Below are positions 1 through 64,000 of a stretch of DNA of 64,000 nucleotides, piece after piece. Numbering within the stretch: the first letter of the stretch is position 1; each line of letters opens with the position of its first letter. The DNA comes from Chiloscyllium plagiosum (Eukaryota): positions 1 through 64,000 of the forward strand of contig NC_057752.1 of the NCBI RefSeq assembly GCF_004010195.1. The letters are read 5' to 3'. The notes below the pieces were generated by a model that saw only the letters and a program-made list of their open reading frames with translations, had not been told where the DNA came from and did not search any database. The position numbers were made by a program, and so were the translations under genes.

Positions 1-1178
1 TGAGGGCAGAGTGGTAGATGTGATCTATATGGACTTCAGTAAGGCGCTCGACAAGGTTCCCCATGGGAGACTGGTGAGCAAGGTTAGATCTCATGGAGTA
101 CAGGGAGAACTTGCCATATCGATACAGAACTGGCTCAAAGATAGAAGACAGAGGGTGGTGGTGGAGGGTTGTTTTTCAGACTGGAGGCCTGTGACCAGTG
201 GAGTGCCACAAGGATTGGTGCTGGGTCCACTACTTTTCATCATTTATATAAATGATTTGGACGTGAGCATAAGAGGTATAGTTAGTAAGTTTGCTGATGA
301 CACCAAAATTGGAGGTGTAGTGGACAGCGAAGAAGGTAACCTCAGATTACAACGGGATCTTGATCAGATGAGTTAGTGGGCTGAGAAGTAGTAGATGGAG
401 TTTAATTTAGATAAATGCAAGGTGCTGCATTTTGGGAAAACAAATTTTAGCAGGACTTATACACTTAATAGTAAGGTCCTAGGAAGTGTTGCTGAACAAA
501 GAGACCTTAGAATGCAGGTTCATAGCTCCTTGAAAGTAGAGTCGCAGGTAGATAGGATAGTGAAGAAGGCGTTTGGTATGCTTTCCTTTATTAAGTCAGA
601 GTATTGAGTACAGGAGTTGGGAGGTCATATTGTGGCTGTACAGGCCACTGCTGGAATATTGCGTGTAATTCTGGTCTCCTTCCTATCGGAAAGATGTTCT
701 GAAACTTGAAAGCGTTCAGAAAAGATTTATAAGGATGTTGTCAGCGTTGGATAGGCTGGGGCTGTTTTCCTTGGAGCATCAGAGGCTGAGGGGGTGACCT
801 TATCGAGGTTTACAAAATCATGAGGGGCATCGATAGGATAAATAGACAAAGTCCTTTCCCTGGGGTGGGGGAGTCCAGAACTAGAGGGCATTAGTTTAGG
901 GTGAGAGGGGAAAGACATAAAAGGGACCTAAGAGGCAACTTTTTCACTCAGAGGTGGTACATGTATGGAATGAGCTGCCAGAGGAAGTGCTGGAGGCTGG
1001 TACAATTGCAACATTTAAAAGGCATCTGGATGGGTATATGAATAGGAAGGGTTTGGAGGGATATGGGCCGGGTGCTGGCAGATGGGACTAGGTTGGGTTG
1101 GGATATCTGGTCGGCATGGACGAGTTGGACCAAAGGGTCTGTTTCTGTGCTGTACATCTCTATGATTCTATTACTCTA
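1..1178 (+). mobile_element. CR1/HER1-type LINE, 3' part (RT domain to 3' tail), decayed
   Basis: Motifs DFSKALDKVPH, GVPQG, FADDTK and MEFNLDKCKVLHFG, with stops and frameshifts; ends in the CTATGATTCTA-type tail shared by other copies here. Confidence 0.9.
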
Positions 1179-1199
1179 ACCCTTAATGAGTTGCAGGGA

Positions 1200-2789
1200 G
1201 AGACAATTTTGGAATGTGGGATTAAGGATGTACCCATGGAGAATACCACTTGAGGGAAGGCAATTGCATAGCCTCACTCAGGACATATCCTGAACAGAGG
1301 GACTCGAGGCCAGCCCACAGCAAAGCCCCAAAACAAAGCCAAGCCTCGGCCAAACGGTTAAAGTTTTCTTCAGGATTTGGGCCGGCATGCCAATGCAGTT
1401 GCTGCCGGTATGTGGATTCATAACAGCAAAAATGTCCCACTAGACCTAAACAGAACTCATAGGCCATTAGCCAGGAGACTGTACACACTAGAAAGTCCAC
1501 CTACGTCAGGTCGAGAATAGTTAAATTGCTCAGCATCATCCAAATCAGAGCCAATCAAAATAAATGTCTGGTTCAATGGTCACCCAGTTCAAATAGAGGT
1601 TGATACCAGTGTGGCCATTTTGGTGATTGCAGAACCAGTCTTAGCAAAATTCGCTCTGACTCTAAACCTTGCATAAGCCCTCGGCTAGACTGAGAACCTA
1701 TACTAGGGAACCTTTACAGATTAAGGGTACAATTTCAACTCCGGTCTTTTATGGGAAGCAGCTGGTTCAGTTACCACTAATCGTAGTAAAAGGCTCGAGT
1801 CCAAGCTCAGTGGGGGGAAATTGACTAAGAAAAATTCAGCTTGATTGGCTCCACATTCTTTGATTAGAAAATGGCTGGCTGAGTGAAGTCCTAATTAACT
1901 ACCCAGAGGTTTTTCAGGAAAGCCTAGGGACTAACAAAGGAGCCCAAGGCCATCTGGCATGTTGACCAGAGAGTAATTCCATCATTCTGCAAGACCTGCC
2001 CAGTGCTTTTTGCACCACGGGCAAAAGTAGAGGCAGAAATCAGAAGGCTGGAAAGCAGATGAATCATCAAACCAGTCCAGTTTGCGGAATGGACAGCACT
2101 GGTCATAACGATCTTGCAGCCTGATGGGTCAGTTTGCCTTTGTGAGGTTTTTAAAATGATAAGCAGCTTTTCACAGCTGAATAAATACCCAATTCCTTGC
2201 ATAGGATTTATATACAAAGCTGATGCTGGGTGGGGGTGCTGTCCTTCATGAGCCATGTGCACTTATAATCGTGGTTAAATGAGAATTCCAAGAAGTATGC
2301 TACTTCTTGGGTTAATCATTAGAGTTTGTAGCAATATACAAGACTGTCATTTGGGATATTGTCAGCCTGTGCAATTTTCCAGCTGGCAATAGGGAATATT
2401 TTACAAGGTCTACCCTAGGTTGCTATTTATCTAAATGACGTGCTAATAACTGGGAAGATCAATAAGGAGCACTTAGAGAACATGGACGTCATCCTTCGAC
2501 ATTTCTCCCAGGCATATGCCTTAGAAGGAAAAATGTGTGTTCCAGGCACATAAGTGACTATAGAACTGACAAGACCGGGTTACACGTATTAGAAGATAAA
2601 GTGAGGGTAATCAAAGGTGTCCCAGCTCCCAAGTCTTTACCGGCACTTAAGACTTTCCTTGGGCTGGTGAATTATTACGAAAAGTACATAATCTGGCCTC
2701 TATCCTGGCACCTTTGCATCAACTGTTAAAGGATCAGTCTTCAAAATGGCCACGTAGTCAAGCCACCACTTTCAGGGAAATGAAGAAAC
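1200..2789 (+). mobile_element. Gypsy LTR-retrotransposon pol relic, 5' half (protease and RT)
   Basis: VWFNGHPVQIEVDTS (protease-like) near 1565-1610; VAIYLNDVLITG (YLDD-like) near 2420-2455; LKTFLGLVNYY at 2646-2680. Left boundary approximate. Confidence 0.8.
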
Positions 2790-3008
2790 TTTTTTTTTTC
2801 AAAAATATACTTTATTAATAAAATAATTTGATGGTCTGTACAGTTGGTCATGCCATACTTATGTAAACATGTACATACAGAGATCAGAATTTATCATTTT
2901 TATACAGGTCTGTACATTTTTCAATCATATGCCCATACAAATAGCTGAGGCGTCAGCAGAGCCCAAATGACTGCATGGGCCCCCTGTTCTTCGTTAGGCA
3001 GGCAGACT

Positions 3009-3329
3009 TTACACAGTGGTCTTTCCCCACCGCGCCTTGGCGGCAGCTGCCCCAAGCTTCAGCGCATCCCTCAACACGTAGTCCTGGACCTTGGAATGTG
3101 CCAGTCTGCAACACTCAGTCGGGGTCAACTCCTTCAGCTGGAAGATCAGCAGGTTTCGGACCACCCAGAGAGCGCCCTTCACCGAGTTGATGATCCTCCA
3201 GGCACAGTTGATGTTCGTCTTGGTGTGCGTCCCGGGGAACAGGCCGTAGAGCACGGAGTCCCGCGCCACGGCGCTGCTCGGGACGAACCTCGACAAACAC
3301 CACTGCATTCCTCTCCAGACTTCCTCTGC
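3009..3329 (-). pseudogene. C-terminal fragment of Tx1/L1-clade ORF2
   Basis: AEEVWRGMQWCLSRF...CAWRIINSVKGALWVVRNLLIFQ...ARWGKTTV* resembles the region after the CCHC motif of Tx1-type ORF2; followed by a 3' UTR and poly(A). Confidence 0.75.
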
Positions 3330-3702
3330 TTTTTTCAACACAAACGCACAAAAGCACTTTGTGCTCACTGCAACCAAATGAAGTCTTCTATCAGTCAGGC
3401 GGGGCCCTGCGACGTCACCTCACGCTCGTGGTGGCTGCGCCAAGGTTGAAGTCATTTCGACCTCCAATCAGCAATTCCCATCTCCTCAGCACGTCTTTCC
3501 TCGTCCATGTGGCCTACCGCCTCGCCTGAGTCCACCAGCTGCCGCTGCTGCTCCTCCGACAGGTTGGTTGTTTCATCGAGACTGGCATCAGCAATGTTTG
3601 GTCTCAGCCGTCCGACGGATGAAACGATTTCCTGCACATCCCGGAGCGTGAGTGCTCAGGATCCACTGCGGAAGTAGTGAAAGCAGGGCCTGCTGGTCAA
3701 TG

Positions 3703-3775
3703 GGGGGATTAGCTCAAATGGTAGAGCGCTCGCTTTGCATGCGAGAGGTAGCGGGATCGATGCCCGCATTCTCCA
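3703..3775 (+). tRNA. tRNA-Ala(TGC)
   Basis: 73-nt cloverleaf GGGGGATTAGCTCAAATGGTAGAGC...GATCGATGCCCGCATTCTCCA; anticodon loop TT-TGC-AT; G3:U70 Ala determinant; T-run terminator just downstream. Confidence 0.92.
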
Positions 3776-4329
3776 CTTATTTTTAAAAACGGCAAGTGCA
3801 ACCTCTCACTCGGCTGGTCTGCAGCAGCCGGAACACCGTTTGCGTACGCCGCCTCCCTGAGAGTGGTCCCGAAAGATCAAAAGCTTCACGCGTGAGCGAC
3901 AGGCCGGTCCAGCGTAGGAAGAAAGTCGAGCTGCGCGGCGAAGGCAAACGCCAGCGGCGTTGACGTTTTTATCTCTGCGGGTGAAAGTCAGCTCCTTGAA
4001 AGGATCACACCGGCGGTGGGTGAGCTGCCTGAGGTCAGCGGGCACGTCCTGGACGTGTTGGGAGGCAACTTGAACCAGTCGGTAAGTTGCGGCCCAAACC
4101 CTAACCTGACATGTACATGAAGCTGCGAGTCAGGTACTGTACCGGCAGAATCTGGCAGTTTCGGATCAGCACTCAAGACGATTTCTTCATGCCAGCACTG
4201 GCCGAAGCTGTGGAGATCAGCCAGTGGCTCAGGATCTCCCAGAGTGACAGATTTTCAGGGAGACAATGGCGTGACATTAGTGGAGGTGCGCAGCAAAGCA
4301 TCAGCAAGGGAGAGGCACTGCTGGGCCCT

Positions 4330-4409
4330 CCTTCGATAGCTCAGCTGGTAGAGCGGAGGACTGTAGTCTGTCGCAAATCTGTCATTCCTTAGATCGCCGG
4401 CTCGAAGGG
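4330..4409 (+). pseudogene. tRNA-Tyr(GTA) pseudogene with intron, T-loop/B-box deleted
   Basis: Canonical 5' half CCTTCGATAGCTCAGCTGGTAGAGCGGAGGACTGTAG, then a ~17-18 nt intron, then TCCTTAGATCG-CCGGCTCGAAGG with no GTTCRA loop. Confidence 0.85.
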
Positions 4410-4956
4410 GCCTCAGCTGCTTTTTGGAAAGAGTGCGCATTCACCAGCACGCGGGCCACAGCAACACAGATGAGCTGAAAACGCGACAACGCTTTCAGGA
4501 CGCATCGGCACACACCCTTGCCCCTCTGCAACCAGTCAGCTGTCCCCCTGCCGCGGCTGCAGCTGACGGCCAGCAGGGTGCCCTGTTTTCAACCCCAACA
4601 CACAAAAGCGCTTTGTGCTCACTGCAACCAAATGAAGTCTTCTATCAGTCAGGCGGGGCCACCCGACGTCACCTCACGCTCGTGGTGGCTGCGCCAAGGT
4701 TGAAGTCGTTTTGACCTCCAGTCAGCAATTGCCATCTCCCCAGCACTTCTTTCCTCGTCCATGTGGCCTTCCGCCTCGCCTGAGTCCACCAGCTGCCGCT
4801 GCTGCTCCACCGACAAGTTGGCCGTTTCACCGAGACCGGCATCAGCAATGTTTGGTCTCAGCCGTCCGACAGATGAGAGGATTTCCTGCACATCCCGGAG
4901 CGTGAGTGCTCAGGATCCACTGCGGAAGTAGTGAAAGCAGGGCCTGCTGGTCGATG

Positions 4957-5029
4957 GGGGGATTAGCTCAAATGGTAGAGCGCTCGCTTTGCATGCGAGA
5001 GGTAGCGGGATCGATGCCCGCATTCTCCA
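4957..5029 (+). tRNA. tRNA-Ala(TGC)
   Basis: Identical to 3703-3775; followed by TTTT. Confidence 0.92.
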
Positions 5030-5582
5030 CATGCTTTTAAAACGGCAAGTGCAACCTCTCACTCGGCTGGTCTGCAGCAGCCGGAATACCGTTTGCGTAC
5101 GCCGCCTCCCTGAGAGTGGTCCCGAAAGATCAAAAGCTTCACGCGTGAGCGACAGGCCGGTCCAGCGTAGGAAGAAAGTCGAGCTGCGCGGCGAAGGCAA
5201 ACGCCAGCGGCGTTGACGTTTTTATCTCTGCGGGTGAAAGTCAGCTCCTTGAAAGGATCACACCGGCGGTGGGTGAGCTGCCTGAGGTCAGCGGGCACGT
5301 CCTGGACGTGTTGGGAGGCAACTTGAACCAGACGGTAAGTTGCGGCCCAAACCCTAACCTGACGTGTACATGAAGCTGCGAGTCAGGTACTGTACCGGTA
5401 GAATCTGGCAGTTTCGGATGAGCACTCAAGACGATTTCTTCATGCCAGCACTGGCCGAAGCTGTGGAGATCAGCCAGTGGCTCAGGATCTCCCAGAGTGA
5501 CAGATTTTCAGGGAGACAACAGCGTGACATGAGTGGAGGAGCGCGGCAAAGCATCAGCAAGGGACAGCCACTGCTGGGTTCT

Positions 5583-5662
5583 CCTTCGATAGCTCAGCTG
5601 GTAGAGCGGAGGACTGTAGTCTGTCGCAAATCTGTCATTCCTTAGATCGCCGGCTCGAAGGG
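5583..5662 (+). pseudogene. tRNA-Tyr(GTA) pseudogene with intron, T-loop/B-box deleted
   Basis: Same sequence and same deletion as 4330-4409. Confidence 0.85.
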
Positions 5663-6209
5663 GCCTCAGCTGCTTTTTGGAAAGAGTGCGCATTCACCAG
5701 CACGCGGGCCACAGCAACACAGATGAGCTGAAAACGCGACAACGCTTTCAGGACGCATCGGCACACACCCTTGCCCCTCTGCAACCAGTCAGCTGTCTCC
5801 CTGCCGCGGCTGCAGCTGACGGCCAGCAGGGTGCCCTTTTTTCAACCCCAACACACAAAAGCGCTTTGTGCTCACTGCAACCAAATGAAGTCTTCTATCA
5901 GTCAGGCGGGGCCCTGCGACGTCACCTCACGCTCGTGGTGGCTGCGCCAAGGTTGAAGTCGTTTCGACCTCCAGTCAGCAATTGCCATCTCCCCAGCACT
6001 TCTTTCCTCGTCCATGTGTCGTCCCGCCCCGCCTGAGTCCACCAGCTGCCGCTGCTGCACCTCCGACAAGTTGGTCGTTTCACCGAGACCGGCATCAGCA
6101 ATGTTTGGTCCCAGCCGTCCGACGGATGAGAGAATTCCCTGCACATCCCGGAGCGTGGCTGCTTAGGATCCACTGCCGAAGGAGTGAAGTCAGGGCTGGC
6201 TGTCCAACT

Positions 6210-6282
6210 GGGGGATTAGCACAAATGGTAGAGCGCTCGCTTTGCATGCGAGAGGTAGCGGGATCGATGCCCGCATTCTCCA
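6210..6282 (+). tRNA. tRNA-Ala(TGC), D-stem variant
   Basis: Matches the other copies except GCTC>GCAC, a mismatch in the D-stem/A-box. Confidence 0.8.
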
Positions 6283-6430
6283 CATGCTTTTAAAACGGCA
6301 AGTGCAACCTCTCACTCGGCTGGTCTGCAGCAGCCGGAATACCGTTTGCGTACGCCGCCTCCCTGAGAGTGGTCCCGAAAGATCAAAAGCTTCACGCGTG
6401 AGCGACAGGCCGGTCCAGCGTAGGAAGAAA

Positions 6431-6574
6431 GTCTTCGAACCCGCAGCACTCCAGCAAAATCTTCTTCACAAACACTGTCCGATCGACCGGTGTGTGCTCC
6501 TCCACCTTCTTCACAGTCACCCTGACTGTGTTGGGAATGCCCTGGCCAGGGCTGCGAGCGGCTGCTGAGGCCAT
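6431..6574 (-). pseudogene. N-terminal 48 codons of Tx1-like ORF1
   Basis: MASAAARSPGQGIPNTVRVTVKKVEEHTPVDRTVFVKKILLECCGFED follows a ~240-nt leader and stops abruptly at the tRNA array. Confidence 0.65.
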
Positions 6575-6810
6575 AGCTCTGAGGTTGGCTGGTACCTGAA
6601 TTGGCGTTCGGCCGAAGCCAGCATAAAGATCCACCAAGAGCAGGTCAGCACAACCAAACGATCCTCCAACGTCCAATCACAATCCAGCAATGGTCTCCAG
6701 CCGCTCCGACGACTCGCAATACGATCCCCGTGGTTTCTCCCCCGCCAGCACACGTCCGCTGCGTCGAACCGACAGCACTCGAGCAGAATCTCTTCCTCTG
6801 GTCCTCAGGA

Positions 6811-6847
6811 ACTACACATATTCCGAGCCAAAAGGCCGAGAAGCGAT
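6811..6847 (-). ncRNA. U2 snRNA 5' fragment (nt 1-37) forming the head of the insertion
   Basis: Minus strand ATCGCTTCTCGGCCTTTTGGCTcgGAatAtGTGTAGT versus vertebrate U2 ATCGCTTCTCGGCCTTTTGGCTAAGATCAAGTGTAGT: first 22 nt exact, 32/37 identical, no gaps. Confidence 0.9.
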
Positions 6848-7372
6848 GAAGAAACAGCTATCATCATCAAAGGTGTTGGTGTACTGTGATCCCAAGCAAG
6901 ATCTGGTATTGACATGCAATGCTTCCCCATACGCCATTGGGATCTATTAGCTCATAGGTGGCCCAATGGAGAGAAACGCCCACTAGCAGAAGTCCTGGAT
7001 GCGCACGATAATGCAAAGCATAAATATGCCCAGATACAGAAGGTAGGTTTGGCAATCATATTTGGAGTCAGGAAGTTCTACCAATACCTTTACAGATGTA
7101 AATTTGTAATAATGAACCACAAACCCCTGCTAGACGACAAGACAGTGCCGCCCATAGCTTCAGGCCACATTCAGCGGTGGACTCTAATACAAAGTGAGTA
7201 TAATTACAAGTTGGATTGCTGTCTGGAAGGCAAAGTAGCAAATGCAAGTGCATTGAGTCACTGCCCAGTGGGGACACTTCCAGTCACAGCTGACAATATC
7301 AGACTTTGGACACAGAGATCTGGTCCTGGCAAAACTGAAACAGCTGGTGGAGATGGGGGAAACCAAAGGGCT
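6846..7372 (+). mobile_element. Gypsy pol relic, 3' continuation (RNase H region)
   Basis: MKKQLSSSKVLVYCDPKQDLVLTCNASPYAIG, KYAQIQKVGLAIIFGVRKFYQYL and NHKPL. Confidence 0.85.
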
Positions 7373-8264
7373 GATAGTAAATATGAGGGAAGAAAGGAAG
7401 CACCAGTTAAGTGTTGATGGTTGCAATTCTACTTCATCTGACACTAAAGCAATTTTGCTTCATCTTTTTAATCCTTTTGTGGCAGCCACTGCTTACGCTG
7501 GGGCCTGAAGTGGACATTATGCTCGTTTTAAGGCAGCAAATGGGGAATGTCTGTAAAATGTTCCAACCCCATGTCGGACAGCTTTCAAGCAGCCTTTGGA
7601 CATTGGCTGTCATTGCACACATTTTCAACCGAAGGTCCAATATCTTTCTGTCTGGATTGCTCAGCAACACCTGTAGAGTGCAGGTAGATATTGATCCTTG
7701 GGAGAGTATAATCCTTCTGAAATTTTAAACAAGCCAATCTGATTAAAGACTACAGCAGGTAGGCTGAAATGTGGAGTTGTAGCCACAATCAGATCAGCCT
7801 TATTAAATAGTAGAGCATATTTGAGGGGCCTGCTTCTAATTTGCATGTTTCTTTTTAATATGTTGGGATCTTGACTGGACAACTTTTTAAAAGGATGAAA
7901 TTCACATCATTCATCCTTCTCCCCTGTGCTTGCAGAAGTAGATTAACAAGTTAGTCCAGCAAGACCTCAATCTTAAAATTCACGTGTGCTTTCAAATGCT
8001 TGCACCCTTCTCTGTCTGTAACCTTTTCCAGCCTCACAACATCTTCCAAATCTGTAGCTCTTCTGATTCTAGCCTCTTTAACATGCACTCACATACAGAC
8101 TTGTTCCTTTGTTTCCAAAAATAAACTTTTTTGTAAAATACTCAAACAAACGTTATAAACGTTTCAACTTGAATTACAACATTTACAAGAAAATTCATCT
8201 TCTTGCTGTACAGCACCTTCCATGCACAAGACAATTGTCATAGACACAATTGTCATAGACTAAG

Positions 8265-9965
8265 ACATTTAGTTGTACAGCATGGATACAGACCCTTCAG
8301 CCAACTCATCCATGCTAACCAGATATCCTAAATAAATCTAGTCCCATTTGCCAGCAGTTGGCCCACATCCCTCTAAATCCTTCATTTTCATATACCCATC
8401 CAGATGCCTTTTAAATGTTGTAATTGTACCAGTCTCCACCACTTCCTCTGACAGCTCATTCCATACACGCACCACCCTCTGTGTGAAAATGTTGCCCTTT
8501 AGGTCCCTTCTAAGTCTTTCCCCTCTCACCTTGAACCTGAGCCTTCCAGTTTTGGTCTCCCCTACCCTGGGGAAAAAATCTTGGCTATTCACCCTATCCA
8601 TGTCCCTCATGATTTTATAAACCTTTGTAAGGTCAACCCTCAACCTCCAATGCTCCAGGGAAAAAAGCCCCAGCCTAAAGTCATAGTCTCATACAGCATG
8701 GAAACAGATCCTTCGCTCCATCCAGTTCATGTTGACCATGGTCCCAAATTAAACTAATCCCACCTGCCTGCACTCGGCCATTATCCCTCCAAACATTTCC
8801 TATTCATGAACTTATTCAAATGTCTTTTAAACATTGTAACTGTACCTGCATCCACCACTCCCTCTGGCAGTTCAATTCACACAACTGTCTGTGTCAGAAA
8901 AAATGCCACTCATGTCATTTTTAATTGCCAGAGGATGTGGTGGAGGCTGGTACAATTGCAACATTTAAGAGGCATTTGGATTGGTATGTGAATAGGAAGG
9001 GTTTGGAGGGATATGGGCCAGGTGCTGGCAGGTGGGACTAGATTGGGTTGGGATAATTGGTCGGCATGGACGGGTTGGACCAAAAGGGTCTGTACATCCC
9101 TATGATTCTAATTTTAAAAATATGCCCCTGAGTTTTGAATTCCCCCACCCTCGGGAAAACACCCCTGTCATTCACTTTATGATTAGATTAGATTTGCTAC
9201 AGTGTGGAAACCGACCCTCTGAAGAGTAACCCAACCAGACCCATTTCCCTCTGACTAATGTATCTGACACTATGGGCAATTTAGCATGACCAATTCACCT
9301 AACCTGCACATCTTTGGATTGTGGGAGGAATCCGGAGCACCCGGAGGAAACCCACGCAGACACGGGGAGAATGTGCAAACTCCACACACGCAGTCTCCTG
9401 AGGCTGGAATCGAACCTGGGACCCTGGCACTGTGAGGCAGAAGTGCTAACCACTGTGCCATCGTGCCGCCCATCTAAGCATCTCATGATTTTATAAACCA
9501 TAATAAGGTCATCCCTCAACCTCCTATGCTCCAGTAAAAAAGTCCTGCTTTTCCAATCTATTTTTTATATCTCATACCCTCCATTCCCCGCATCATCCTG
9601 GTAAATCTTTTCTGAACCTTCTTCAGTTTAATAATATTCTTCCTATAACCAGGCAACCAGAACTGTACACAGTACTCCAGAAGAGGGCTCTCAACATGCT
9701 GCATGACCTCAACATGAAGTCCTGTACTCAAAGGTCTAAGCAAGGAATAGAATAATCTATTCAGCCTCTCCCTACAGCTCAAACCCTCAAATCCCTAAAA
9801 CATTCTTGCAAATCTTTTCTGAACCCTTTCAAGTTTACTAACACCTTTCCTATAGCTGTGAGACCAGAATTGAACACAGTATTCCAAAAGTGGCCTCACC
9901 AATGTCCAGTATAGCCACAACATGACGTCCCAAACCCTATACTTCTCTACCTGGGAAAATGACCT
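8265..9965 (-). mobile_element. Cluster of nested CR1/HER1 3' fragments, mostly minus; a short plus fragment at ~8925-9110
   Basis: ORF 8338-8643 GNIFTQRVVRVWNELSEEVVE; LEYCVQFW near 9660. Confidence 0.8.
9181..9470 (-). mobile_element. HE1-type tRNA-derived SINE
   Basis: On minus: GGGCGGCACGATGGCACAGTGGTTAGCAC (A box), GGTTCGATTCC (B box), TGTGGAGTTTGCACATTCTCCCCGTGTCTGCGTGGG core, (TAATC)n tail. Confidence 0.85.
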
Positions 9966-9983
9966 TGGTTATTACTGCAAAGA

Positions 9984-10160
9984 GGAGAAAGTGAGGACTG
10001 CAGATGCTGGAGATTAGAGTCCAGAGTGTGGTGCTGGAAGAGCACAGCAGGCCAGGCAACATTTGAGGAACAGGAAAATCATCATTTTGGGCGTAAGCTC
10101 TTCATCAGGAATAAGGCTTGTGGGTCTGGACTAAGAGATAAATGGGAGGTGCAGGGTCCT
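9984..10160. mobile_element. Penelope-like terminal-repeat fragment
   Basis: GAGAAAGTGAGGACTGCAGATGCTGGAG motif, the same terminus as the GIY-YIG element at 16399-17362. Confidence 0.6.
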
Positions 10161-10369
10161 GAAGTGGAATATGAGGAGAAATACGGAACATTAATACTGA
10201 TTTCTCTTCACAGATGCTGCCAGATCCGCTGAGCTTTTTCAGCAATTTCTGCTTTTGTTCTATACTCAATGCACTGACCAATGAAGGCAAGACAATAATT
10301 ACAAAATATATTCTATGTCAGGTAGAAGTCCCAGGGAAAAAGCATCTCAAATTGGCCATTACATAAAGG

Positions 10370-10557
10370 AGAAAGTGAGGACTGCAGATGCTGGAGATCA
10401 GAGCTGAAAATGTGTTGCTGGAAAAGCGCAGCAGGTCAGGCAGCATCAAAGGAGCAGGAGAATCGACGTTTCGGGCATGAGCCTGAAGAAGGGCTCATGC
10501 CAGAAACGTCGATTCTCCTGCTCCTTGGATGCTGCATGACCTGCTGCGCTTTTCCAG
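10370..10557. mobile_element. Short fold-back Penelope-derived element with hammerhead-like core
   Basis: Internal inverted repeat; CTGAAGA...GAAACGTC at 10483-10510; TSD CATTACATAAAGG at 10357-10369 and 10558-10570. Confidence 0.75.
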
Positions 10558-10619
10558 CATTACATAAAGGGCAAAGTTTCGCTGAACAGCGCTATCCCCA
10601 CCCACTTTCTTTACACTGC

Positions 10620-11330
10620 TGACTAACGGCAGAAAAACGTTGGAATTTCCTCCCAAACCTTTCTCTCTCTTCAATATATTCCTTAAAAAGGTACTTTTCG
10701 CAAACTTACATTAATTTGTCTTCACATTTTATTTTTTGAGTCAGCATCAGTTTTTGTTTATTGTATAAGTGCGTACGGTTGTAAATATATTGTGTAAATT
10801 TTATAAAAAGGTACACTCTATAAACTTAATCCTATTCAATCGCTCTTGATCCTGAAAGAAACGTCTCTTTTTTTTTGGGTAATTCACGACCACTGAACTC
10901 CGCGAACCAGTGCTTTGGGCCTCCATCGCAGTAAAGTCAAGAGAATCTGAAAGACTCCGGGAAAATGTGCCCATGTCAAACTGTGGGCGGGTGAGACAAA
11001 ATAAACATTCAGGATTCAAGTTTCTTCCGCCCACTCACATTTTCGCAAGGAGCAGCTCCAAGTTCAGATCCTCCAGCGGCTGTGTGGAAGCGAAGTCTGG
11101 GTTTGATACGGGGAAAATGGGCTGCGAACAACGAGATTACAGCGGATGATTTTAACACCATCACTGACAGCCTCTGGGAAATCCTTCTGTAAGTTTTCAA
11201 GGTCTGTGCGTTGTGCCTCTATCGGTGGACACCAGGTAGCGTAGTTATTAGCAGTAAAGTGGTGATGTTTTTGGAGTAACAATCGAGAGGCCTTGCTGAT
11301 ATCACAGCCCGTTCTGACATTGTACTCTAA
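10620..11330. promoter_or_regulatory. Putative CpG-retaining promoter and non-coding first exon of the INPP1-like gene
   Basis: Non-repetitive stretch visibly richer in CpG than its flanks; donor-like CAG|GTAGCG at 11235/11236; the first coding exon has an upstream acceptor, so a 5' UTR exon is expected somewhere upstream. Confidence 0.4.
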
Positions 11331-11764
11331 ACCACAGTTTGAAGTGCACCAGCAAGTCGATTAGGTAACTCAGGGTAGGTAATAAACGTTGATCTTGCTA
11401 GTGATGCCCACATCCTTAGATTTTTTAAAAAACATGTTACTGTAATTACACTTTTATAAGATTTACTTTGGCACACCATTTCATGAATGAACAATGAAAG
11501 TCTGCTCAAATATTGGGAAGTAACCTTCTAAAGCTGCTGTAATGATCAGGATAATTTGACTCAAGCAAAAAAGTGCTCCACCGAGAATTCAACTCGACAT
11601 TTTTAATGGAAGGGCGGGGGAGGGGGCGCTCCATGTTTATTATGTTAAATCAGGTTTCTATACATTGGTGCCAGATTTCTGATGCAGTTTTTCCCGTGTC
11701 TACAAGATTTCTGTTGATTGCGAGAACATTTATTTAACAACAGCAAAAATGCTCTCATAATCTT

Positions 11765-11853
11765 ATGGGTCTGGGTGGGTTGCTCTTCAGAGGGTCGGTG
11801 TGGACTTGTTGGGCCGAAGGGCCTGTTTCCACAGTGTAAGTAATCTAATCTAA
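11765..11853 (+). mobile_element. HE1 SINE 3' fragment
   Basis: GGACTTGTTGGGCCGAAGGGCCTGTTTCCACA...TAATCTAATCTA. Confidence 0.75.
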
Positions 11854-11894
11854 AACACAATGAAGAGAGTGATGGAATGAAGGATTGGTGGGGG

Positions 11895-12470
11895 TCCAGA
11901 GGAGGTTTACAAGAATGATCCCACAGATTGAAGAGCTTGTCTAACCACCTGATGGAGGAACAGCACTCCGAAAGCTAGTGCTTCCAATTAAACCAGTTGG
12001 ACTATAACCTGGTGTTATGTGATTTTTAACTTATCATATGACGAGAAGTTGAGGAACCTGGGTCTGTACAAGATTGACATTAGTCGGGGGGTGGGGGTTC
12101 ACTGAAACTTACAGAACACTGAGGGGCCTGGATGGAGTGGACATGGAGAAATTATTTCTTCTAGTAGGAGAGACTAGGACCTAAAGGGAGAGCTTCAGAG
12201 TGAAGGGACAACCCTTTAGAACTGAGATGAGGTGGATTTTTTTTCAGTCAGAGGATGGTTAATTTGTGGCACTCATTGCCACAGAGGGCTGTGGAGGTCA
12301 AGTCACTGAATGCATTTAAGTCAGAGATAGGTTATTGATGAGTCAGGGATCAAGGGTTGTGGGGAGAAGGCAGGAAAATGAGGTTGAGAAACATCAACCA
12401 TGATCGAATGGTGGAGCAGACTCTTTGGGCTGAATGGCCTTACTCTGCTCCTACAGTATACCTATAATCT
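11895..12470 (+). mobile_element. CR1-type LINE 3' fragment with a small Penelope-terminus insert (~11945-12032)
   Basis: VQRRFTRMIP-like start and GGCTGAATGGCCTTACTCTGCTCCT tail; the insert matches 47204-47303. Confidence 0.7.
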
Positions 12471-13544
12471 TGTATGTTTTGCTGTGGTTTTACAGGATGT
12501 TGATGAAGCACATCCTACTGTGCACAACCTATAAGCACCAATAAAATCAGTTAATCTGTTTATTTTTGAGCGGTGTTGGGTGAAACTGAAATTGGCAAGC
12601 TTCCTTCTCTATAAATAGTGCTGGGGAATCTTTAAAGTCAAATTGAATGGGCAGATGGAACTTTAATAAGTAATATTGCTGATAAAATAACACTCCACTG
12701 AACTGTCATTTCCAGATTACACATGCCCTTATTTAATGGCAGCTTGGACCTTTATTTCTGACATAGAAGAGAACCAGTATTAAATCAAACCAAGCTGAAA
12801 TGATATCTTCTTCTGAGCATTCAGATAATGTCATTATTCATTGGATCTGCCTCTCTGAGAACCATATTTAGTAGAATGCTGTGGAATATGTGAGCTGTAA
12901 TATTTTTATGTTGAGATCTTTGTGTTTGGAAAACCGCAATGCATGCATTGGAATAAATATTGTTGTGAAGCTCTCCTTTCACATTCCATCATAAAACCCT
13001 CATATGTTTTTCCATGGCTTCATGTTGTAAATGCACAAAGACCCTTCAACAGTCAACCACTTGTGCTGGCTGTATGCACATCAATGGCATCCTAGTGAAC
13101 TAAGACTTAATAAAAGTTCCACTCAGACCAACATTTATTGGATTTTGTTTAGTTTGGGTCCGATCGAATCTGAAATAGGTTTATGCATTCAGGTGATTGT
13201 CTGCCTTGTATTTAGACACTGTCTAGTTTTGGGGATATAAGTTTTTATATCTGCAAGATAGACAGTAATGCTACAGTTTTCAATCCCTGAACTGAAAATA
13301 GAACTCCTAATCCCAACCCACTGTTGAGGTCTAGACCTGCATAACAAAAAGAGACTCACAGAACATTCTCACGTCGCACTGAGTCCAAAATCGCATCTTG
13401 CTGCTCTTTTATAAGAAAGGAGGATTTCTAAAGAACCTTTCACAGATATTTGGTCCATGGTTATGATGAAGGATACAGAAGTTTTGAGAGGGAGCATAGG
13501 AGCATTACCTGGATTTTTAAAACATTCATTCAGGATTCATCACA

Positions 13545-15670
13545 ATAGACAAAAGGTGCAGGAGTAGGCCATTCTGCCCTTTGAGACTGCACCACCATTC
13601 AATATGATCATGGCTGATCATCGTTAATCAGTATCCTGTTCCTGCCTTAGCTCCATAACCGTTGATCCCACAATCCTTGAGAGCTCTATCCAATTCTTTC
13701 TTAAATGAATCAGAGATTGGGCCTCCACTGCCCTCTGGGGAAAAGCATTCCACACAGCCACCACTCTCTGGGTGAAGAAGTTTCTCCTCACCTCTGTCCT
13801 AAATGGTCTACCCCATATTTTTAAGCTGTGTCCTCTGGTTCGGCACTCACCCATCAGCGGAAACATGTTTCCTGCTGCCAGAGTGTCCAAANNNNNNNNN
13901 NNNNNNNNNNNNNNNNNNNNNNNNNNNNNNNNNNNNNNNNNNNNNNNNNNNNNNNNNNNNNNNNNNNNNNNNNNNNNNNNNNNNNNNNNNNNNNNNNNNN
14001 NNNNNNNNNNNNNNNNNNNNNNNNNNNNNNNNNNNNNNNNNNNNNNNNNNNNNNNNNNNNNNNNNNNNNNNNNNNNNNNNNNNNNNNNNNNNNNNNNNNN
14101 NNNNNNNNNNNNNNNNNNNNNNNNNNNNNNNNNNNNNNNNNNNNNNNNNNATGTCTTTCCTCAAATTTGGAGACCAGAACTGCACACAGTACTCCAGGTG
14201 TGGTCTCACCAGGGCCCTGTACAGCTGCAGAAGAACCTCTTTGCTTCTATACTCAATTCCTCTTGTTATGAAGGCCAGCATGCTATTAGCCTTCTTCACT
14301 ACCTGCTGTACCTGCATGCTTACCTTCATTGACTGGTGTATATGAACACCCAAATCTCTCTGTACTGCCCCTTTACCTAAATTGGTTCCATTTATCTAGT
14401 AATCTGCCTTCCTGTTCTTGCCACCAAAGTGAATAACCATACATTTATCCACATTAAACTGCATCTGCCATGCATCTGACCACTCACCTAACTTGTCCAG
14501 GTCACCCTGTAATCTCCTAACATCCTCATCACATTTCACCCTGCCACCCGGCTTAGTATCATCAGCAAATTTGCTAATGTTATTGCTAATACCATCTTCT
14601 ATATCATTAACATATATTGTAAAAAGCTGCGGTCCTAGTAAAGTTCCCTGCAGTACCCCACTGGTCACTGCCTGCCATTCCGAAATAGAGCCGTTTATCA
14701 CTACTCTTTGTTTCCTATCAGCCAACCAACTTTCAATCCAGGTTAGTACTTTGCCCCCAATACCATGCGCCTAATTTTGCTCACTTACCTCCTATGTGGG
14801 ACTTTATCAAAAGCTTTCTGAAAGTCCAGGTACACCACATCTACTGGATCTCCCTCGTCCATCTTCAGAGTTACATCCTCAAAAAATTCCAGAAGATTAG
14901 TCAAGCATGATTTCCCCTTCATAAATCCATGCTGACTCTGACCTATCCTGTTACTACTATCCAGATGTGTCATAATTTCATCCTTTATAATAGACTCCAG
15001 CATCTTTCCCACCACTGAGGTCAGACTAACTGGTCTATAATTTCCTGCTTTCTCTCCCCACCTTTCTTAAAAAGTGGTATAACATTAGCCACCCTCCAAT
15101 CCGCAGGAACTGATCCCGAATCTATCGAACTCTGGAAAATAATCACCAATGCATCCACGATTTCTCGAGCCACCTTGGGATGTAGACCATCAGGCCCCGG
15201 GGACTTATCAACCTTCAGACTTAACAGTCTCTCCAACACCAATTCCTGGCAAATATAAATTCCCTTAAATTCAAGTCCTTCAGCCACTGTTACCTCAGGG
15301 AGATTGCTTGTGTCTTCCCCAGTGAACACAGATCTGAAGTACCAATTCAATTCTTCTGCCATTTCTTTGTTCCCCATCATATATTCCCCTGTTTCTGTCT
15401 TCACCATTTTTTTGCTTTTCACATACCTAACAAAGCTTTTACTATCCTCCTTTATATTATTGGCCAGTTTACCTTCGTACCTCATTTTTTCTCTGCATAT
15501 TTCCTTCTTAGTAATTCTCTGTTCTTTAAAAGCTTCCCAGTCCTCCGTTTTCCCACTCATCTTTGCTATGTTATACTTTTTCTCTTTTGACTTTATATGT
15601 TTCTTAACTTCCCTCGTCAGCCACGGCCACCCCTGCCTCCTCCTAGGATCTTTCTTCCTTTTTGGAATGA
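13545..15670 (-). mobile_element. CR1-type LINE (RT region to 3' end), spanning the gap
   Basis: ORF fragments KSPGPDGLHP, QHGFMKGKSCLTNLLEFFE, YLDFQKAFDKVPH, FADDTK and LEYCVQFWSP. Confidence 0.9.
13892..14150. other. Assembly gap (259 N)
   Basis: Run of N inside a LINE copy. Confidence 1.
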
Positions 15671-15671
15671 C

Positions 15672-15965
15672 TAGGCCAACATTTATTGTCCATCCCTAAT
15701 TGCCCAGAGGGCAGTTAAGAATCAGCCACATTGCTGTGGGTTTAGAGTCACATGTGAGGATGGCAGTTACCTTCCCTAAAGGACATTAGTGAAACAGATG
15801 GGTGTTTCCAACAATTGACAATGGTTTCATGGTCATCATTAGATCCTCAATTCCAGATTTTTATTGAATTCAGATTCTGCCATCTGCCTCAGAACCTAGG
15901 TCCTCAGAATATTGCATGGGTCTCTGGATTAACAGTCTAGCAATAATACCACTAGCCTATTCCCC
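15672..15965 (-). mobile_element. Second SINE family (possibly SacSINE/Deu-like); related copies at ~34365-34700 and fragments at ~31800-31970 and ~41895-42005
   Basis: Near-duplicate of 34395-34700; its 3' tail GGGCAATAAATGCTGGCC-like resembles the tail of the LINE at 27795-28685. Confidence 0.55.
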
Positions 15966-16064
15966 AGTGGTATTAACATTGAACTTTAACATTTTATAGA
16001 AAGGTTCAGGCTTATTTACTTCAGCTAAGTGTAGGCTTAGATAGGTTACGTGGAAACATTGAAA

Positions 16065-17960
16065 ACAGGTGCAGGAGTAGGCCATTCAGCCCTTTGAGCC
16101 TCCTTTGCCATTCAATAAATTTGTGGCTTAACATCCAACCCAGACCCTGCTTCCACTTTCTCCCCATACCTTTTGAGCCTTTTAGCCCTAAGAACTATAT
16201 CTAATTCCTTCTTAAAAACATTCAATGTTTTGGTCCCAATCGCTTTCTATGGCAGAGAATTCTACAGGCTCCCCACTCTCAGGGTGAAGAAACTTCTCTT
16301 TAGCTCAGTGCTAAATGGCCGACCCCACATCCCCTGGTTCTGGACTCCCAAGTCATCGGGAACATCCTTCCTGCACCTAACCTTCTAGTCCTGTTAAGGA
16401 CTGCAATATCCCCTCCCATGTGATCAACAATGCCCTCCAGTGCATCTCCTCCACTTCCTGTACTTGGCCTTGAACCCCACCCCTCCAACCGCAACAGAGA
16501 TAGAACCCCCCCATCCCCCGTCCTCACCTTGCACCCCACTAATCTCCAGATACAGCGCATTATCCTCTGCCATTTCCGCCACCTACAATTAAACCCCACT
16601 ACCAGAAACATATTTCCCTCCCCACTCCTACCTGCGTTCCACAAGACCATTCCCTCTGTGACTCTGTTTTTAGGTCCATGTCCCCCACCAACTCATCCTC
16701 CACACCTAGCACCTTCCCTTGCCACCACAAGAGGTGTAAAACCTGCACCCACACCTACCCCCCTCACCTCCGTCCAAAGGCCCAAAGGATCCTTCCACAT
16801 CCAGCAGAGATTTTCCTGCACATCCAAACACCTCACCTACTGTGTCCGTTGCTCTCGATGTGGTCTTCTCTACATTGGGGGCCTCCTCCACCGCTAAATC
16901 CAAGCCATCCAATGAAGAACGCCTCATCTTCTGCCTTGGGACTCTCCAACCACATGGCATCAATGTGGACTTCAGTTTCTAATTTCCTCTTCCCCCACCT
17001 CATCCCAGATCCAATTCTCCAACTTGGCACTGCCCCCATGAACTGTCTTACCTGTCCATCTTCATTCCCACCTATCCGTTCCACCCTCCCCTCCGACCTA
17101 TCACTATCACCCCCCACCTGCATCTACCTATAGCCTTCCCAGCTACCTTCTCCCAACCCCCACCCTCGTATTTATCTCTCAGTCCCCTTCCTCCTCCTGA
17201 CCACCTTCCCCCGCACCCCCCCCTCGCCAAAATACCACATTCGTGAAGGGCTTGTACCCAAAATATCTCCTGCTCCTCAGATGCTCCTGACCTGCTGTGC
17301 TTTTCCATCGCCACACTTTTAGACTCTGATTTCTTCAGCATTTGCAGTCTCACTTTTTCTTGGTCCTGTTAAGAATTTTATAGGTTTCTATGAGATCTCC
17401 CCTCATTCATCTAAATACAGTCCTAACTGATCCAGTCTGTCTTCATATGTTAGTCCTGCCATCCCATGAATCAATCTGGCGAACATTTGTTGCAACCCCT
17501 CCAAAATCAGAACATCCTTCCTCAGATAAGGAGACCAACACCGCACATAGCACTCCAGGTGTGGTCTCTCTGAGACTCCTGTACAACTGCAGCAAGACAC
17601 CCATGCTCCTGTAATTGAATACTGTCGCTATGAAGGTCAACATACTATTTACCTCCTTCGCCGCCTACTGTTCCTGCAATGCTCACTTTCAGTGAATGGC
17701 GTACCAGGACACTCAGGTCTTATTGCACTGCCCCCTTCCCCAAACTGTCGCCATTCAGATAATAATCCACCTTCCTGCTTTTGCTACCAAAGTTAATAAC
17801 CTCACATTTATCCTCACCATCTGCCATTTTTTGCCCACTCTCTCAATTTGTCGAAATCACACTGAAGCATCTTTGTATCCTCCTCACAGCTCACCCTCCC
17901 ACCCCAGGTGTGTGCCATTTGCAAACCCGGTGATATTACAATTAGTTCCCTCAACTATAA
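16065..17960 (-). mobile_element. Decayed CR1 LINE interrupted by a Penelope-like element
   Basis: RPHLECYVRCWSPYLRKD; the sequence is continuous across the TSD at 16388-16398 and 17363-17373. Confidence 0.75.
16399..17362 (+). mobile_element. Penelope-like element (Cys-linker/Neptune type), 3' part with GIY-YIG relic
   Basis: FPCHHKRCKTC and FHIQQRFSCTSKHLTYCVRCSRCGLLYIG; TSD GTCCTGTTAAG. Confidence 0.8.
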
Positions 17961-18179
17961 TCAATATATGTTGTGACTTTTTGGAAAGTGAGGTCATTAA
18001 TGAATCTGATTTAAATAGATCAACTGAGATAGATGGGTTATGCCTATACATTCTGCTGGTCTGAAACAAAATATAAAGTCTCAATTTAAATTTTCTTGGG
18101 CATGATGGGTCAAATGCCTTAGTTCTTTGCTCTATGATGCTGTGAAATGCAGCACAGTAGGAGGGATTCCTATAAGTCT

Positions 18180-20352
18180 CAAGATGCATAAAGGTGGATA
18201 AATCCCCAGGACCTGATCAAGTGTACTCGAGAACTCAGTGGGAAGCTATGGAAGTGATTGCTGGGCCTCTTGCTGAGATATTTATATCAGTGATAGTCAC
18301 AGGTGAGGTTCTGGAAGGCTAATGTGGTGCCATTATTTAAGAAAGGTGGTAAGGAAAAGCTAGTGAGCCCGGCATCGGTGGTGGGCAAGTTGTTGGAGGG
18401 AGTCCTCAGGGATAGGATTTACATGTATTTGCAAAGTTAAGAACTGATTAGGGATAGTCAACGTGGCTTTGTGCATGGGAAATCATGTCGCACTAACTTG
18501 ATTGAGTTTTCTGAAGAAGTAACAAAGAGGATTGATGAGGACAGAGCAGTGGATGTGATGTATTTGGACTTCAGTAAGGCATTCAACAGGATCCTTATGG
18601 TAGATGATTAGCAAGGTTAGATCTCATGGAATACAGTGAGAACTAGCCATTTGGATACAGAACTGGCTCAAAGGTAGAAGACAGGGTGGTGGTGGAAGGT
18701 TGTTTTTCAGACTGGAGACAAAAAAAGTGCAGATGCTGGAATCCAAGGTAGACAAGCAGGAGGCTGGAAAAACACAGCAAGTCAGGCAGCATCAGGTGGT
18801 GGTGGTCAAAATTTTGGGTGCAACTCTTCTTCAGGACTGGGGGTGTGTGGAAGGGGAACTGCAGATAAAGGGGTGGGAGGGGGTTTTGGGTGGGGAGAGG
18901 GGCAGAGTGGTGAAGTAGGGATAGGTGAACCAGGTAGAGGGTACGACCTTGTTGGTCAATGGGAGGAATGAATCTGATTGGTAGCTGGAAGGAAGGGTTG
19001 GTCAGAGGAATGGAAGGGAGGGGGAGTGACTGGAAAGGGAGTTGGAGGATGGGTAGGGAGGCTATTTAAAATGTTGAGTCCTCCGGGCTGTAGGTAGCCC
19101 ACGCTGAAGATGAGATGTTGTTCCTCCAATTTGCAGTCTGACTTGCTGTGGCAATGGAGAAGGCCGAGGATGGTCATGGCGGAAAGTTCTGAGTTTTTAT
19201 ATCAGATACGAAACCAAAAAGCTGTTTGTCGAGCTGGTGGATTCTGCACTGCATATAGAATAACAGAGATTCTCCATATGTTTGGGAAAGGGAGGTCTTG
19301 AGCTGGGGAAGGGATGAGGAGGGGAATGGAAGTGCCTCTGCATTGCAGAGAGGGTAGAGTGGAGAATCTGGAGAGAATTGTTTGTGGAGGCTGGACCAGT
19401 GGTATGCCACAAGGTTTGGTGCTGTGTCCACTGCTTTTTATAATTTGTATAAATGATTTGGATGTGAACATAGGAGGTGTACTTAGTAAGTTTGCAGATG
19501 ACACTAAAATTGGAGGTGCAGTGGACATTGAAGAAGGTTACCACAGAGTACAACAGGATCTTGATCAGATGGGCCAATGGGCTGAGGAATGGCAAATGCA
19601 GTTTAAGTTAGATAAATGCAAGGTGCTGCATTTTGGAAAGACAAATCAAGGCAGGACTTATATACTTAAATGGTAAGGTCCTGGGAAGTGTTGCTGAACA
19701 AAGAGACCTTGAAGTGCAGGTTCATAGCTCCTTGAAAGTGGAGTCACAGGTAGATAGGATAGTGAAGAAGGCATTTAGTATGCTTTCCTTTATCGGTCAG
19801 TGCATTAAGTATAGGAGTTGGGAAGTCGTGTTGCGGCTGTACAGGACATCGTTTGGGCCACTTTTGGAAGGATGTTGTGAAATTTGAAAGGGTTCAGAAA
19901 AGATTTACAAGGATGTTGCCAGGGTTGGAGGGTTTGAGCTATAGGGGCTGTTTTCCCTGTAGATTCAGAGGCTGAGGGGTGACCTTATAGGAGGTTTATA
20001 AAATCATGAAAGGCATGGATAGGGTAAATAGACATGGTCTTTTCCCTGGGATGGGGGAGTCCAGAACTAGAGGGCATAGGTTTAGGGTGAGTGGGGAAAG
20101 ATATGAAAGGGACCTCAGGGATAACTTTTTCAGGCAGAGGGTGGTGTGTGTATGGAATGAGCTGCCAGAGGGAGTGGTGGAGGCTGGAACAATTACAGCA
20201 TTTAAAAGGCATCTGGATGGGGACATGAATAGAAAGGGTTTAGAGGGATGTGAGCCAAGTGCTGGCAAATGGGACTAGATTAGTTTAGGATATCTGGTTG
20301 GCATGGACGAGTTGGACTGAAGGGTCTATTTCTGTGCTGTATAACTCTATGT
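18180..20352 (+). mobile_element. CR1/HER1 LINE with a Penelope-like minus-strand insert at ~18716-19190
   Basis: KSPGPD, FADDTKIGG and NFFRQRVVCVWNELP; the insert encodes LEEQHLIF on minus. Confidence 0.85.
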
Positions 20353-20631
20353 CTAGATAATTGACCCAATTTGTTATTGTATTGTCAATGTATTTCAACA
20401 TGAAATTTCCAATGATTTAGAACAAATAAACCTAATGCAAGATGTCTGACCACTATACAAAAATGCATTATTATAACACAAGACTTGAGTTCAATTCTCC
20501 CTGGAAGATGGATAGATAGGAATGCTTGTGACTCCCATAATAATCTAAATAAACCCTTGCTTCACTACAATGCAAGTTTTCAAAATCAAAAGTTCATTTA
20601 AAATAAATTTCCACAGTGACATATATGAATT

Positions 20632-20790
20632 CATAAGTATGTAAGTTAGCTTGCTGAGTTTGAAGGTTTGTTTTCAGACGTGATGTTACCTAGTATGGTG
20701 ATGAATATCTGAAAACAAACCTTCAAGCTCAGTGAGCTAACTTACATATTTATCATCAACCTGAGCTACACATCTTCTCAAAAATCGCTA
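20632..20790. mobile_element. Short fold-back Penelope-derived element
   Basis: Inverted arms TGTAAGTTAGC...GAAGGTTTGTTTTCAGA and its complement; TSD ATATATGAATT at 20621-20631 and 20791-20801; the end resembles the terminus at 55425-55455. Confidence 0.65.
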
Positions 20791-21949
20791 ATATATGAAT
20801 TGAATTCTGGTGAAGGAGGAGTACTTGGATTCCTTCTACTCTTTTAACTTGGAAAGTCATATGGTGATATTTAGGGAAAAAATAAAAATTCAGCCACGAC
20901 GGGAAATCTTCCAAGGGAGACATTTTTCCTTTGATTCTACAGGAATTGCTGCAGTGGTTTCTGGTTGGGATACTTTACTGGTTTGGCTGCTAGGTGAGGA
21001 ATATCTTTGATTATTACTGGCATCTCGTTCCCCCTTTCCCAAACTATCTCCATTCAGATAATAATCCTGTTTTTGCTACCAAAGTGAATAACTCAAATTT
21101 ATCCACATTATACGGTATCTGCCATGCATTTGTCCACTCACTTCAACTTGTCAAAATCACATTGAAGCATCTCTGCATTCTCCTCATAGTTCAGCCCCCC
21201 TATTATTGTTGTGTTCCGTAGAAAATTGAGTTATTTGTACTTGTAATCCTTGTTTAGATTTCTCCATGTAAGACTTTTAGCAAGCGCAAACCACTAAGTT
21301 TGCAGTACACCAAATGTTTGTGAACAGAACAGACAACACTGCACCAATTTCACCAATTTTGAACAGCATTGAGTGACATCGAACTTTGTCTTTCAGTTGG
21401 CGACTGACCTACTGTGCAGTGCCATATTTTCAGAGGCTTTCAGGGATTTTAAAGTGAAAGTTATTGATATTGAGATTTGAGACAATCCAATACATTTTGT
21501 TTTCTGATGTATAACTGAAAAAAGACACATTTTGTCATAACTTTTCATCTTGCACTCATCAGAATACCAATGAAAAGAGGAACAGAGCAATGACTTGACT
21601 TTGACAGGGTAATGCCTTGATTAACCAGAATCAAATTGCCTCATCTGATTTAACATTTCATGCCAGATAATTCTGTATTCTGCCTAACATCCCTTACTGA
21701 ACCAAACTCCACCCTAACCATCAAATAAATTTGGCTTTTATCTTATTGTGGAATTATAATGTGTACAAAGTCGCTATTATATGTTCCTACATAGTAGTTA
21801 CCTCACTTCAAAGTCAGGCATTATACCCAAAGTTCTTTGAGATGTTTCTGAAATACATGAGAAGTTGCTTTATAAATATATCTTCCTTTAAATCATCTGA
21901 TCATTGGCAGGCTGGGAGCAAAATAGATGTAGAAAAAAGTTCATACACA

Positions 21950-24545
21950 TAACAAACAGGGAATAAGAATAGGCAACTCAGCCCTTTGAACCTGCTCCGC
22001 CATTCAATAAGATCATGGCTGATCTGATTTTAACTTCATCTCTACATTCCTGTGTACCCTTTGATAATCTTTTATTCCCTTGGTAGTTAAGAAGCTATCT
22101 TCCTCTGCCCTAAACATTTTTGAAGATTTTGCATCCACTGCCTTTTGAGGAAGGGAATTCCATAAACTCTCATCCCTCTGAGAGGATTTCATTTCCTTCA
22201 TCTGTCTTAAATGGGTAACATCTTAATTTTAAACTATCACTCCAAGTTCTAGAATCTCCCACAAGACGAAACATCCTTTCCACACCCACTTGGTTAAGTC
22301 ACCTCAGACTCTTCTAAACTCTAGAGGTTACATGTTTAGCCTTTCCTCATAACACAATGCACTCATTCCAGGCGTTAGTCTAGTAAACAGTTCTCTGAAC
22401 TGCTTCCAGCGCATTAACACCCCTCCATCAATGTGGGGTCCAATACTGTACACAGTATTCCAAATGAGGTCTCACCAATGTCATGGATAATTTAAGCATT
22501 ACCTCCCTATTCTTACATTCTTTCCCCTCGCAATACAACATAACATTCTATTAGTGTTTGATTACTTGCTGTACCAACATACTAACCTTCTGTGATTCAT
22601 GCACTCTGACACCCAGATCTCACTGCATCGCACAGCTCTAAAATCTTTCACCATTTAGATAATTATTCTTTTTTATACTTTCTGCCAAAGTTCATACTTC
22701 CCCACATTGTACTCCCTTTGCCAGATCTTTACCCATTTACTTAACCTATCTATATCCCTTTGTAGGCTCCATGTGTCCTCTCACAACTCACGTTTCTGCT
22801 TATCTTTGTGTCATCACCCAATGTAGCTACTGTACCTTCGGTCCCTTCATCCAAATAATTTATATAAACTGTAAAGAGTTGAGGCCCTAGCACCAATCCC
22901 TATGGCACACCATTCATGACATCCTGCTGGACTGAAAAAGAAGCATCCCCTTGAATTTTTCTTATTTGTTGACGTGTACCTAATCTGTACTTTCTGAAAT
23001 ATCCCCTTAAACGTTTGCCACTGCATCAGTATTGACAGATCCCTTAACCTAAATTGCCAGTTCACTTTTGCTCTGCTTTCATGCCCTCATAATTGCCCTT
23101 GTTTTCATTTAAAAATAATATTTTGGACACACACTTCTCTCCTTTTAAACTGTATGTAAACTTCAATCATGTTATGGTTGCTGCTACCCAGGGGTGTTTT
23201 CCCTATGTGGTCAGCAATTAATCCTATCTCGTTGGTCAAAATCAGGTCTAGTGTAGCCTGCTCTCTGGATGATGCCATAACATACTGGTCTAAGAAACTG
23301 TCCTGAAAACATTCAATAAATTCCACATCTCAACTACGTTTTCCCAACTGATTTTGCCAGTCTATATGTAGATTAAAATTCCCCATGATAATCGATGTAT
23401 CCTTTGATAAGCTCCCATTATTTCTTCCTTGATACTGCTCAAGGACCAGCACACAACTCTCACAAGTGACCTCTCACCTTTATCATTCCTCATCTCTACC
23501 CAGACTACTTCTATATCCTGGTTTCTTAAATTTAATTCATCCCACTCTATTATGCTAATACTAACTTTAGTTAACAGAACCAGTTTTCCACCCTTTCCTA
23601 GTGAAATATCACATGCCATTCAATATTCAGTTCCCAAATCTAGGTCATCTGTCAGCCATGTCTTAGTCATGGACACTAGATTATACTTATTTATTCTCAA
23701 TTTGTACTACTAGTTCATCTGTTTTGTTTCGAATGCAACATGCATTCAAATACAGTGCCTTAAGTTTTGTCCTTTTACTATTTTTGTATCCTCACATCTT
23801 ATCTGATTTGCTCTTAGATCTGTATTCTCTATCCTGACATTATGTTTATCACTTCCCGCATTAATTTCTTCCTCTATTTCCTTTTCTCCATTCTTTATTT
23901 CACCACAACTTCACAAATTTAAACCCGCTCTACCTCCCTAATTATGTGGCTTGCAAGAACACCAGTCTCTGTATAGTTCAGGTGTAGATTGTTCCAACAG
24001 TGCACACATGCTGGCACTGTACAAATTTTAATTATCAACAGTATCAGCCTGGTTAGAGGAAGAGAGATTTAGGTGGAGAGCTGCATGCCCTTTGCTGTGT
24101 CCAGTTGGGTCATTTTCATGGACCATATGAACTTAGGAGCAGGAGTAGGCCAGTCAGCCCCTTACAACTGCTCCACTGTTCAATAAGACAGGAACATAAG
24201 AACAGGAGTAGCCCATTCAGCCCCTCAAGACTGTTGCACCATTCAGTGAGATCATGGCTGATCTGTGGCCTAACTTTACATACCTGCCTTTGGCCCATAC
24301 CCCTTTATTTACCAAAAGATTATCTCAGATTTAAAATTTACAACTGGTCCAGCAGCCACTGCCATTTGTGGAAGAGAGTTCCAAATATCTACTAGCGTGC
24401 ATGTGTCAAAGTGCCTCCTAACATCTCTCTTGAATGGTCCAGCCATAATTCTCAAACCATGCCCCGAGTTCTAGAATCCCCAACCAGTGGAAATGGTAGA
24501 TAAAGATAAACTCTGTATTTTCCTATTAATACCTTGAAGACTTCA
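21950..24545 (-). mobile_element. Old CR1 LINE fragments (endonuclease, RT and 3' ends)
   Basis: FIECFQDSFLDQYV...REQATLDLILTN...LGSSNHNMI; WNSLPQKAV. Confidence 0.75.
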
Positions 24546-24951
24546 TTGCTGAAGGTTTTGTGGTCCACATTCCAACCTAACCCTGATTGGGGGAGCATCT
24601 TTCAGAAAGATTGTGCTTTTCAAGAATCTCAAAAAAAAAACAAATCCTCTACTGGTCAACACTTGAATTTTGTGACTCTCGCACAGAGCTCTCATTCTTG
24701 AGAATTGGCTCACTGTGACACTGTGCTTCCAACTCATGGTAATGGCAAAGCTGCTCAGCACTGCCAATTGTATAGGGGACATCTGTCAGTTAGGAGTAAT
24801 TGATGACTAAACATTAGTATAACTATTGAATCTAGCTTAGTTTAGTAAGAATTATAGCATACTGCTCCTTTTAAATAGTAAGGACTTAAGTAGTCAGCAT
24901 CTCTCGATTTAACATGTCTGTTTGTTTTTTTAAAGTTACCACATTGCTGCA

Positions 24952-25155
24952 ATGGCCAGTCTCCTAACTGCCTTGATCTGTGCTTCTGAGAAATCAGCAA
25001 ATATTGCTCGAGCTTGTAAACGGGAAGAAGAACTGTTCCAGCTTCTCATTGAAGAGAAAAAAGGACCAGATAAAAATAAGAAGTTTGTACAAGACTTCAA
25101 GACTCTGGCAGATGTCATCATTCAAGAAGTGATTAAGAATGATATAGCAGAAAAG
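24952..25155 (+). CDS. INPP1: Inositol polyphosphate 1-phosphatase(-like), coding exon 1
   Basis: MASLLTALICASEKSANIARACK...DFKTLADVIIQEVIK...AEK; acceptor AG ends at 24935; GT donor at 25156; 204 coding nt. Confidence 0.92.
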
Positions 25156-26169
25156 GTGCTGACTATCAGAAAGGCGGGCTGGGTGAAATACTACATTCAA
25201 ATCATGTGTCTGGTTTCAAATACGAGATCCCTTTTCTGTAATTACTAATCTCAATACAGTCCCAAGTCACATGAACTCAGTGGGAAAAAAAACTGCACTC
25301 AAATGCTTCACTCATTTAGCAATCTTGCTCAGTTGTAGTGTCAAGAATGGAGCCATCATGAGTACCCACAAATGAAAAGTTCTTCACAGTTTGAGACACA
25401 TTTATCTTGATGCAAAGAAAGCATGACATTTTGTCTGACTCAGTTTATCTGATTTGAGTTAAATCTAACCTGGTATTTGAAGAATTTTCTACTTCCGTTG
25501 AGGTAAAAACAATGACTGCAGATGCAGGAAACCCGTTGAGGGTCAACTGATCATGTTGACTTCTCAACATAATGAGCAAGGAAGTTGCTCCAAGAGTTTA
25601 AATAAAAATAGAATGGAGAAAAATGGAAGGGAAAAGGTTGTGTTATTATCATAACCCTTCAGAACAAGTTGCTCTGTTTGTAAGGATGGTGCTGTCATTT
25701 GATGTGTGAAGAACAACTCAAACTAAATGTATTTTAAAACGTATTAACTATCACATAATATCCCAGTTAATCAGGGAATAATGTTCTGTAGTATATTGTC
25801 ACAGTTACCCATCCAACATGACAAACGGTTGCTGTGAAGTTTTTTGGGGTGCACCAGGTATTAAACCTCCCTGTAAACAACAACATAGTCCTGTTTGCAA
25901 ATTTTTTTTTTAGAAACAAATTCCAAGGAAAAATACTGATCCATTGGTAATCCTGGCAAGAAGTTGAGGGACTCTAAGTTTAAATGGATGGAAGCAGACT
26001 AGAGGAACTCAATTTACATTTCACCCTCAATGGTTCACTTTGAGGCTGGTCTGCAGAGAGGTTGGGATGACATTGCGCACATATCATTAAATGATTCTAC
26101 TTTGCAAATCTGAATTTGTCACTGCTAATTATTTAGCTATATTGTGTTATTAACTGTACTTTTAAATGA

Positions 26170-27230
26170 TCTTAATAACCTCCAGATACTTGAGTAATTA
26201 GGACTTACCACAAGGGTTCAGTCATAACTGCAATGCGAGGCAAGCATTTTGCTAACTGGTTTATCAAGACTATAAATCTTCTCAGGTCATGAGCTGATTT
26301 TGTAGTTGGAAACCTCTTAATAGCCTTCAGTTTTTCTGTGGGTGTGGTCATGCCCATTCTCGTCAATGATGTGTTCCAAGTAGTGGTTAGATTCCTTGGA
26401 GAACTCACAGTTTACATTGTAGATAAGCTCTTTGGCCTGCAGTTTTTTGAAAACATGGCCCCTTTGGTCATGATTCTCAACCATCTTCCTGCAGCTCAAT
26501 GTATCATTCTTGTGTAATGTGATAACTTTTAAACTTCTAATATAATGGACATAGTCAGCTGAGTAATCTCTGGGGCTGACATGATCGTGCTGGCAGACGA
26601 TAGATACAAAATTTTACAATTGGAGTATCTTACAAAAAAATTAGTGTGTGGATTGCTTTTGTAATGATACCTGCCAGAACTTAGTGTTGGCATCAAGTTT
26701 GGATTTTAAAAAAACTATCTTTAGGCCATTTGGCTTGTAAACAGTAGACATAGAGTGGGTTTCCTCATTACATCAATGCAAATTCTGATGGATCCAATGA
26801 GTTTGAACACAATGGCGATGCCCAAACACCAGTGGCTTGTTTGGTAACCAGGGAAATGACATCCAGTTCAGTAATTTCCTAAAGTTGCTTCTACTTTGAT
26901 TTGTTAAGAAGTGCTGAATCTTCCTGGCTATGGGCAAATGTAACAGCTTAGCAACATTCTTTAACAAGATTGATTACTCATTACTGCATTTGCTTAATCC
27001 TGTGAATACTTTGGGGTATCCCATCTCAAAGGCACGTTTGTTCCTGTACAGTGCCAGCTCTCCAATCCTTTAAGGTTAAAAGCAAAGCATGCTTTCTTAC
27101 TCGAGAGTGAGATATCCCGATAATGAAATGTGTACAGACTTTCTACTATCTGACATCCTTTATGTTGCAGTATTACTTGTAACATACACTTAATGTTGAG
27201 AGTCACTTCTCCTAGACATTGTTGTTTCAT
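26170..27230 (-). mobile_element. Gypsy-like RT relic
   Basis: CEFSKES..YLEHII and EKLKAIKRFPTTKSAHDLRRFIVLINQLAK; boundaries approximate. Confidence 0.6.
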
Positions 27231-27236
27231 GTCTAA

Positions 27237-27557
27237 GCATGGTGGCTCACTGGTTAGCACTGCTGCCTCACAGTGCCAGGGACCTGGGTTTGATTCCAGC
27301 CTCGGGCAACTGACTGTGTGGAGTTTGCACATTCTCCCATGTCTGCGTGGGTTTGCTCCAGTTTGCCCCCACAATCTAAAGGTGTGCAGGTTAGGTGAAA
27401 TTGCCATGCTAAATCGCCCATATAGTGTTCAGGGATGTGGAGGTTAGGTGCATTGGTCAGGGGTAAATACAGGGTAGGGGAATGGGTCTGGGTGGGTTAC
27501 TCTTTGGAGGGTTGGGCCGAAGGGCCTGTTTTCCACACTAAGGATTCTATGATTCTA
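27237..27557 (+). mobile_element. HE1-type SINE
   Basis: A/B-box-like head, conserved core, GATTCTAT tail. Confidence 0.85.
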
Positions 27558-27578
27558 ATTATTTGTCTGTCAAATCAG

Positions 27579-27639
27579 TTTCCAGAACTTGCACCTCATA
27601 TCGCTGGAGAGGAATCCAACAAGTTTGAAAATGGTTTGG
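27579..27639 (+). CDS. INPP1: INPP1(-like) coding exon 2
   Basis: cag|FPELAPHIAGEESNKFENGLG|gtatgt; 61 nt; carries the GEES metal-binding motif. Confidence 0.92.
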
Positions 27640-27794
27640 GTATGTTACTAATGTTTACTTAGTTACTTCAAATCATGTAGAACACAGTCAAGTTTTCAAA
27701 TGTAGAGGGACTGAAATAAGACATGGTTGATGCTGAATTGACTTTAAGTAAACTATTGTATTCATTGATGATATAGCTGGAGGTGGTGGAGCTG

Positions 27795-28685
27795 AGGACA
27801 TGACCAATGACCTTCCCTCCATCATAAGGTCAGAAGTGAGGATGTTTGCTGATAATTGCACAATGTTCAGTATCATTCACAACTCAAATACTGAAACAGT
27901 CCATATGCAAATGCAGCAATATCCAGGTTTGGGCTGAAAGGGTATCGTAACAATCACCCATGCAAGTGCTAGGCAATGACCATCTCCAACTAGTGAGAAT
28001 CTAATCAACACTTTTTGACATTCAATGGCATTACCATCACTGAATGCCCCACTATCAACATTCTGGGTGTTACTGCTGACCAGAAACTAAACTGAACTCG
28101 CCATATACATATAGTGGCTACAAGAGCAGTAGATAACCCCCCACCTCCTGATTCCCCAAAGCCTATCCACAATCTACAAGTCAGGAGCGTGATGGTATGC
28201 TGTCCATTTGCCTTGATGAGTGAGAGTCCAACAACACTCAAAAAATTCATCACCATCCAGGACAAAGCAGCCCACTTGATTAGCACCAGATCCACAAACA
28301 TTGAGTCCCTCCACTGCGGACACTCAGTAGCAGCAGTGTGTTTCACCTACAAGATGCACTGCAATAACTCATCAATGTTCCTCCGACAGAATCTTCCAAA
28401 TTAATGACCACTTCCAACTAAAAAGATAGGGGCAGCAGATATATGGGAATACCAGTCTCTGCAAGTTCCCTGTACTATTCACCATCCTGACTTGGAAATA
28501 AATAGCTGTTTGTTTAGTGTTGTTGGGTCAAAATCGTAGAACTCCCCTCCTCACGGAATTGTTGGTAGAATGACACAAAATGGATTGCAGTGATTCAAGA
28601 CTCACCATCACCTTCTCAAGGGTAACTAGAACTGGGCAATAAATGGTGGCCCAGTCAGTGAAGTCCTTATCCCATGAATGCATTT
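27795..28685 (+). mobile_element. CR1/L2-group LINE, second family, 3' part
   Basis: NDLPSIIRSEVRMFADNCTMF; same family as 39000-41890. Confidence 0.75.
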
Positions 28686-29759
28686 TAAAAAAATTCGGCT
28701 CTCTCCTGACAGATTCAGTAACTTCTTTGTGCTGGTCTTCCTACCACATTCAGTTTTGTTTTGATGAAAACTCCACAGAAAAAAAAATTTAAAAAGCTGG
28801 TGGTATCGATCATAATTGAGTCTTTTTTAACTCTGAAAATGAAGTTGATGGCAAGGTTCTAATATTTTCTTGCTGAAATACATACATTGCTTATCAGAAC
28901 ACTAGAGTTTCTCTACTAGAGTTTCTCCTTTAATTTTCTTTACTTCTTTTCTGAAGTTACTGACTTTTTCTAGATGGGGTTCAGTATCAGTGATTCTAAC
29001 AAGTGCCCCAGAGTCTCCCACAAATTTCCATTCTTGATCCATGAGCCCAGGTTGGATGAGAGCAATATTAAAATGACTTCCCGACAGCAGTCACAGGACA
29101 GCAACCAGAATCTCACAGTCACAATAATCTTGGGAATTTATTAAATCACCTCCAAGAGAAACTTTCTGGAATGTCTCCCACACCAAATTAACACAGTTTT
29201 CATTGTTTTTATGTCGGAAGAATATATAAAACCTGTCAGGGAGGAGACACTGAGGATCAATGTTTAGTTGAGTCATTACTGTTTGGGACAGATTTTGCTG
29301 GATTGTTAAATAAATAAATAAATAAATAGAAAATGATAATACTTGCCCCATACCAAAAAACACCTAATAACTCAGCCTAAACTACATACTGCCTCTGACA
29401 TCTTTCTAAATCTTTGCTCTGTACTGCACCAAGTAATTTGTTCACTCATGAGAGCTATCTTGGAAGCACCAGTGACCTTTCAGCTGTAATGTTTTAAGTT
29501 ACACAAGAACTATATGCAGTTTAGAAAACTTTTGACGATTGTCAGCAAAGGGTAATTGAATACATTTTTAAAAATAACACAGCGTGTTTATAGAATATAA
29601 ATGCTTAATTAATTTGTACAAGCACTGTAATTTCTGCGCCATTAGTGTTTAATTTGCAATTGATAACTTAAGTGGCTGTTTAACTTGCTGCAACTTGGAG
29701 GCTTGCAGAATCGTGTCACTGTTTACCTAAATACATGTTGCAATAAATCTGTTGTAGGA

Positions 29760-30255
29760 ACACAAGAACAGGAGAAGGCTATTGAACCCATTGAACCTGC
29801 CCCACCATTTTTAATACAATCATGGCTTATCAAACAATTTAATGCCTTCTACCCACTCCATCCCCATAACCCTGTATGCCAGTGGTAATCAGAAATCTAT
29901 CAATCTCTACTTTGAATTCAAAGACTGAGCTTCCACAGCCATCTATGGTAGAACATTCCAAAGGTTCACAAAACTTCTGAGTAAAAGAAATTCTCCTCAT
30001 CTTGGACCGAAGTGTCATCCCTGTTATTTTTAAAATTGTGCCCCTGTTCTTGACTCCCCATCCACAGAAAACATCTTACCTGCATCTAACCTGTCTATTC
30101 TTTTAAGTATTTTGTAAATTTCAATAAAATCACCTCTCAGTTTTTGAAACTCTACAGGAATCTAGGCCCAGTCTGCTCAATCTCATTTCATATGATAGTC
30201 CCACCATCAACAAATCTGATGAACATTCATTGCCCTTTCTCTATGGCAATCTTCC
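29760..30255 (-). mobile_element. Old CR1 3' fragment
   Basis: Resembles the minus-strand CR1 3' ends at 13545 and 16065. Confidence 0.65.
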
Positions 30256-30977
30256 TTTTGTGCCCTTTAATGACTCATTTGCTCGGCAATGTGGTGTGAC
30301 AGGAAGAAGTGCATTCATTTGTACCTAATCTGCAAAAGTAGCATTTACCAATTCTAATATCTACCAATAAATATGGTCTCATTCATATTTTGGATTAGTT
30401 GATGATATTGAGAAACCCTTAATCAGATATTGCCAAACAGCATCTATTAAAATTATATGTGCCAGATGACAAGAACTGCTTGAACTTATTGGTTCATAAA
30501 TGTTTAGACAATATTTGCTTATTTAATGACCATATAATAATGGGTTATCAAGTTTTACCAAATCGGATTAAAAGTATTTCCCACAAGTATCAAATTCACG
30601 CAGTCATTAGTCACTGATTTGCTACTAGACAAACTAGATTGTTCAAACACATTTGGAGGAATTTGGGCATGATCAACCTTAAATAGTGTGCTGACTCGTC
30701 CTTCGTCATGACATTTCTGCCAAAGCAATGCTGTCAGGATAAGCTCCAAACCAGGATGTTTGAACCATACAGTGCTTGTTTTTGAATGGAACTTGTGAGA
30801 GTAGTTTTTGTTTGTCACCTTCTCCAAAACTAAATTAAATATAAGATTGGCGAAAGCTGGCACACTTAGACTATCACAATATTTTTGAATTCATATAACC
30901 TTTGCATTATATTTGGACAACTCTAGTAAACATTAATCTAACAATAAGCATTCTTGTTCCTTTATTCCCTATTACAG

Positions 30978-31178
30978 GTGAAACCATTACTGTGAAAGTA
31001 TGCAAAACAGAGCAAGAAACAGCAGAATTGCTGGGTAAAGTGCTAGATGGGCATCTGAAAGCTGCTAGCCTTTTGGCAAAGTGTATCCATGAAAGTGTTC
31101 ACAGTGATGGTCCAGACTTGCAGAAGCTAACAATAGATATTCCTATTGACACCATAGGGATATGGGTTGATCCTATTG
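30978..31178 (+). CDS. INPP1: INPP1(-like) coding exon 3
   Basis: tacag|(G)ETITVKVCKTEQETAELLGKVL...GIWVDPI(D)|gtaagt; 201 nt. Confidence 0.93.
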
Positions 31179-32336
31179 GTAAGTAAAGCCTTCACCAAAA
31201 TAAAATCTCCTCAACCTATATTAAGCCTTGCACTTTGTAACAATCTTCATAGGGACTGATAACCTTAAGAGAAATTCAAACTTCCACGTAACAGCTAAAT
31301 GAATGGTTGTCAAGATTTGACAATAAAAACAAATCACTAAAACACCATTGACTAAACATTTGAATTTTCTTAGGCAACTTATACTTTAACTACAGGAAAG
31401 AAATTCCCCCATTTAACTTTTAGCAAGACTGAAAATCTCTTGCAATGTTTATATGTTACACTGTTCATTGAGTGTACACTATATCCTTCAAGAACTTGTA
31501 TAAAATTATTCACTGCTCCAGATGGCTTGCTTTTTTATTTGGCTTTCTCAGCTGGATAACTTCTAATCCTAGAACGTCCTTTCAATGTGCAGTTCCCTTT
31601 CTCATGTCAAGCTAAGAGATCTTCCAGCCTCCTTTAAAGCCTCACAAACTCAGTCTTCAGTCAGAACACGTGGTCCCACCTGCATTCTGTATGGTGAAAT
31701 ATATAATTAGTATTTTCCCTGCTTCAGGTGCAGATCTGGTTAGTTTTGTCTTTTGAAACAAAAACATTCAGCAGAATGTGGCTGGCAAAAATCCCTCCCT
31801 ATTAGTGAACCAGATAGATTGTTATAATAATTGATTATAGTTTAATGGCACCATCACTGAGACCTGGTTTCAAATTTGAATTGAAAGTATTAGGACTTAA
31901 ACTCATATCATCAGGGCATTGGCCTGGGCCTGGGGTTTATTAGTCAAAGTGACAATACCACTACACCACTGTCTTTGCTTAATCTTATACTGTCCATCTC
32001 ACAGATGAATGCAGACCACAAAGATAAAGCTGCCTGCTGTGATATTTATGTACCAGGAAGTCTGTAACCTGATCTCAAAATAAATTCCTCTAACCTCCTC
32101 CACGTAATTGGGAAACATCAGTTTTCTATAAAAAGAAATGCTGATTAGTTATCATTGAAACAACTTCTCTGCATCTGAGAAGCAAATGCATGGTTTGCAG
32201 CATCACAGTTTTTCTCAGACTTCAGGGGGAATCTGGGTCCACTCATGGTAAACTCAGACTGTGGTCATTGTCTCCAAACATAAAACAATCATGTTTTCTT
32301 TTTATCTTTAACAATCAAATCATTCAAGCTTATTGT

Positions 32337-32858
32337 CAAAAAGCGTAGTGCTGGAAAAGTGCAGCCAGTCAGGCAGCATCTGAGGAGCAGGAGTTAGCAC
32401 TGCTGCCTCTCAGCGCCAGAGACCCGGGTTCAATTCCCGCCTCAGGCGACTCTGTGTGGAGTTTGCACATTCTCCCCGTGTCTGCGTGGGTTTCCTCTGG
32501 GTGCTCCGGTTTCCTCCCACAGTCCAAAAATGTGCAGGTTAGGTGAATTGGCCATGCTGAATTGCCTGTAGTGTTAGGTGAAGGGGTAAATGTAGGAGAA
32601 TGGGTCTGGGTGGGTTACGCTTCGGCGGGTCGGTGTGGACTTGTTGGGCCGAAGGGCCTGTTTCCACACTGTAAGTAATCTAATCTAATCTAATCTAATC
32701 TAATATTTCCAGCATAAACCCTTTATCACATTCCTGAAGAGCTTATGCTCGAAACATGGACTCTCCTGCTCCTCAAATTAGCCTAACCGGCTGCGCTTTT
32801 CCAGTGCCACACTTTTTGACTCTAATCTCCAGCATCTGCAGTCATCACTTTCTCCTCG
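32337..32858. mobile_element. Fold-back Penelope-derived element with a nested HE1 SINE
   Basis: Inverted arms; TSD TTCAAGC(T/G)TATTGT at 32323-32336 and 32859-32872. Confidence 0.7.
32393..32704 (+). mobile_element. HE1-type SINE, 5'-truncated
   Basis: GGGTTCAATTCCC B box, conserved core, (TAATC)5 tail. Confidence 0.88.
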
Positions 32859-35217
32859 TTCAAGCGTATTGTTAGGCAGATCAGAACAGGTCACATGATC
32901 ACCCCTCAATTGGCCAATTTTGAAAACAATCAAAAAATGTAATCTTAAACCTCAATTGCAACACCTCCCCATTAAGAAAATGGAAAGTCATCACTATAAT
33001 GATGAGCTTTCATAGATATTACCCAAAATATGGCAACTTGTAATCACTTCATGCTGTTGGTGTCCATTTACAGTCATTCCTTGAGAAACTGAATACCAGG
33101 AGTAAATTATATGCTCAAAGTTCTCGATCATAGAGCTTTTAGCCTTCTGAATTTAGTCCCTTTGATTCTTTTTAAAAATAAGATACCATTTCATCATAAG
33201 GTTTTTTTAAAACACTCAGTCCTTGGATCACCCTGTTTAGATTGTTCCTTCTGACTTGCGTTATCTTTCATGGCTCTTTAATGTCCAAATCAAAAAATGA
33301 AAGTCTCAGGCAAACAAACATCTAAGATGCCTTTTTCATGTTGACACACAAGATTACAGTAGTCAATATTTCATTTGTTTAGGAGCAGACCTGGCTACTT
33401 CTGTTTCATCTTCTCTATCTTTCAGATTACTGAATATCACACTAATCAAAACGATGCTGTCTGTAATAGTCATGGGTTTATGCGGAAACTTGTAACCCAA
33501 TTTCAAAATGAATTCTACCGCACTCCTTACCATGACTACAAGAAACAAATTTGCCGTATCCAATGCTAGAACCCTTGCTGATTTTCATTTTTTTTAGATT
33601 CTGTCAGTTTTGGTTTGGAGCTGGGAACTGAGAGCTGAAAGGTAACCTTCAGACTGTGAGCAGCAGCTTGTGTTAAAAAAAAGGAACAAACTAGCTGTTA
33701 TTTGTTTTTGAAGCCAGGCCTGAAAGTTAACTTGCAGGTTAGTTCTTGATCAAAGAGTTTAGTTGATGCTTTGACTCCAGAGAGGCCTTATGCTCAAGCA
33801 GATGGCAAATGCTGAATGTTAACTGGGACCTCATAGGGAAGCAAACAGTCTACAAAGGTTGGCCAGACTTTGAACTGATTTTTGGACTCATGTTGAGTCA
33901 AAAATTGTGCCTAATTGATATTAATTAGATTATCTTGTCATTTATCTTTGCTCTGCTAAAGGTACGATTGTTCAACTGTCCATTACCATTCACAACTGGA
34001 TGTGGCAGAACTGTAGGGCTGAGATCTGATCTGCTAATTGTGGCATTGCTTAGCTTTAGCTATTGCATGCTGCTTATATTGCTTGGCATACCAGTAGTCC
34101 TTTGTAATCACTGCAGGCATGCCCTCTTGCACTCTTCATTGGAATTTCTTTCATCTTGGTAAGTGAACAGATTGATACAGTATCATTGCTTACAACTCAA
34201 CACCTTCTGCATCTTTCTGGGACTTTGGGAAACTCCAAGTTTCGTCAGTGGTATACACTGAGATTGTGGTCAATGTTTCCAAGTGTAAATACCTTCCACG
34301 TTCCTCTCAGTGAAATAATAAAAGTCTCCTTTTGCTTTCTAACAACGAAACCACCTAGGTTTTTTAAATTCATTTACAGGATATGGGCATCACTGGCTAG
34401 GCAGCATTTAATGTCCATCCCTAATTGCCCAGAAGGCAATTAAGAGTCAACCACATTGCTGTGTGTCTGGAGTCACAAATGGACCAGAGCAGGTAAGGAT
34501 GGCAGTTTCCTTTCCTAAAGGGTATTAGTGAACGAGATGGGTTTTTCCAACAATCGACAATGGATTCATGGTCATCATTGGACTCTTCATTCCAGATTTG
34601 TTTTTCTATTGAATTCAAATACCCTATCTGCCATGGTGGTATTCAAACCCTGGTCTCCAGAACATTACCTGGGTCTGACAATACCACTAGGCATTGCTTC
34701 CCCTTCATTGTCATATCAACTGCTGAACAGGTCACATGATTCCCCCCACCCCATGCATTCCAAAATGTAATAATCTTATAAAACTCAGTTGTAACAGCTT
34801 CAGGGAGGTGGAATCTTCAATGTTATGGCATTTTCATGAACACAGACAATGCAGCACTTCCATTCTGGTTGATAACAAATCTGGAGGAGGATTTAAGGTC
34901 CACAGTAAAGATGGAATAAAGATATCATGAGATAAATCAGACTGGTGTATCTTGGGGGCACTTGCTCAGTGGAGATAGAGACAACCCATTTCATTCCACC
35001 TTCCTGCCTAAGGAAGTTGACTGTACAATTCGAAAATGGGTATTGCACAGGAGTTCCTTCAGCCTGATATCTATACTGGCCCTCTGAACAATTAATCTGG
35101 TACCACTTCTGTCTTTTCTCCTCAGCCTGGTAAAATTTTCCTTTGCAGTTAACGATCACATCCTCTTTTGAAAGTCTCAATTGATCCTGCCTACACCACA
35201 TTCTTAACCAGTGCCTT

Positions 35218-36125
35218 TGTTGCAGCACAGCGACGGACAGCTGAATCAAATCATTGCTTACCTCTGTACTCAACACAGTAAAATTAAAAAAACTTAATGG
35301 TCCTCAAAATTAACCCTAATGGTTCCTAATCAGATTCTTTGAATAATCAGTACCAGATGTTATGAATAACCGATACCAGACACCAGGTTTCTAGTGTAAA
35401 CAAAAGATTTAACAGTTTATGAATAATACAATAGCTTTAGCAGAGCACAAGGTAAACAGATTAATGTCTATGATTTAAACCCAATCTTCCTTGATGTCAG
35501 CCCCCACTCTCTCACAAAAGTAGACAGACATAAGGGAAAAATAAATGAGTCAGTTCACTTAAGCAGGTGCCACGATCTGTAACATCAACAGCACATAGGA
35601 TTATATCTTGCTTGGCTTATGATGAAACCAGTGCATGCAAATATCTTCCAGTAGGGTCTGAGGAATATTGATTTAATTCTTATCTGGGATTCTATTCTCT
35701 GAACTTTCAATAAGTTGATAAAGGGAGGACAACCAGGGAGCCACCAAACCTCCATCCTCAAGCTTTCACAGGCACAATCTTTCTGGCTCAAAGAGTTGAA
35801 AAACCAGTTCAAACTTAGGTCTCCCTTTGTTAGACTAGTTGCATCCGATGAGGTCCCAATTAACATTCAACATCTGCCATCTGCTTTAGCATAAGGCCTC
35901 TCTGGGTTGAAGCATCTAGCAAGTACATTTTAATAAGAAACAACCTGTAGTAACTTTCAGGCCTGGCCTCGTGAAGAAATAACAGCTCATTTATTTGTTT
36001 TTTTTAAACAAGCTGCTGCTCACAGTCCAAATATTGCCTTCAGCATTTAGCCCACAGTTCACAGCTCTGAACCAAAACTGATTAAAACAAAAGTGAAAAG
36101 TCAAAAATCAGTGAGGGTTCCAACA
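35218..36125. mobile_element. Probable solo LTR inserted in a CR1 fragment
   Basis: Termini TGTTG...CAACA; flanks CCTT and CATT (4-bp TSD with one mismatch); CR1-like sequence continues on both sides. Confidence 0.5.
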
Positions 36126-36465
36126 CATTACAGACCACAACCACCAACTGTGTGAGGACAGTTACCATCACATTTTTTGCCAGTCACCTTAAATCTGTTC
36201 CTGATGGTTCTTGATCCTTCCACCAACTGTGACTGACAAATTCTTTCTTCGGAGAAAGGCTAGTTAAATTTATCTCGAGGTTTCTGTGGAAACTCCAGTC
36301 TCCTAGTTGCGATTTTAAAGGGAGAAAATAAAGAGTTTTTAAAAATGTACAACTGAATGAAATTGGAATGGCTAAAAATTCATTATCATTTTAGTGTATT
36401 TAGTTGGAATCTGAAAGATTTATACAACCATATATTTTTTAAAACTGCCATGGTTCTGTTTACAG

Positions 36466-36637
36466 ATTCAACTAATCAGTATATCAAGGGACAACTCGAA
36501 GATAAATTCAAAGATGGAATCCACACACATGGTCTAAAATCTGCTGCTGTACTTATCGGTGTCTTTGACAGAAACTCGGGGCAGCCAATCATGGGAGTTA
36601 TTAACATACCATTTCATGAAGTGGACCCCAATTTAAG
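36466..36637 (+). CDS. INPP1: INPP1(-like) coding exon 4
   Basis: tacag|(D)STNQYIKG...VLIGVFDRNSGQPIMGVINIPF...PNL(R)|gtacat; completes the DPIDST catalytic motif; 172 nt. Confidence 0.93.
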
Positions 36638-36938
36638 GTACATAGTTTTTCAGTATTTCAGCTTTCAAAGCATACCATCTATAAGCACATGTATGCAAGC
36701 CAATTGAAATAGAATTTTGATTGCATGAAAAGCAGCAATAACTAAAAGACACTTGTCCCTTTCCTATACTGCAGTTACTGGATCTATTTCAATTGGAAAA
36801 CTTTAAAATTTCTTCCCTCACTCCCCACTCCTCTGCATTGTAGAGGATCAGTCTGCTTCACTCCATCTCCAGATCACAACGAACTGACACATGTTAACGT
36901 ATAAAGTTGTTCCACTAACACATGCTTGTTTTCTACAG

Positions 36939-37440
36939 GTGGCGGGGGAAATATTACTGGGGTATTTCCTATAAAGACATCAATATCCACTCTGTACCAA
37001 AGCAGAATCCTGCACACGACCAACTCTCAATTGTCATAAGCTCAAGTGAGAAGGAAAGCATCAAGAAGGCATTAGCTCCTTTCTGTGGTGAAAGAATGTA
37101 CTATGCTTGTGGGGCAGGCTATAAAGGCTTGTGCACTATCCTTGGTTTAGTAGATGCCTATGTTGTCACAGAAGACACAACTTTCAAGTGGGATACTTGT
37201 GCCCCTCATGCCATTTTGAAATCTTTAGGAGGAGGTTTTGTGAACCTTGCCAAAACACTCTCTCAGCCAAAAGATGGAGACCGTGGTGGTTTCCCTGAGC
37301 TGCAGTATGCAAGGCCAGATGAAGGGGCAAAACAAGCTGACAAGTGGGCCAACACAGGTGGATTTGTAGCTTACAGGTCCAGAGAGCAGTTAGAGACCAT
37401 TATTAATGCACTCTGTATAACTGCAGACACTTATTTGTAG
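36939..37440 (+). CDS. INPP1: INPP1(-like) coding exon 5 (terminal)
   Basis: tacag|WRGKYYWG...GAGYK...TFKWDTCAPHAIL...WANTGGFVAYRS...TYL*; the five exons total 1140 nt (379 aa) with consistent phases. Confidence 0.94.
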
Positions 37441-38999
37441 CATGAAAATACCACCTTAAGATGAAAGTTTGTCTTTAAGTTCCTTTTAAAAAAAAATCTC
37501 ACTTTACTGCCATTATCCCATTTGTAAAAGGTAATTTGTATGCGATACAAAATGGAAATATTTTCGAATCAACCTGTTCAATAATGTTGCAACATACCTC
37601 TGGACCAGGTGGGATTTGAACCAGGGCCTCCTGATTCAGAGGTAGGGGCAGTACCATTATGCCAAATACCAAATTATTTTAGAACAATAATAAAAAGTGG
37701 GCACTGTTAACTTGACTCATTGTCTTGAACTCTAAGTCAAGACCAAGAAATTATTGTATGGTAACTGAAGTCTATTGCTAATTTTTTGTCAAACTTTTTG
37801 TATATGATTTTATTTTTCAAATCTCCAACAGAACTATAACAAGTTCTCAAGGAAAGTGAAACCTGGCTGCTGCTGATGTTCTTAATTCAACTAATTAAAA
37901 ATACTTGGGGGAAAGAAACAGTTTGTGAGTTGCCCATGTTACCAACAATGAACGTTTGTATGCATGTGTCATAATTTCAGAGATATGTATTTTAGTTCCA
38001 GTTTTCTCCTCTCCTCTTGTGAAGACTCAAATGGCCATTCTTCAAATGTTTATCAATTTATTGACCATGAGATCACAGCAGAGCTTAAACGTACTATGCT
38101 TCATGTTTGTGTACCACATGTAAATACACACAGCTTACAGAAGGGAAATGTTCCAAAGTGATTCAAATTTGGTGCAGCTAATTTTTCCTAATGCATGGGC
38201 AGCAAGGCTAAACTCAATGTGTCTCTTTCATTTTATGGGATAAGGATATAATTCCCACTTATCTAATCTTTGTTGCTCCAAATTGGCACCAGTCATTGGT
38301 GAAAATGAAAAATCTGAATGGTGTTTTCACAAAATACCTCTTGCAAAACACTGAAATGGAATCTGAGTAGTACAACCAAACAAACCTGGATTAGTTGTAA
38401 AAGTTGTTTGCTGTCAAACTGACTTTTTTATGAACTATTTTAGCTCATTTGTCAAAACAAATCTAACTGACTAACTGCTTTTTTTAAAAGAAATTAAAGA
38501 TGAGATGTACAACAGTGATTCATTACTATGGCTTTCTTATTTTTAAATTTTAAGTATACCATGTGTTTTTTTTAAATTGAGACACCTCGGTGAAGACTCA
38601 ACTCTATAGTTCAAGCTATCAGGTTGTTAATTGAGAAAGAGAGGTAAATTAGTAGATACCAATTTTACATTTTATAAGTTTTAGCTTCTGGACTCCCTCC
38701 TTTATAAAAGCTTAAGTTCCATAGTGAGGGAGACAACAGGTCAGAAAATAAGTGAAAGAATGTAACAAGTCAGGAACCATGTTTACCTGAAACAAATCTT
38801 TCTGGGTGAGCAAATTGTGAGAAGTTCAGAAAACCTCGAGATTTAAGACTACACCAGCCAGTAGGGAAGTTGGCTTATTTTGAAACTGCAGCATGTTTCA
38901 CGGTGTCAGTCGGACATTTGTTTCAACCTCATTACCAGATAGATTTCAAATAATTTCCTACTTGGTGCCATTGTGGAAGCAACATCACCACATGGACTG

Positions 39000-41890
39000 C
39001 AGTGGTCAGCATTTATGGCCTTTCCCCAGTTGCCCTTGAGAAGGTGGTGGTGAGCTGCCATCTTGAACCATTGCAGTTCACCTGCTGTGGGTTGAACCAA
39101 AATGCCATTAGGGAGGGAATTCCAGGATTTTGACCCAGAGACAGTGAAGGAATGGCAATATATTTCCAAATCAGGATAAGTGAGTGGCTTGGAGGCGAAC
39201 TTAAAGGTGATGGTGTTTCAAGGTATCTGCTGTCCTTGCCCTTCTAGATGGAAGTAGTCAGAAGCTTGGAAGGTGCTGTTTGAGCATCTTTGGTGAATTT
39301 CTAGTGCATCTTTTAGATAGTACACACTGATGTGACTGAACATTGGTGGTGGAGTGAATGCTTGTGGATGTGGTGCCAATCAAACAGGCTGCTTGGTGCT
39401 GAATGGTGTCAAGCTTCTTCAGTGTTGTGGGAGCTGCACTCATCCAGGCAAGCTAGGAGTATTCCATCACACCCCTGCCTTGTGCCTTATAGATGATGGC
39501 TAGGCTTTGGGGAGTCAGGAGGTGAGTTACTCGTCGTAATATTCAGAGCCTCTGACCTGCTTTTGTAGCCAGTGTTTATGTGGCAAGTCCATTTGAATGT
39601 CTGGCCAACAACAGTGGGGGATTCAGTGATGGTAACACCACTGAATGTCAAGGGGCAGAGGTTTAGATAGACTCATATTGGTGATGGTCTTAGCCTGGCA
39701 TTTGTGTGGCACGAATGTCACTTGCCACTTGTCAGTCCAAGCCTGGATATTGTCCAGATATTGTTGCATTTGGATAGGAACTGCTTCAGTGTCTGAAGAG
39801 TCACAAATGGTGCTGAACATCATGCAATCATTGGCGAACACCCCCACCTCTGACCTTCTGATGGAGGGAAGGTCATTGATGAAGCAGCTGAAGATGGTTG
39901 GGTCTATGACACTACCCTGAGGAACTCCTGCAGAGATGTCTAGAGCTGAGATGATTGACATCCAACAATTACAAACATCTTTCTATGTGTCAGGCATGAA
40001 TGAATTCAACCAGCAGAGACTTAGCCCTCTGATTGCCAGTTTGAAATCAGTGGCTTCACTGAGCAAATTATTGCTGAGCAGATGCTGGATGACAGTACTG
40101 TTGATGACACCTTCAATCACTTTACTGATGATTGACAGTAGACTGGTGGGGCAGTAATTGTCTGGGTTGGATTTGTCCTTTTTATGTACAAAATATACCA
40201 GGCCCATTTTCTAAATTATTGGGTAGATGCCAGTGTGGTAACTGTATTAGAACAGTTTGGTTAGGGGAGTAGCAAATTCTGAAGCACAACTCTTCGGTAT
40301 TATTGCCAGCATGTTGTCAGGGCCAATAGCCTTTGCAATATTCAATGACTCCAACCGTTTCTTAATATCACATGGAGTGATCGAATTGGCTGAAAACTGG
40401 TATCTGTAATGCTGGGAACCACCAGAGGAGGTCAAGATGGATCATCCACTCAGCACTTCTGGCTGAAGATTGCTGTGAAAGCTTTGGTCCTATCTTTTGC
40501 ACTGATGTGCTGGGCTTCTCCATCATTGAGGATGGGGATATTTGTGGAGCATTGAGGATGGGGATATTTGTGGAGCCTCCTCCTCCGTTGAGCTGTTTAA
40601 TTGTCCACCAACATTAAAGACTCAATGTGGCAGGACTGCAGAGCTTAGATCTGATCTGTTGATTGTGGGATCATTTAACTTTATCACTTGCTGCTTCTGC
40701 TGTTTGGCATGAAAATAGTCCTGTTTGGTAGCTTCACTTGGTTGGCACCTCACTTTCAGGTATGCCTAGTGCTGCTCCACGCAAGCTCACCTGCACTCTC
40801 CATTGAACTAAAGTTGATCCCCTGATTTGATGATAATGGTTGAATGGGGGAATATGCTAGGCCATGAGGTTGCAAATTGTGCTGAAATACAATTCTGCTG
40901 CTGTCGATGGCCCAGAGTACCTCATGGATACCCAGTCTGGAGCTGCTAGATATGTGCAAAGTCTGTCCTATTTAGCACAGTGATCGTGCCACACAACATG
41001 AAGGAGGCTATTTTCAATGTGAAGATGGGATTTCGTCTCCACAAAGATTATGTGGTGGTCACACTTATTGATACTATCATGGGCAGGCACATCTGCAGCC
41101 AGCAGATTGGTAAGGAGGAGGTCAGGTATGTTTTTCCCTCTTGTTGGTTCCCTCAGCATCTGCTGCAGACCCAGTCTAGCAGCTATGTCATTTAGGACTC
41201 GACCAACTCAATCAGTAGTACTGCTGCCGAGCCACTCTTGGTGGCGGACACCGAAGTCCCCCACCCAGAGGACAGTGTGTCCCCTTGCCATCCTCAGTGC
41301 TTCCTTCAAGTGTTGTTTAACACAGAGGAATACCAATTCATCAGCTGAGGGAGGATGGTACATGGTAATCAACGGGAGGTTTCCTTGCCAATGTTTAATC
41401 TGAAGCCACAAGACTTCATGGAGGTCACTGTTGAAGACTCCCAGGGCAACTCTCTCCTGGCTGAATACCGCTGTGCAGCTACCTCTGCTGGGTCTGTCCT
41501 GCTGGTGAAACAGGACATATCCAGGGATGGTAATGGTGGTAGGAGAAAGTGAGGACTGCAGATGCTGGAGATCAGAGCTTAAAAACGTGTTGCTGGAAAA
41601 GCACAGCAGGTCAGGCAGCATCAAAGGAGAAGGAGAATCGACGCTTCGGGCATAAGCCCTTCTTCAGGAAATCGGTTTCGGGCATAAGCCCTGAAGAAGG
41701 GCTTATGCCCGAAACGTCGATTCTCCTTCTCCTATGGTAATAGTGGTGTCTGGGTTACAGACAATGTCAGGCTGTTGCTTGACTGGTCTGTGAGACAGCT
41801 CTCCCAACTTTGGCACTAGCCCCCAGATGTTTCTAAGCAGAACTTTGTGGGGTTGACAGGGCTGTTTCTGCTATTGCCTTTCTCTGTGCC
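39000..41890 (-). mobile_element. CR1/L2-group LINE, second family (endonuclease and RT), decayed
   Basis: VLWVGDFGVRHQEWLG, EPTRGKNIPDLLLTN, NPDNYCPTSLLSIISKVIE and GVPQGSVIDPTIFSCFINDL. Confidence 0.85.
41541..41733. mobile_element. Fold-back Penelope-derived element with an intact hammerhead-like core
   Basis: CTGAAGA-A-GGGC-TTAT-GCCC-GAAAC-GTC at 41691-41718; TSD ATGGTAAT(G/A)GTGGT at 41527-41540 and 41734-41747. Confidence 0.75.
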
Positions 41891-42118
41891 GAGGTAATTC
41901 AAATTCCACCATCTGCAGTGGTGGGATTCAAACTGGGTCCCTAAAACATTAGCTGAGTTTCTGGATTAATAGCCTAGTGATAATACCAAGAGATCATCGC
42001 TTCCACAATGCCAATGTCACCCACATTAAGAATTCATTTTTAAGAAACACAGAATAGCTTGACATTTGCTGCCTACATTCTCACATCAAGAATGGCCACT
42101 CAGGTGAGATACTATACT

Positions 42119-42478
42119 AGGAGACAGTGAGGTCTGCAGATCAGAGTTGAATGTGTTGCTGGAAAGCACAGCAGGTCAGGCAGCATCCGAGGAGCAGGAA
42201 AAAAAAAACAATAAAAAAAATTTTTTTAAAAATCGACATTTCGGGCCGGGGCCCTTCATCAAGAATTAGGCTGGGAGCCTTGGGGGTGGAGAGATAAATG
42301 GGAGGGGGGTAGGGTTGGGGAGAAGGTAGCTGAGAGTTCAATCAGCTACCTTCTCCCCAGCCCACCCCCACGGCTCCCAGCCTCATTCCTGATGAAGGGC
42401 TCTGGCCCGAAACATCGATTTTCCTGCTCCTCGGATGTTGCCTGACCTGCTGTGCTTTTGCAGCAATACACACTCAAC
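42119..42478. mobile_element. Fold-back Penelope-derived element with hammerhead-like core
   Basis: CTGATGA-A-GGGC-TCTG-GCCC-GAAAC-ATC at 42389-42416; TSD TGAGATACT(A/G)TACT at 42105-42118 and 42479-42492. Confidence 0.75.
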
Positions 42479-45400
42479 TGAGATACTGTACTATTGCATC
42501 ATCAACAATTCAGTCCTGACTGTGCTCAGTGGCCTGCAATTGCCCTGTCCAATAAAATTAATGAGGAAAATTGATGGCCATGTTTTCAGGGAGAAAAAGA
42601 ATAAAGCAAAAAAAGTTTAATTTCAAGCAAGTCACATAAACAATAACCTCTGTCACAAAGGTACAGTAGCATCTAATTTATTAGCATATCCCAAACACAA
42701 CACTCAAAATGAATTTGATAACACGAAGAAATTAACTTCTCAAAAAAAAATCCTCATTTCCATAATCTTCAATGCCGACTAAATGGCACCAGAGCTCACT
42801 TTGATTTAATTTACGGTATGATATAAACAAACTCTGGAATCAACTCAATTTTAAAACAATAAACACAATTCATCTCTCCCACATTATAGGCTGGTTTTCC
42901 CCATACAGTATTTCTCATTATAAAATGATACCATGACCACCTGATTTCAGACCTATCCAAAATTATACCATAAAACTACACATTTTCCAAGATTTGCCCA
43001 GACCTTCTGTGAAGCTGCAATCACTTCTTGTCATTTCTGACTGAGTTTTTTGATCCCATCTTCTTCAGAAATGCACAGCATACAGACTTGTGAAAAGTTC
43101 CATCACAGCAAAACTGTTTTGTTTTGGATGGGATGAAGAAAAAGACAAGCTAAATCCCCTTCTTACATAATGACAGCTAGTGCTGTAAGTTTAAATGTTC
43201 AGTGTGAATGGATGAGTGGATAAATGAGGGCGAATGGGCAGGGTGGTAAGTTGGATGAGCAAAACAGGGTGGGTAACTGAATAGTTGGGTTGGGGGCAGC
43301 TGGTCGGTGGTCAGCGTTAGTCAGGTCAGGTCAGCGGGGTAGTTGAGTCAAATTGAAGGTCATCAGTTTGAGCAATTGGAAAGTCAGTTATATAATTATC
43401 GAGGAGTTGGACTGGAATTGTGTAACATTTCCTATTTGTGTAAGTACCTAGATATGTGCATTGGAATTGTCCAAAGTCGTTGACTCAAATCCACAGGGTT
43501 TGAGACATTTTTGGAGGTTCCCAAGGAGCAGGGGATCTGCCCATTCTAAGTTCAAACTTCCCAGACAAATCCCACAGAGGTGAGTGCATCAGGACACTGG
43601 ATTGTACATCTGGTCTGTGACGATCTGGACAGGGGAAGATCTGGGCAAAAGTTTTTCTTTGTTTCCTTTCTACAGATATGGCTGGCTTGTACTTAGCACC
43701 TTCCCAGTCACGTAAGTTGTAGAAGCATGGGTTGCCTTAATTAACAATATTTTTACATTTTACTGGTTATTTTTTGTACCTTTTGGCTTCCAAAGATTGT
43801 GTTGATGCAAGAACTCTTAGATGAAGGAGTATGCTTGCTTAAAAATATTTTTGTTTACATCAATTCCCATACATATATACAGTACTAATTTTTAATTGAA
43901 TAATTTTAGTATTAAATTTACAGACAATTCCATCATTTTGTCAAATAGTTTCCTTTTGCTGTCAAAAATAGTTTTGCATTTATGATAAAAATCCTGATTT
44001 AAGATTCAGAGCAGCTGATATATACATTTGTTTCTCAGCATTTACTCTTTGAATAGTGCAGTTGTTTATCTTCAACAGATAACATGAATTGTGTTAAGAT
44101 GACCGACTAACAAACTGATACATTTGACTTTTGCACGCAAGAGCAGCCTTAACTCAGACAGCTTAAATATTTTTACTTACAGCATGATAATCGTTAGTAA
44201 AGATTGAAATATGAGCAAAGAAATGATAAAAACCACACAACAAACTTAATTAAAAATAAAGCTTTTATTCTTATCTTAAGAGAACAAAAGGTAGACCAGA
44301 GGTATTTCAACAGAACTTTTAAAAAGAGCTTCCAATCATATGGTAGGAAGTGCAAAATGCTGTTCCTTCCAATGCAGGTAATTAATGCAGAATATTGACA
44401 GTATCTCACATCATATGTACAAATTGCTAGCTATTTGAAAATCGTATGTAAGCTCAAAAATGCTAAGTTAGAATTTCCAAATGACCTGGAATTTCAGGAA
44501 CCTCAGCAATGTAGCAGCTGAAGATCCTGTTGGCCAGAAGATGGGGTTGGGGGGTGGGGAGGAAGCACTGTAAAAACATTCTTGAAATAGTGTGGACTGT
44601 TACCATGGTGACAATGCTGCCATGGCATCATTCCCATATACTGTTTCATAAAATAACCTAAAATATTTTGTTGAACATTAAAATCAATGTGGAGCACCTT
44701 AGGTCAACATGACAGTACTAAAAACACGATCTCTACATCATGGAAGGCTATAATTTCTTGCAAACCAATGATTTCACTGAATAATAGCTGCACGTGCAAC
44801 CTGATGGCAATGTATGACAATATTTCCATCAAAATGTTTATGAACCCTATGGATTTTCTTCCTGAAACAATCAAGTGTTTTATGGATTTCCACTCAATTG
44901 CCGAGCTGCTAAAATCTTGAAGTCTGCCAGCCATGTCAGGGCTATTTGGATCATCCTGACCTTGGAGCACAGCTCTAGGAGGGCATTCGTTTTTAAAGGC
45001 AAGGAAGAGGAAAAAAAGGAACTAAATAGAAAAAGAAAGTGTGAAAAATAGCAAATAAAAATAAATGGAATGTTTGCAGAGAAACCTCTGGAGATTTGGA
45101 AGCCTTGGCAGAATGCTGGTCCTCAGTATTGGAGAGTGCAGTCACAGCAAAGGTAATTAATTTGAGACATTAATGTTGTTTTCTTTCCAGAAATGCTGTC
45201 TGACTTGCCAAATATTTCCAGTATTTACTGTTTTTGTATCAAAACACATTTTTAGTCAAATGGAAACAGTGACTTGTTACTGCTACTTTTCCAAACAATC
45301 CGATTTTTCTCCCCACTTCTCGGCCAGTCAGAACAATATTTGTTGATGATATAATTTAATACTCTGACATGTCAAACATTCTCCATGCAGTCTCCATTTA

Positions 45401-45494
45401 GAAAATAGCTTCTTCCAGAATCTGTTAGAAATACAAACGTTTTTTCCCCCACAAATGCTGCAGGATTCGCTCCTCATTAGGTTAGATATTTCAT

Positions 45495-45543
45495 TCATAT
45501 GTCTTCACAACATAAACCCATCAGAGGTGAGAAAACTGGGCGC
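45495..45543 (-). CDS. PAN2: PAN2 candidate terminal coding exon (frame ambiguous)
   Basis: Polypyrimidine tract and AG acceptor at 45544-45545; one frame reads PVFSPLMGLCCEDI*, similar to the vertebrate PAN2 tail (AVFSSVLAL). Confidence 0.5.
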
Positions 45544-47088
45544 CTAATTTAAGACAAAAAGAAAAGCTTGAAGATGTAGAATCTGCATTAAAAACCTATC
45601 AAAAACAAGCCCCATCAACTCATCATGGGCGAAGAGAAGCATGTAAAGCAGATTCCAATGATTTGCGCTTATCAGGGTAAAAGATATACTGGGTACTGGA
45701 GGATTGCTCCAGATTTTATATGCAGATTCAGCATTAAGCACAATCAGATGTAGAGCAGAGCTACCTCTACTTTGCGCAAAATTGCACCTCTGTGACATTT
45801 CTAGTGCCCAAACTCTAGTGTAAAGGTTTAATGCCAAATACATAAATAGTGTAGTGATGTCAGCGATCACATGACTACAGACTCAACAGACAGATGGCTC
45901 TGGGCTAAACCTCATACCAAGCCTTGTCCAGTAAAAGAAAGACAAATATTTAATAAAAGATAAACTTACCAATAGCCCAGTTTGCAGCAGAATCTACTGA
46001 ACGTAATCAAGGACACAGCTTCCCCTAAGATCCATTATGATGACAACAGATGCACCAGCTATTGGTGCTTCTGTGTACAACTGATAATTTAGTACCAGCT
46101 ATGGCTAAATTCTACCCTGTGGGTATACACCTACAAAGAACGCAAGTTGAGACTGCAGCTATTGCAATGGAGATTTTCATTCTACTAGTCACAGGTGGAT
46201 TCAAAGCCAGATCCAGATCCAGAAGTACATTAACCACTGATTTATTGTAAGTAGCATTCGAGATTTAATCATGTTACATCTCTGAAGCCTGGAGAGCAGG
46301 CCAGCTCCTTTCCTACAGGAAATCAGGCAGTCACACTTAGCATTCCTACTATTGTCCAAACATATGCAGGCTAGGTCAAGTAGCCATGGGAAGTGCCGGA
46401 TTACAAGGATAGGATAGGGGTATGGTCTGGGTGGAATGCTCTTCAGAGGGCCAGTATGGACTCAATGGGCCGAATAGCCTGATTCCACACTCTAGGGATT
46501 CTAGGATTCCAATCTCCCTGGTTCGCTACACAGCAATGTTAGTGTATGCTTCGCAGCCAGTCTTCTTAGCTGCATACAGTGCTGGCATGAGGATACTTCA
46601 GAAATAGAAACATGACTGTTTTAAAAACGAAAGTAGTTTTAAGCTTTGAAAATAAAAGATGCTTAACCAAAGAACAAAAACTTGCATTTGAATAGCATTT
46701 TTTTAAATCCTCAATAAGTCCTAAAACACTCCACAGCCAACAGCTTTCTTTTACAGTAGTCACTGTTCTGAAGGCAAATACAGCAGATGATTTGCGCACA
46801 GGTCTCAAAAACGACAACATAGGTAAAACATTGCCTAAGATACTGGGCGAGCTGGAGTTCTGCATCAGGACTTGGACCCATTAACTTCTGGCTCAAGCAC
46901 CAGAATAACCAATTGAACAAACTATCATATCTGTAAAGCTGGCTGTTATTCACGCTGTAACACTATGCCTGCAAACAGCCTCAGCCACCAAATGCAAATA
47001 TCACCATTTATGAAAAACATTCCAAAAAAAATTACTCCAGGTGGATTAAGTGACAGTATAAATTACGACTAGGGCAATAAATATCTCA

Positions 47089-47305
47089 TGATTTGGAGAT
47101 GCCGGTGTTGGACTGGGGTGTACAAAGTTAAAAATCACACAAAACCAAGTTATAGTCCAACAGGTTTAATTGGAAGCACTAGCTTTCAGAGCGCTGCTCG
47201 TTCCACCTGATGAAGGAGCAGCACTCCAAAAGCTAGTGCTTCCAATTAAACCTGTTGGACTATAATCTGGTGGACTATAACCTGGTGCTGTGTGACTTTT
47301 AACGA
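47089..47305. mobile_element. Fold-back Penelope-type element, third family, hammerhead-like core
   Basis: Inverted arms; CAC-CTGATGA-A-GGAG-CAGCA-CTCC-aAAAGCTA-GTG from 47204; TSD AATAAATATCTCA at 47076-47088 and 47306-47318. Confidence 0.7.
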
Positions 47306-47709
47306 AATAAATATCTCAATCATCACATTATCCAACCTCGAAACTGTGCAACACAGAATTACATTTTAAAGGTGAGAGTTAAGAAGCCAAAATATCAATA
47401 CTAAAGTACTGTAGCACCCCCGACCCCAAATTTACATTTTGAAGAGTACTGCAGGATATATACTCGAAGGAAAAAGAATTACAGAGCTATGGGGAATGAA
47501 CCCAAGACTGAGAGTAACTGGATAGCTCCAAAGACTGAATAATCAGTCTCCTTCTGCGCCATGTGATTTTACTCTTCATCTTGTTGAACTTAGCTCAGAG
47601 AAGTTACATAGTGTCGCAGCACCAGATGGTTGGATTCATCTCAACAGAAAACATGATCCCAGGTATGCATCAGCAAGTAAACATATTCTTTGCAGGTCAA
47701 TTCAATTAG

Positions 47710-48482
47710 GCGAAAGTGAGGACTGCAGATGCTGGAGATTAGAGTCAAGAGTGTGGTGCTAGAAAAGCACAGCAGGTCAGGCAGCATCCGAGGAGCAGGA
47801 AAATTGACGTTTTAGGCAAAAGCCCTTCATCAGGAATGAGGCTGGGAGTCTCAGGGATGTTGGGATAAATGGGAGGGGGGTGGGGCTAGGGGGAAGGTAG
47901 CTGAGAGTGCAATAGGTGGATGGAGGTGGCCGTAAAAGGTGAAGGTTGGAGGAGAGGGTGGTGCAGATAGGTGGGAAAGAAGATGGACAGATGGGACAGG
48001 TCATAAGGATGGTGCTGAGCTGGAAGGTTGGAACTGGGCTAAGGTGAAATGAGGAAACTGGTGAAGTCCACATTAATGCCCTGGGGTTGGAGGGTCTCGA
48101 GGCATTCTTCCTCCAGGTGTCAGATGGTAAGGGAGTGGCGATGGAGGCGGCTCAGGACCTGCATGTCCTTGGCAGAGTGGGAGGGGGAGTTGAAGTGTTC
48201 GGCCACGGGGCGGTGGGGTTGGTTGGTGGGGGGTGTCCCGGAGATGTCCCGCGAGTAGGCAGCCTGTTTCCCCGATGAGACTGCATCAGGAGCAATGGAT
48301 ACAGTAAATGACGTGTGGAAGTGCAGGTGAAATTTTGATGGGGGCGGAAGGCTCCTTTGGGGCCTTGGACGGAGGTGAGGGGGGAGGTGTGGGCGCAGGT
48401 TTTGCAAACTACCTCGTCAGGTCCATGCCCCCCAACAACCCACCCTCCCCTCCCAGCACCTTCCCCTGCCACTGCAGGAACA
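47710..48482 (-). mobile_element. Penelope-like element (Neptune type) 3' part, with a short inverted piece
   Basis: CKTCAHTSPLTSVQGPKGAF and PVAEHFNSPSHS (GIY-YIG region). Confidence 0.75.
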
Positions 48483-48909
48483 GAGGTAAAGCTAAGGTTC
48501 TGGATCTGTTATAGTATTATTAGACAAAGAATATAAGTCCCTAAACCACAAAAGCACCCTTGACTAGACCAGCATGACATTTTTCCAGTTCTCTCATTAT
48601 CCTTCTTGTGGACTCGGTGAGATTGCCATTTTTGCTGAATTATGGATGATTTTATGCTGTGTGCCCAGGTCAAACATGAACTGGATTCAACTACCAAACT
48701 CAGCTAATGCAGGATTGCGATACCTAACAGACACTCATTTCATTGATCTATGTCAGAGAGGATGTCTAATACCTAACCCTTCTTCTTAATTTGATTTTTC
48801 AAGGCTCAAGTTTGGTACAATTCACTAATTTCTGGTTAAGGGTTAACGTTAAATATTAGCTGTAAGCAATTAAATGTTGTCACTCAAAGAAATAAAAATG
48901 GTACTTTAC

Positions 48910-49113
48910 TTTTTGGACTATTCTGCACCTCTCCTTCTGGTTCTGGTACTTTCCAGTCCATCTTTCTGCCTTTCTCATAGAGACCTTTAAGTATTTTCCG
49001 GAATTCATCAACATCTATACCATGCTTGGTCAATTTCAAGTACTTGCGATAGAGCTGTAGCGCCGTGCGAGCATCTTCGATACTGTCATGTGTTTCGCCC
49101 TGAATTTTGAGTT
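48910..49113 (-). CDS. PAN2: PAN2 exon (nuclease C-terminus)
   Basis: [25 protein letters not shown]...[24 protein letters not shown] boundaries; 204 nt. Confidence 0.95.
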
Positions 49114-49304
49114 CTGTCAAAGAAGTGAAATAAGAAAAGTCAGTTTTATCAGATTTAAGTAAATTCTCTACAGCCTCTCCAGGCTATTGACTTAGTGTAC
49201 GAAGTGTAGTGCCCAGAATTGGATGCAATGCCCGAGCTAAGCTCTGATCAGAGATTTACAAAGGTTTAACAGAACTTTCTTACTGCTTGGTATCAGTTCC
49301 CGAA

Positions 49305-49735
49305 ATATTTTCTTTCCCAATTTGTGTCCTTCATTGCCAGTGTGTACTGATATGAGGGAGGACTGGTCATGTTGTTTTGTTGCAAGCTGATGCTCATGTA
49401 TTCTGGTGACGAGTTTCTTGACTGTTTGCCCGATGTAATGTTTCTCGCAGTTGCTGCATGGTATTTTATACATTTCATTTACACAGGAGGCCTGGTATTC
49501 ATCCACTGGTTCCATAAACAAACACGCTGAAATAGACCCCATCTACAGAGCACTAGAGTACAAAACCAGAAGTAGAACCACCTGCCACAACAGACAGAAC
49601 CATATAAATTCAGGGCAGATCACAATGACAGTGCTTCATCCAGAGACGACACAGCACTGAGGATGTCACCCAGGAGGGGAGGGAAACAAAACATTTGCAA
49701 GAAAGTCAACCAGCTCAGCAAACCAACCAACACAG
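49305..49735. mobile_element. Old Penelope (Poseidon-type) GIY-YIG fragment with an internal inversion
   Basis: Minus: YKIPCSNCEKHYIGQT...RIHEH. Plus: EAWYSSTGSINKHAEIDPIY. Confidence 0.75.
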
Positions 49736-49864
49736 AGATCAGCACACACACAAAAATCATAATACCTTACAATGAAATCTAGCTGATTACAAAGACATTT
49801 GGAATTACACACATCAACTGATATTAACAAAAGCTAAAAATCTTAAACTGTAACCAATACAAAC

Positions 49865-49958
49865 CTAGAAAATACCATGCAAGAAAACGCAATGAAATCA
49901 TCCTCTTCCGAGGCATGTGAAACAAATACACCGTGTCTATCACTTGCTCCTTCGGTAT
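49865..49958 (-). CDS. PAN2: PAN2 exon
   Basis: cag|[31 protein letters not shown](E)|gtttgt; 94 nt; not in the ORF track. Confidence 0.95.
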
Positions 49959-50744
49959 CTGAAGATAGAAATGAGGAGAAAAGTAGATTAGTCTAAAACT
50001 GAAACTTATAAAAGCAATTCATTGAACATTTCTTTGAGCAGGAGGAGCATTTACGTTTGTGCCACACTAAAGTGATCTGGTGGACTATTACTGAAACTTG
50101 CTTTTCTCAAATCTGAAACCACACAATAGATCTGGTGGCTCATGTACAAACTCATTATGAAAAACTATTAAACAGTCTTCCCTCAGGCCAGAAATTCACA
50201 CTAATTATGTATCTTCAATCTTTGCTTACACCAGTGTTTTTCAACATTATGGTTATTGCAATTCTAATACAAATTTGGCTGCTAATCTCTACAAGACGCA
50301 CCACAGTCAGCTTGTATCACACTGAACTGACATCACAGACAGCAGCTCTATCACAGAGTATGATAGCTTCCTGCCATATTCCACAGAATGAAGTTTTTAC
50401 GATTTATTTTCAAATAGACACAGCCAATAGGGAACCTTCTACATTAGACTAGATTGGGTTGGGATATCTGGTCGACATGGACGGATTGGACCGAAGGGTC
50501 TGTTTCCATGCTGTACATCTCTATGACTCTAAGTAAAGACAAACATACTATTCATGATTTTGTGAAGCTATGCTATTTAGAAAATCTGTTTTACCCAATC
50601 AGAACACCATTGTACTTCTTCAATGGTACATAGCCTCTCCACCAAAGAAATTAGAAAAGTGTTGTTGACTTAGCACAGTGAATATATTTGTAACAGATTC
50701 TTTCAGTTATGCAGTATTAGACAGTGGATTCACATCTTCATGGA

Positions 50745-51886
50745 CTTATATGGACTTCAGTAAGGCGTTTGACAAGGTTCTCCATGGGAGACTGATTAGC
50801 AAGGTTAGATTAGATTACATTACAGTGTGGAAACAGGCCCTTGGGCCCAACAAGTCCACACCGACCCGCCGAAGCGCAACCCACCCATACCCCTACATTT
50901 ACCCCTTACCTAACACTACGGGCAATTTAGCACGGCCAATTCACCTAACCTGCACATCTTTGGACTGTGGGAGGAAACCGGAGCACCCGGAGGAAGTTAG
51001 ATCTCAGGGAATACAGGGAGACTAGCCATTTGGATACAGAACTGGCTCAAAGGTAGAAGACAGAGGGTGGTGGTGGAGGGTTGTTTTTCAGACTGGAGGC
51101 CTGTGACCAGTGGAGTGCCACAAGGATCAGTGATGCGTCCTCTACTTTTTGTCATTTACATAAATGATTTGGATGCGAACATAAGAGGTACAGTTAGTAA
51201 GTTTGCAGATGACACCAAAATTGGAGGTGTAGTGAACAGCGAAGAGGGTTACCTCAGATTACAACAGGATCTTGACCAGATGGGCCAATGGGCTGAGAAG
51301 TGGCAGATGGAGTTTAATTCAGATAAATGTGAGGTGCTGCATTTTGGAAAAGCAAATCTTAGCAGGACTTATAGACTTAATGGTAAGGTCCTAGGGAGTG
51401 TGGCTGAACAAAGAGACCTTGGAGTGTAGGTTCATAGCTCCTTGAAAGTGGAGTGGAGAGGCTGAACAGGCTAGGGTTGTTTTCCCTGGAGCGTCGGAGG
51501 CGGAGGGGTGACCTTATAGAGGTTTACAAAATTATGAGGGGCATGGATAGTGTAAATAGACAAAGTCTTTTCCCTGGGGTCGGGAAGTCCAGAACTAGAG
51601 GGCGTGGGTTTAGGGTGAGAGGGGAAAGATATGAGAGAGTCCTAAGGAGCAACGTTTTCAGACAGAGGGTGGTACGTGTATGGAATGAGCCGCCAGAGGA
51701 AGTGGTGGAGGCTGTTACAATTGCAACGTTTAAGAGGCATTTGGATGGGTACATGAATAGGAAGGGTTTGGAGGGATATGGGCCGGGTGCTGGCAGGTGG
51801 GACCAGATTGGGTTGGGATATCTGGTCGGCATGGACGGGTTGGACAGAATGATCTGTTTCCATGCTGTACACCTCTATGACTCTAT
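50745..51886 (+). mobile_element. CR1/HER1 LINE 3' part with a nested minus-strand HE1 SINE fragment (~50805-50995)
   Basis: MDFSKAFDKV, GVPQGS and FADDTK; the SINE breaks the GTTAGAT junction. Confidence 0.88.
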
Positions 51887-53711
51887 TAGCAATGTTCACT
51901 TGGAAAACTGGTTTCAACATATTTTCACCACTTTAAAACATGTGTGTCAATTGTTAAATGCAAAGTGTGGTAGTCAAGTGCTACTGGGATTGTGATAAGG
52001 ACACTGCATTTATCAGCACCCTTGAGCTGGTGTAGGTGAGGATTCCTATTCCAATCTATATTCAACAATCCCTACAGGAAGTGTCAGTCAAGATCAGTTT
52101 CAAATTCAAATTCAAATTTGCCTTCTAATCTATTCTATGGCCAACACTTATGGCTGATACTTCTTATACTTTTCATTATTTACTTGTTAAATACATGTGA
52201 CAATAAATCATTCAATTCCATTAAAACTTGTGAAAAATTACAACTTGTATCATGTCAGCAACCAGAATTTAATTCTAAACACCTTCTAAAGAGACATGGA
52301 GGAGAGAAAATAACCCTTCTGCCATTAAGAAAAACAAGGGTTCTCAGTGGTGTCTCAGAAAAAAAAACAGCCAATAAATCCAGCTGAGGAAACTCCACCT
52401 TGCAGTTATTTTCACATGATATTTTTGGTATTCGACTTAGTACTCAGCCATGATTTAAAATCCCACTATAACAAGTTGTGGAACTACATTGAATAATTCT
52501 GGCAATTTGTGCAGGAACACCAGTCAACCCTGGAAGCTGTTACGATTATAACTGGTTCACCAATATGGAAGGGAACTTGCCTTGCCTATCCAATGTGCCT
52601 GCATGTGACTATACAAGTGGTTGACTCTCAAAACCCTCAAGGCAACTTGGAATGGGCAATAAACACCAACCAGCTTGTTAAAAACAAAAAGTGATGTTAA
52701 TTAGTGAACTGACCCTGATTAGACTACACATGGAATAGTGAGCAGTTCTGAGCACAGATTTGAGAATGTTACCTAACTAGAAATGGAAAATAGCCATAGT
52801 CAGCACCCTATACATAGTTTGAAGGGCACCATTCTCCATCAAGCATGGGACAAAGTAAACAGACAAGCAACCATGAACTACCAGAACTGGGGACTGAAAC
52901 TGTGCCACTGGCACATTCTACACTACAATCCAGGTATTTAGCCAACTGAGAAAACTGATCTCCTTCTCCTAAGGGTAAGGGCTAATTTGATCAAAGTTAT
53001 CAAGATATTAAGAAGAACAGATAGAGAGGAACTATTTCTGCTGGTTGGGGAGTCAAGGACTAGAGAACACAATCTTAAAAAAGTTAAAACTTTCAGTGAA
53101 GTAAAATACACAAAAATTGGTGGTAGTTTGAAATTAATTTCCACAAATAACAAGTGGTGCTAGGTCAGTTGTTAATTTTGAATCTGAGGTTAACAGATTT
53201 CTGTTAGCCAAAGAGATGATGGAGGAAAGGTGGGTATATGGAATTAAGTTACAGGTCAACCATGGTCTCACTGAATGGCAGAATAGGCTTGAAGGGCTAA
53301 ATGGCTTCCTCTAGTTTCTATGAGTACATAACAAAAATTCTATTGAATACTTTCATCAAACCCATTTCAACTCCTACTGAAACCCAATTTACTTCCACAT
53401 TTGGAACGGACGTCAGATGGGTTCCCCCTAAAAATCACCAATTTACACTCTGCCAGTACTTGCAAATCTTTATAAAAAATTAAGGGGTCACAAAGGGTAG
53501 TCTCCCTTCGAAGGAAACAATTGCTGCTGAATACATCGCCTTAATCTGTTGTTTGCTTTTGGGGATATTAAGTGAACACTTAATTTTTATACCTTTGCAT
53601 ATTTTTTTCTTTTTGGTGCTGGCAGACCAGATGTCCACAAGTACAGGATGGCATTACAGTTAGTTTATCCTAAAGTATTCTGTTGAAGAACGGAGAACTT
53701 TTCAAACCAAC

Positions 53712-53891
53712 CATAAGATTTATGACTCTGAAGTCCTTCTGCAGCCCATGTCCCACAAACTTTACTCCAATATCAATAAGGAATCTCAGTTTCAGGTACG
53801 TTGACTTCAAGGTGGTTAGGTGCTTGGATGAAATTTTGGCATCAAGGTCTCCAGGCTTGATTCCAGAATACTGAGTCAAGTAGTCCACAAC
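53712..53891 (-). CDS. PAN2: PAN2 exon
   Basis: [60 protein letters not shown]; 180 nt. Confidence 0.96.
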
Positions 53892-54394
53892 CTAATTTAA
53901 GAAAAAAAAACACACTTGTGGAGTAAGTATACAAGATAATTTTCAGATAGTGTCATTTCATAGGGAAATATACATGCATTTTGCAACTACAGAGGTTAAT
54001 CCAAGATGTTATGTTGCCTTCCTGGTGCCAAAGTCAAGGATGTAATTGAGTGACTACAAAGCAAACTGATGGAGAGAAGGGACCAGTCAGAGGTCACGGA
54101 CCATACCCGTATTTGGAAGGAAAAGGGAGGAGTCCTGCAGGCATATATTAGGGAACAAGGAAAGAAACTACCAAGCAGGATGATACAGATAGCAATTTTT
54201 GGATCACTTCTGGTGCTACTATTGAATCTAGAAATGGGATGTTGGAACAGACAAATGTGTGACTGGACACTAAGTACAGAATTGAGGACTTTTATACTCC
54301 TGGAAGATTGAGATCAGTTCTGGGAGAGAAATGACCTATACACATTTGATGGGTTGCACTAGAACAGAGTTGGGACCAACATCCTTTTGGTGCA

Positions 54395-54597
54395 GAGTCG
54401 CGAGTGTGGTGCTGGAAAAGCACAGCAGGTCAGGCAGCATCTGAGGAGCAGGAAAATCAACATTTCCGATGAGGGTTCCTGACGAAGGGCTTATGTGCAA
54501 AATGTCGATTCTCCTGTTCCTCGGATGCTGCCTGACCTGCTGTGCTTTTCCAGCAACACACACAACTCCGATCTCCAGCATCTGCAGTCCTCACTTT
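54395..54597. mobile_element. Fold-back Penelope-derived element inside an old CR1 5' fragment; a related half-copy at ~55045-55143
   Basis: Same terminus and inverted arms as 10370-10557. Confidence 0.65.
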
Positions 54598-55422
54598 ATC
54601 CTTTCAGGGCAGTTTGCCAGTACTATTGGGAAGGGTTTGAACAAACTTGGCAGCGTTATGAGAACCAAGGAGATCATGCGAGCGAGGAAAATAATGTACA
54701 TAAAGAAAAGTAAAAGCATTAAATGGGGTCAGAATAAGAGGAAATGTGATAAGATGTAAATTAGGATTTCTGTACATGCATTTAAACCCACAGAATATAG
54801 TGAAGATGAGTTAGAAGCATATAACCAAGTGAAAATATGATGTTGTGGCAAAAACAAAGACCTGTCTCAAGAAAGGACAAAATCTGGTACTAAACATTCC
54901 TGGATACAAGGTATTCAAGAAAGTTGGAAAAGGGTAAAATAGGAAAGGAAAAAAGTGAGGAGGGGTAGCAGTATTGATGAAGGAGACTTTGCAGTCCTGG
55001 AGAGAGAGGATGTCCTTGAGGGACCAAGGACAGAATATAATTGGTTCATTCCTGATGAAGGGCTTATGCCCGAAACGACGTTTCTCCTGCTCCTCGGATG
55101 CTGCCTGACCTGCTGTACTTTACCAGCACCACATTCTCGACTCATGCAAAGAAACTATGACCCAAATTTTCTGATGGCCACACAATTGTCTGTGCAGCGT
55201 AGAACTGCAGAATCCCCAATATAATAGCCTCCAGGAAACCGAAAATGCCAACTGACAATTCCCCAGCACTTGGAGTCCTCCAGAAGTATCCATTTAAATC
55301 AGAGAATTCAGAGGGCTCTGCTGCAGTTAGCAGTTTCCTAGGAGTCATACCCACCCGACTTACACACAACCCTACGAATACACTACCCCAAACCCATTAC
55401 ATATGCAGATATAGCAATCCCT

Positions 55423-56599
55423 TCAAAGTTTGTGCGAAGATTTGTAGCTCGGGTGCTCGTTGTTGTGGTTCTGTTCGCCGAGTTGGAAGTTTTTGTTGTA
55501 AACGTTTCGTCTCATGGCTAGGCGACATCATCAGTGCTTGGGAGCCTCCTGCGAAGCGCTTCTTTGATGTTTCCTCCGGTGTTTATAGTGGTCTGTCCCT
55601 GCCGCTTCCGGTTGTCAGTTTCAGCTGTCCGCTGTAATGGTTGGTATATTGGGTCCAGGTCGATGTGTTTGTTGATGGAGTTTGTGGATGAGTGCCATGC
55701 TTCTAGGAATTCCCTGGCTGTTCTTTGTTTGGCTTGCCCTATAATGGTAGTGTTGTCCCAGTCGAATTCATGTTGCTTTTTGTCTGCGTGTGTGGCTACT
55801 AAGGATAGCTGGTCGTGTCGTTTCGTGGTTAGTTGATGTTCATGTATGCGGATTGTTAGTTGTCTTCCTGTTTGTCCTATATAGTGTTTTGTGTAGTCCT
55901 TGCATGGTATTTTGTACACTACATTTGTTTTGCTCATGTTGGGTATCGGGTCCTTCGTTCTGGTGAGTTGTTGTCTGAGCGTGGCTGTTGGTTTGTGTGC
56001 CGTTATGAGTCCTAGCGGTCGCAGTAGTCTGGAAGTCAGTTCCTAGATGCTCCTGATGTATGGTAGTGTGGCTAGCCACGCTCAGACAACAACTCACCAG
56101 AACGAAGGACCCGATACCCAGCATGAGCAAAACTAATGTAGTGTACAAAATCCCATGCAAGGACTGCACTAAACACTATATAGGACAAACAGGAAGACAG
56201 CTAACAATCCGCATACATGAACATCAACTAGCCACGAAACGACACGACCAGCTATCCTTAGTAGCCACACACGCAGACAACAAGCAACATGAATTCGACT
56301 GGGACAACACTACTATCATAGAGCAAGCCAGACAGAGAACAGCCAGGGAATTCCTAGAGGCATGGCATTCATCCACAAACTCCATCAACAAACACATCGA
56401 CCTGGACCCAATATACCAACCACTACAGCGGACAGCTGAAACTGACAACCGGAAGCGGCAGGGACAGACCACTATAAACACCGGAGGAAACATCAAAGAA
56501 GCGCTTCGCAGGAGGCTCCCAAGCACTGATGATGTCGCCTAGCCAGGGGACGAAACGTTTGCAAAAAAAACTTCCAGCTCGGCGAACAGAACCACAACA
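55423..56599. mobile_element. Penelope (Poseidon-type) insertion made of two inverted GIY-YIG-bearing arms
   Basis: ORFs 55518-55937(-) and 56060-56542(+) both read VVYKIPCKD(C/Y)TKHYIGQTGRQLTIRIHEH...REFLEAW; TSD ATAGCAATCCCT at 55411-55422 and 56600-56611. Confidence 0.92.
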
Positions 56600-56826
56600 A
56601 TAGCAATCCCTGCCTGTGAAGGTGATTGATCCTGATTTGGTGGCTCTCAACTTGGCCAAAATAAATTAAAACAAACTTAGTGGATTAAAAACTGAGAATA
56701 CAGTGTTTGACAAGAAGTTGCTTTAAGTATTCTATTAGGTTATTTCATGCTTTAGACATCAGCTTCAAAATAGTGGTCACCCAAATTAGACAGCAAGATC
56801 AGCAAAACCTCTGCTCATCTCATTAC

Positions 56827-56970
56827 CTGCTCCTGTGTGGAAATGTAATCGTCAATGAACGGAACACCTTCATTCGGTCCCTGACCTCGCACACATGTGA
56901 TTCTGGCAACTGACATTTGGCTGGGCTTGATCGTGGATTTTGTTCCATCACTACGCAGCTCTGCTTCTTC
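56827..56970 (-). CDS. PAN2: PAN2 exon
   Basis: tag|[48 protein letters not shown]|gtaatg; 144 nt; not in the ORF track. Confidence 0.96.
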
Positions 56971-57082
56971 CTATGAATATCAAGTTATATAAAACATCAC
57001 AAACTAACAAAATGACAAGTTTCACTAAACTAACCTTAAGTGGAGTACAGGTATTAGATTTAGAATTTTCTTTGAAAAATGT

Positions 57083-57304
57083 CATAGTTTGTTCTGATTT
57101 GACACGATAGTTCTGTTCTCGTGTGACCTCGTGTTATAAGAAAATCGCGCTATAGCTGTGCCATTTAAACTAATAGGTCCAGAATGGCGCTATAGCCAAT
57201 ATAGGTAACAAAAGTTCACATTCTACAAGTAACAATCTAAATTCTTAAATCATGTTAAATCCAATTCACGCTGACGAAACACTTATTATAGCAGAACCAA
57301 CTGT
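57083..57304. mobile_element. Possible Tc1/mariner (Tigger-like) MITE remnant
   Basis: The right end reads TACAGTTGGTTCTGCTATAA on minus; degenerate counterpart TAGTTTGTTCTGATTTGA at the left. Confidence 0.35.
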
Positions 57305-57982
57305 ATTCCCAAATTATACACAAACTGCACTAGTTTGTTTGATAGTAGTAATCTTAATACCTGAATAATTAACAAACTGCTTCTAAAACAAAACTGATTT
57401 CACTTCATTGGGGAATATCCACTAGAAAACAATGAAACTCATTAGTATGATGCCCATAGAGACTGCAAATTTTAAAAGGAAAGAATGCACATAACAGAAT
57501 CACAGAAAATCACTGGCTAAAATTTCACTTCAAAACTTTTAGTGCAACAAACCAGCTAAAATTCAACATATTTCAATGATTAATTAACAGACAAAGGATA
57601 TTTTAAATAGAGGGAAATTTCATTTTGAACTGTTGATACAACAAAGAAGTGCCTCAATAAAATCAAAGTGCTAGAGAAACTCAGGAGGTTTGCCAGCATT
57701 TGTAGAGAGATAACAATGTTAACTTTTGAGTCCAATTTGACTTTTATTTAAAATCTCCAGCATCCACAGTGCTTCGCTTTTATTTGAAAGATACACCTCA
57801 TGTAGTTATAAGTATTTGCATTGTGGAACCATGTAAAATCTCAGTCCTCCAACTCAGTCTCCAGTATGTCAGGTTGCCCTCCTCCCAATATCAGCCCTGG
57901 AGTTACATTCACAAACAGTTCCATCTTTGAACATGGTCAACAGAAGCAAGGCACACACATTCACTCAAATCATGAGCACAAA

Positions 57983-58450
57983 ACATAGGAGCAGAAGTAG
58001 GCCAATCAGCTCATCGAGTCAGTTCTTCCAGTCAATGGAATCACGGCTGATCTAAGAATTTGCAACTCCACTTGCCTGTTTTTCCTCATTTCCGATTTAA
58101 AATCAATCTCAGCCTTGAATGTACTTAACTACCCAGTCCCTCAACAGCCCTCTGCAGTAAAAAATTCCACAGACTTACTTCAATCCCAGATAAATTCCTC
58201 ATCTCTGATGTAAATGTACAATTTTCTCGTGAAATAAGATTATGTCTTCCGGTACTGGACTCTCCCACAAGAAGAAATAGCCTTTTCGCATCTCCCCTGT
58301 CAAGTCCCCAGAATCTTGTATGTTTCAATAATATATCTCACTAACTCCAAAGAGTAAAAGTCCAACCTATTCAACCTCTCCTTATAAGACAGACAGTCAT
58401 TCTAGACCTGGCATCAGCCCAGTGAACCTTCTCTGGACTGCCTCCAATCC
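57983..58450 (-). mobile_element. Old CR1 3' fragment
   Basis: SLWNFLLQRAVE; ACATAGGAGCAGAAGTAGGCC terminus. Confidence 0.7.
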
Positions 58451-59434
58451 CTGAGAAAGTCTATAGCCTTAAAACGTGTCTTTAAACATTTAGACTAAAA
58501 TGTAATGCTGAATTATAAAACACACTTACTGCACTAGAAAATAGACAGGCAGGAAGGCTCAGGAAAAAAAGGGGGTGGGGTGGGACTCAAGGAATGCAGA
58601 AGATAGGGACATCTGATAACAGGATGCTGGAAGGCAATTAAGAACATTTGCCTTAGCATCGGTGAATGTGTGTGTGCAGGGCAGACACCGAGAGAGAAAA
58701 AAAATCTTTGCTGACTTGAGAGTTCAAAAGGACACTAGAGAGAGAGAGACCATTTTAGTGCTGAGGCTGTTGGAGCCAATAGAAAAGTAACACTTCATGC
58801 TTATCTGCTATGGATTGAATTTAATTGCATTTTGGGACCTTAAGGTGATACTGAGTTGCCATTACTGGTTATTAAATACAAACTCTGTAAAAGGTAATAT
58901 TGATGAAGCCTTAACTTACTTGCTGTTTTTGCAGACCACTCTACAGACTGCCCCACTGTCAATTCTAACTAATCAGATCTTATGTCTTATTTGAATTTGA
59001 ATCACAACCCTGAAAAGAAAGCATGTTAATTAAAAGGCTAATGAATCAGTTTAAATGCAACCTTACGGTAACATCTCAGCCTCAGGTACAGAATGATTCA
59101 GTGCTTAAAAAACAGAAGTCTGCTCCTAGCTTAGAAATTAGCCTAAGCCTAACATTGAAGGGATTCTGGCACAAATGTGTCAGGAAGCCATTTTATGGTC
59201 ACAAGTTTGCCCTCCTTGCTCAGAAGCCATTTTGTCAAAATAATTGTATCAGACATGTGAGCTGTGCACGGTTACCTTATGAACTCTCCAATTAGCTCAG
59301 ATTGGTACCTCTTTATGATAGGAGCTTATCTCGCTAGCAGGCGCCTAACTCGGCTGGGTGTTTTTCCCACCTGATGAATGGCTTAGGGGCCTGTAGGAGT
59401 GATTAGTCCAGTGTACACAGGAAAAAAAAAAGAG

Positions 59435-59495
59435 ATTAACTTTTCTTCCTTACGAACTATTGTCAATTAACTTTTCTTCCTTACGAACTATTGTC
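59435..59495. repeat. Tandem duplication with a 31-bp period
   Basis: ATTAACTTTTCTTCCTTACGAACTATTGTC twice, separated by one A. Confidence 0.9.
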
Positions 59496-59869
59496 TTTCA
59501 CGGTCATCTGTCTAATTAACAACATGCAATTTTTAAAAAACTTTTGTATAAAAGGAAGGCCACTTTGCAGCTGTACATCGGAGTAGCCTGCTGGGGCACT
59601 TGAAGAGCTGGCACCCTACTCTCCTAGGTTATTAGAACCTAGTTAGTTTAGCTTATAGGTATCAGTGTTATGTTGCAACAGTGATGCTATTGGTAAATAA
59701 AGGGGATGACTAAAATTAAACTAATCTGTCTGTAAGAGGGTTTTTTATTCCAGACTTCCAAACAGTATGATCTCTGGGACGAACCAAGAGAGAGGCTTAC
59801 AGGTCTGAGTCCATAAGGGATTTCCTGGGCCATCTCAAATCTGTACTTTAACATGCCAGTATACCTTTC

Positions 59870-62690
59870 CTTAGATAAGGAATTCAAAACTGTTCACAGT
59901 ATTCTAGGTGAGGTGTGAATAGTTTTAGCAAAGCTTCCCTACTTTTATACTCCATTTCCTTTGAAATAAAAGCCAACATTCCATTTACCTTCCCTATTAC
60001 CTGCTGAACCTGGATGCTAGCTTTTTTGCGATTATTGAGTAATTTTGGAGTGTTAGGTGTCGTCTACTGTAAAGACTGATGCAAAGTATTTACTCAACTG
60101 CTCTGTCATTTCCACAGTCTTCATTATTATTTCCCCAGCCTCATTCTCTAAGGGACCTATGTTAACTTCAGCTTCTCTCTTCCTTTTTACATATTTAAAG
60201 AAGCTTTTGCAGTCGGTTTTGATATTACTTACAAGTTTATCCTCAAAGTTTACCTTTTTTTAAAAAAAATCTTTTGTTGGTTTTTAAAACATCCCCCATA
60301 ATTGGCTGTCTTACCATTAATCTTTACAACAGCTCTGCTGGCACAGAATCCTCATAATTCATGATCTTTCACCCTTCCTATCTTTCGCTCTTTCCAACTG
60401 TATCACACCCAATAACACAGTTTCTGCCCTATTCTCAGAGCTCTGCTTTAACAGAACCAGTTCAAACGTTGCCACAGAAAACCTCCAATCAGACCCAAAA
60501 GCAAAAAATCCTGTCGATGCTCAAGACATAAAAACAGAAAATACTGGCAAGGGAGAGGCGGAGCAAGCTCCCATATCCTTGCACACCATTTTGACCTAAT
60601 AACCATCCAATGCCACTCTTGAATGCCTCAATTAAACCTGCCTCCACCACATTTCCAGGCAGTGCATTCCATACTCTAACTATGCACCATAAAAGTCTTT
60701 TCTCGCATCACCCTTGCTTCATTTGCACATCACTTTAAATCTATGCCCCTCTCTTTTACAAGCAGGAACAGCTTCTCCCTATCTGCTCTATTTACCCTGC
60801 TCATGACGTTGAAACTTCTACCAAACCTCCTCTCAGCCATCTTCTCCCTAAAGAGAAACAGTCCCAATCTTTTCAATCCATCTTTACAGCTGAAGTTTCT
60901 CATTCCTGAATCCAATCTTGTAAATTTTTCTGCATTGTCTCTGAAGCATTCATGTGTTTCCAATAATGTAGGGCCCACAACTGTACACAATATTCCAGCT
61001 GAGGTCTAACAAGTGTCTTACACCACTGCAATATCACCTCTTTGCTCTTGTACTCTATGCATCTACTAACAAAACCAAGAATATTACATGCTTTATTAAC
61101 TGCTCTCTTCACCTGTTTGGTCATCTTCAGTGAACTGTGCACACACACACATGAAGGACCCTCTGCTCCTGCAACCCCTTTAGAATTGTAGCCCCTACTT
61201 TATATTGTTTTCCAATGTTCTACAAAAATGGATCACCTTACACTCCTCTGCATTGAGCCTCAAGCATGAGCCAGACATCCACTCTACCAACTTGTCAAAG
61301 TCCTTTTGGAGTTCCACACTGTTCTCGCAGTTTACAATTCTTCCAAATTTAATGTCATCTACAAAATTTGAAATTGTCTCCTGCACACCAAGATCCAGAT
61401 CATTAATACATATCACTGAAAAGCAGGGGTCCCAATCTCTGGGGAACTCCACTACAAACCTTCCTCCAACCTGAAAAATATCCACTGACTAGGAGTTTTC
61501 AGTTCCTATCACCCAGCTAATTTTGTATCCACATAGCTACTGTCCCTTTTGTACCATGACCTATAATTTCTCTCAAGTCTGTTGCGTGGCATTGCATCAA
61601 ATGCCTTCTTAAAGGCATTTTACGACACTAAAGTCGGTGGAGTAGTGGACAGTTTGGAAGAATGTTACAGGTTGCAGGGGGACTTGGATAAACTGCAGAA
61701 TTGGGCTGAGAAGTGGCAAATGGAGTTCAATGCAGCTAAATGAGAGGTGATGCACTTTGGGAAGAATAACAGGAAGGCAGAATACTGGGTCAATGGAAGG
61801 ATTCTTGGTAGTGTGGATGTGCAGAGGGATTTTGGACTCCATGTGCATAGATCTCCGAAAGTTGCCACCCAGGTGGATAGTGCTGTTAAGAAGGCATACC
61901 GTCTGTTAGGTTTCATTGGTAGAGGGATTGAGTTCCGAAACCTCAATATCCTGCTGCAACTATACAAAACACTGGTGCGGCCACCCTTGGAATATTGTGT
62001 ACAGTTCTGGTCGCCCCATTACAGGAAGGATGTGGAAGCATTGGAAAAGGTGCAGAGGAGGTTTACCAGGATGTTGCCTGGTCTGGAGGGAAGGTCTTAT
62101 GAGGAAAGGCTGAGAGACTTGGGATTGTTCTCATTGGAAAGAAGGCGACTAAGGGGTGATTTGATAGAGACATACAAGATGATCAGAGGATTAGATAGGG
62201 TAGACAGTGAAACACTTATTCCTAGGATGATGACGTCAGCTTGTACGAGAGGGCATAACTACAAATTGAGGGGTGATAGATTTAAGACAGATGTCAGAGG
62301 CAGGTTCTTTACGCAGAGAGTGGTAAGGGCGTGGAATGCCCTACCTGTTAATGTCGTCAACTCAGCCACATTACGGAGATTTAAACAATCCTTAGATAAG
62401 CACATGGATGATTTTGGGACACAGGTCGGCGCAACATCGAGGGCCGAAGGGCCTGTTCTGCGCTGTATTGTTCGATGTTCTATGAAATCAATGTATACCA
62501 CATTAACACTGTTACTATCATCAACCCTTTCTATTACCTCTTCAAAAAATTCTAGCAAGTTAGCCAAACACAATTTTCCCTCTAGAGGTCAATGCTGACT
62601 CTTCCAAATCAAGCCACCTTTTTTCCACATGATTACTAATTCTGTTCTGAATAACTGTTTCTAGAAGTTTCCCCACCGCCAAAGTTAAAC
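59870..62690 (-). mobile_element. CR1 LINE fragments (minus), host of the nested plus-strand copy
   Basis: LVRPQLEYCVQLW, INDLDLGVQETISNFVDDIK and CLANLLEFFEEV. Confidence 0.75.
61615..62483 (+). mobile_element. Younger CR1 LINE 3' part nested in the opposite orientation
   Basis: ORF 61747-62598 with YKTLVRPPLEYCVQFWSP...FFTQRVVRAWNALP. Confidence 0.88.
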
Positions 62691-63170
62691 TTCCTAGTGT
62701 ATTTTGGTCTCAATAGGGAGATCATATACAAAAAGCATATGGGTCACACTCACTGCTCAGAAATAGAATATGTGTGATTCGATACCATCAAGCAGGTATA
62801 CGTTAAGTATAGCATTGGCTAGATATGGAGAAAAGCTCATGTACTGTGCTCAAACAATGAGCATAACTGCAAAAAAGGTATCCCTATATCTGTGCAACAT
62901 TTCCACAAGGACCACATTATTTAGTCATATGTTTCTGCCACTCACCAATCATAGATCGGTGCCACTAATAGTTAATGAAAAAAATCATTGCTCACACCAT
63001 TTTACCTTCCCAACCTGGGATAAGTGGCCAATAAAAATCTTTGTTGCGAGTAAATTCTAGGTCAAATTGGAGTACCATATTAAAAAAATTATTAATTGTA
63101 CCTAAAATAAAGACACTTTCCTCAAGATGATATGTTAAACTAACCATATTTTCCAAGTTAACACGCATAC

Positions 63171-63328
63171 CTGATTCAATGTGACAAACTCTGCATCCAA
63201 GCCCACTAAATCACTAGGCTGGGGCATTTCATTCAGCATTAATGGAATAAAAGTTGCATGACATTTTCGCTGCTTTCTAGCGAGAGATGCCTCTGCCAGC
63301 AAAACACTTGCTTCAATTGGATTTTTTA
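63171..63328 (-). CDS. PAN2: PAN2 exon (start of the DEDD nuclease domain); the gene continues beyond the window
   Basis: tcag|KNPIEASVLLAEASLARKQRKCHATFIPLMLNEMPQPSDLVGLDAEFVTLNQ|gtatgc; 158 nt. Confidence 0.96.
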
Positions 63329-64000
63329 CTGAAAGGTAAAAAATCATTCTGTGGTTACTAATGAAATAAGACATTAAAATATCAAAATATAAAACACAAA
63401 ACATAATTAGCTAGTCCAGTTACTAACTAGGGATGAGAAAATATTGCAAATTTAAATCACCTGTATGAGGAAAGTTTTCCTAAATTGAAAACAGGGTTAC
63501 AAAATTGAGCCAGATGATGACTCCGGCATTTTGACCATTTACAAAATGGGTGCCTCATATTTGCTACATCAAAACCAGAATGGCAAACTGTGCACACTAT
63601 TCAAAAGACATTACCACTGGCTTACGTGCTTGAGACACACTTAATAGATATTTATTACATTGACAAAAATTGAAATTTTTACTGATGCATCTAAATTTAA
63701 AACATTTTTAGAGAAATACAAAGACAATTGGACACAGATAAGAAATGCATTTGATTCTTTTCTCAGGAAAAGAAATAATCAGCTGTATTTTCAAGGTTAC
63801 CAGCAAAGACCCATCCGACTGACTGTTTTGATGATGTTAATTATATGTAATGCTAGTAAAGAAGGGATTTTAAAATGTCAGAATATGAAAACGATAAAAG
63901 AATAATTGAAAAACACACAGACCACTTTAAATAGTTTACAAAAAAGAAAATCCTGCAGCATTTAAAACCTTCCCTGATGATACAGAACTCCAACTGACAC

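Follow-up and report, generated by a model that had tools for sequence, protein, structure and literature searches.

On balance, we favour the reading that a single retroposed insertion on the minus strand of Chiloscyllium plagiosum contig NC_057752.1 (2780-6855) is a member of a small family, present at 14 places, of chimeric U2-headed Tx1-type LINE copies, in which the mobile unit is a tRNA array with a LINE tail and template switching supplies the rest. The mobile module consists of an antisense tRNA-Ala/pseudo-Tyr array and the last 540 bp of the LINE, a tail that contains the ORF2 C-terminus, the 3' UTR and the poly(A) signal. What was observed directly in the assembly is the family itself, the junction that its members share, the junctions private to each of them and the TSDs that enclose complete chimeras.

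Organisation of the insertion

The window that was analysed comprises 64,000 nucleotides (positions 1 to 64,000 of the contig). The insertion and its parts are located as follows.

2780-2789, plus strand: TSD copy adjoining the poly(A) end, ATGAAGAAAC, an exact 10-bp direct repeat with 6846-6855
2790-2799, minus: poly(A) tail, A10, by direct reading
2800-3011, minus: LINE 3' UTR and ORF2 stop codon (stop 3011-3009; AATAAA 2816-2811)
3329-3012, minus: ORF2 C-terminus, final 106 codons, as an open frame
3330-6433, minus (LINE sense): antisense tRNA array of 3,104 bp, 2.47 units, delimited by repeat families
3703-3776, plus: predicted tRNA-Ala(TGC) of unit 1, followed by a T5 terminator (ARAGORN; Rfam tRNA 59.3 bits)
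4330-4413, plus: tRNA-Tyr pseudogene with intron and an 11-nt deletion in the T arm (aligned to intact Tyr genes)
4957-5030, plus: predicted tRNA-Ala(TGC) of unit 2 (ARAGORN; Rfam 59.3 bits)
5583-5666, plus: second copy of the tRNA-Tyr pseudogene, with the identical 11-nt deletion (alignment with the native array)
6210-6283, plus: predicted tRNA-Ala(TGC) of unit 3, with one D-stem mismatch (ARAGORN; Rfam 52.7 bits)
6434-6574, minus: LINE ORF1, first 47 codons (ATG 6574-6572)
6575-6806, minus: LINE leader (5' UTR), 94-97% identical to at least 40 other copies
6807-6847, minus: U2 snRNA-derived 5' head, U2 nt 1 to ~41 (Rfam U2 alignment)
6846-6855: TSD copy adjoining the 5' end, an exact match to 2780-2789

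The preliminary description of this DNA had recognised a single TSD-bounded, poly(A)-tailed insertion, and the 10-bp TSD, the A10 tail and the empty sites confirm it. At the latter, in two paralogous copies of the host repeat, the 10-mer is single and the left and right flanks abut. The insertion resides in an LTR-retrotransposon RNase H remnant. The first two bases of the U2 head overlap the TSD; the Rfam U2 model aligns to 6847-6807 with 25.1 bits (E 0.038), under the gathering score, and the first 22 nt are identical to the Rfam consensus shown. The reading frame of ORF1 extends to 6433, with 47 complete codons and 1 further nt, and corrects the 48 codons counted earlier. Within the leader, 6795-6746 repeats in diverged form (internal match of 84-87%) the part of ORF1 around the end of the head. 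At the opposite end, the estimate of about 106 ORF2 codons proved exact; this piece (3012-3329) corresponds to the C-terminal coding region in LINE copies L044 and L045 and gave no Pfam match of its own. The segment 2800-3011 shares 94-97% identity with ordinary LINE copies (L042-L045) at their 3' ends. As had been stated, neither endonuclease nor reverse transcriptase (RT) sequence is left between 2780 and 6855. The G at 3329 is common to LINE and array, a 1-nt microhomology, and the G at 6433 is likewise common to array and LINE.

The array, announced as an antisense block of about 3.1 kb and found as such, has a period of 1253-1254 bp. Its units were typed as A, B and C by a unit tree, and its repeats were grouped as families D1-D3. 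Only tRNA-Ala is callable in it by ARAGORN and Rfam, and direct reading shows that the T-run terminators of these genes are retained. The Tyr-like genes at 4330-4413 and 5583-5666 were called by neither program, and both are dead pseudogenes: the native array on contig C98128 has intact Tyr genes, and compared with these the 11 nt are missing. The earlier statement that the Tyr gene is kept therefore holds for its intron, which is present, and fails for the gene, which has lost 11 nt of its T arm. The cargo is a genomic array with spacers, terminators and intron and, as first read, not a retrocopy of mature tRNA.

The vehicle LINE

Ordinary copies of the LINE have an ORF1 that continues into two ZCCHC3-type RNA-binding domains and a CCHC knuckle. 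Pfam searches on copies L026 and L042 returned Exo_endo_phos (3.1e-11), RVT_1 (7e-36), the first and second RBD_ZCCHC3 domains and zf-CCHC, and the family was read from these two copies to encode an APE-type endonuclease and RVT_1. Relatives carry EN-RT-zf-RVT; among the best 120 listed, most are without names, and one, at 44% identity, is called 'transposon TX1 uncharacterized 149 kDa protein'. The vehicle is classed as a Tx1-type LINE by this domain content and these relatives. At first look, LINE candidates numbered 1,354 with the tail versus 713 with the head. The interior is masked (N) in L028, L033, L036-L037, L042 and L045.

An identical U2 head was present in nine of nine other copies read. 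The nine have nine different upstream flanks, which indicates that they are dispersed and not in U2 genes, and the single U2-gene insertion site of Keno was found neither in them nor in the window copy. The U2 head characterises the LINE family as a whole and not the chimera in particular. It had been put forward as part of a new architecture, which was not supported: the feature is family-wide, and U2- and U1-headed Tx1 families are in print (PMC4494074). Two side observations concern LINE ends: an insertion hot spot lies just after the LINE head, and in L004 and L025 the tail-poly(A) is directly abutted by another LINE head.

A dispersed family with one shared junction

In the 3.56-Gb assembly, the 40-mer across the array-to-tail junction has 14 locations that differ in their flanks (at most 2 mismatches; reversed control, 0), and a 120-nt stretch across it is 98-100% identical at the 13 other loci. 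The 40-mer across the head-to-array junction occurs at one place only; with the head-to-array query, the window copy was the sole full-length match among 40 scored of 283 candidates. The check first proposed, whether the two junctions recur at other loci, thus came out positive for the array-to-tail junction and negative for the head-to-array junction. The 13 other copies have a common poly(A) site and 13 different array start points. The LINE runs straight into the array in the same orientation in 10 of them; in L025 the LINE piece is inverted, and masking hides the junction of L028 and L033. Whole chimeras, from the LINE part through the array to the tail, are flanked by TSDs in L023 (16 bp), L027 (14), L029 (13) and L024 (8). 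The 11 readable junctions, that of the window copy included, show 0-3 nt of microhomology and no filler, and the read-on of the LINE parent differs at each. One TSD and one poly(A) with such microhomology are the marks of a chimeric retro-insertion, and a 3' junction at 14 places with a 5' junction at one is not what a non-autonomous, internally deleted LINE family would present.

The length of LINE body before the array is very different among the 13 other copies, and in L026 it includes the endonuclease and the RT. The number of LINE bases missing follows the number of array bases present (Spearman 0.945, n=11); the window copy lacks about 4,365 compared with L026 and up to about 5,500-5,900 compared with L045 and L042, whose interiors are masked. 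Identity between L023 and L026 is 89.6% in the LINE part and 95.1% in array and tail, and between L029 and L033 it is 89.1% and 82.4%, respectively. A tree of ORF1 from chimeric and ordinary copies had 7 usable rows and was uninformative. Unit order varies between copies (A-B-C, A-B, A-C and C'-C), with L030 sharing the A-B order of the window copy and L031 holding 508 nt more of type C than the window copy. No other member of the family has so long an array or so short a LINE 5' part as the window copy, which over the common 0.9 kb also shows the fewest differences from the family majority (5 private and 2 shared-minor).

Array phase, determined by hand, revealed no clear clustering of the 14 array-side breakpoints at tRNA positions. 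The breakpoints of the window copy and L032 lie 4-5 nt apart, within chance. ARAGORN calls tRNA-Ala genes at 8 of the 13 other loci, giving 14 predicted genes at 9 loci for the family. All tRNA genes are internal and on the strand opposite to the LINE, and no SINE-type sense pol III head was encountered.

A search of the assembly for a source locus, either an array of at least 3.1 kb with the tail and without LINE upstream or a native array with the tail, found none. The native arrays on C98128 and C100006 (85-89% identity) do not contain the array-to-tail junction, which a 5' transduction from a LINE copy within a tRNA array would have as contiguous sequence at its source. C98128 was rejected as the source array, being only 88% identical to the window array and having a broken Ala and an intact Tyr gene, the reverse of the window array. 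L039, on C100006, was rejected as well: its different array-to-LINE junction and 85-89% identity point to an older independent chimera. That junction lies in the same tRNA-array spacer, 36 bp from the founding array-to-tail junction. Two short-read sets on 6290-6950 gave short fragmentary contigs from many LINE copies, and none of the contigs listed bridges 6433 or 6855. A sample of about 2 in 100 raw RNA reads gave no alignment to 6290-6950, and neither did reads of another organism.

Proposed mechanism and alternatives

Because the 3' junction is common and the 5' junctions are private, the mobile module can be defined as array plus LINE tail. We infer an RNA-level template switch as the joining step, and the nature of the source RNA is deduced in the same way. 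During target-primed reverse transcription, the LINE RT would start on the tail of the array module, enter the array for a variable distance and then jump, without homology, to a LINE RNA, heading for its 5' end. The 5' LINE part would be gained afresh at each event, most likely by such RT template switching, and a switch at each event would create a new private LINE-to-array junction each time. In the window copy, the switch would have landed at the end of the 415-bp head, leaving no endonuclease or RT, and as a by-product tRNA-Ala genes with their own flanks and terminators would be copied to new loci. Simple use of array-tail RNA in trans should yield plain 5'-truncated copies that have no LINE upstream, and the 11 other copies whose junction can be read include no such case. 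The tie between missing LINE and present array is not predicted by random switching, and the differing unit orders mean that more than one source, or slippage between units, is also needed. A more speculative extension, which we hold to be unlikely, keeps array-tail RNA and LINE RNA in register by their common 3' tail, so that the RT re-enters the LINE at a roughly equal distance from the tail, as in retrovirus-like copy-choice; a persistent parasitic array-tail RNA would exploit this and spread predicted working tRNA-Ala genes.

Head, array and tail could instead form one defined non-autonomous element, whose head-transcribed master, with both junctions fixed, seeds tRNA arrays. The window copy is complete at its 5' end, from U2 nt 1 on, has a poly(A) signal and is flanked by a TSD; it lies closest to the family majority and shares the A-B order with L030; a master could also arise by an array-tail copy nesting at the hot spot after the head. 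Against this, the head-to-array 40-mer is unique in the assembly, the 11 other copies in which the junction is readable all lack the 5' junction of the window copy, the additional type C sequence of L031 means that the window copy cannot be its parent, and U2 nt 1-41 is presented as having no known internal promoter (PMC4494074). We regard this element as improbable. The layout of the window copy, with both ends kept, is a one-off, and the mobilised family is real. The idea of a non-autonomous carrier of tRNA cassettes survives in that the cargo was mobilised, not in that its vehicle is a defined element. There is a slim chance that the window copy is an assembly artefact, in which the interior of a true LINE insertion was misjoined to an array near the start of contig C43. 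The element lies only 2.8-6.9 kb from the contig start, its 5' junction is unique and the listed short-read contigs leave that junction unbridged. However, both ends are correctly placed against the TSD and the paralogous empty sites, the junction is as clean as in other copies, with 1-nt microhomology, and similar chimeras exist at thirteen other loci, four of them within their own TSDs.

Two further explanations account for LINE sequence upstream of every array, and both seem rather unlikely to us. From a single founder with a nearly full LINE, a long array and the tail, copies could have lost the border stretch by an intramolecular RT jump or deletion. The constant 3' junction and the LINE upstream in every readable copy would follow naturally, and the length relation would amount to a roughly constant total length. 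Yet the deleted stretch would have to keep nearly the same size while its position shifts, no border is seen twice among the 11 that can be read, the LINE and array-tail parts are discordant in divergence and, over short stretches, the LINE part of L030 is closer to the ordinary copy L042 (95.5%) than to L023 (94.0%). The joining step could also be at the DNA level: reverse transcription of array-tail RNA would take place at a resident LINE's poly(A) end, or the cDNA would repair a break there, so that the 3' part of the resident is replaced and the TSDs are the resident's. This would explain the constant orientation of the LINE upstream, the private borders, the discordant divergence and the coupled replaced and replacing lengths, and L004 and L025, with a LINE head after the tail-poly(A), indicate that LINE 3' ends serve as targets. 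Residents are mostly short, however, and long cDNAs should often overrun into non-LINE DNA, which is not seen; the inverted LINE piece of L025 also fits twin priming during insertion better. Separate post-insertion gene conversion of each copy was dismissed, since it needs 14 independent events and leaves the L025 inversion unexplained.

Relation to known systems

SINEs combine a tRNA-derived head with a LINE-derived tail, and SVA is a composite retroposon. Like them, the present family is a non-coding module with a LINE tail moved by the enzymes of the LINE. Unlike them, it has antisense, internal tRNA genes that are unable to drive the transcript of the element, no fixed 5' end and a tiny copy number.

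Among Tx1 LINEs, U2- or U1-headed families (Tx1-11_Crp and others) have been described in crocodilians, and template switching has been invoked for such 5' additions (Kojima 2015, PMC4494074). They resemble the present LINE in being Tx1-type elements outside U2 genes with a short U2-derived 5' end; as described there they carry no tRNA array, whereas the present chimera has one and its head is family background. Keno comprises Tx1 LINEs specific to U2 genes (PMC4494074, PMC3706591) and shares the U2 link, but the present copies are dispersed outside U2 genes. Dewa, a LINE of zebrafish, occupies the spacer between tandem tRNA genes (PMC4494074, PMC3706591); the link to a tRNA-array spacer is similar, but here it is the element that encloses the array. 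Masking of the adjoining stretch left no LINE insertion readable in a native array. The routes accepted for LINE chimeras are template switching and twin priming (PMC13174262, PMC4494074). The U6/L1 and tRNA-half/L1 chimeras of LINE-1 likewise join a LINE 3' part to foreign sequence within a single TSD and with a single poly(A), show little or no homology at their junctions and have tRNA parts antisense to the LINE (PMC13174262). The cases reported there are one-offs in which the partner at the 5' end is a mature or cleaved small RNA, tens of bases long. By contrast, the present partner is an unprocessed gene array of up to 3.1 kb, the junction with the LINE tail is inherited at 14 loci and the copies resume LINE sequence upstream of the foreign part.

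Significance

What is new here is LINE chimerism, known as such, with a mobilised tRNA array; the U2 head was already known in Tx1 LINEs (PMC4494074). The family is small, with 14 places, and its tRNA-Ala genes are predictions called by ARAGORN. It constitutes a natural recombinant series in which one junction is fixed and 11 private ones have been readable so far, and its length-matched junction geometry could inform on template changes by LINE reverse transcriptases. The tRNA genes travel with their spacers and terminators, unlike retrocopies of mature tRNAs, and the family thereby offers a route for whole unprocessed pol III genes to reach new chromosomes on a LINE tail.

Boundaries and layout of the insertion

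On the minus strand, positions 6855 to 2780 of the window read as one single insertion, which is organised as follows.

Layout of the insertion in the window
5′ head of the insertion, minus strand: U2 snRNA positions 1 to ~41 (Rfam U2 25.1 bits, E 0.038, under the gathering score)
Between the U2-derived head and ORF1, minus strand: leader
6574 to 6433, minus strand: ORF1 start, from the ATG at 6574, 47 codons plus one base
6433 to 3330: tRNA array, 3,104 bp, period 1,253–1,254 bp
3329 to 3012, minus strand: ORF2 C-terminus, 106 codons, then a stop codon
3′ end of the insertion, minus strand: 3′ UTR, AATAAA (2816–2811) and A10

The repeat-family analysis (D17) placed a target-site duplication (TSD), the plus-strand 10-mer ATGAAGAAAC, at 2780–2789 and 6846–6855. 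In two fetched paralogues of the host repeat, the sequences that flank the window insertion on either side meet directly, and the 10-mer is their exact overlap. Because the paralogues hold the 10-mer once, with abutting flanks, the boundaries and the TSD are genuine, and the TSD-bounded, poly(A)-tailed insertion of the preliminary description is confirmed by the TSD, the A10 and these paralogous empty sites. The DNA around the insertion is a diverged repeat with the RNase H-like domain of LTR retrotransposons. Window 2466–2729 and 6890–7417 form a decayed pol remnant of such an element (RT_RNaseH 4.8e-09). Paralogues of this host repeat number thousands (3,709 first-look candidates), the family being very abundant at 75–80% identity.

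A shared 3′ junction and private 5′ junctions

The array-to-tail junction, searched for in the 3.56-Gb assembly as a 40-mer allowing up to two mismatches, is present at 14 places (its reversed control at none), whereas the head-to-array 40-mer occurs at one place in the same assembly, the window itself. Searches with 120 nt across each junction were consistent with these counts. The insertion had been proposed to be a vehicle for pol III gene cassettes that keeps both LINE ends. The vehicle idea is partly supported: the array-to-tail junction at 14 places speaks for it, and the single head-to-array junction speaks against a defined head–array–tail element; as a recurring element, the architecture with both ends kept falls away, and the head, array and tail layout of the window is a one-off within the array–tail family.

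The 13 other loci (L023–L035) have an identical poly(A) site and one common junction, at which a G is shared by the array (...GTTGAAAAAA) and the LINE (GCAGAGG). Their arrays range from at least 82 to 2,600 bp. In 10 of the 13 a LINE body in the same orientation directly abuts the array; these 13 copies are not plain 5′-truncated ones. No two readable LINE–array junctions are alike; each shows 0–3 nt of microhomology and lacks filler, and the parent LINE continues differently there. Masked N covers the junction of L028 and that of L033. TSDs surround the LINE part, array and tail together in L023 (16 bp, flush with U2 nt 1), L027 (14 bp), L029 (13 bp) and L024 (8 bp), the 5′ end being imprecise in the remaining copies. 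Since these duplications enclose all three parts, the chimeric copies entered the genome as whole units. L026 retains endonuclease and RT sequence upstream of the array. In L025 (7861–8154) the LINE piece adjoining the array is inverted, unlike in the other readable family members, as in twin-priming products.

The LINE vehicle

The 415-bp head (6847–6433) is found in at least 40 scored copies (713 first-look candidates) on many contigs, at 94–97% identity. Nine other head copies were read: their upstream flanks are all different, their 5′ ends lie at U2 nt 1–4 in seven and deeper inside the U2-derived part in two, and beyond the point equivalent to 6433 they continue as ORF1 wherever readable, one locus being masked a few bases on. 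Pfam analysis of fragments of ordinary and family LINE copies detected two ZCCHC3-type RNA-binding domains, a CCHC knuckle, Exo_endo_phos and RVT_1. The EN-RT-zf-RVT layout is found in relatives of the RT piece; among the 120 listed, one bears the name ‘transposon TX1 uncharacterized 149 kDa protein’. According to the part of PMC4494074 consulted, Tx1 families outside snRNA genes with U1- or U2-derived 5′ ends are already published and share the U2-derived end with this LINE; the U2 head is therefore background and carries no novelty.

A point 3–21 nt beyond the end of the head (…GAAGCAGCGGACGTG/TACTGCC…) has been struck repeatedly. Head–head tandems occur there, as do a tail fragment of 390 bp and, from other copies, two poly(A) ends.

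Insertion sites at the end of the head
L003 (LINE copy): 1900–1970
L005 (LINE copy): ~580–625, minus strand
L026 (family copy): 3872–3886, 4275–4290 and 9143–9160
L039 (on contig C100006): 9508–9530

Further tandem head matches appeared on C13, C14, C26 and C28 in the head search. These sequences suggest that the LINE favours its own ORF1 at this site for insertion. In the window, leader 6795–6746, just past the U2 part, is an 84–87% duplicate of the ORF1 stretch near the end of the head (6461–6433 and onward), which looks like the trace of an old event at this hot spot, since incorporated into the 5′ end of the family.

tRNA genes in the cargo

The plus strand of the window carries three tRNA-Ala(TGC) genes, each followed by a T-run terminator. 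Its two Tyr-like genes retain the intron and have a T arm 11 nt shorter than that of the intact Tyr genes of the native array; they are called by neither ARAGORN nor Rfam and are pseudogenes. ARAGORN predicts another 11 tRNA-Ala genes at 8 of the 13 other loci, four of which, all in the tail-adjacent unit, have the anticodon CGC in place of TGC. The tail-adjacent gene has CGC in L025, L027, L030 and L032 and TGC in four other copies, the window (3736–3738) included. The change from CGC to TGC is of the CpG type, so the TGC state at this position may have more than one origin.

Ages, unit types and sources

Over the 0.9 kb shared by the family copies, the window differs by 1.6–1.8% from L029, L030 and L031, while L027 differs from the other copies by ~7–8% and L033 by ~11–12%. 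The array-to-tail junction has been copied across a long time span. A tree of half-units separates unit types A, B, C and C′.

Order of units, from the tail outwards
Window: A-B-C
L030: A-B
L031 and L032: A-C
L023: C′-C
L026: C′

Type C in L031 exceeds that of the window by 508 nt, so the window is not the sole source. Native arrays of the same unit are present on unplaced contigs. The one on C98128 is 88% identical to the cargo, with Tyr intact and Ala broken; it (L037 2547–7057) adjoins a masked stretch of ~9.4 kb (L036 3123–10000 and L037 1–2546). L039 has its own array-to-LINE junction in the same spacer, 36 bp from the founding one, and is an older, independent chimera. No locus able to serve as the array–tail RNA source was found in the 3.56-Gb assembly with its native arrays on unplaced contigs. 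Lone array-spacer fragments of ~190–200 bp, 92–96% identical to the cargo, occur at L040 2873–3070 (C39) and L041 2735–2922 (C16). Both begin shortly after the Tyr terminator, extend to the T/A run of the spacer and sit in unrelated DNA, with LINE tail and poly(A) absent; a GAATTAAT repeat flanks the L040 fragment.

Proposed mechanism and alternatives

Stringent recognition of the 3′ tail is established for many LINEs. In the mechanism proposed here, the mobile, inherited module would be the array plus the LINE tail. The LINE enzyme would start on the tail of the module, copy part of the array, then move onto LINE RNA and continue, so that every event would yield a fresh 5′ junction. In the window event the enzyme would have reached LINE RNA where the head ends; this point adjoins the site of nested or stacked copies of the same LINE (L003, L005, L026, L039).

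The single head-to-array 40-mer in the assembly counts against a propagating head–array–tail master. Against a single founder chimera that later suffered deletions stands the discordant divergence of the LINE and array–tail parts: L023 and L026 are 89.6% identical in the LINE part vs 95.1% in the array–tail part, and L029 and L033 are 89.1% vs 82.4%. These values fit the joining of separate lineages better than a single founder. Misassembly in the window is a further, unlikely rival, against which the genuine boundaries and TSD speak.

The lengths of the two parts bear on the same question. The more bases of array a copy holds, the more bases of LINE it lacks upstream of the point where the fixed tail begins (Spearman 0.945, n=11 copies with readable junctions, leaving L025, with its inverted piece, and L028 and L033, with masked junctions, outside); 1 of 20,000 permutations reached this value. 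The slope is 0.81 with the window left out, LINE positions being measured on the L026 copy; on the yardstick of the ordinary copies L042 or L045, whose interiors are masked, the window's missing LINE could be greater by up to 1.5 kb. Neither random template switching nor nested insertion nor a founder with deletions would lead one to expect this relation. One possible cause is an acceptor LINE RNA kept in register through the shared tail. Another is that a resident LINE copy has its 3′ portion replaced, as in the rival model of DNA-level replacement at the ends of resident LINEs.

LINE chimerism is already known: the consulted part of PMC13174262 describes LINE chimeras with small RNAs, antisense tRNA halves among them, and PMC3706591, as far as consulted, names Dewa, a LINE targeting the spacer of tandem tRNA genes. 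A limited full-text search found no published report of a kilobase-scale unprocessed tRNA gene array on a LINE tail, at many loci and with a fresh LINE junction at each, and within that search a tail-borne array with an inherited junction at many loci appears new. In conclusion, judged from sequence, a LINE-borne module would place predicted tRNA-Ala genes at new genomic loci.

Follow-up and report, generated by a model that had tools for sequence, protein, structure and literature searches.

The U2-like stretch in the window, by which we mean the whole 64,000 nt of shark DNA analysed here, is the 5' end of an L1-group LINE, likely of the Tx1 clade, and is probably carried as a fixed, diverged leader from a long-ago capture of U2. 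The head recurs on copies elsewhere, which makes it likely that the family inherits it. This holds for the copies seen, whose heads are known by position rather than by their letters at nt 23-30. Copies were sought in sequencing runs, 20 of the 24 listed holding the stretch wholly or partly, in four organisms. Contigs of four of these runs (X1-X4) were aligned to 6290-7000 at 80% likeness, a step that discards contigs resembling human sequence and may thereby conceal copies whose U2 head is unaltered. The element runs from 6847 down to 2790 on the minus strand (4,058 nt) and has both ends of a LINE. Its parts and surroundings are as follows.

6848..7417, plus strand: host site, a decayed Gypsy-type pol (RNase H-like) that resumes below 2780
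6846..6855: 5' copy of the 10-bp target-site duplication, overlapping U2 nt 2-1 at 6846-6847
6806..6847, minus strand: U2-derived head, nt 1-42, probable end; 35/42 to human U2, extended by way of the variant at 6809 and a loose end at 6806
6575..6805, minus strand: 5' UTR, CpG-rich, a candidate internal promoter by composition; covered by family contigs
6434..6574, minus strand: start of ORF1, 47 codons, interrupted at 6433; from Pfam and likeness to a fish LINE protein
3329..6433, plus strand: tRNA tandem array, 2.5 units of 1253 bp, replacing the LINE interior and antisense to the element
6210..6282, plus strand: tRNA-Ala(TGC) gene, 52.7 bits, one D-stem pair broken
4957..5029, plus strand: tRNA-Ala(TGC) gene, 59.3 bits
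3703..3775, plus strand: tRNA-Ala(TGC) gene, 59.3 bits
3009..3329, minus strand: last 106 codons of ORF2 and stop; from likeness to XP_060685631.1 and P0067
2790..3008, minus strand: 3' UTR, with AATAAA at 2816-2811 and an A10 tail at 2799-2790
2780..2789: target-site duplication, 3' copy, 10 bp, from the same junction comparison

The U2-derived head and other copies that carry it

An exact 22-mer on the minus strand (6847-6826) equals nt 1-22 of human U2. In a comparison by eye with the human sequence printed in S1 Fig of PMC4640811, 6847-6811 (minus strand) matches U2 nt 1-37 at 32/37 positions, the mismatches lying at nt 23, 24, 27, 28 and 30. The earlier note had described an ungapped identity of 22/22 and then 32/37, with five mismatches clustered at nt 23-30, and both descriptions are borne out. 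A chance match to U2 is ruled out: the 22-mer is the sole match in the 64-kb window at up to three mismatches, and 0 of 100 shuffles yielded one. In a comparison with the Rfam models, the U2 one having been proposed earlier as a check, U2 is the best of six matches in 6300-7100 (25.1 bits, E 0.0067), which lies under the gathering score of 46, and the Rfam scan at the gathering threshold made no U2 call. Within the 64-kb window, the element and the head each occur only once.

The element had been said to start exactly at U2 +1 and to leave U2 after nt 37. The first part stands to within 2 nt, as bases +1 and +2 of the head (6847-6846) may be target-derived in the window copy; indeed, the stated overlap of the first two U2 nt with the target-site duplication is correct, 6846-6847 being the end of the 10-bp repeat. 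The second part is superseded: the letters beyond nt 37 indicate that the head most likely ends at nt 42. Nucleotides 38-42 match U2 at 3/5 positions and nt 43-47 at 0/5, giving 35/42 for nt 1-42 as a whole. At nt 39 (6809), 23% of the summed depth in X2, 19% in X3 and 54% in X4 carry the U2 letter. In X2, two contigs agree with the element as far as nt 42 (6806) and then continue as U2-like sequence from nt 43 to about 57-58; their nt 43-58 match the published Keno 3' flank at 13/16 positions, and they depart from human U2 after about nt 57. We assign these two contigs to a different family or subfamily, one whose U2 head is longer.

With the end at nt 42, the fit to the Keno nick site is weak. 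Moreover, PMC4640811 places the Keno/Utopia 3' junction at U2 nt 39; how long a read-through head is would then vary with the duplication, and 37 is only one possible value. The coincidence with Keno at nt 37 drawn on in the earlier note is not supported, the head probably reaching nt 42 and Keno's 37/38 being a 3' junction.

The head departs from human U2 at 7/42 positions. Because human and an oomycete have the same letters at U2 nt 4-48 (PMC4640811), seven changes against so nearly invariant a sequence show that no working U2 gene served as the source of the head. The window copy departs from the X2-X4 majority at at least 8 positions among those listed in 414 nt (about 2%), so decay after insertion gives about one change in 42 nt, not seven. 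In the Rfam alignment every stem I pair of the head is a standard one; the changes include nt 27 and 28, which fall within G25-C28, and nt 38. As the G25-C28 stretch of U2 pairs with U6 (PMC13019295), the head would not be expected to work as U2. Its hairpin is unremarkable against shuffles (z -1.73).

At least five pieces run from the 5' UTR into the head (5/32 among the pieces listed): one in X2 (record 16), three in X3 (records 22, 23 and 24) and one in X4 (record 32). They represent three organisms and are 9-17% diverged from the window copy, and three of them continue for 324, 1,105 and 407 letters unlike the window locus. U2 sequence is hence the 5' end of family copies outside U2 genes. 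Record 23 of X3 ends exactly at 6847; three headed pieces begin at nt 8-12 of the head, not at +1. A single template-switch chimera, named earlier as the finding that could overturn a family-wide head, is rejected, since the same join of head and 5' UTR occurs at other loci in three organisms and 7/42 letters are unlike U2.

The depth of bin 6818-6841 is 3.7, 4.0 and 17 times that of bin 6770-6793 in X2, X3 and X4, a ratio of summed depths that gives no copy number; it is the highest of the stretch in X2 and X4 and among the highest in X3. None of the 40 differences listed falls in 6811-6847, and weakly supported ones elsewhere are listed. Several pieces among those listed stop at 6649-6697 and pass into other sequence, being either truncated copies or copies with other 5' UTRs. 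X1 has no cover at 6746-6841 and is therefore uninformative on the head. No piece among those listed spans either junction of the window copy, the one at 6433 or the one at 6847. In metagenomes, the head and an ORF1 motif both gave 0 stretches, and related-locus scans of genome contig and viral contig collections returned no relative.

Architecture and insertion site of the element

The 5' part of the element (6433-6847) has a GC content of 0.57 and an observed-to-expected CpG ratio of 0.86, against 0.23-0.26 in the flanks. The ORF1 piece meets the Pfam family RBD_ZCCHC3_1st at E 0.0086, below cut-off, and is 45% identical over 44 aa to the ORF1 start inside the fish LINE protein P0030; against proteins at E 0.001 it has no match. 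Intact ORF1 continuing past 6433 appears as loose ends in run contigs. Splicing as the cause of the ORF1/array junction is rejected, since this intact continuation has no GT donor, and so is an snRNA 3'-box at the break, the sole look-alike lying upstream of it.

The ORF2 piece is 93% identical to Hemiscyllium ocellatum XP_060685631.1, which points to a shark host, probably a near relative of that species, and 66% identical to the full-length P0067. The best solved relative of P0067 is human L1 ORF2p (endonuclease and reverse transcriptase covered, E 4e-86), which places the family in the L1 group; in the window copy the endonuclease and reverse transcriptase part of ORF2 is absent, the interior having been replaced. 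An ORF1 start, an ORF2 end, the A10 tail and the 10-bp duplication, all features of the L1 group, are present. The element is thus a shark L1-group LINE, likely of the Tx1 clade, the Tx1 label following its ORF1 type. No Keno label was met among 24,194 unnamed relatives from a profile-free representative search or among 20 clusters looked up, and no paper linking ZCCHC3 with Tx1 was found in the open-access literature.

The units of the tRNA array are 93-96% alike, and one base is shared at each array/LINE junction. Since the whole composite lies inside one target-site duplication, retrotransposition probably carried the tRNA genes along, or else repair copied them in. Each array unit also holds a second tRNA-like piece (4330-4409 and 5583-5662, plus strand) without part of the T arm. 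These are probably intron-bearing and tRNA-Tyr-like; ARAGORN and Rfam made no call on them.

The perfect 10-bp duplication is the only exact repeat of at least 6 between the two junction regions. Together with the poly(A) tail, it shows that the window copy was made by target-primed reverse transcription. The host site matches Pfam RT_RNaseH (E 4.7e-9), the Gypsy frames of the two flanks meet at the duplication, and 81 contigs in X2, 63 in X3 and 49 in X4 show the empty site, as loose ends at 6847. As the Gypsy flanks join at the duplication, a U2 gene or pseudogene at this site is rejected. There is no U2 sequence on either flank of the window copy, and the 300 nt upstream, searched for a U2-type PSE/DSE, are Gypsy coding relic with no octamer. 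Hence neither a PSE/DSE upstream nor U2 nt 38 onward after the poly(A), the marks suggested earlier for a copy resident in a U2 gene, occurs at the window copy, which has Gypsy on both sides. Its target agrees with the Keno 3' flank published in PMC6136364 at 2/10 positions from the junction; a Keno-like target is rejected, as it would need a 3-nt shift and gaps.

Two further features of the window lie outside the element. Long inverted repeats on either side of the region (752-1164 versus 8266-8883, 78-88% alike) are probably dispersed LINE tails in opposite orientation, and positions 13892-14150 are an assembly gap of 259 N.

Origin of the head

A fixed, diverged head, which the earlier note had favoured by analogy with crocodilian SINEU, agrees with the presence of the head on copies at other loci in three organisms and has its precedent among the SINEU and Tx1 elements of PMC4494074. 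The head probably arose from an ancestor that lay in a U2 gene and whose transcription began at the U2 start or, alternatively, from a jump of reverse transcriptase to a U2 5' fragment. It would then have been inherited with the element and drifted, keeping stem I and losing bases that pair with U6. Transcription would now most likely be driven from the CpG-rich 5' UTR, starting at the head.

The alternative to be taken most seriously, though we regard it as rather unlikely, is that the family borrows the U2 promoter. Masters would sit in U2 loci, where, once a Keno-type insertion has occurred, the 5' piece of U2 can mutate and the upstream PSE/DSE still drives transcription from +1; dispersed copies would inherit the mutated head and no promoter. 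The start at U2 +1 accords with this, as does the statement in PMC4494074 that no internal promoter is reported for snRNA genes. Two sets of joints to unaltered U2 also point this way. Record 6 of X1 has U2 nt 39-52 directly before a truncated copy starting at 6731, and these letters match the published Keno flank at 14/14 positions. Such a joint would be expected either of an insertion of the Keno type that duplicates 14 bp or of a new template switch. X4 has unaltered U2 nt 23-28 joined to the 5' UTR at 6631 and 6663 (depth 24.7 and 9.1), in the same orientation in 2/2 cases. Both are GATC sites, and since the GATC at 6380 is also doubled in X4, this run is likely a Hi-C library. The two joints are therefore not to be read as genomic junctions, and genomic chimeras are rejected in favour of ligation products as the more likely source. 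As such, they suggest that unaltered U2 5' ends lie close upstream of some family copies. The family may therefore include a branch resident in U2 genes or a subfamily whose head is unaltered.

Against a borrowed promoter, the X4 joints would arise equally from a dispersed subfamily with an unaltered head, and an orientation shared by 2/2 is weak. The window copy has no U2 flank, and its target agrees poorly with that of Keno. Moreover, headed pieces 9-17% diverged in three organisms would call for long-lived or renewed masters that pass on the same head each time. The earlier proposal of a master copy in a U2 gene is therefore disfavoured for this head, given the 7/42 changes and the lack of U2 flanks, and may yet hold for the family, given the joins to unaltered U2.

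A further group of joints concerns ORF1. At least four among those listed (X2, X3 and X4) link the start of the head (6844-6847) to ORF1 codons 48-51, whose window equivalent, 6423-6434, lies within 11 nt of the break at 6433. One of them has a depth of 64, where X2 contigs with unique flanks have 3-6. As a lead, the joints may reflect self-targeting within ORF1 or else a 5' module of 420 nt that recurs, within the limit that the ORF1 compared stops at 6433 in the window copy. At a self-target site, an array-plus-tail piece would land in ORF1 at codons 48-51, and transcription of the composite, beginning at the outer head and ending at the inner poly(A) signal, would then allow a further move. 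One could go further and see in the head a selected, disarmed U2 leader, with stem I kept and U6-pairing bases changed, that allows snRNA-type transcription without disturbing splicing; the family would renew itself in U2 genes and in its own ORF1 at codons 48-51, and its first 420 nt would be a portable front end launching passengers such as the three tRNA genes. We think this improbable.

Recurrent template switching to U2 5' fragments or to short headed RNAs, copy by copy as in SINEU-2, is less plausible still. U2 lengths do vary by junction (nt 42 in the window, about nt 57 in X2, nt 52 in X1), and recurrent 5' addition is described in PMC4494074. Yet in several copies from several organisms the junction of the head with a complete 5' UTR falls at one position, and its seven changes are absent from cellular U2; switching might add further heads, not this one. 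That the head was copied from a real variant shark U2 gene bearing these letters can be all but discarded: stem I is kept and two X2 contigs are U2-like to about nt 57, but those contigs leave human U2 thereafter, the changes strike U6-pairing bases (PMC13019295), and a literature search by title and abstract opening gave no shark U2 variant.

Comparison with known systems

The U2 head on this LINE extends U2-headed LINEs to cartilaginous fish and involves no new principle; no paper on such LINEs in sharks was found in the open-access literature, Repbase lying outside the search. PMC4494074 treats the transcription of snRNA-headed retroposons as an unanswered question. The crocodilian Tx1-Mar families are old, and the shark family is younger, with a window copy about 2% from the majority; its thousands of contigs in public runs could be used to test an internal promoter against a borrowed U2 promoter.

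Keno offers a partial parallel. It is an AP-endonuclease LINE tied to the U2 5' end, and some shark family copies appear to be joined to unaltered U2. In contrast, Keno is followed by U2 nt 39 onward (PMC4494074, PMC4640811 and PMC6136364), whereas the window copy is followed by Gypsy sequence and lies outside any U2 gene, the target that defines Keno; its head is altered and stops near nt 42.

The snRNA-L1 chimeras of Buzdin 2002 and Garcia-Perez 2007 (as cited in PMC4494074) likewise place an snRNA 5' piece and a LINE within one target-site duplication. Those are single events with truncated LINEs and cellular snRNA letters, whereas the shark head is shared and altered and is followed by a full 5' UTR. 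SINEU-1 and SINEU-2 (PMC4494074) resemble the element in having U2-derived heads, of several lengths, with a poly(A) and a target-site duplication of about 10 bp; unlike the 4,058-nt window element, whose head leads a LINE 5' UTR and ORF1, they are non-coding and shorter than 500 bp.

The closest parallels are the crocodilian snRNA-headed Tx1 elements, a group that clusters with Keno (Kojima 2015, PMC4494074), although the host here is a shark. A U2 head is described there for Tx1-11_Crp, and U1 heads for Tx1-2_Crp, Tx1-2B_Crp and Tx1-4_AMi. Copies of Tx1-Mar are 85-87% identical to their consensus and prefer Mariner-N4_AMi, whereas the window copy departs by about 2% from its family majority and sits, at the one site seen, in a Gypsy pol. 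That location is in keeping with Tx1-8_Crp and Tx1-4_AMi, which prefer LTR elements. The shark element, likely also a Tx1-type LINE, shares with Tx1-11_Crp a U2-derived 5' head carried by the family and a siting outside U2 genes. On the best reading, the element thus behaves as a U2-headed Tx1 and may be set beside Tx1-11_Crp by description.
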